Source of the DNA: a virus
Lineage: Duplodnaviria; Caudoviricetes
DNA: 26,907 bases
Reading direction: 5' to 3' (one strand)
Virus record (IMG/VR): IMGVR_UViG_3300011335_000666
Location: 1 to 26,907 of that record
The notes beneath the pieces were generated by a model that saw only the letters and a program-made list of their open reading frames with translations, did no database searches and was not told the origin of the DNA. Below are positions 1-26,907 of the stretch, piece by piece. Both the position numbers and the translations under genes were made by a program. How positions within the stretch are numbered: position 1 is the first letter of the stretch; the number at the start of each line of letters is the position of its first letter.

Positions 1-476
1 CCTTGTGCTTGTTCACTCAATAGATCAGCTATGAATGCTGCTACGTCTTCAATTGTGTTTAGTGAACCTCTATCTACATATAGGAAGAATCCTTTGTAGT
101 CTACAATTTCACCTGTTGCTTCATCAACAACTGGTTCCATTTCAAAACCCATTTGTTGTGCGTGCTCCCAATTCCATTTCATCTCAGTCACAATGAAGAT
201 AGGTAATACACCCATCTTCTGTGCTGCTACAGCCGCTTCTAGCATTGCTGTTGTTTTACCCGTATCCGAGTGGCCACGTAATAGTGTTATGTGGCCCATC
301 GGAATACCAGGCAATGAAATAACATCTTGGAAGGCTTTAGACAGTTGAATCCATTTTTGTGGTTTGAATTTAACCGATTGATCTAAAAACTTGCTCTTTT
401 TGAATGAAGACAGATCAAATGTCTTGTTAAGCGAATTGCTTACCACCTCACTCAGTGAGCTCTTACCTTTTGCCAT
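1..476 (-). CDS. uvsX: RecA/UvsX-like recombinase, N-terminal part (runs off the left edge)
   Basis: Not in the ORF track; translated by hand from ATG at 476: MAKGKSSLSEVV...GIPMGHITLLRGHSDTGKTTAMLEAAVAAQKMGVLPIFIVTEMKW. It has the RecA-type G(I/L)PxG motif, Walker A GHSDTGKT and a catalytic-Glu-like TE motif, and lies directly downstream of the SSB gene. Confidence 0.88.
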   Translation of the reverse strand, partial: MAKGKSSLSEVVSNSLNKTFDLSSFKKSKFLDQSVKFKPQKWIQLSKAFQDVISLPGIPMGHITLLRGHSDTGKTTAMLEAAVAAQKMGVLPIFIVTEMKWNWEHAQQMGFEMEPVVDEATGEIVDYKGFFLYVDRGSLNTIEDVAAFIADLLSEQAQ

Positions 477-493
477 AAATTTTGTTTAATTGA

Positions 494-1321
494 TTACGAA
501 AATAAATCGTCGAACTTGTCAGACGGACTTGCTTTAACTGCTGTTGTATCCAGTTTATACGTTTGTTCTACTGGTTTTTGCATTTCAGTTAGGAAATCGT
601 CTTCTTCCTCTTCTTCATCCTTAGATGCGATTGGAGCGTCAGTGTCTTCTTCGCTATCTGGATTTAGCCACTTATCTAATAAATCTTTCAATTCATCAAA
701 TGAATAGTGTTTGTTGATACCGAGAATGTCTGGTTGTTCATCTAATGCTTTTGTTACGATAGTAGCATCATCAGAGATAGCGGATGTTTTAGGTTTAACA
801 CGAATGTTACATTTGATACCTTTTCTACCAGCAACTACATCTTCTACTGCTTCAATTGTAAAGTCACGTCCATCAGTGATGTCTGTGAAATCACCATAAT
901 CTTCGTCTGCAGCGATACCTAATAATTGCTCATAAATTAATTTACCAAATTCCCATAGGCGAGGGCCTTGTGCTTCTTCACCACGTACCAATACTGGGAC
1001 GAAGTAACGTAATTTTGGTTCAATTTTTTTAGCTAATTGCCAATCTTCTTTGTCAGCAGATTTGCGGAGATTCTTTGCGAATTCAGCGATTGGGTCTTTC
1101 TCGTTCCAATTAGTCAATGCTAAGATTGGTCCTTTGGAGAAACCATAGTGGAAATAAACTTCGCGGAATGGGTTTGATTTGTCGAACTTAGAGGGGAGAA
1201 TCCTGATCTGATACTTGCCTGGTTTTGGCTTGAAGAAAATCTTTGTGTAATCGACTTTTTCACGTTTTTGTCCTTTTGTTTGAGAAGCGGACAACTTCTG
1301 CTTGATGACTGATAAGTCCAT
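494..1321 (-). CDS. T4 gp32-like single-stranded DNA-binding protein
   Basis: 275 aa with IRILP, FHYGF, YFVPVLVRG and D.TD...GRDF motifs typical of gp32-like phage SSBs; strongly acidic C-terminal tail ending FDDLFS; located between the polymerase and recombinase genes. Confidence 0.85.
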   Translation of the reverse strand: MDLSVIKQKLSASQTKGQKREKVDYTKIFFKPKPGKYQIRILPSKFDKSNPFREVYFHYGFSKGPILALTNWNEKDPIAEFAKNLRKSADKEDWQLAKKIEPKLRYFVPVLVRGEEAQGPRLWEFGKLIYEQLLGIAADEDYGDFTDITDGRDFTIEAVEDVVAGRKGIKCNIRVKPKTSAISDDATIVTKALDEQPDILGINKHYSFDELKDLLDKWLNPDSEEDTDAPIASKDEEEEEDDFLTEMQKPVEQTYKLDTTAVKASPSDKFDDLFS

Positions 1322-1366
1322 GTTATGTTGTTTTTAAGTGAGGTGTTCTATGAACACAATATTTAG

Positions 1367-1397
1367 TGAATCTATGATTCTTATTTTGCTTTCCAAA
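1367..1397 (-). promoter_or_regulatory. Bacteroidota-type sigma70 promoter candidate upstream of the SSB gene
   Basis: Minus strand reads TTTG-N19-TAGATTCA, resembling the Bacteroidota -33 TTTG / -7 TAnnTTTG consensus; 16 of 17 nt are identical to the element upstream of the polymerase gene (1383-1399 vs 3582-3598). Confidence 0.6.
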
Positions 1398-1427
1398 ACT
1401 TATTTTAAGCCTTCTTGAGAAGGTTAT

Positions 1428-1811
1428 TTATATACTTGATACTCCAGTACTGCTAATTAAGGCTTCTCTACCGTCCTCTGTTTCAATAGCAAGTAGTACA
1501 TCTGGCTGTGATGGGTGATCTATGATATCAAATACCTTGCCTATATCACCTGCCTTTACTTGATCATTTACTTTTTTATTTTTGAAAGCGAGTTGCCTAA
1601 ATAGGTCACTATATTCTTTGTATATACTACCAGTGTCTACTACTTTAACATCGCCTCCTAGTCTAATCCCTTGATCTATAAGTTCTTTACGATCTCGTGC
1701 AACGTGTGGTCCGGGTTTAATAATTCTGTTTCTGTCATATACGTCTATATTTTCTTTTAAAATACCAGCCAATTGCTGCATTCTTTTAATTTCGTTAATT
1801 TGTTGTTTCAT
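1428..1811 (-). CDS. Hypothetical protein, possible internal head protein
   Basis: 127-aa ORF with N-terminus MKQQINEIKRMQQLAGILKEN containing (I/L)xE sites; preceded by the ATATTTAT motif at 1816-1823. Confidence 0.6.
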   Translation of the reverse strand: MKQQINEIKRMQQLAGILKENIDVYDRNRIIKPGPHVARDRKELIDQGIRLGGDVKVVDTGSIYKEYSDLFRQLAFKNKKVNDQVKAGDIGKVFDIIDHPSQPDVLLAIETEDGREALISSTGVSSI

Positions 1812-1815
1812 GTAT

Positions 1816-1823
1816 ATAAATAT
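1816..1823 (-). promoter_or_regulatory. ATATTTAT late-promoter-like motif
   Basis: Exact copy of the recurrent motif, 4 nt upstream of the ATG at 1811. Confidence 0.55.
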
Positions 1824-2245
1824 TAATTTCTACTAAAATCTACAATCTTATGTATGGCAGTATCTAATTTTCTTAGATCAGGGCCATTAGTTAATAATAT
1901 GCTATTTTTATAATCCTGCCAATTCACTATAAAATTCTTATCCATTCTACCACCATTCAATGTTTTAATTAATGTATTTAATGCATTGATAGTATATAGA
2001 GTATTAGACTCTTTCTTTCTGTGTAACAGGATAGTGTTAGCCATAGGCGACGCCGTCATATTACCTGTATCAATATTATACGTACATATCAATTCATCAC
2101 TTTGTGGTGACTCTAATACAAATATTTTATTAAATAATATTGAGTATTTGCGATTAATAGTCGCTACCGTTTCCTCTAGGTCTGCTGGTGAGGTGAATGA
2201 GCAGAAAAGCTTGTTCAAGTCAAAAAATTCGTTTAATTGTTCCAT
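1823..2245 (-). CDS. Hypothetical protein of the replication block
   Basis: 140-aa ORF immediately downstream of the polymerase gene, with basic/aromatic motif LLHRKKESNTLYTINALN; no family recognised. Confidence 0.7.
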   Translation of the reverse strand: MEQLNEFFDLNKLFCSFTSPADLEETVATINRKYSILFNKIFVLESPQSDELICTYNIDTGNMTASPMANTILLHRKKESNTLYTINALNTLIKTLNGGRMDKNFIVNWQDYKNSILLTNGPDLRKLDTAIHKIVDFSRN

Positions 2246-2246
2246 T

Positions 2247-2254
2247 ATAAATAT
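2247..2254 (-). promoter_or_regulatory. ATATTTAT late-promoter-like motif
   Basis: Exact copy 1 nt upstream of the ATG at 2245, inside the palindrome TATAAATATTTATA (2246-2259). Confidence 0.5.
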
Positions 2255-3547
2255 TTATATTTTCTCCAAACCATGATACGTCTTGCCCTGCTTAACGTTA
2301 ATAGGGTAGTGTATTAGTTCTTTGATGTTAGTTAATAAGTCCTTACCATCTTCCTCAGCATAATCAAATAAAAATGCATCATAAGTATAAAGAACAAGTT
2401 TAGTTTTTTTATCTTTTAAATAGGTTAATATGTTATCTAACATCGCTACGTTATTGGATGTTTCATGACTTTGAACAATATAATTTAATAATTTGGATTG
2501 TGTCATTTCTTTATCCAATGTAAATATACGATTACGTGTTGCGTATTGTTTACCATATTGATATTCATCCCATATACCATCTGTTAGTGTTACAATATCT
2601 TTAAAGAAGGGTTGATTGCGGTATTCTTTCCATACACCACCATATAATTGTTTAAATGTTAATTCCTTAGCTTCTTGAGGTGATACACCCAATAATTCAC
2701 CTAATAATTCATATGTGTTTTTATCACCAAAATTAAATCCAATCATATCACCTAATATGCGTGGGTGATATCCCTGAATATCAAATTCAACAAATTTATC
2801 GTTTGTGGGTCTGTAGCATGCTCGCTCACCATTATTTTTATCCAGCGCAACAAAATTAATACTATTGTATGTGTTTGATGGCCTACCAGTTAATGTATAT
2901 AAATTGTATTGACTGTATATTCTACCTTTGCTAAGGTTGAGTTGTGGATATGATAAGTTAGCGCCATAAGCATCAATAAAGCATTGCTTATCTACTTTAA
3001 TACCATTTGATTCTATAGCGTGAAATACACGCGTTAATGGGCCGTTATTAAACGCATAAACAACGTTATTTGCGCGGTACTGTTGGATTATTGGAAGTAC
3101 TATATCAAATATATTCTCGCATTCTTCATAGTGTTTACTAATTGGAATTAGTTTATTTGTTATAGGATTGGCTGTGTGTTGTCTATAATAGAATGTATGA
3201 CATGATGTAAATACACCTGTTAGATCTGGGTGTTCAATAAAATTGATGTCATATAGTTTATCTGAGTAGTTAAAATGATACAGTGCTTCTTTCTTATTCA
3301 GTACGAATAAGCGATCAGTATTTCCTAATAACCAGTTAAGTGTTTCTTGTTTGTCTAATGCAAATGATTCGTTGTGATCTAAACACAGCATATACCCTTT
3401 ATGTTGTGTAATATCACGAACATAAATTAAACTTAATGGGCTTAATTTGGGATGGTAGTTGTCGTTTTGTTGAATGAAGTGAATGAAGCAATCATTAAAC
3501 GGACCTAATTTATCTAGTTGTTCTTGTCTCTCTATAATATAAAACAT
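2255..3547 (-). CDS. Family A DNA polymerase-like protein, reduced and divergent
   Basis: PolA motifs in correct order: IESNGIKVD, TGRPSN (cf. TGRLSS), motif A FDIQGYHPRIL (cf. DYSQIELRIL), motif B AKELTFKQLYGG, NYIVQS (cf. N.PIQG), motif C LYTYDAFLFD (cf. VHDEL). Only 430 aa. Confidence 0.85.
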   Translation of the reverse strand: MFYIIERQEQLDKLGPFNDCFIHFIQQNDNYHPKLSPLSLIYVRDITQHKGYMLCLDHNESFALDKQETLNWLLGNTDRLFVLNKKEALYHFNYSDKLYDINFIEHPDLTGVFTSCHTFYYRQHTANPITNKLIPISKHYEECENIFDIVLPIIQQYRANNVVYAFNNGPLTRVFHAIESNGIKVDKQCFIDAYGANLSYPQLNLSKGRIYSQYNLYTLTGRPSNTYNSINFVALDKNNGERACYRPTNDKFVEFDIQGYHPRILGDMIGFNFGDKNTYELLGELLGVSPQEAKELTFKQLYGGVWKEYRNQPFFKDIVTLTDGIWDEYQYGKQYATRNRIFTLDKEMTQSKLLNYIVQSHETSNNVAMLDNILTYLKDKKTKLVLYTYDAFLFDYAEEDGKDLLTNIKELIHYPINVKQGKTYHGLEKI

Positions 3548-3565
3548 AATTCATAACCTTTGAGA

Positions 3566-3596
3566 TGAAGATACGAAAGGAATTTTGCTTTACAAA
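3566..3596 (-). promoter_or_regulatory. Bacteroidota-type sigma70 promoter candidate upstream of the polymerase gene
   Basis: Minus strand reads TTTG-N19-TATCTTCA; near-identical upstream half to the SSB promoter candidate. Confidence 0.6.
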
Positions 3597-3598
3597 AC

Positions 3599-4111
3599 CT
3601 AATAACCTCGAGCATCTGACACTATCCAATCTGAAACTCCTGGAATTTGCTGTTCTGCTTCTTCTATTGATTTATTTTGTGCATTATATTCCCCTACAAA
3701 TGTTGTTTGGTATAAAGGATTATTTTGAAGTGAAACATAAGTTTCTTCATTAATTCTTTTAATAATATTTGTATTTATTTTTTTGCAATAAAAATTAATT
3801 TCTTTTAAATCACCTTCTTTAGCATTTCCTCCTACAGGTAAAGATATTACTTTATTTTCTTTAAATATTTTTTGATTTGATATTGCGCTGTATCGTTTTG
3901 TTTGAGGATTTTGTTTTAAAATATTAATATTGTCTGAATTTATTTTTATTAGGACAGGAGCATCATATCTAAATTCTCTCCCAGCAAATATTTTATCGTT
4001 CATTTCATAATAATATCCTTGATATTCTTTGTAAGAAGACTCATATATAAGCTCTTTTCCAACAGTGTATTTATTAGATACAATTTGATTTAATGGTACT
4101 CTTATTGACAT
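3599..4111 (-). CDS. Hypothetical protein, probably virion/baseplate associated
   Basis: 170-aa ORF starting 1 nt after the stop of the hub/lysin gene; last gene of the tail operon; function inferred from context only. Confidence 0.6.
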   Translation of the reverse strand: MSIRVPLNQIVSNKYTVGKELIYESSYKEYQGYYYEMNDKIFAGREFRYDAPVLIKINSDNINILKQNPQTKRYSAISNQKIFKENKVISLPVGGNAKEGDLKEINFYCKKINTNIIKRINEETYVSLQNNPLYQTTFVGEYNAQNKSIEEAEQQIPGVSDWIVSDARGY

Positions 4112-4112
4112 A

Positions 4113-7100
4113 TTAATATGTTATTCCTTTTTTAGCTAAAAGTGACTTTATTTCTTTTAATTCATCACTATTTAACTCTTTACTTAGAGTTGTTTTTAAA
4201 TTTGCTGTATAATTAATTCCGGCATCAATTGTTCTTGTTCCATAAGCCGCTATAGTATTACTCCAATCATTTTGATTACTTAATCTATTCAATTGTGCTT
4301 TAATATTATCTTCATCAGTATCATATCTATTTAAAGCATCAAATAATTGAGCTGCTACCCCTTTGGCATTTACAGGTGGTGGTGGTGGTGGCGGTGGTGG
4401 TGCTGGTGGAGATAATAGTCGTTGAAGCATATTTATAATTTTATTTGTTGGGGGAGGATCACCATGACCTGACCCAGAACATATAACGTGAGTAAATATT
4501 CCAGCATCATCTTTTGTAGCTCCTTTACCTCCATTTGGTTTTTGAGGGAAATAAGATTTACCTGCTTCTGGTATTCCTGGGAATCCAAATACGTTTTTAT
4601 ATATACTACTTAAATCTTTAGTATAATTAAGTTTAATTCCTGGGTTTCTTTTTAGTATTCCTCTTAAAAGTGTTTCTAATGCATTTATTTGAACATCTGA
4701 GTATTGTTCAAAATACCTCCTACCATTCCAGCTAAAACCTATATCTTCCATGACAGTACCTGTTCCTTTAGCTAAAGGACTTTTAGTAGCATCTGTTACT
4801 ATTACTCCACGCGAGTTTTCATAACCACTAAATATATTACCTATTTCAATTCCTATTGATCCAGGATTTTTATTATTAGCATGCCATCCTATTAAATTTT
4901 CATCCATTCCCTGGACAACATTTCCTTCTCTATCAACAGCATAATGAATACTAAGTTTTTCATTAACAAAATTAACTGTACTCAAAGCACTACCATACCC
5001 TGCAGTACAGTGTAACACTATTGAATTTGGAGTTTGTTTACCACTATTATTTTTATTATAATTTTTTACATTTCCTGTATTTGTTCCAGGGACATATGTA
5101 GGAACTTTATCACTACCATCATTGGTTGGAGCACTTGGCGGTCCTGCTGGGGCTTTAGGAGATGGTGGTATTTTTTTAACTCTTTCTACCTCTCTAGCTT
5201 TTGTAGCAATAGCATCTGATATTGATTTTAAAGATTTGCTTTTTGCTGCTGTTCCATCTAATATAATAAATTGTGCTCCTAAAGTAGTTTTCCAGTCATT
5301 GTCGCTACCGATAGAATGAGCTACACTTGTTACTAAATAACCAATTAAAGCACCAACATCACCCCCTTTATATCCACGTGGTAATAGATCTCCTGGTATT
5401 TTAAACATAGATCCAATTATTATTCCTCCAATACCGTCCATTTCAATGGATAATTTAGTTGGAATAATAGCAGTATTATTGTTTTTATCGGCAGTTAATA
5501 CTTTTGTGTATGAAATAATATCTTTTAAAGCATTGGTATATTGAGATGCTTTTGCTTTATCAAATGTTGCACCTCCTCCAAAAAATCTAGTTATTGAGTT
5601 TCCATCATCTAAACTAGAAAAATATTCTGCTATTGTAGTTAAATTTGTTTTAAGATTTTCTAATTGACTACCATCATCTGGAGTAGGAACTGAAGGAGGT
5701 AATTCTTTTTTCTTGACAATTCTGTCTTCTAAATTTTGATTAAAATCAATTAATGTATTATCACCTTGTCCTAGTGCTCCTCCTTTAGCTTGAGCTCCAA
5801 TAGCTACAACAGAGGATTGTTCTGGGAATATTTGTGATTCTAATTTATATGAGCGGACTGTTGATCTTGTATTGTGCATTTCTAATAAAAAAGCATTAGC
5901 ATATGCATCTGCTTTTGTTCTTTCATCTACATAATTAACATCTATAATTCTAGCTATAGAATCTGTTGGATCAACATGAATGTCAAAATTTGAATTGTTT
6001 CCTATAGAAGCATTAATTCCAGACATCATGTTTTTAATAAAATCAAATAAATTTATATCCTTTTTTTCACTTTTATCCTGTGATGCTAATCCATCATCTG
6101 TGATTAAAGTATATAAATAAGCTAAATTAACATATATATTTTCTATTACTCCATAATAACCATTATCTTTTGGAGGTTTTAAAAATTCATCACTTTCTGG
6201 GATGCCAGCTATTACTTCATTAGCGGTATTTCCTGCTTCGGAAGCAGCTCCTGCGTCTCCTCCTGCTGAGGAGGAGGAGGTTGTAATAGAATTTTTAAAT
6301 AATGTGTTTTTAATTAAACAAATTGTTGGATCCATTGATATTTGATATGGATGTCCAAGGCATAAAAGAGGATCATTTGGTTTAGAATGTTGAAATCCTT
6401 CTGTCAATGATATTTCTACTATAGGACTTGTTCCGTCACTTAGTAAAATATATTTATTAAGTACAGCAATAAAATCTTTTAACTTTATATATATATTTTT
6501 TGGTTCAGAAACAAAAGTTTCTGGTTTGTCTCCTCCTTCTGTAGATGTAGATGATGTATCTCCTTCTGATTTAAATTCATAACAATAAAAATTATATCCT
6601 AGTAAAGACTGCCCTGCTTTACTTTCAATTTTCCCAACATCCTTTAATGTTATATACATTTCATATAATATCCCAGCTAAATAACTTCTTTGATATGCTT
6701 TATTAAGAGGTCCATCTTTTTTGAAATTTTCAGCATCTGCTTTTCCAAAAACCCCTTTTTCTGCTGAGTTAGTATTAGCAAGAACATGATTTATTTTTAA
6801 TGATTCAATAATTTCTCCCATTGTAATTAATGTAGTGGAGCAATCATATCCTCCATCTGGGCGAGCAGACCAGCTATAGTTTTTTACAAATCCATATAAA
6901 CCATGATAATTTCCCCCTGAGTTTAATGATTTATTATATAAATCTTTCCATATTGCTTCTTTTGTTGGACCTCCAGCTAGTACAGTGGTATTAAAATCAA
7001 TTGTTGATCCTAATCCTCCGCTATTTGTTAAATATGGTATCCATCCCCATTCTAATAATACACTATAATTGGGGCGCATATACAATAATTCTAATTCTTC

Positions 7101-7496
7101 TAATTGTTTTATATCCCAACAAACAAAATTAACAGTAGCTTCCATTAATGAACCATATGCTGATTTTGTTTTTACATCTATACCAGTAATACCAGGCATT
7201 GGACGCATACCTAATCTATGCTTTTCTCTTCCTGTTGTTGTACTATATGCATTTTCAGTTCCTGTTCCTACTCCTGATTTTGGTTGACTAGAACCAAATA
7301 AGACACCTCCAAGTAGTACATAATCTTGAGCTAAATCTGAGCTTCCATTAACGTTTACAGCAGAGGTCATTTTAACCCATGCTGTACGTGCATTAAAATA
7401 TGTTATAGCAGTAGCGTCTCGCTTTTGTATAGCAGCTTGACGAGCTTCTAGCTGTGCTCTAATTTCAGGTTTGAATGATTCTTTAAATATCGACAT
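4113..7496 (-). CDS. Baseplate hub-type tail-associated lysin with N-acetylmuramoyl-L-alanine amidase (Amidase_2-type) domain and C-terminal annexin-like repeat
   Basis: 1127 aa following the LysM/gpX-like gene. Amidase_2 signatures IVLHCTAG, SIHYAVDREG, GWHA, NPGSIGIEI, YSDVQINAL, FTH and GDP lie at about 4450-5030, flanked by Pro-rich linkers. The N-terminal hub assignment is from gene order and size. Confidence 0.78.
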   Translation of the reverse strand: MSIFKESFKPEIRAQLEARQAAIQKRDATAITYFNARTAWVKMTSAVNVNGSSDLAQDYVLLGGVLFGSSQPKSGVGTGTENAYSTTTGREKHRLGMRPMPGITGIDVKTKSAYGSLMEATVNFVCWDIKQLEELELLYMRPNYSVLLEWGWIPYLTNSGGLGSTIDFNTTVLAGGPTKEAIWKDLYNKSLNSGGNYHGLYGFVKNYSWSARPDGGYDCSTTLITMGEIIESLKINHVLANTNSAEKGVFGKADAENFKKDGPLNKAYQRSYLAGILYEMYITLKDVGKIESKAGQSLLGYNFYCYEFKSEGDTSSTSTEGGDKPETFVSEPKNIYIKLKDFIAVLNKYILLSDGTSPIVEISLTEGFQHSKPNDPLLCLGHPYQISMDPTICLIKNTLFKNSITTSSSSAGGDAGAASEAGNTANEVIAGIPESDEFLKPPKDNGYYGVIENIYVNLAYLYTLITDDGLASQDKSEKKDINLFDFIKNMMSGINASIGNNSNFDIHVDPTDSIARIIDVNYVDERTKADAYANAFLLEMHNTRSTVRSYKLESQIFPEQSSVVAIGAQAKGGALGQGDNTLIDFNQNLEDRIVKKKELPPSVPTPDDGSQLENLKTNLTTIAEYFSSLDDGNSITRFFGGGATFDKAKASQYTNALKDIISYTKVLTADKNNNTAIIPTKLSIEMDGIGGIIIGSMFKIPGDLLPRGYKGGDVGALIGYLVTSVAHSIGSDNDWKTTLGAQFIILDGTAAKSKSLKSISDAIATKAREVERVKKIPPSPKAPAGPPSAPTNDGSDKVPTYVPGTNTGNVKNYNKNNSGKQTPNSIVLHCTAGYGSALSTVNFVNEKLSIHYAVDREGNVVQGMDENLIGWHANNKNPGSIGIEIGNIFSGYENSRGVIVTDATKSPLAKGTGTVMEDIGFSWNGRRYFEQYSDVQINALETLLRGILKRNPGIKLNYTKDLSSIYKNVFGFPGIPEAGKSYFPQKPNGGKGATKDDAGIFTHVICSGSGHGDPPPTNKIINMLQRLLSPPAPPPPPPPPPVNAKGVAAQLFDALNRYDTDEDNIKAQLNRLSNQNDWSNTIAAYGTRTIDAGINYTANLKTTLSKELNSDELKEIKSLLAKKGITY

Positions 7497-7507
7497 AACA
7501 TTATTTT

Positions 7508-7819
7508 TTATTTAGCTTTATTAAATTGTTCTACTTGATTTAACACATTACTAACATTAGCCGGTATTCTTAATTGAAGACCAGGTTGTGGAAATAATGA
7601 TCCCTTAGTTGCATTATTATTAGCTACAGCTATTATCCACCATAGTTCTGGGTCTTTATAGTATGTGTAAGCTAAAGCATCAAGTCTATCTCCTATTGTT
7701 GTTATAATATACGTATCATTTTCTGATAAAGGAATATTAGGATAAAATTTACCTCTATAGTATGGTGCACCACTTGATGTTTTTAATATATCTTTATTAT
7801 TATATCTTGTACTACTCAT
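7508..7819 (-). CDS. LysM / P2 gpX-like baseplate protein
   Basis: GDRLDALAYTYYKDPELWWIIAVAN...PGLQLRIP is the typical LysM-like tail X pattern, in the expected position between the tube-initiator and hub genes. Confidence 0.85.
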   Translation of the reverse strand: MSSTRYNNKDILKTSSGAPYYRGKFYPNIPLSENDTYIITTIGDRLDALAYTYYKDPELWWIIAVANNNATKGSLFPQPGLQLRIPANVSNVLNQVEQFNKAK

Positions 7820-7820
7820 A

Positions 7821-9947
7821 TTATGCTGTCTTTATAAAATCATAGCCATATTGTGGTAAACCATCATGGATTAATGTAAAACTAACTGATACATCTATAT
7901 AAAATGCTAATTTAGCATCTAAATCCCAAGAGGATTGATCCACTGGGTTAAATCCTATATTAGTTATTATTCCTGGTTGGTTTGCTATGTAGTTTCCTAA
8001 TGTTAGATATGTAATTACTCCTCCTAATAATCCTCCTTGGTATTTTCCTGCTGTTATAGAAACTAATTTATTTAATAAGCTATGTTTAGCAGCTAATTCA
8101 CTTTTTTTAAAACAAGGAATAGTAAATGAAAAACTTATACTACGTTTAAACTCATTGAATATATAAAATTTTTCTGCTCTTCCCACATATTTTATATCAT
8201 TCCAAGTACTATCAAAAGTATCTTTATAATCTTTAAGATACGCTAAAAAATTTAAAGATGCAAGAGGACCACCACTAAATGGATCTATAGGTTTAAATAT
8301 TATAGCTAATGTATCTTTATCTACATTTGTATCATTAACTCTGTTAAATACTAATTTAGTACCGGCATTATACTGGTATTTACCTGGTCCCCCTGTATTG
8401 GTATGATTTAAAGGGGTACCTTTAGAGGTTTGACTTTTAACTTTACTTGCTATAGTGCTATATGTCTTTAAATTGGGATTTGTAAAACTATATACTGTTT
8501 GCTCTAAATCTAATTGATCTAATCCATTATTGCTAACTAATGGATAACTAGAAGGACCATTTTTGACTAAATCATTTTTATTATCTATTGTAGGTAGCCC
8601 TGAGTCTCTACTATGAGATCCGGTATCTGCATTTGAAGCAGTAAAAAAAGGGATTGGTGTACCTGGTACTATTTGAGTTGGTAAATCAGTAAAATCTCTA
8701 TTTGAGAATACAGATTTTGTTCTATTAGATAATTCATAATCAACAGTACTTGTTGTTTTTAATTCATCTATTGTTTCTCTTGATAATCCACCCTTTAGGT
8801 TTGGTTTATCATCCTTTTTAGCATCAAATTTAAGAAATGGAGTATTATCATTAATAGTAGTAGTATTACCACCTTCACCTCCAAAATTAATTAGATTAAA
8901 TGTTTTACCTCCATTATATATAGAACCTGATAGATTTGATATTCCAAAATCTGATGTTTTTATTATCTTTACAGTATCTTTAGTTACTCTAGAGTTACCA
9001 GCATAATCACTACTGTTTTGTAAAGATTGAGAAGTTGGATTATTAGTAGTGCTATATACAGATTGATCAACAGCTTTTGCTAATTCATTTGGATCAGTAA
9101 CAGTATCATAAAATATATCTGTTAACCCTCTATTACTATATTCAACTCCTCCTATATGTTGAGTTTTATTCTTTTGGCTTCTTTTATTTCTTTGCCCTAA
9201 ACCACTAGACACACCACCATTATATGTGTCGGGGTTAATGTATGTAAATGGTTGTCTTTGTCCATCAACTAAAGGAAACCCAGCACTGTCATTTGAATAA
9301 TCTACTATTATGCCTTTATATCCTGGAGTTTGTGCTCTAAGGATTAATGTGTTGCCTATTCCGTAAGTTGATCCTGGTCCTCCTACATATTTGTTTATTA
9401 CTGTTTCGGATGGATCAACTACTACTTTATTTATTAATTTTAATAATCTATTATTTTTGCTATCATCACGAAGATTATTAGCTGTAACTACAGATTCATA
9501 ATAAGTATCAGGATCATTAATAGGTAATATTCCATGTCTTACTATATGTTCTCCAAACGCGGTTAACGGTACTTGAGCTAATGTATTAATACCTAAGTTA
9601 TAAATACGAGATGGACCTATATATCTTTCAGTAGTATCACCTTTTCTTTCTAATTGTGGATTAGACAATTGTAGGCCCACTTGTTTAACTAAAAACAATG
9701 GACCTTTAGGAGGATCAGTAAAAAATTTAGCAATGCGAAGGGTGTCCGTAGCAGCGGCATTTTGTGCTGCTACCATTCCTCCACGAACAAGACCATCATC
9801 GTATAAGGTTAAATTGGCGCCACCAAAAGTGGCATCAACTGTTCTTATATCAGTTTGAATGTAGGGCTGACCGCTACTCCCACCGTTAGGACGGTCCTGT
9901 CCGTACTTAAGAGACTTAAGATCGGTTTGTAGGTCTAATAATCCCAT
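7821..9947 (-). CDS. Baseplate / tail tube initiator-like structural protein
   Basis: 708 aa; C-terminal region (DTFDSTWNDIKYVGRAEKFYIFNEFKRSISFSF...LTLGNYI...GIITNI) resembles tube-like initiator domains of contractile tails; lies between tape measure and LysM genes. Confidence 0.62.
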   Translation of the reverse strand: MGLLDLQTDLKSLKYGQDRPNGGSSGQPYIQTDIRTVDATFGGANLTLYDDGLVRGGMVAAQNAAATDTLRIAKFFTDPPKGPLFLVKQVGLQLSNPQLERKGDTTERYIGPSRIYNLGINTLAQVPLTAFGEHIVRHGILPINDPDTYYESVVTANNLRDDSKNNRLLKLINKVVVDPSETVINKYVGGPGSTYGIGNTLILRAQTPGYKGIIVDYSNDSAGFPLVDGQRQPFTYINPDTYNGGVSSGLGQRNKRSQKNKTQHIGGVEYSNRGLTDIFYDTVTDPNELAKAVDQSVYSTTNNPTSQSLQNSSDYAGNSRVTKDTVKIIKTSDFGISNLSGSIYNGGKTFNLINFGGEGGNTTTINDNTPFLKFDAKKDDKPNLKGGLSRETIDELKTTSTVDYELSNRTKSVFSNRDFTDLPTQIVPGTPIPFFTASNADTGSHSRDSGLPTIDNKNDLVKNGPSSYPLVSNNGLDQLDLEQTVYSFTNPNLKTYSTIASKVKSQTSKGTPLNHTNTGGPGKYQYNAGTKLVFNRVNDTNVDKDTLAIIFKPIDPFSGGPLASLNFLAYLKDYKDTFDSTWNDIKYVGRAEKFYIFNEFKRSISFSFTIPCFKKSELAAKHSLLNKLVSITAGKYQGGLLGGVITYLTLGNYIANQPGIITNIGFNPVDQSSWDLDAKLAFYIDVSVSFTLIHDGLPQYGYDFIKTA

Positions 9948-9962
9948 TTTATTGTTTAGATA

Positions 9963-10328
9963 TTAATATCTTCCTGGTTGAGGGCCTAAGTCTTTATATC
10001 TTCTTCCAGATGCTGACTTATAGATTTGAGAAACAACTCCACCTAATCCTGCTTGGAAATTATTTGGAGCAATTGGATCCATTTCATCTAATGTTGATGG
10101 ACTTTTAACAGCTGTTGCACCACCAAGTGCTAAACGGTTAAAATCCTGAACACGTAAATTAGGGTCGCCATATGTTGAATATTCATCGTGTAATTTACTC
10201 AAATCAGGTGCTAATTCTCCTGTATAATCAGGAAATCCCCATCCTTGTTGGTTAGGATTTACATCAAATCCATTACCTACTAAACTTAATACGCTTTGTC
10301 CATCTTGGAACATGTCAAGTAATGCCAT
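9963..10328 (-). CDS. Hypothetical virion protein
   Basis: 121-aa ORF in the tail operon, preceded by the ATATTTAT motif; starts MALLD, similar to the MGLLD start of the next gene. Confidence 0.6.
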   Translation of the reverse strand: MALLDMFQDGQSVLSLVGNGFDVNPNQQGWGFPDYTGELAPDLSKLHDEYSTYGDPNLRVQDFNRLALGGATAVKSPSTLDEMDPIAPNNFQAGLGGVVSQIYKSASGRRYKDLGPQPGRY

Positions 10329-10370
10329 GTGTTTAAAATTTAATTTTTAATAAAATATTTTATTACAATA

Positions 10371-10378
10371 ATAAATAT
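10371..10378 (-). promoter_or_regulatory. ATATTTAT late-promoter-like motif
   Basis: Exact copy in the intergenic region just after the tape measure stop. Confidence 0.55.
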
Positions 10379-10382
10379 GTAA

Positions 10383-13300
10383 TTAAGCCACTTTATACGA
10401 TCCTTGTGTTAAAGTTGTACCTACTTTTGTACCATCCATATTAATTGATGTATTTTTATTGTATAATTTATTTACAGCATCACGTACTTCATTAATAGCT
10501 GCTACCATTGGTGATAAATCAGTATTTGATTGAAGGGTTGATGTTTGAATTGTTGATGATGTAGATGTATTAGTACTTGTTGTACCTGATGGTACTGATA
10601 TTGGAGTTGTTGTTACAGATGGTGAAGATGTTTCACTTTCTCCTATAGCACTTGTTATTTTACTGAATACACTACTGAAAAGACCAGTAATACCACTGCC
10701 ACTGCCTATCTCTGATATTTTTTCTAATTTAGAAATATCTAATGAATTTAAAGCGGATGCTAGTTGTGTTATAGAGTTAGCCATTAACTGAAGACCAGTT
10801 GCTGCTGCGACAATACCATCAGCAGAGGCTGCTATATCTTGTATCATTTTAGATGGACTACTACCTCCTAAAAGACTACCAAGTGCAGACATTACACCTC
10901 CTGCTCCTAAATACATTATAGCTTCACCTATTGTTTTTAATGCAGGGGCTACAGCATCTAATTTAGTAGCGTCTAGTTCACTTAGTTGTTGGAATAATTG
11001 GGATATACCTGCTCCACCTTCTGATACTACTTTTAATCCTTGTCCTAGTACCATCATTGCCGCTCCTAAAGCAATCATAGCTACTATACCAGCACCAAAT
11101 ATAAAAGCTCCAGGTCCCATCATTAATGCACCTAAACCAAGTACTGCTAATCCAAACATAACTAAACCAGCTCCTGCTGCTAATATATTTTCCATTTTTA
11201 CATCTGCTAGCATACTTAATGCAAATGTAAATGGTATTAAAGAAGCGCCAAATAAAGCGATTGCTACTGCTCCCTTTATTAAATTACCATACGACACGTT
11301 TTCCGAAAATCCTTTTATACCTTTACCTACACCGGTTAATGTTTTTTCTATTGAATCACCATTAACAAATTGTAATAATAATAAAGCAGGAACAGCAACA
11401 GCAAATGCTGCTAAAGCAATTCCTCCAAATAATAATTTAACTAAAGCTCCGGCAGATGCATTTTCACCAAAAGCACCAATGCCTTTAGCAATACCTTCCA
11501 TTGATTTTTGGAATTTCTTACCATCAACTAATTCTATTAATTTAGCACCTGCTACACCAGGAATCATCGCTACAAGTCCTACTGAAGCAGTAATTAGAGC
11601 TAATGAACCTAAAAGTACAGTTCCAGTACCCATAGATGATATACCTTCTGCAAGACTAGATAATGAATCTTTTAGTTTTTTACCATTTATCTGCTCAATT
11701 GCTTTGGCACCTAATACTCCTGGTATCATTGCTGTTAAGCCAACAGAAACAGTAACTAGGGCTAATGAACCTAATAATACACTTCCTGTTCCTAATGCGC
11801 CTATACCCTCAGCTAAACTAGTTAAATTATCTTTTAATTTTTTACTATTTATTTGTGCAACTATTGTAGCGCCAATAGCACCTGGTATCATTGCTGTTAA
11901 GCCAACAGATGCTAATACCATATTTAATGCACCTAATGCTACATTACCTTTACCAAATGACTCAATACCAGCTGAAATTCCTTCCATTGCTTTTTGGAAT
12001 TTTTTGCTGTCAATTTGTGATATAAGTTTAGCACCAATAGTACCTGGTATCATTGCTGTGAGGCCTACTGCTGCAATAACCATATTTAATGCACCTAATG
12101 CTACTTTATTTTTTCCAAATGATTCAATTCCTATAGCAATACCTTCCATTGATTTTTGGAATTTCTTACCATCAACTTGCGTTATAACTTTAGCACCTAT
12201 TGCACCAGGTATCATAGCAGTTAATCCTACTGCTGCTACAAGCATATTTGCCGCTCCTAATAATAGGTTAGCTTTACCAAACGATTCAATACCACTTGAT
12301 ATAGCTTTTAATGATTCTTTAAGTTTTTTACCATCTATACTACTAAGTATTCTAGCACCTATTGCACCAGGTATCATTGCTGTTAAACCGGCAGATGCTA
12401 CTACTAAGTTTAATGAACCTAATAATACATTGTTTTTACCAAATTCAACAAGACCTGCTGCTATACCTTTTAATGCTTCTTTTACTTTTTTACCATCAAC
12501 AGTATCAAGTATTTTAGCACCAATTGCACCAGGTATCATTGCTGTTAAGCCAAGCGATGCTGGTATTAGGTTTAATGCTCCTAATAATACTTTTACATCA
12601 GCAAATTCTTTAAGACCTGCTGCTATATCCTTCATTTTGGATTTGAAGCTCTTTCCACCACCACCTTTACCTATCTTGTCCGCTTTTCCCGATGCAGATT
12701 CTGCTTTATTTGTTAAATCATCTGGTTTAGTTTCTGTTACTTTTTCAGCTAATTCTTTACCTTTTGATTTACCACCAGTAAATATTCCTTTCACTTTATC
12801 TGTAAAGCCTTTTATTCCACCACCACTAAATGCATCTTTAATTGATTTTCCTATGCCTCCAAAGCTAGATGATATTTTACCTGATAACAAATATATACCT
12901 GTAAGACCAGCTATTATTCCTCCAAAAGGTGTTGAAGCGAAATCTGATATAGCTTCAGCTGCAGATGCTATAACATTAAATACAGGGCTAAGGAAGCTTA
13001 AAAGTTTCATTGCTACTCCAACCATATTTGCTAAAGCATCTAATAATTGCCCTACAGGACCCGCTACAAGATTACCAATAATATCTTGCAATTTTGTCAT
13101 TGCATCAGCAAACTTATCTTGAGCAGAACGTTGTTGTTCCTGGTATTGTACATATTCAGCGGCAGACATATTTCTGCGCTTCATTTCTTCTAGTTGTTCT
13201 TTGTTAAGAGTAGCTGCTTCTTTTCCGTATTTATTTACAGCTTCTTGCTTCATTAACATTTCAGACATTTCCTCTCTACTCATACCAAAAGCTTCTGCTA

Positions 13301-15311
13301 ATGATTGTTGAGCAAGAACGTTCATGTTCTGGTAGTCGTTTAATGTGCCTACTTGTTCGCCTATTTCTTTTGTTAATGCTGCTTGGTCACCTGCTAAAGC
13401 TGCTGCTCTAGCTCTTTCTAAATTTAACTGCTTGCCAGTCATTAACTCAGCTTTTAATTCATTTTCTATAGATGATTCAAAGTTAAGTAATGAGTCTCCT
13501 GTTTTCCCTACTTGCTCTAAAGTAAGTCCTAATTTTTTAGCTTCAACAACAGTAGCGGCGATTGCTTTAGGATTACCTTGAAATTTAATTAATGTACCAG
13601 CACTTAATTTAGAAATATCTTGCATCACTTCCTTCATAGAGAAGTGAGTCTTGGTAGCTTGCATAGCACTAAATGCTCCTTCTCTTATACCATCAGTATA
13701 AGCTTCAGTTGACATTCCTGCGGCTGCAGATGCTTGAGCAAGTTTACCAGCTTCTTGTGCTGATAAACCAGTTAATTCTGTTAATTTAGCGAATGTAACT
13801 AATTCTTCATTGCTGTATTTAACAGCCATACCCATTTCTTGGGATAATTCTGTTTGGGCTTTTAATAATCTATCTGTATTAACAAATGTATCACCGGTTT
13901 CTCTAGAAAATTGTGCTACTTCTTGTCTTATATCTTCTGCTGCTTTAGCACTTATTCCAAATGATTTTCCTAATTCAACTACTTGTTTATTTGCTTTAAA
14001 TCCTAAACCAACAAGAGTAGTCATTAAAGTAATAGGATCTGAGAATAGTTTTTTAATGCCTCCTGCTGCATTGGTAATGAATACCCCTAAAGCCTCAAAT
14101 TTATTGCCTAAAGTATTAACAGAAGCGACAGCAGCTGTTTTAATATCAGCTTCTTTTATATCTAAATTTAATAGATCTTGTTCAATTTTCTTTTCATTAT
14201 TAAGAAGATCATTCTTTTTCTGTAATTGCTTTAATTCAAGATCAGAAATTTGGCTATGCTTTAAAGTAAGGTCATTTATTTGTCTTTTAAGATCTTCTTC
14301 ATCTTGTATTAGCTGCATATATTCTGCCCTATCAGCAGCTTCACCTTCTTGAATTTTTCTTTGTATTTCAGCTAATTGATTTCCTAAAATCCTTGCTTGG
14401 TTGCCAGCTTCAATAGCATCATTAATTTGTCTTTGTATATCTGCTATTTCTCCTTGTATACCTAAAGAACTATTTAATATATTTATTCTTTGTTCCTCTA
14501 TTTGTTTTATTTGTGCAAGAACAGATTCGCTTTTTAAAGCATCATCAATTAATTTTTTATTAAATTTTTCAACTTCTTCTTTTGCTTCACTTATATCTAA
14601 AAAACTAGCTAAATTTTGACCAAACTTTTCAAGTATAGAAGCAGCGGCTCCTGCTACACCATTTAACTCTGTTCTTGTTTTGAATATTTGTTTTGATATT
14701 TCTAATTCTTTATTTAAAAGGGGTATACCTTCTTTTAAAGCATTATTAGCAGCATCAAGTAATGATTTTTCCTTTTTTAATTGTTCAAGAAGAGTTTCTT
14801 GTGCTTTATTTAATTTAACTCCGTCTTTATTTTGTAAATCTAATAATTGATTTAATCTTGCCTGGTTGTTATATGTTACACCATCAAGAGATAATTTTTT
14901 TGTTATAGTCTCTAATTCAAGTTGACTTTGTGCTATTTTTTGTGTATTCCTTTTAAGATCTCTTTCACTTAAATCAGATATTCCTCTTTGCTGATAGTTA
15001 AAATCTTCAGCTAAACTAGTTAAAGATTTAAAAACAGATTTACCAGCGTCTAATAATAAATTTTGATCTTTTAATTCGGCTGTAGTTTCTCTAAAACTAT
15101 TAAATAAATAATCTGATTTATTAGTTATGTCATTTAATATATCTTCAAGTCTTTTTGTTTCTGTATTTAGGTCACCAGCAGCCCTAGCAGCATCTGCTTT
15201 TAATTTTGCTTGTTGAGCAGTTAAACCGTTTGCATTTTGTAGCAATTCGATGTACCTAGCATATAGCGCATTTTGTTTGGCTTGTTCTTCTGGTGTTAGA
15301 TTTTGCGGCAT
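10383..15311 (-). CDS. Tail tape measure protein
   Basis: 1642 aa, Ala/Leu/Gly-rich and helical, with coiled-coil N-terminus and internal repeats; located after tube and chaperone genes and before baseplate genes; C-terminal INMDGTKVG motif. Confidence 0.9.
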   Translation of the reverse strand: MPQNLTPEEQAKQNALYARYIELLQNANGLTAQQAKLKADAARAAGDLNTETKRLEDILNDITNKSDYLFNSFRETTAELKDQNLLLDAGKSVFKSLTSLAEDFNYQQRGISDLSERDLKRNTQKIAQSQLELETITKKLSLDGVTYNNQARLNQLLDLQNKDGVKLNKAQETLLEQLKKEKSLLDAANNALKEGIPLLNKELEISKQIFKTRTELNGVAGAAASILEKFGQNLASFLDISEAKEEVEKFNKKLIDDALKSESVLAQIKQIEEQRINILNSSLGIQGEIADIQRQINDAIEAGNQARILGNQLAEIQRKIQEGEAADRAEYMQLIQDEEDLKRQINDLTLKHSQISDLELKQLQKKNDLLNNEKKIEQDLLNLDIKEADIKTAAVASVNTLGNKFEALGVFITNAAGGIKKLFSDPITLMTTLVGLGFKANKQVVELGKSFGISAKAAEDIRQEVAQFSRETGDTFVNTDRLLKAQTELSQEMGMAVKYSNEELVTFAKLTELTGLSAQEAGKLAQASAAAGMSTEAYTDGIREGAFSAMQATKTHFSMKEVMQDISKLSAGTLIKFQGNPKAIAATVVEAKKLGLTLEQVGKTGDSLLNFESSIENELKAELMTGKQLNLERARAAALAGDQAALTKEIGEQVGTLNDYQNMNVLAQQSLAEAFGMSREEMSEMLMKQEAVNKYGKEAATLNKEQLEEMKRRNMSAAEYVQYQEQQRSAQDKFADAMTKLQDIIGNLVAGPVGQLLDALANMVGVAMKLLSFLSPVFNVIASAAEAISDFASTPFGGIIAGLTGIYLLSGKISSSFGGIGKSIKDAFSGGGIKGFTDKVKGIFTGGKSKGKELAEKVTETKPDDLTNKAESASGKADKIGKGGGGKSFKSKMKDIAAGLKEFADVKVLLGALNLIPASLGLTAMIPGAIGAKILDTVDGKKVKEALKGIAAGLVEFGKNNVLLGSLNLVVASAGLTAMIPGAIGARILSSIDGKKLKESLKAISSGIESFGKANLLLGAANMLVAAVGLTAMIPGAIGAKVITQVDGKKFQKSMEGIAIGIESFGKNKVALGALNMVIAAVGLTAMIPGTIGAKLISQIDSKKFQKAMEGISAGIESFGKGNVALGALNMVLASVGLTAMIPGAIGATIVAQINSKKLKDNLTSLAEGIGALGTGSVLLGSLALVTVSVGLTAMIPGVLGAKAIEQINGKKLKDSLSSLAEGISSMGTGTVLLGSLALITASVGLVAMIPGVAGAKLIELVDGKKFQKSMEGIAKGIGAFGENASAGALVKLLFGGIALAAFAVAVPALLLLQFVNGDSIEKTLTGVGKGIKGFSENVSYGNLIKGAVAIALFGASLIPFTFALSMLADVKMENILAAGAGLVMFGLAVLGLGALMMGPGAFIFGAGIVAMIALGAAMMVLGQGLKVVSEGGAGISQLFQQLSELDATKLDAVAPALKTIGEAIMYLGAGGVMSALGSLLGGSSPSKMIQDIAASADGIVAAATGLQLMANSITQLASALNSLDISKLEKISEIGSGSGITGLFSSVFSKITSAIGESETSSPSVTTTPISVPSGTTSTNTSTSSTIQTSTLQSNTDLSPMVAAINEVRDAVNKLYNKNTSINMDGTKVGTTLTQGSYKVA
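11400..12620 (-). repeat. Seven tandem 54-aa (162-nt) repeats within the tape measure gene
   Basis: GL(T/V)AMIPG recurs seven times; nucleotide anchors at 12531, 12369 and 12207 are 162 nt apart; a degenerate further copy follows. Boundaries are approximate. Confidence 0.9.
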
Positions 15312-15334
15312 ATTGATAACATAATATTATGCAT

Positions 15335-15342
15335 ATAAATAT
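15335..15342 (-). promoter_or_regulatory. ATATTTAT late-promoter-like motif upstream of tape measure
   Basis: Exact copy immediately after the terminator hairpin and 23 nt upstream of the tape measure ATG. Confidence 0.6.
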
Positions 15343-15343
15343 T

Positions 15344-15366
15344 AAAAGCGCCTATTTTCTAGGCGC
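15344..15366 (-). terminator. Rho-independent terminator
   Basis: Minus strand GCGCCTA-GAAAA-TAGGCGC followed by TTTT; overlaps the stop codon of the frameshift ORF. Confidence 0.7.
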
Positions 15367-15633
15367 CTTTGATGTGTATGTTGGACTTTTAGGTGATATG
15401 TTAGGACGAGTTATTTCGCCTTTACTATTACCATTTTTTAGTGTTTTTTGTTGTTTTTCTGCTTCTTCGGCTTCTTTATCGTAGAATTCTTTTATCATAT
15501 TGAATGTAGTTCTACGCAGCCATAGTGGCATATTATAAACAGTATCCCAATCATATCCACCTTTTCCGTGGAATACTATTTCATGGATTTGTTTGAATAT
15601 ATAAACCCTATACTCCGGCGTCAGGCCAAAAAA
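15352..15633 (-). CDS. Tail assembly chaperone extension (GT-type ORF), probably reached by frameshift
   Basis: Not in the ORF track. 93 sense codons in the +1 frame from the T7 run: FFGLTPEYRVYIFKQIHEIVFHGKGGYDWDTVYNMPLWLRRTTFNMIKEFYDKEAEEAEKQQK...APRK*. First in-frame ATG is at 15531 (59 aa). Fills the gap between chaperone and tape measure. Confidence 0.75.
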   Translation of the reverse strand, partial: FFGLTPEYRVYIFKQIHEIVFHGKGGYDWDTVYNMPLWLRRTTFNMIKEFYDKEAEEAEKQQKTLKNGNSKGEITRPNISPKSPTYTSKAPRK

Positions 15634-16363
15634 AGTTAACTGAAACTGGAACAGTTATACCCTCCCCTGTATAATCTGCGTCTTCTGGGTAGTATTTAAG
15701 ATCAATATCTGGAGATACTTTAGTGTAATATTCACGTAAAGCTCTAGCTTCAACTGCTAATAAATAATTGTCTACAAACTCACGGATAGATTTTTGATCA
15801 CGATCACCATTAATAGAGGTAATAATGTGTTTTAATCTTGTAGTTACATCTGTTGTAGCATTAGGATTTATTTTTTGCAACCCTTTAATTTCAGCATCAA
15901 TTTTTTTCTCATCTCCATGTGTTAATAACTTAAATGTTATAACATTACCTGATTTAGGTAAACTGAATGAAAATTCATTAATACCTTTTTTAAACAAAGT
16001 TTCATCTACTTTTTTTTCATCTAATTTAGATAAATCAACAACAGCTTCAATTTCTTGTCCATTAGAATTGTACTTAAAAGTATAGTCTTTACCATATCCT
16101 AAAACACGAGCTGCAACTAAGATTGCATTTTTATCCCCTACTAGCAATTCATCATAATTAATAGGAGTAACAATTAGTGATTGTAATAATTTATCAATTA
16201 CAACACCTTGACGAATATAATTAGCATTAGTAAGAATATCTTCTTCTTTTGCTGTCATATACTTCATTTCTACTTCACCTTTAGCAAGGGATGATTCCTT
16301 GTCGTACAATAAACCTTTTGAAGGCAATGTAACTTTTTCTGTCGGTAACTTTAATTCTGCCAT
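15608..16363 (-). CDS. Tail assembly chaperone / T4 gp26-like baseplate hub assembly protein
   Basis: 251 aa with LPSKG..Y, MTAKEEDIL, LLVGDKNAILVAARVLGYG and terminal FFWP motifs of gp26-like proteins; positioned between tube and tape measure genes. Confidence 0.75.
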   Translation of the reverse strand: MAELKLPTEKVTLPSKGLLYDKESSLAKGEVEMKYMTAKEEDILTNANYIRQGVVIDKLLQSLIVTPINYDELLVGDKNAILVAARVLGYGKDYTFKYNSNGQEIEAVVDLSKLDEKKVDETLFKKGINEFSFSLPKSGNVITFKLLTHGDEKKIDAEIKGLQKINPNATTDVTTRLKHIITSINGDRDQKSIREFVDNYLLAVEARALREYYTKVSPDIDLKYYPEDADYTGEGITVPVSVNFFWPDAGV

Positions 16364-16380
16364 AAACGTTTTGTTTTATT

Positions 16381-16542
16381 TTATTTGTTATTTGTTAAGT
16401 GTTTTAATATGTTGCGTACTAATAAAAATCCCACTACACACCAGCCAATCCCTGCTATAAGAGCTAATGATGGATAATCTGCTAATCTTCCCATAGATAA
16501 ACTAAGAAATATTAGTAATATGATGTATATTATATTTTTCAT
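16381..16542 (-). CDS. Small membrane protein (2 predicted TM helices)
   Basis: Start reassigned to MKNII at 16542 because of an ATGA overlap with the upstream stop; 53 aa with two hydrophobic segments. Confidence 0.6.
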   Translation of the reverse strand: MKNIIYIILLIFLSLSMGRLADYPSLALIAGIGWCVVGFLLVRNILKHLTNNK

Positions 16543-16904
16543 AATAATATTAGTATTAGTGATATAAGTAATAATATTGAATGATATGTCCAATATCCTA
16601 CTTTTTCTGGTATTTTATTTGTAAATTGATCTATTATTGATGTTGTGTTTTTACTAATATGTGTTAATTCTTTATCCCTAAAATAATTTAAAGATGTATT
16701 AAATACTGGGATTCTTAGTATTGTCAATCCTGTAATTAGTAGCCAGTTGCTTGTTAATAGGTAAGCTAATGTTAATAAAGCCATATATACTAAGCCATTA
16801 ATACCATGATATATCCTAGTATTTTGTTTTATTTTATTGGCATCGAAATATGCTAAAACCATATTTAATATAACAAATAGTATAAGTAAACCTACTTCCA
16901 TCAT
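16539..16904 (-). CDS. Membrane protein (about 4 hydrophobic segments)
   Basis: 121-aa hydrophobic ORF, tightly packed with neighbours. Confidence 0.65.
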   Translation of the reverse strand: MMEVGLLILFVILNMVLAYFDANKIKQNTRIYHGINGLVYMALLTLAYLLTSNWLLITGLTILRIPVFNTSLNYFRDKELTHISKNTTSIIDQFTNKIPEKVGYWTYHSILLLISLILILL

Positions 16905-16908
16905 TGAT

Positions 16909-17196
16909 TTATATACAATAATTTATGTATAGATTAGCCCAAAACAAATTTACAATAGCAGCAACAAAAAACATGATCCATGTTTGATTAATCTTTGGTT
17001 CTGTACCTTTTAAATCACCAAGATATCTTGGGTTTACACCATATCCTGAAAAGCCATAAGTTATTCCAGATCCAATAAAAGCACTTGCTAATGCTACAAA
17101 TGCAAACCACCAATCATGTGGATGATCAGTTAATAATACGGGAAATGGCATTCCTATTGAGAAAAAAGTACCTATAAGCCATCTTAATTGTTTCAT
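16909..17196 (-). CDS. Membrane protein (about 3 hydrophobic segments)
   Basis: 95-aa hydrophobic, aromatic-rich ORF. Confidence 0.65.
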   Translation of the reverse strand: MKQLRWLIGTFFSIGMPFPVLLTDHPHDWWFAFVALASAFIGSGITYGFSGYGVNPRYLGDLKGTEPKINQTWIMFFVAAIVNLFWANLYINYCI

Positions 17197-17207
17197 ATTA
17201 TTTTATT

Positions 17208-17456
17208 TTACCAATTATAAATATTAATAACGCAATATTTTTCTCCAATAGTAATGATTTCATAAACCGATGAAGGGATTATATCAAAATGTCTTTCATT
17301 ACCACTACAATCATTTTTAATAACAATTGTTTGATAAGGATAAATGGCAGTTGTATTACCATAATCCCAAGTAATAACACCACAATTACAAATCTTTTCT
17401 TTTTTACAACTTACAAAAATTAACATAACAAATATTGCTATAATTAATTTTTTCAT
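17208..17456 (-). CDS. Putative lipoprotein
   Basis: Signal peptide II pattern MKK-hydrophobic-FVSC followed by KKEK; four further Cys residues; ATGA overlap with the upstream gene. Confidence 0.75.
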   Translation of the reverse strand: MKKLIIAIFVMLIFVSCKKEKICNCGVITWDYGNTTAIYPYQTIVIKNDCSGNERHFDIIPSSVYEIITIGEKYCVINIYNW

Positions 17457-17689
17457 TTTGCTACAAGTGTTAATAATACAGGTAATGCACCAAGTACTGT
17501 AAATATAAAGTCTACTAAATCAGGTGTTCCTTTTTTTGAGTATTTATCATACATTTCTTTACCTGCTCCTATAATAACTACAGGAATTAAGGCTGCTGCT
17601 GGTGTTAAAAATAAACTTGCTAAGCAATATATTAATGTACCTGCTATAAAATGATTTGCTTTGTCGACGGGTATTAATAATTTTTCCAT
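17453..17689 (-). CDS. Small membrane protein with DKxxHF motif (VanZ/YfiM-like)
   Basis: Start reassigned to MEKLL at 17689, because the longer GTG start lies in the terminator. Pattern DKANHFIAG...GKEMYD...DLVDFIFTVLG. Confidence 0.65.
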   Translation of the reverse strand: MEKLLIPVDKANHFIAGTLIYCLASLFLTPAAALIPVVIIGAGKEMYDKYSKKGTPDLVDFIFTVLGALPVLLTLVAK

Positions 17690-17696
17690 ATCGTGA

Positions 17697-17729
17697 ATAA
17701 ATATACGCAAGAAAAAAGCGTTTACCAAA
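17697..17729 (-). promoter_or_regulatory. Composite promoter candidate (TTTG-N20-TATATTTA, including ATATTTAT)
   Basis: TTTG at 17729-17726 and TATATTTA at 17705-17698 with a 20-nt spacer; overlaps the tube terminator and precedes the membrane-protein cassette. Confidence 0.55.
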
Positions 17730-17742
17730 TAGGCAAACGCTT
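17712..17742 (-). terminator. Rho-independent terminator after tail tube gene
   Basis: Minus strand AAGCGTTTGCC-TATTT-GGTAAACGCTT followed by TTTT, about 22 nt after the tube stop codon. Confidence 0.8.
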
Positions 17743-17764
17743 CTTTTATGTTTGTGGTTTTTCC

Positions 17765-18253
17765 TTAGAAGTTTAATACACAATAATCCATAGCAATTGA
17801 TATACTAAGTGCAATTGCTGCATCTCCAGAAGCCCAATCGTAATCACCAAAGCTGGCTGTCTTACAATAAGCACCTTTGATTACCCACTCACTTACGATA
17901 TCACCTACTGGGCCTAGTACGTTTAAAGTGATGTCTTTCTTGTAGAAATCACTATAACCATCACGTCCTGTTACTGATTCATGTGCTAAACGAGCCCATT
18001 CCATTACTGATTGTGCACCAGAAGGAGTGATTGGATCGTATAATTCAAGTGTCATATCAGCCCAACTAACTTTACCTTTTACTTTACGGTAAACGTTAAT
18101 GTGGTCTAATTTAATTTCACCAGCATCGAATTCAGGAGCTTTTGCTTTTTTAATTAAATATGCTGGGATACCGTCTATGTACATGATAAAGCGATTGGCC
18201 ACTTTGGGTTCAAACGCTGTAAACATTATTTCATTTGGATCTAATACTGCCAT
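17765..18253 (-). CDS. Tail tube protein (T4 gp19-like)
   Basis: 162 aa directly after the sheath gene; FEPK..NRF, KVSWADMTLELYD, YKKDITLNVLGPVG, W.IKGA motifs typical of gp19-like tube proteins. Confidence 0.92.
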   Translation of the reverse strand: MAVLDPNEIMFTAFEPKVANRFIMYIDGIPAYLIKKAKAPEFDAGEIKLDHINVYRKVKGKVSWADMTLELYDPITPSGAQSVMEWARLAHESVTGRDGYSDFYKKDITLNVLGPVGDIVSEWVIKGAYCKTASFGDYDWASGDAAIALSISIAMDYCVLNF

Positions 18254-18279
18254 TTTATTTTAAATTTTATTTGTTGTCA

Positions 18280-18287
18280 ATAAATAT
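18280..18287 (-). promoter_or_regulatory. ATATTTAT late-promoter-like motif upstream of tail tube
   Basis: Exact copy in the sheath-tube intergenic region. Confidence 0.6.
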
Positions 18288-18292
18288 ATGGA

Positions 18293-18320
18293 ACTACATC
18301 CCCTATGCAGGGAATGTAGC
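18293..18320 (-). other. Stem-loop overlapping the sheath stop codon
   Basis: Minus strand GCTACATTCCCT-GCAT-AGGGGATGTAGT forms a 12-bp stem with two G-U pairs; no strong U-tract follows. Confidence 0.55.
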
Positions 18321-20018
18321 GCCAGTTGGAAGAATGTTAAAGTTTAAGATTACGAATTCAGCAGTTTTAGTTGGTTGAATATAAATCTGACCTACTAATT
18401 GGTTACGATCAATAACATCTGGTGTGTTATTTGTAGCATCCATGATTACTTTGTAAGCATACAAACCTTGACGTTGTACTACTGATGATAAGTATGGATT
18501 AACTTGAGCTAAGAATCTATTACGTGTTACAGTTGTGTTTTGTTCAAATACTAATGTACGAGCAATACCACCTATAAATCCTTTTAATGCGATCAACAAA
18601 CGACGAACGTTTAATCTGTCAAGAGCACTTGGTTTTTTCTGTAATGTTTTCTGACCCCATACACATACTCCCACGTTAGGGAATGTAGCTAATGGATTAA
18701 TTCTACCATTATATAATACATCACGATCTGTTTGTTGTACTCTACGTTCAGGAGCAATTACTGATGGGATACCACCGCGGTTAAGACCTGCTGGTGCAAA
18801 CCATTCAGCTGTAGTTGCATCATTATATGCCAATACACCACCAATTACTGTAGATGGAGGACACCATACTGATTTACCTAATCCTGTTGAGTATAATTGA
18901 ACCCAAGGATAATATGTTGCTGCATAGTTACTTAAATAGTTACCTGCATTTGAAACAGCAGCGGCAATTGAAGTACCATATACACCAGCATCCGCTATAA
19001 AAACAGAATCACCTCTGTTTTCAACAGTTGTGATAGCAGCATTAGCAGCAGTTGTAGCATCTAATCCAATACCAGGAGCTAATAACACATTAAATTGGAA
19101 ATTATCTTTATCTGTTAAGAAATTAAATGCATTTATGTAATCTGTAGGTGAAAATCCTTGAAGATTTGTAATGCTAGCTGATTCATACATGTTTTTAACA
19201 ACACCTGTATCAGCAACACCACCATTAAATGAACCACCTAATGAACCACTACCTATAGCTGGCATTAAAGCAGCATAAGAAGATGATTTAAAATTACCAT
19301 TATTATCTAATGAATCAGCAAATGGAGTTGGGACTGATTTTACACGGATAAATGCTGACTTATTAGCAAAACTACCTTGATATGTAATAACGCCTGTTGC
19401 AACATCTGGTACTGGTTTTATATCACCAATAACACGGCCAATATAATTAGGTAATTGAGGATCTAAACTCATGTTAGACCATGTTTCTAATACATTCTTT
19501 TGAGCTTGTGTATCATCACCTCTTCTAACTAAAAGAGTAAATAAACCACTTCCTGTATCAGAATAAGCAACTTCCCAACGAACATTTTGAGATGTACCAA
19601 TATCTAAGGCACCACTTGTCATGCTACCTGAGTTATTCATAATATTACCCCAAGCTAATGTTTCAAGCTGGAATGAATTTGATGGAGCATTACTTGCAGT
19701 AACAGAAGCAGAAGCATATGTGCTAACATTTGCACTACCACTAATAATTCTAGTTACTAATATTGTTTGACCACCATTAGCAAAATATTCTTTTGCTGCT
19801 AATGAAGTCCAATATTCATAATAATATGAACCACTCTTAAATGTTTCACCATACAATGTTTTAAATTGATTGTAGTTAGTAACATAAGTTGGTACAAAAG
19901 GAACGCCTAATACTGTTGGACCTACAAGAGCAGCGCCTACTGCTTGAGGAGTGGCGGTATAGAAACTTTGATCGGTCTCTTGTTGGAACACGCCGGGAGA
20001 GATAATTACTTCTGCCAT
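18303..20018 (-). CDS. Tail sheath protein (T4 gp18-like)
   Basis: 571 aa; ISPGVFQQETD start, YYPWV, PPS, WFAPAGLNRG, WGQKTL, LNVRRLLI, FEQN and PTKTAEFV are conserved sheath motifs. Confidence 0.96.
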   Translation of the reverse strand: MAEVIISPGVFQQETDQSFYTATPQAVGAALVGPTVLGVPFVPTYVTNYNQFKTLYGETFKSGSYYYEYWTSLAAKEYFANGGQTILVTRIISGSANVSTYASASVTASNAPSNSFQLETLAWGNIMNNSGSMTSGALDIGTSQNVRWEVAYSDTGSGLFTLLVRRGDDTQAQKNVLETWSNMSLDPQLPNYIGRVIGDIKPVPDVATGVITYQGSFANKSAFIRVKSVPTPFADSLDNNGNFKSSSYAALMPAIGSGSLGGSFNGGVADTGVVKNMYESASITNLQGFSPTDYINAFNFLTDKDNFQFNVLLAPGIGLDATTAANAAITTVENRGDSVFIADAGVYGTSIAAAVSNAGNYLSNYAATYYPWVQLYSTGLGKSVWCPPSTVIGGVLAYNDATTAEWFAPAGLNRGGIPSVIAPERRVQQTDRDVLYNGRINPLATFPNVGVCVWGQKTLQKKPSALDRLNVRRLLIALKGFIGGIARTLVFEQNTTVTRNRFLAQVNPYLSSVVQRQGLYAYKVIMDATNNTPDVIDRNQLVGQIYIQPTKTAEFVILNFNILPTGATFPA

Positions 20019-20062
20019 TTTTATTTAATTTTGTTTAAGATTAATTTATTATTTATCTAGTA

Positions 20063-20070
20063 ATAAATAT
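20063..20070 (-). promoter_or_regulatory. ATATTTAT late-promoter-like motif upstream of tail sheath
   Basis: Exact copy 44 nt upstream of the sheath ATG. Confidence 0.6.
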
Positions 20071-20105
20071 CTATAGGGATATGCAAAACGCAGAAGTAAA
20101 TAGAA

Positions 20106-20378
20106 TTAAAAAGGAGTTATTTCGCCTGTTTGAGGATTAATATTACCAACACCATATTTTTCTTGAAGATCTCTTACTATTACTCGTTCTTGTTCTCCTA
20201 ATGTTTTAATATCACTAACGATACCATCTTTTTCAGATTCCAATACAACTTTTTGTTGTAATAATGCTTGTAATTGTGCTTCAACACTACCAAGTTCAAA
20301 TACAAACTTATTATATTGTGTTTGCATTTCATTAATTGACTGTAATTCTTCTGGTGTTAATTGTTTTGTTTCTGACAT
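20106..20378 (-). CDS. Small coiled-coil protein
   Basis: 90 aa with heptad-rich Q/E/L helices ending KYGVGNINPQTGEI; immediately upstream of the sheath gene. Confidence 0.7.
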   Translation of the reverse strand: MSETKQLTPEELQSINEMQTQYNKFVFELGSVEAQLQALLQQKVVLESEKDGIVSDIKTLGEQERVIVRDLQEKYGVGNINPQTGEITPF

Positions 20379-20383
20379 AATCT

Positions 20384-20617
20384 TTATTTTTTCCAGCGCT
20401 TATCAGGACATGCCTGTTCGCCGGGTAAGGGTGAAAATATTTTTTTATCTAATGGACAACCACATAATCCACAAACATGTACATTAATATGTTTATAATA
20501 TGATTTGTTTGGACAACCATCACAAACAGAAATTCGATGATTCGCTATTTCTTTTTGTTCAGGTGTTGGATCAGCGGCTGCTATCCATGCTTTTGCTATT
20601 TCAACTAATTTAAGCAT
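20384..20617 (-). CDS. Small Cys-rich putative Zn-binding protein
   Basis: Start reassigned to MLKLVEIAK at 20617, overlapping the upstream stop by 8 nt; RISVCDGCP...CGLCGCPLDKK...CPDKRW pattern; 77 aa. Confidence 0.7.
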   Translation of the reverse strand: MLKLVEIAKAWIAAADPTPEQKEIANHRISVCDGCPNKSYYKHINVHVCGLCGCPLDKKIFSPLPGEQACPDKRWKK

Positions 20618-20861
20618 TTGCTTTAGTAGCTGATTTCTTTTTAGGTTGTGGTTTTTTCTTTGATTTAGCTTCTCCTGTTGGTAATGGTGGATCAACTTTA
20701 GGATACGGCTCGGAGTCTGGTGTTGGTTCAGGAACTGATTCCGGTGTTGGTTCAGGGATTACTACATCTTCTTCTAAAGATGGATTTCTTTTCTTTGGAA
20801 TAAAATTAATAACAAGTGCTACTACTATTCCAATAAGGATAACTGCGATGTAAATTGGCAT
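20610..20861 (-). CDS. Membrane-anchored Pro/Glu- and Lys-rich small protein
   Basis: N-terminal TM helix, PEPTPE/D repeats, basic tail KSKKKPQPKKKS. Confidence 0.65.
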   Translation of the reverse strand: MPIYIAVILIGIVVALVINFIPKKRNPSLEEDVVIPEPTPESVPEPTPDSEPYPKVDPPLPTGEAKSKKKPQPKKKSATKANA

Positions 20862-20883
20862 AATCTATTTATTTTTGTTTGAT

Positions 20884-20916
20884 ATAAATATATACAAGAG
20901 ATAGGAGACAACCAAA
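20884..20916 (-). promoter_or_regulatory. Composite promoter candidate (TTTG-N20-TATATTTA, including ATATTTAT)
   Basis: TTTG at 20916-20913 and TATATTTA at 20892-20885 with a 20-nt spacer, upstream of the ATG at 20861. Confidence 0.55.
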
Positions 20917-20922
20917 TTTGTT

Positions 20923-21732
20923 TTAAAAAGTTGCTATAATTACAAGGCCATCGCCGCCTTTACCTCCACTAGCTCCTGCTGCGGCTCCTCCCCCACACCC
21001 TCCACCTCCAGATCCTATTCCACCATCACCTCCTCTACCACCTACTCCTGCGTTATTGCTATTACCTCCAGCTCCTCCTAATGAAAAGAATGGTTTCCAA
21101 AAAGTGGTACCTGAATCACTAATACCCCCAGCATTTATTACTGTGCCACCGGATATGTTTGGTGTTGTAAAAGTTCCTAAATCAATAGATCCTATATTTG
21201 TTCCAAAACTTATACCAACTGTACCTCCATTTCCTCCAGGGCATGTAAAAGCTGTTGTTATTAGCGGTGTTATAGTTGCTGTGTTTGGGTTAGTTCTTCC
21301 TGCTATTGATATAAAATTTCCTAATGATAGTAAATTAGCACTCGCAGCTGTTGCTATTGACTCTCCTGCACCTGCTACTGTGGCTGCTGAGTTACCTGAT
21401 ATACATACTAGGTTCATTGATGTAGCACTACTTGGGGTTACAGATACAAAGCTTCTATTTGCATTTGCAACAACCCCGGCACCGGGTTGTACATATAACG
21501 TATCTGGTAGTACGTTAGCTGGGAATAGTGCTCTAGTTACCGCTCCTGATCCTCCTCCGAAACCAGCAGCGGTAGTTCCTGTTGTTTGACCTCCAGCTCC
21601 GGCTCCAATACACATCATCCAAATAAACTTACAGTTTCTTGGTTTTTGCCATGTTTGCCAATCACTAGTACCTCTAGCGTAAAATATCTTTATGTTATCT
21701 TGTTGTCCAGGTATATTAAATATATCTAACAT
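20923..21732 (-). CDS. Glycine-rich tail fibre-tip / receptor-binding-like protein, paralogue 3
   Basis: 269 aa; WQTWQKPR...CIGAGAGG, LPDTLYV and terminal GGKGGDGLVIIATF, as in phage glycine-rich domains. Confidence 0.7.
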   Translation of the reverse strand: MLDIFNIPGQQDNIKIFYARGTSDWQTWQKPRNCKFIWMMCIGAGAGGQTTGTTAAGFGGGSGAVTRALFPANVLPDTLYVQPGAGVVANANRSFVSVTPSSATSMNLVCISGNSAATVAGAGESIATAASANLLSLGNFISIAGRTNPNTATITPLITTAFTCPGGNGGTVGISFGTNIGSIDLGTFTTPNISGGTVINAGGISDSGTTFWKPFFSLGGAGGNSNNAGVGGRGGDGGIGSGGGGCGGGAAAGASGGKGGDGLVIIATF

Positions 21733-21736
21733 ATTA

Positions 21737-22612
21737 TTAAAAACTTGTTGTTATTATTATTATTCCATCTCCACCTTTACCACCGTTACCTCCAGCAGTA
21801 ACACCACCACTTCCACCTCCTCCACCACAGCCATATGATCCATTACCCCCATTACCTCCTGTTGTACCTCCACTTTGACCTCCAGTTCCACCTATAAATT
21901 GTAGTGCTGGTTTTGTAAGCATAAAACCATCGTATCCATTGCTACCGGCAACTCCAGCCGAAGCTGTTGTAAATGCGGCTAATGAAGGTATAAATCCTTG
22001 TCCATTAAGTCCTCCTGCTGTACTAGTTCCACTACCACCAGCTCCTGCTGTTGTTGTTGAGCTTGGGGTTATACCTCCTGCTATCCCTGTAGAATTACCT
22101 GCTCCTGAGCTTACCCCTGCTATTGCTGTAAATGTTCCTAGATTTAAAAATACTGCATTAGCCGTTGTTGCCACTGTTTCACCCGCGGCTGCTGTGTTCG
22201 AAATAGCTCCTCTAGCTGATACGTTACCTGACGTAACTACTATATTTGATATTGAAGCTGTACTTGGTGTTAGACAAATATATGATTTTTCACCATTACT
22301 AGCCGAATTAAAAGTTGATGTTAAGCTTGCTAAGCTTCCTGTCCCACCAGCCCCTGTGTAAACGTATAATATATCTGGTAGTATGGATGCTTGAAATTGA
22401 GCTCTTACTATCCCTCCTGCCCCTCCACCTGCTCCGCCAAAGCCTCTAGCAGAACTGCCAGTAGCAGCTCCACATCCACCACCTCCACCCCCAATACATA
22501 ATATATTTACAAACTTAGCACCTCTTGGTTTAACCCAAGTTTGCCAAGTACCGGCAGAAGTAAAGGTCTGTGTATTTGAATAGTTATTTTGAAAGTATGA
22601 TAAATCTAACAT
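21737..22612 (-). CDS. Glycine-rich tail fibre-tip / receptor-binding-like protein, paralogue 2
   Basis: 291 aa; WQTWVKPR...CIGGGGGG, LPDILYV, terminal GGKGGDGIIIITTSF. Confidence 0.7.
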   Translation of the reverse strand: MLDLSYFQNNYSNTQTFTSAGTWQTWVKPRGAKFVNILCIGGGGGGCGAATGSSARGFGGAGGGAGGIVRAQFQASILPDILYVYTGAGGTGSLASLTSTFNSASNGEKSYICLTPSTASISNIVVTSGNVSARGAISNTAAAGETVATTANAVFLNLGTFTAIAGVSSGAGNSTGIAGGITPSSTTTAGAGGSGTSTAGGLNGQGFIPSLAAFTTASAGVAGSNGYDGFMLTKPALQFIGGTGGQSGGTTGGNGGNGSYGCGGGGGSGGVTAGGNGGKGGDGIIIITTSF

Positions 22613-23547
22613 TAGAATATTGTTGTTATAATTACTAATCCGTCTCCACCTTTACCACCATCACCACCACCACCAGCTGTAGATAATCCACCTCCACCTC
22701 CTCCTCCACCACTTCCATACCATCCATCACCTCCTTTACCTCCTTTTGTTGTTAATGAACCAGCACCTCCTGCACCTCCCATGCTACAGAGTGGATTTAA
22801 AGATCCATATCCATTATTTCCTATTCCACCTGGTGCTAATCCGCCTGATACAAACGAAGTTAAAATTACGCCAGCTCCTGCTAGTGTAGCTCCGTTAAAT
22901 TGAGTGGTATTGCCTGCTTTTCCTCCTCCCCCACTACCGCCGGTTACTATATTTGACGCTAATGCTGCTGGTCCTGCTGGTGGTGCTGTGTTAATTCCAC
23001 CAGCTGTACCTGCTACACCGGCAGAAGATGATATTATTCCTAGACTAGCAAATGGATTAATAGAAGTGGCTGGTACCCAAGCAGTACCTGCTGCTCCTCC
23101 TGCTCCAACACCACCTGTACCTCCTGCTCCTCCTCCACCTGCTCCCGTTGTTGTAGCTGATTGTATTATTACAGAGGGTGATGTTGGGCTTGAAGCTAGC
23201 GATACATAGCTAATTCCTCCTACTGTCCCTGCAGCTCCACTAGTTCCTCCTGTACTACCTATTCCTCCTGCTCCTCCTGTCCCTACTTGCACATATAAAT
23301 TATCAGGTAATAAAAAGGCAGGGAATATTCCTTTACTAAAGGCGGCCCCACCGCCACCTCCTGCTCCACCAACGTTATTGACTGATGTATTTCCTGCTCC
23401 ACCACCTCCACCTCCTCCTCCACTTAAACAAAATATTTGTATAAAATTAGCATTACGTGGTTTTTGCCATGTTTGCCAAGATCCACTATTTGCGTAAAAT
23501 ATTTTAGTACTATCTGTATTAGATGGTATGTGAAAAACGTCTAACAT
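22612..23547 (-). CDS. Glycine-rich tail fibre-tip / receptor-binding-like protein, paralogue 1
   Basis: 311 aa; WQTWQKPR...CLSGGGGG, LPDNLYV, terminal GGKGGDGLVIITTIF; TAATG overlap with the next gene. Confidence 0.7.
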   Translation of the reverse strand: MLDVFHIPSNTDSTKIFYANSGSWQTWQKPRNANFIQIFCLSGGGGGGGGAGNTSVNNVGGAGGGGGAAFSKGIFPAFLLPDNLYVQVGTGGAGGIGSTGGTSGAAGTVGGISYVSLASSPTSPSVIIQSATTTGAGGGGAGGTGGVGAGGAAGTAWVPATSINPFASLGIISSSAGVAGTAGGINTAPPAGPAALASNIVTGGSGGGGKAGNTTQFNGATLAGAGVILTSFVSGGLAPGGIGNNGYGSLNPLCSMGGAGGAGSLTTKGGKGGDGWYGSGGGGGGGGLSTAGGGGDGGKGGDGLVIITTIF

Positions 23548-23556
23548 AAACTAGTT

Positions 23557-23733
23557 TTAGGGTTGTGCACAGGGTGGTATTACATCAAGTTCTTTAGTAT
23601 GATGTGTTACTCCCGGTATTATAACATTACAATCTTTATCTATTACTTGTATTACATTTTGTAATGTATCATCCATTACATAATAAAATTCAATACTCGG
23701 ATCATCAGATCCCTGCATTAAAACGTATCTCAT
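23557..23733 (-). CDS. Small hypothetical protein (58 aa)
   Basis: Not in the ORF track; MRYVLMQGSDDPSIEFYYVMDDTLQNVIQVIDKDCNVIIPGVTHHTKELDVIPPCAQP*; fills the gap between neighbouring genes with 9- and 12-nt spacers. Confidence 0.65.
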   Translation of the reverse strand: MRYVLMQGSDDPSIEFYYVMDDTLQNVIQVIDKDCNVIIPGVTHHTKELDVIPPCAQP

Positions 23734-23745
23734 ATTATATTAATT

Positions 23746-24180
23746 TTATGGTGTTGTATAAGATCCTCCCACTGCCGATACATACCATCCGCCACCTGCT
23801 ACTTGCTGTGTTGCTACTGTAGCTTGTATTTTATAGTTAGCTGGTAGGGCAGCATTTACTGGTAATTCATATACCGCTTGAGCAGCAGTATTAGATACTG
23901 TAATTGCAGGTAATGTAATTTCATCAAATAATATTACATTTGATCCGCTAAGAGTTCCTGCTGTTGCATTACCAATGAATATACGAGCAGCAGTTGCTGT
24001 TGTAGAACCAGATGATTTAAATCTAACTCTTTGTACAAAGCTACCTGATAGACTCGCTGTAAATACCACTACGGATCCTGTACCAGTAGCATCGAAGTTT
24101 GGATTTGCATTTACTAGTGTTGATGTTGCCCATTGTATGTCGCCTACACCTGAGTAGATTGGGTTTGTGTTTAATGGCAT
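23746..24180 (-). CDS. Tail fibre-associated structural protein
   Basis: 144 aa, beta-rich and Ala/Thr/Ser-rich, directly downstream of the tail fibre gene; function from context. Confidence 0.6.
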   Translation of the reverse strand: MPLNTNPIYSGVGDIQWATSTLVNANPNFDATGTGSVVVFTASLSGSFVQRVRFKSSGSTTATAARIFIGNATAGTLSGSNVILFDEITLPAITVSNTAAQAVYELPVNAALPANYKIQATVATQQVAGGGWYVSAVGGSYTTP

Positions 24181-24192
24181 AATTGTTTATAT

Positions 24193-26139
24193 TTAAAATA
24201 TGTTTGAATTTCCTGTTGCTATTGCTACTACTTTACCTTGAGAAATACCACCTGTACCCCCAGCTGCTGTTAGAGCATAGGATGCTGTAGTAGCAAATGA
24301 TGATGTTACTGTTAATGTATTTGTAGTAGCATTAAATAATAATCCGTTACTATCTACACGTATTACTCTATCTGCTGTTGTGCCATCTACAAATGTAACA
24401 TAATATGATGTTCCTGTTGTTGTATCTGTTACAAGTACTTCACTTGCTGTTACTGCGTTTGTAGCCCAACTAGCTGTACCTTGTAATGAACCAGTAAATG
24501 AACTAGCTGATATATTTTGTGTTACTGTTAGTGATCCTGTTAATCCATATGATCCAGTTAATTGTTTTGAATTAGTCCATACGCTACCGCTCTTAACTAA
24601 TAAGTCACCGTATGATGAGGTTGTTGTATTATCTACTATATTGTGTAATTCTCCTATTTCATATCCGTTATCTACTTTTACAAAAATAGAACCATTAGAT
24701 GCATTTGATTGTACTATATATCCTAATCTTACTGAGTGACTAGGTGCAGTAGGTGGTATGTTAGTTACGCCTCCAAATGTGGTTGGTGAAACATAAATAT
24801 CATCGCCATCCGCCCAAGTTTCACCTTGTAAATTACCGGTTGTATTTATTCCTCTAACTAATCCTGAAATAGTTACAAATCCTTCCTGGTTAACAGCTAT
24901 GTTCTCTGTTACTAACCCAAGTGTATCTAGTGAATTACCATCATTATCTCCCCTTGCTAAGGCTACCTTTAATCTACCACCTTGAGCTCCACTTACTCTA
25001 ACTGCCTGATATCCTGCTTCTGTTAAATTGGTACCTGTTTTATTTACAACACGAACTAATTGCTCTTGTCCAATTTGTAGTGTTACATTACCTCCTTTAA
25101 GGCCTAAATCTAATGTACCATCGGTATCATTCCATTTTAATCTAGCAATTGCTCCTGCATTTGTTGCTGTCGTATCATAATCAATATAATCTACACCTGA
25201 TATAAATGAGGATCCAGACATTGAAATAGATCCTGTTATTATTAAACTACCAGATAGTTGTACTGTATTAGATCCACTATCAAATGTAAAATTAGGCGAA
25301 CCACTAAATGTATTATTAGCATTAAATTGTATTTGTGTGTTTGAGCCACCTGGTGTTCCACTTCCACCATTCATTGCATATGATGCTGTTAAAGCATAAG
25401 ACGCACTTGTTACAGTTCCATCAACAGCAGATGCTGTTACATATGAGGCTGTAGCAACAGTCATTGAACTAGTTTGACTATTAGTTATAAATGAACTAGT
25501 TTGACTGTTTGTTACAAAACTAGATGTTTGTGAATTAGTTACAAACGATGATGTCTGACTGTTTGTAACAAACGATGATGTTTGATTGTTAGTTACAAAT
25601 GAACTAGTAGCACTATTTAAAACATAATTTGGTGCTAATGATGCTGTATCAGCATATGAGGCACTTGTTGCATATGAGCTACTAATAGCTACTGATGAAC
25701 TGTATGCCCATGATGCTGTTCCTTGTAGTGAACCAGTAAACGACCCACTAAATGAGCCAGTATTATATGAACTACTAAAGGTGTTATATGATGATGTAAA
25801 CGTATTAAATGAGCTAGTTGTTACATAATCACCACTAACTGTCCCACCTGATCCTGTATTGACTGTTATTGGAAATGTACTGCCATTTCCTTTAGTAAAT
25901 GTTATTGTATTTAATACTACGGATGCTGTTGTAAGTAAGCTACCTGTATCTACACTCGCCCCAGGAATACCTTGTGGGCCTTGTGGTCCAGGACTATTAA
26001 TCTGTAATATATTAGTTACAGGTTGTGGTATAGTAATAGAATTACATCTAACGTTATCCGTTATGATAAGTTTATTATCACTACCTACCTCAACTATGTT
26101 GTGGTTAAAATTTAATATTTGTACATTATTACAGGACAT
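24193..26139 (-). CDS. Tail fibre-like protein
   Basis: 648 aa, Ser/Thr/Gly-rich, with short collagen-like GPQGPQGIPG, repeated TASYA/TASWA and GS motifs, PGGSNTQIQFN module and duplicated SFTGSLQGTASWA. Confidence 0.75.
   Translation of the reverse strand: MSCNNVQILNFNHNIVEVGSDNKLIITDNVRCNSITIPQPVTNILQINSPGPQGPQGIPGASVDTGSLLTTASVVLNTITFTKGNGSTFPITVNTGSGGTVSGDYVTTSSFNTFTSSYNTFSSSYNTGSFSGSFTGSLQGTASWAYSSSVAISSSYATSASYADTASLAPNYVLNSATSSFVTNNQTSSFVTNSQTSSFVTNSQTSSFVTNSQTSSFITNSQTSSMTVATASYVTASAVDGTVTSASYALTASYAMNGGSGTPGGSNTQIQFNANNTFSGSPNFTFDSGSNTVQLSGSLIITGSISMSGSSFISGVDYIDYDTTATNAGAIARLKWNDTDGTLDLGLKGGNVTLQIGQEQLVRVVNKTGTNLTEAGYQAVRVSGAQGGRLKVALARGDNDGNSLDTLGLVTENIAVNQEGFVTISGLVRGINTTGNLQGETWADGDDIYVSPTTFGGVTNIPPTAPSHSVRLGYIVQSNASNGSIFVKVDNGYEIGELHNIVDNTTTSSYGDLLVKSGSVWTNSKQLTGSYGLTGSLTVTQNISASSFTGSLQGTASWATNAVTASEVLVTDTTTGTSYYVTFVDGTTADRVIRVDSNGLLFNATTNTLTVTSSFATTASYALTAAGGTGGISQGKVVAIATGNSNIF
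25466..25609 (-). repeat. Five tandem 9-aa (27-nt) repeats TSSF(V/I)TN(S/N)Q
   Basis: Visible in the translation of the 648-aa ORF; codons differ between copies. Confidence 0.9.
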
Positions 26140-26141
26140 TC

Positions 26142-26507
26142 TTATCGTGTTACTTCTTTACTTACAAATGCAGGACCTTGTAATAATCTTGTTACTACGC
26201 TACCTGATGTTATTTCCAAATCATATGATGCTGAGTCAAATGTTAGTGCTGATGATGAAGCTGCTGATATTACTATACCAATAGTGCCACTTACACCTCC
26301 AAATGTTAATCCAGTACCATCGGCTTGTAATGAACTGCTTAATGTAAGGTAAGTAGTAGGATTACTATCAGCATATCCTGATCTAATTTGCATTTTACCG
26401 CTATAGCCTGTTAAATCAACAGCGGCATTAGCTGAATCTTTATATGCTAAACTAAGGTTTAGTGTAGCACCTTGTTCTATCAATAATGTGTATTTTCCTG
26501 CTGGCAT
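26142..26507 (-). CDS. Tail fibre adaptor / BppU-N-like protein
   Basis: 121 aa with IEQGAT...DLTGYSGKMQIR...YDLEI...RLLQG...VSKEVTR pattern common in virion adaptor proteins preceding fibre genes. Confidence 0.65.
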   Translation of the reverse strand: MPAGKYTLLIEQGATLNLSLAYKDSANAAVDLTGYSGKMQIRSGYADSNPTTYLTLSSSLQADGTGLTFGGVSGTIGIVISAASSSALTFDSASYDLEITSGSVVTRLLQGPAFVSKEVTR

Positions 26508-26525
26508 TATTATTGTTATTTATGT

Positions 26526-26533
26526 ATAAATAT
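26526..26533 (-). promoter_or_regulatory. ATATTTAT late-promoter-like motif
   Basis: Exact copy 18 nt upstream of the ATG at 26507. Confidence 0.6.
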
Positions 26534-26539
26534 TGGATA

Positions 26540-26907
26540 TTATGATTCTGGTATTTTAGGTCCAATCCATTTTCCACCTATTGATTTTAATATCATCATT
26601 ATATTTGGTTCCATAAGAGACCAACCGCTACCCCCAGATAATTTATACGGTGCATTTGTTCCAAACTGAAATTGATTGGTTTGATCTGAGTTTATTAGGC
26701 ATATTTCCCTACCTGGGAATAAGGTAGGATCTGGTAAATTTAGATTATAATTAAGTGTATTATCTCCAGTAGTTATTCTAAATACCCCCCATGATGTTAT
26801 AGTATATGCAGCAGATGATAAATCAATATTATCTACTGTAGTTGGTTCTAATGTTATATCGTTTAGTGTTGCTAATCCTGAAATAGTTACATCCCCCAGT
26901 GTTGATA
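26540..26907 (-). CDS. C-terminal part of a probable tail fibre / virion protein (runs off the right edge)
   Basis: Not in the ORF track; open frame STLGDVTISGLATLNDITLEP...NLNLPDPTLFPGREICLINSD...GGKWIGPKIPES* ending in TAA at 26540; the LP.P....GR...IN pattern is common in fibre C-terminal domains. Confidence 0.65.
   Translation of the reverse strand, partial: STLGDVTISGLATLNDITLEPTTVDNIDLSSAAYTITSWGVFRITTGDNTLNYNLNLPDPTLFPGREICLINSDQTNQFQFGTNAPYKLSGGSGWSLMEPNIMMILKSIGGKWIGPKIPES

Follow-up and report, generated by a model that had tools for sequence, protein, structure and literature searches.

A thumbless family A polymerase of the divPolA1 family, with histidine at the steric-gate position, in a T4-like phage fragment

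A gene of the divPolA1 family (Yutin et al., 2024, Virol J 21:200, PMC11348598) has been identified in a T4-like phage fragment of 26.9 kb (26,907 nt, hereafter the window) that also carries tail sheath, tube, hub and lysin genes. The encoded protein of 430 aa retains the catalytic palm of family A DNA polymerases, and lacks two canonical features of the family, the full thumb and the motif A Glu. Our preferred reading, to which we assign a probability of about one half, is that it is a distributive enzyme, directed by a template, which extends 3' ends already present and then hands over to the clamp-bound main replicase. The features discussed below are as follows (equalities refer to Klenow residues).

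2255..3547, minus strand: divPolA1 gene, degenerate 3'-5' exonuclease domain, palm and fingers with the thumb deleted (profile and structure)
3083..3547, minus strand: N-terminal exonuclease-like domain, approximately residues 1–155 (Bst large fragment superposition from residue 1)
2927..2989, minus strand: thumb remnant, 21 residues with one 8-residue helix (187–194)
2759..2782, minus strand: motif A, DIQGYHPR (D256 = D705, Y260 = I709, H261 = E710)
2642..2668, minus strand: motif B (K294 = K758, F298 = F762, Y302 = Y766)
2462..2473, minus strand: Q359 (= Q849) and the family-specific, near-invariant E362
2375..2383, minus strand: motif C, Y389-D390-A391 (= H881-D882-E883), in YTYDAF
3566..3597, minus strand: conserved motif upstream of the polymerase, candidate early promoter
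2247..2254, minus strand: candidate late promoter, a ATATTTAT motif immediately preceding the 140-aa gene
1823..2245, minus strand: candidate partner, an ORF of 140 aa without a known family, with a predicted ferredoxin/ACT/RRM-like fold at the N-terminus
494..1321, minus strand: gp32-like single-stranded DNA-binding protein (PF08804, E 7e-13; PHROG SSB)
1..476, minus strand: RecA/UvsX-like recombinase, cut by the contig end (PF00154, E 3e-6)

Membership in divPolA1 follows from 33% identity to gp001 of Flavobacterium phage vB_FspM_immuto (419 residues, E 1e-74) and from synteny, the gene order from the tail sheath to SSB and RecA being the same as in Immuto. The family was described computationally in 14 Immuto-like phages of 155–190 kb as having a truncated thumb, an inactivated exonuclease and a conserved palm, with conserved replication genes downstream and, in the same phages, another polymerase of the regular type (family A, B or C) (PMC11348598; preprint 10.1101/2024.04.26.591309). 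The gene studied here has full-length homology, a catalytic palm, a truncated thumb, a dead exonuclease domain and downstream replication genes; the exemplar, Immuto, has the same thumb, exonuclease and palm, with a second regular polymerase in relatives. Nothing of substance differs from Immuto, the copy here belonging to a PolB-bearing branch, and Immuto having a PolA of 777 aa as its second polymerase. The novelty implied by the initial annotation is not supported: the thumb truncation, the dead exonuclease and the second polymerase had already been published (PMC11348598).

A full-text search for divPolA1 retrieved Yutin et al. 2024 and its preprint only, and a literature search, mostly outside subscription papers, found no biochemical assay of the family. 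The main text of PMC11348598 does not mention His at the E710 position, and its divPolA1 section mentions neither the 140-aa neighbor nor the upstream motifs, while Figures 4 and 5 of that paper may show both the His and the neighbor. Two observations are added here: a putatively early upstream motif that the gene has in common with those of the clamp, primase and loader, and a conserved neighbor of 140 aa with a putatively late motif of its own.

The assignment to family A rests on profile and structure comparisons, because the single divPolA1 sequence has no match in Pfam, PHROG or PDB-sequence searches. For a profile built from 134 relatives the top match is the Klenow fragment (E 3.5e-9), each of 54 listed matches being a family A DNA polymerase; hhalign of the family profile with Klenow yields probability 95.9 (E 5e-9), with T7 DNA polymerase, a weak match (E 0.009), and with T7 RNA polymerase, none (E 0.47). 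The profile aligns DydaYHlr with DYSQIELR of Klenow, so that Y260 corresponds to I709 and H261 (codon 2765-2767) to E710, which upholds the earlier placement of His at the steric gate.

In the AlphaFold model (pLDDT 97.3, pTM 0.94) the thumb position is occupied by one 8-residue helix only, in agreement with the nearly thumbless enzyme suggested earlier. Foldseek matches listed for this model are all family A DNA polymerases (best E 5e-16). The exonuclease-like domain, palm and fingers of the E. coli Klenow and Bst large fragments superpose on it; for Bst, Z is 26.0 and rmsd 3.7–4.0 Å, and the alignment takes in approximately 400 of the 580 residues of Bst, along residues 1–428 of the model. 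As the superposition spans residues 1–428, the N-terminal ~155 residues are exonuclease-like, and the missing part is mostly the thumb. As modeled, the protein is a Klenow-like fold without the thumb.

The interval between GIKVD and GRIYSQ comprises 21 residues, exactly at 2927-2989 as annotated, versus 104 in E. coli Pol I (hand count from D548 to G653 of the NC_000913 reference), close to the ~100 residues given in the initial annotation for this interval. The G-to-R spacing across it (G182–R222 here) is 39 here, 19–39 in 133 relatives and 123 in E. coli Pol I. The DIQGYHPR form of motif A, the Lys and Tyr of motif B and the YTYDAF form of motif C are present as claimed.

The family is very large, with more than 1,000 clusters (1,064 at 50% identity, E up to 1e-3), versus 14 phages listed in PMC11348598. 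The initial search for relatives, in a length range of 236–753 aa, had yielded 5,313 matches among 8,000 scored candidates; in the length-unrestricted search, the best 150 of the 1,064 clusters are all of 471 aa or less. Representatives of these best 150 clusters were used to assess conservation, 133 of at least 395 aa (28–61% identical to the query) being kept and 17 shorter ones dropped. These relatives are not full-length canonical polymerases: the thumb deletion and the His are retained across the set, residue 261 being His in 130 and Gln in three.

The Klenow residues whose equivalents are kept in divPolA1 are D705, K758, F762, Y766, R668, Q849 and D882. Both catalytic aspartates are retained, as had been claimed (D256 in 133/133 relatives, D390 in 132/133), R222, equivalent to R668, is found in all 133, K294 and Q359 in 132 each, Y302 in 128 and F298 in 124. 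Judging from these residues, the protein is probably catalytically active. Other positions differ from Klenow: I709 is replaced by Tyr, E710 by His, R754 by Tyr or Pro, H881 by Tyr, E883 by Ser or Ala, and N678 by Ala (115/133). Residue 260 is Tyr or Phe in 128/133 relatives, and among closer loci His at 261 together with an aromatic residue at the I709 position is observed in 249/249 distinct frames. Tyr also occupies the H734 position here and in 46/133 relatives, and E362 is a family gain (132/133).

Three features had escaped the initial annotation. One is the degenerate 3'-5' exonuclease domain of ~155 aa at the N-terminus, in which the ExoI D-x-E motif was found in 0/133 relatives (with the register set by motif, not by coordinates). 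Another is that the equivalent of R754, at residue 290 shortly before motif B, has been lost family-wide (Pro here; Tyr in 84 and Arg in 11 of the 133). The third is the replacement of E883 by Ser, Ala or Gly in all 133. The enzyme is intact and under purifying selection: dN/dS is 0.08–0.12 in 7/7 pairs, and 98 distinct intact frames measure 415–441 aa. As dN/dS is ~0.1 and the length uniform, among matches of 236–753 aa and the best 150 of the unrestricted search, decay was rejected.

In the window, the polymerase gene is followed by the 140-aa ORF, a variable insert, the gp32-like SSB gene and RecA, and both in Immuto and in a complete 170-kb relative (G001, 86% identical in the polymerase protein) RecA is followed in the run by genes for a Pol I-type 5'-3' exonuclease and for DnaB. 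Compared to Pol I, divPolA1 has no 5'-3' exonuclease in cis, this being a separate downstream gene in relatives. In every locus with room, the divPolA1 gene heads the replication run.

The earlier suggestion that a second full-size polymerase be sought was followed in the genomes of relatives, to which the counts refer, the source genome being represented by the 26.9-kb fragment only. Such a polymerase is present in 16 of 18 contigs, in 13 cases PolB and in three PolA (770–794 aa), and the two contigs without it are 46% and 68% complete; PolC was found in none of the 18. All nine near-complete relatives have PolB, and all nine have DnaG. In G001, both the exonuclease and the polymerase motifs of PolB are intact, with a clamp-like gene (E 7e-7) and genes of both loader subunits nearby, and zinc and TOPRIM motifs are visible in its DnaG. 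Since relatives carry PolB and DnaG, divPolA1 is probably not the replicase, in line with the initial proposal, and probably not the routine primase either, so that a primer-making role, also proposed initially, is weakened for routine synthesis. In one relative (G010:C1 86123-86770) the PolB match lies in a frame of 556 aa, versus ~860 aa in others, and that gene is possibly split or interrupted.

The 140-aa ORF is a core gene of the phage clade. It is found downstream of the polymerase in 116/116 loci with at least 700 nt of downstream sequence (139 loci were examined, some contigs having been fetched twice), in 113 of them within 300 nt; conversely, the polymerase precedes it in 75/75 loci for which 600 nt or more of upstream sequence is available (five of the 80 examined being set aside). 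Clustered at 90%, its family numbers at least 8,000 relatives, and it is more conserved than the polymerase, with ~55% identity where that of the polymerase is 35%, and with invariant HRKK and LYTINALN stretches. For the predicted model (pLDDT 89), residues 2–76 give only generic ferredoxin/ACT/RRM-like matches (Z up to 6.0, rmsd 2.5, 69 residues aligned), which cover the N-terminal half; an OB fold is conceivable in the C-terminal half. No Pfam family is common to more than 9 of 92 members, PDB sequences give no match better than E 0.5, Foldseek finds none in PDB at E 0.001, BFVD returns the own family only, and Atlas gives no usable match. A resemblance to T4 RegA was rejected (hhalign E 0.52).

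The constant adjacency makes this protein a candidate partner of the polymerase, and several observations count against a specific partnership, namely control-gene sharing, absence of fusions, an upstream motif of its own, and unequal dS. The two genes co-occur in exactly the same six phage records; this was dropped as evidence, because a sigma-like control gene is found in the same six. Among 14 longer forms of the 140-aa ORF, three contain polymerase pieces, all three being singletons; since 94%-identical relatives of the best one hold two separate genes, and 0 of 285 loci with both genes (300 examined) have them fused, these were rejected as natural fusions and read as assembly or frameshift artefacts. 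In two pairs dS of the 140-aa gene is far above that of the polymerase (1.8 vs. 0.6 and 3.3 vs. 0.8), which suggests recombination between the two genes, and variable insertions may drive it. Such insertions include a 127-aa ORF in the window (1428-1811, minus strand), the initial ~25 residues of which are found again in other inserts, two loci in which endonuclease-like ORFs separate the polymerase from the neighbor (L006 2132-2911, L010 11343-12122), and a NUMOD-bearing ORF inserted around the 140-aa gene in G001.

Two motifs are observed in upstream regions, and we consider them candidate early and late promoters. The early-type motif, with consensus TTTG...AAA...TTATATT, was learned from 90 distinct polymerase upstream regions and resembles the Bacteroidota TAnnTTTG promoter. 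In G001, it is found before the clamp (rank 10 of 212), dUTPase (12), primase (26), sigma-like (27) and loader (29) genes, while none of the annotated structural genes is above rank 57; top scores also occur before many small ORFs, and the first rank of the polymerase gene is a circular result, because close relatives of it are in the training set. The early motif fits a replication role, and would agree with a transcription factor too.

The late-type motif ATATTTAT is found in G001 before the terminase, portal, sheath, tube and hub genes. In the window it occurs 15 times versus 7.8 expected (2 of 100 shuffles reach 15). Eleven sites on the minus strand of the window, before structural genes and the 140-aa gene, include 2247-2254, 15335-15342, 18280-18287 and 20063-20070; at 2245-2258 it forms a perfect palindrome, TATAAATATTTATA. 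TATTTAT follows the polymerase stop in 67/89 loci and is upstream of the polymerase in 2/89.

According to our preferred reading, the thumbless divPolA1 would add a few nucleotides to existing 3' ends, which could be DnaG RNA primers, gaps that the neighboring 5'-3' exonuclease leaves behind, or ends with which the recombinase invades a duplex. A partner, either the 140-aa neighbor or SSB, would tether it in place of the thumb, and after a short extension the end would be handed over to the clamp-bound replicase. Processivity is expected to be low in the absence of both the thumb and the primer contacts of Q677/N678; in Klenow, these two residues have a primer-binding role. Non-proofreading primer extenders have precedents in Pol alpha and in B. 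subtilis DnaE. The reading is supported by the operon with SSB, RecA, the 5'-3' exonuclease and DnaB, and by the early motif common to the clamp, dUTPase, primase and loader genes. However, primer extension and gap filling are within the reach of T4-type PolB and of Pol I-type enzymes, and the reading does not explain why an additional extender would be required.

The sugar pocket is probably rebuilt by the Tyr-His pair and Glu362. E710, the steric gate, has been called universally conserved in family A; in Klenow its substitutions impair the handling of correct nucleotides, and A and Q are mutators (PMC3715850). Klenow I709F accepts rNTPs better, and engineered Taq variants listed as rNTP-accepting have Gly at the gate (PMC4854868). 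The gate here holds a bulky His, not a small gate-opening residue, and the F762 and Y766 equivalents are kept; as an aromatic residue is also present at I709, sugar selectivity is plausibly relaxed rather than reversed, and the enzyme would probably still prefer dNTPs, less strictly. The loss of R754 and Tyr at H734 may mean a lower nucleotide affinity or another chemistry.

A tentative alternative is de novo priming, as by the staphylococcal CCPol-MP, with the 140-aa protein or SSB holding the single-stranded template; primers of DNA, RNA or both would be made at origins or restart sites, and DnaG would serve the lagging strand. Loss of the thumb and of the Q677/N678 contacts, with the template-sensing residues kept, agrees with it, as do the aromatic-His pair in 249/249 frames, given that Klenow I709F raises rNTP use (PMC4854868), and the small conserved neighbor with invariant HRKK in 116/116 loci. 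CCPol-MP demonstrates that a PolA with a small protein can prime, and a shortened thumb helix has been proposed to admit the first triphosphate (PMC7581432). On the other hand, DnaG is intact in 9/9 near-complete relatives, CCPol itself retains E710 and F762 and uses dNTPs (PMC7581432), MP has a predicted OB fold (10.1101/2022.12.02.518924) whereas the neighbor here is ferredoxin-like in its N-terminal half, and no fusion is seen in 285 loci. An extended and more doubtful form would make divPolA1 and the 140-aa protein a third kind of phage primase, which at origins, or where forks have stalled, would begin chains of RNA or of mixed RNA-DNA de novo in the rebuilt Tyr-His/Glu362 pocket; if true, this would explain why the gene is fixed in more than 1,000 clusters whereas the replicase varies between families A, B and C.

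The likeness to these systems has limits. CCPol-MP of SCCmec (Bebel et al., 2020, PMC7581432) and PolA-SSB primases (Rice, 10.1101/2022.12.02.518924) contain a non-proofreading, poorly processive PolA, as divPolA1 probably is, with a small conserved neighbor gene upstream of a helicase. CCPol, however, keeps E710 and F762 and has lost most of the exonuclease domain (PMC7581432, PMC10201439), whereas divPolA1 has His and the whole domain; moreover, in these elements PolA stands in place of a primase, while divPolA1 phages have DnaG. The divPolA2 of barbaviruses is also a thumbless divergent PolA beside a regular PolB, and by its description has no exonuclease domain, an unrelated N-terminal domain and variable neighbors (PMC11348598).

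We consider it unlikely that the enzyme synthesizes RNA, i.e., short transcripts or R-loop primers, by analogy with T7 and mitochondrial single-subunit RNA polymerases. The gate Glu is indeed replaced, and by eye motif C YD[S/A]F is like HDSF of T7 RNAP, and the acidic residue three positions after Q359 recalls its HSQD. At the same time, the family profile does not match T7 RNAP (E 0.47), matches listed in both structure searches are all DNA polymerases, the T7 RNAP gate is Gly (DGSCSGIQH) and not a bulky residue such as His in DIQGYHPR, and the 430-aa model has no promoter-binding domain. Late transcription could be explained by the sigma-like gene (4/4 near-complete genomes, weak and below the cut-off).

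A non-canonical nucleotidyltransferase that adds tails without a template, primes synthesis from a protein or incorporates modified nucleotides, perhaps as a counter-defence, likewise seems improbable. The fixed pocket changes (Y260, H261 and Y389, R754 and E883 lost, E362 gained) would suit such a function, and relatives have 7-deazaguanine and sugar-modification genes; yet the equivalents of R668, Q849 and Y766, involved in minor-groove contacts and template sensing, are kept, and the gene heads a replication run, the modification genes being located elsewhere.

It is highly unlikely that divPolA1 is a core replicative polymerase for one strand or both, with processivity conferred by accessory proteins and the exchangeable regular polymerase in a secondary role. 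It is true that the gene stays constant where the regular polymerase varies between families A, B and C, and that the conserved replication run is the context of divPolA1 and not of the regular polymerase (Yutin et al., PMC11348598), which would allow a more central role; against this, it has neither a thumb nor proofreading motifs for genomes of 155–190 kb, and G001 has PolB with intact motifs near the clamp and loader genes. A decaying or catalytically dead scaffold, to which the lost R754 and E883 equivalents and the degenerate exonuclease motifs might point, is very improbable in view of the near-invariant catalytic Asp pair and K758 in 133 relatives at 28–61% identity, dN/dS ~0.1, and the 98 distinct intact frames of 415–441 aa.

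The family appears to belong to the core gene set of T4-like phages that are abundant in aquatic habitats, and a cultured exemplar exists, Immuto on Flavobacterium sp. LMO8. The interest of the family lies in a PolA working without a thumb, in the role of His at the sugar gate, where a residue called universally conserved in family A is replaced throughout a very large family, and in a second polymerase that is constant while the main one is swapped. The polymerase–neighbor pair is also found in a 190-kb phage recorded on Microcystis elabens (PP395634 50397-52063, L070) and in a 484-kb jumbo phage (LR756508 241321-244167, L071); these two are beyond the 155–190 kb range and the Flavobacterium host of the published group. 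In GTDB species genomes only four MAG contigs, from unrelated taxa, contain divPolA1, and they are probably binned phages.

Some further genes of the clade were observed. The sigma-like ORF of ~260 aa (G001:C1 7625-8401, L151; also L161–L164), annotated as hypothetical in Immuto, has a weak, below-cut-off Sigma70_r2 match in 4/4 near-complete genomes (five genomes tested) and is a candidate late sigma factor of the clade. G001 carries QueC, QueD, QueE and FolE genes and a long sugar-nucleotide/glycosyltransferase cluster (L155 12480-17643 and L157), and Immuto also has DpdA. No tRNA genes were found in the 26.9-kb window. Three tandem glycine-rich paralogous ORFs (269, 291 and 311 aa) are located upstream of the tail sheath gene at 20923-23547 on the minus strand, and probably encode tail fibre or decoration proteins.
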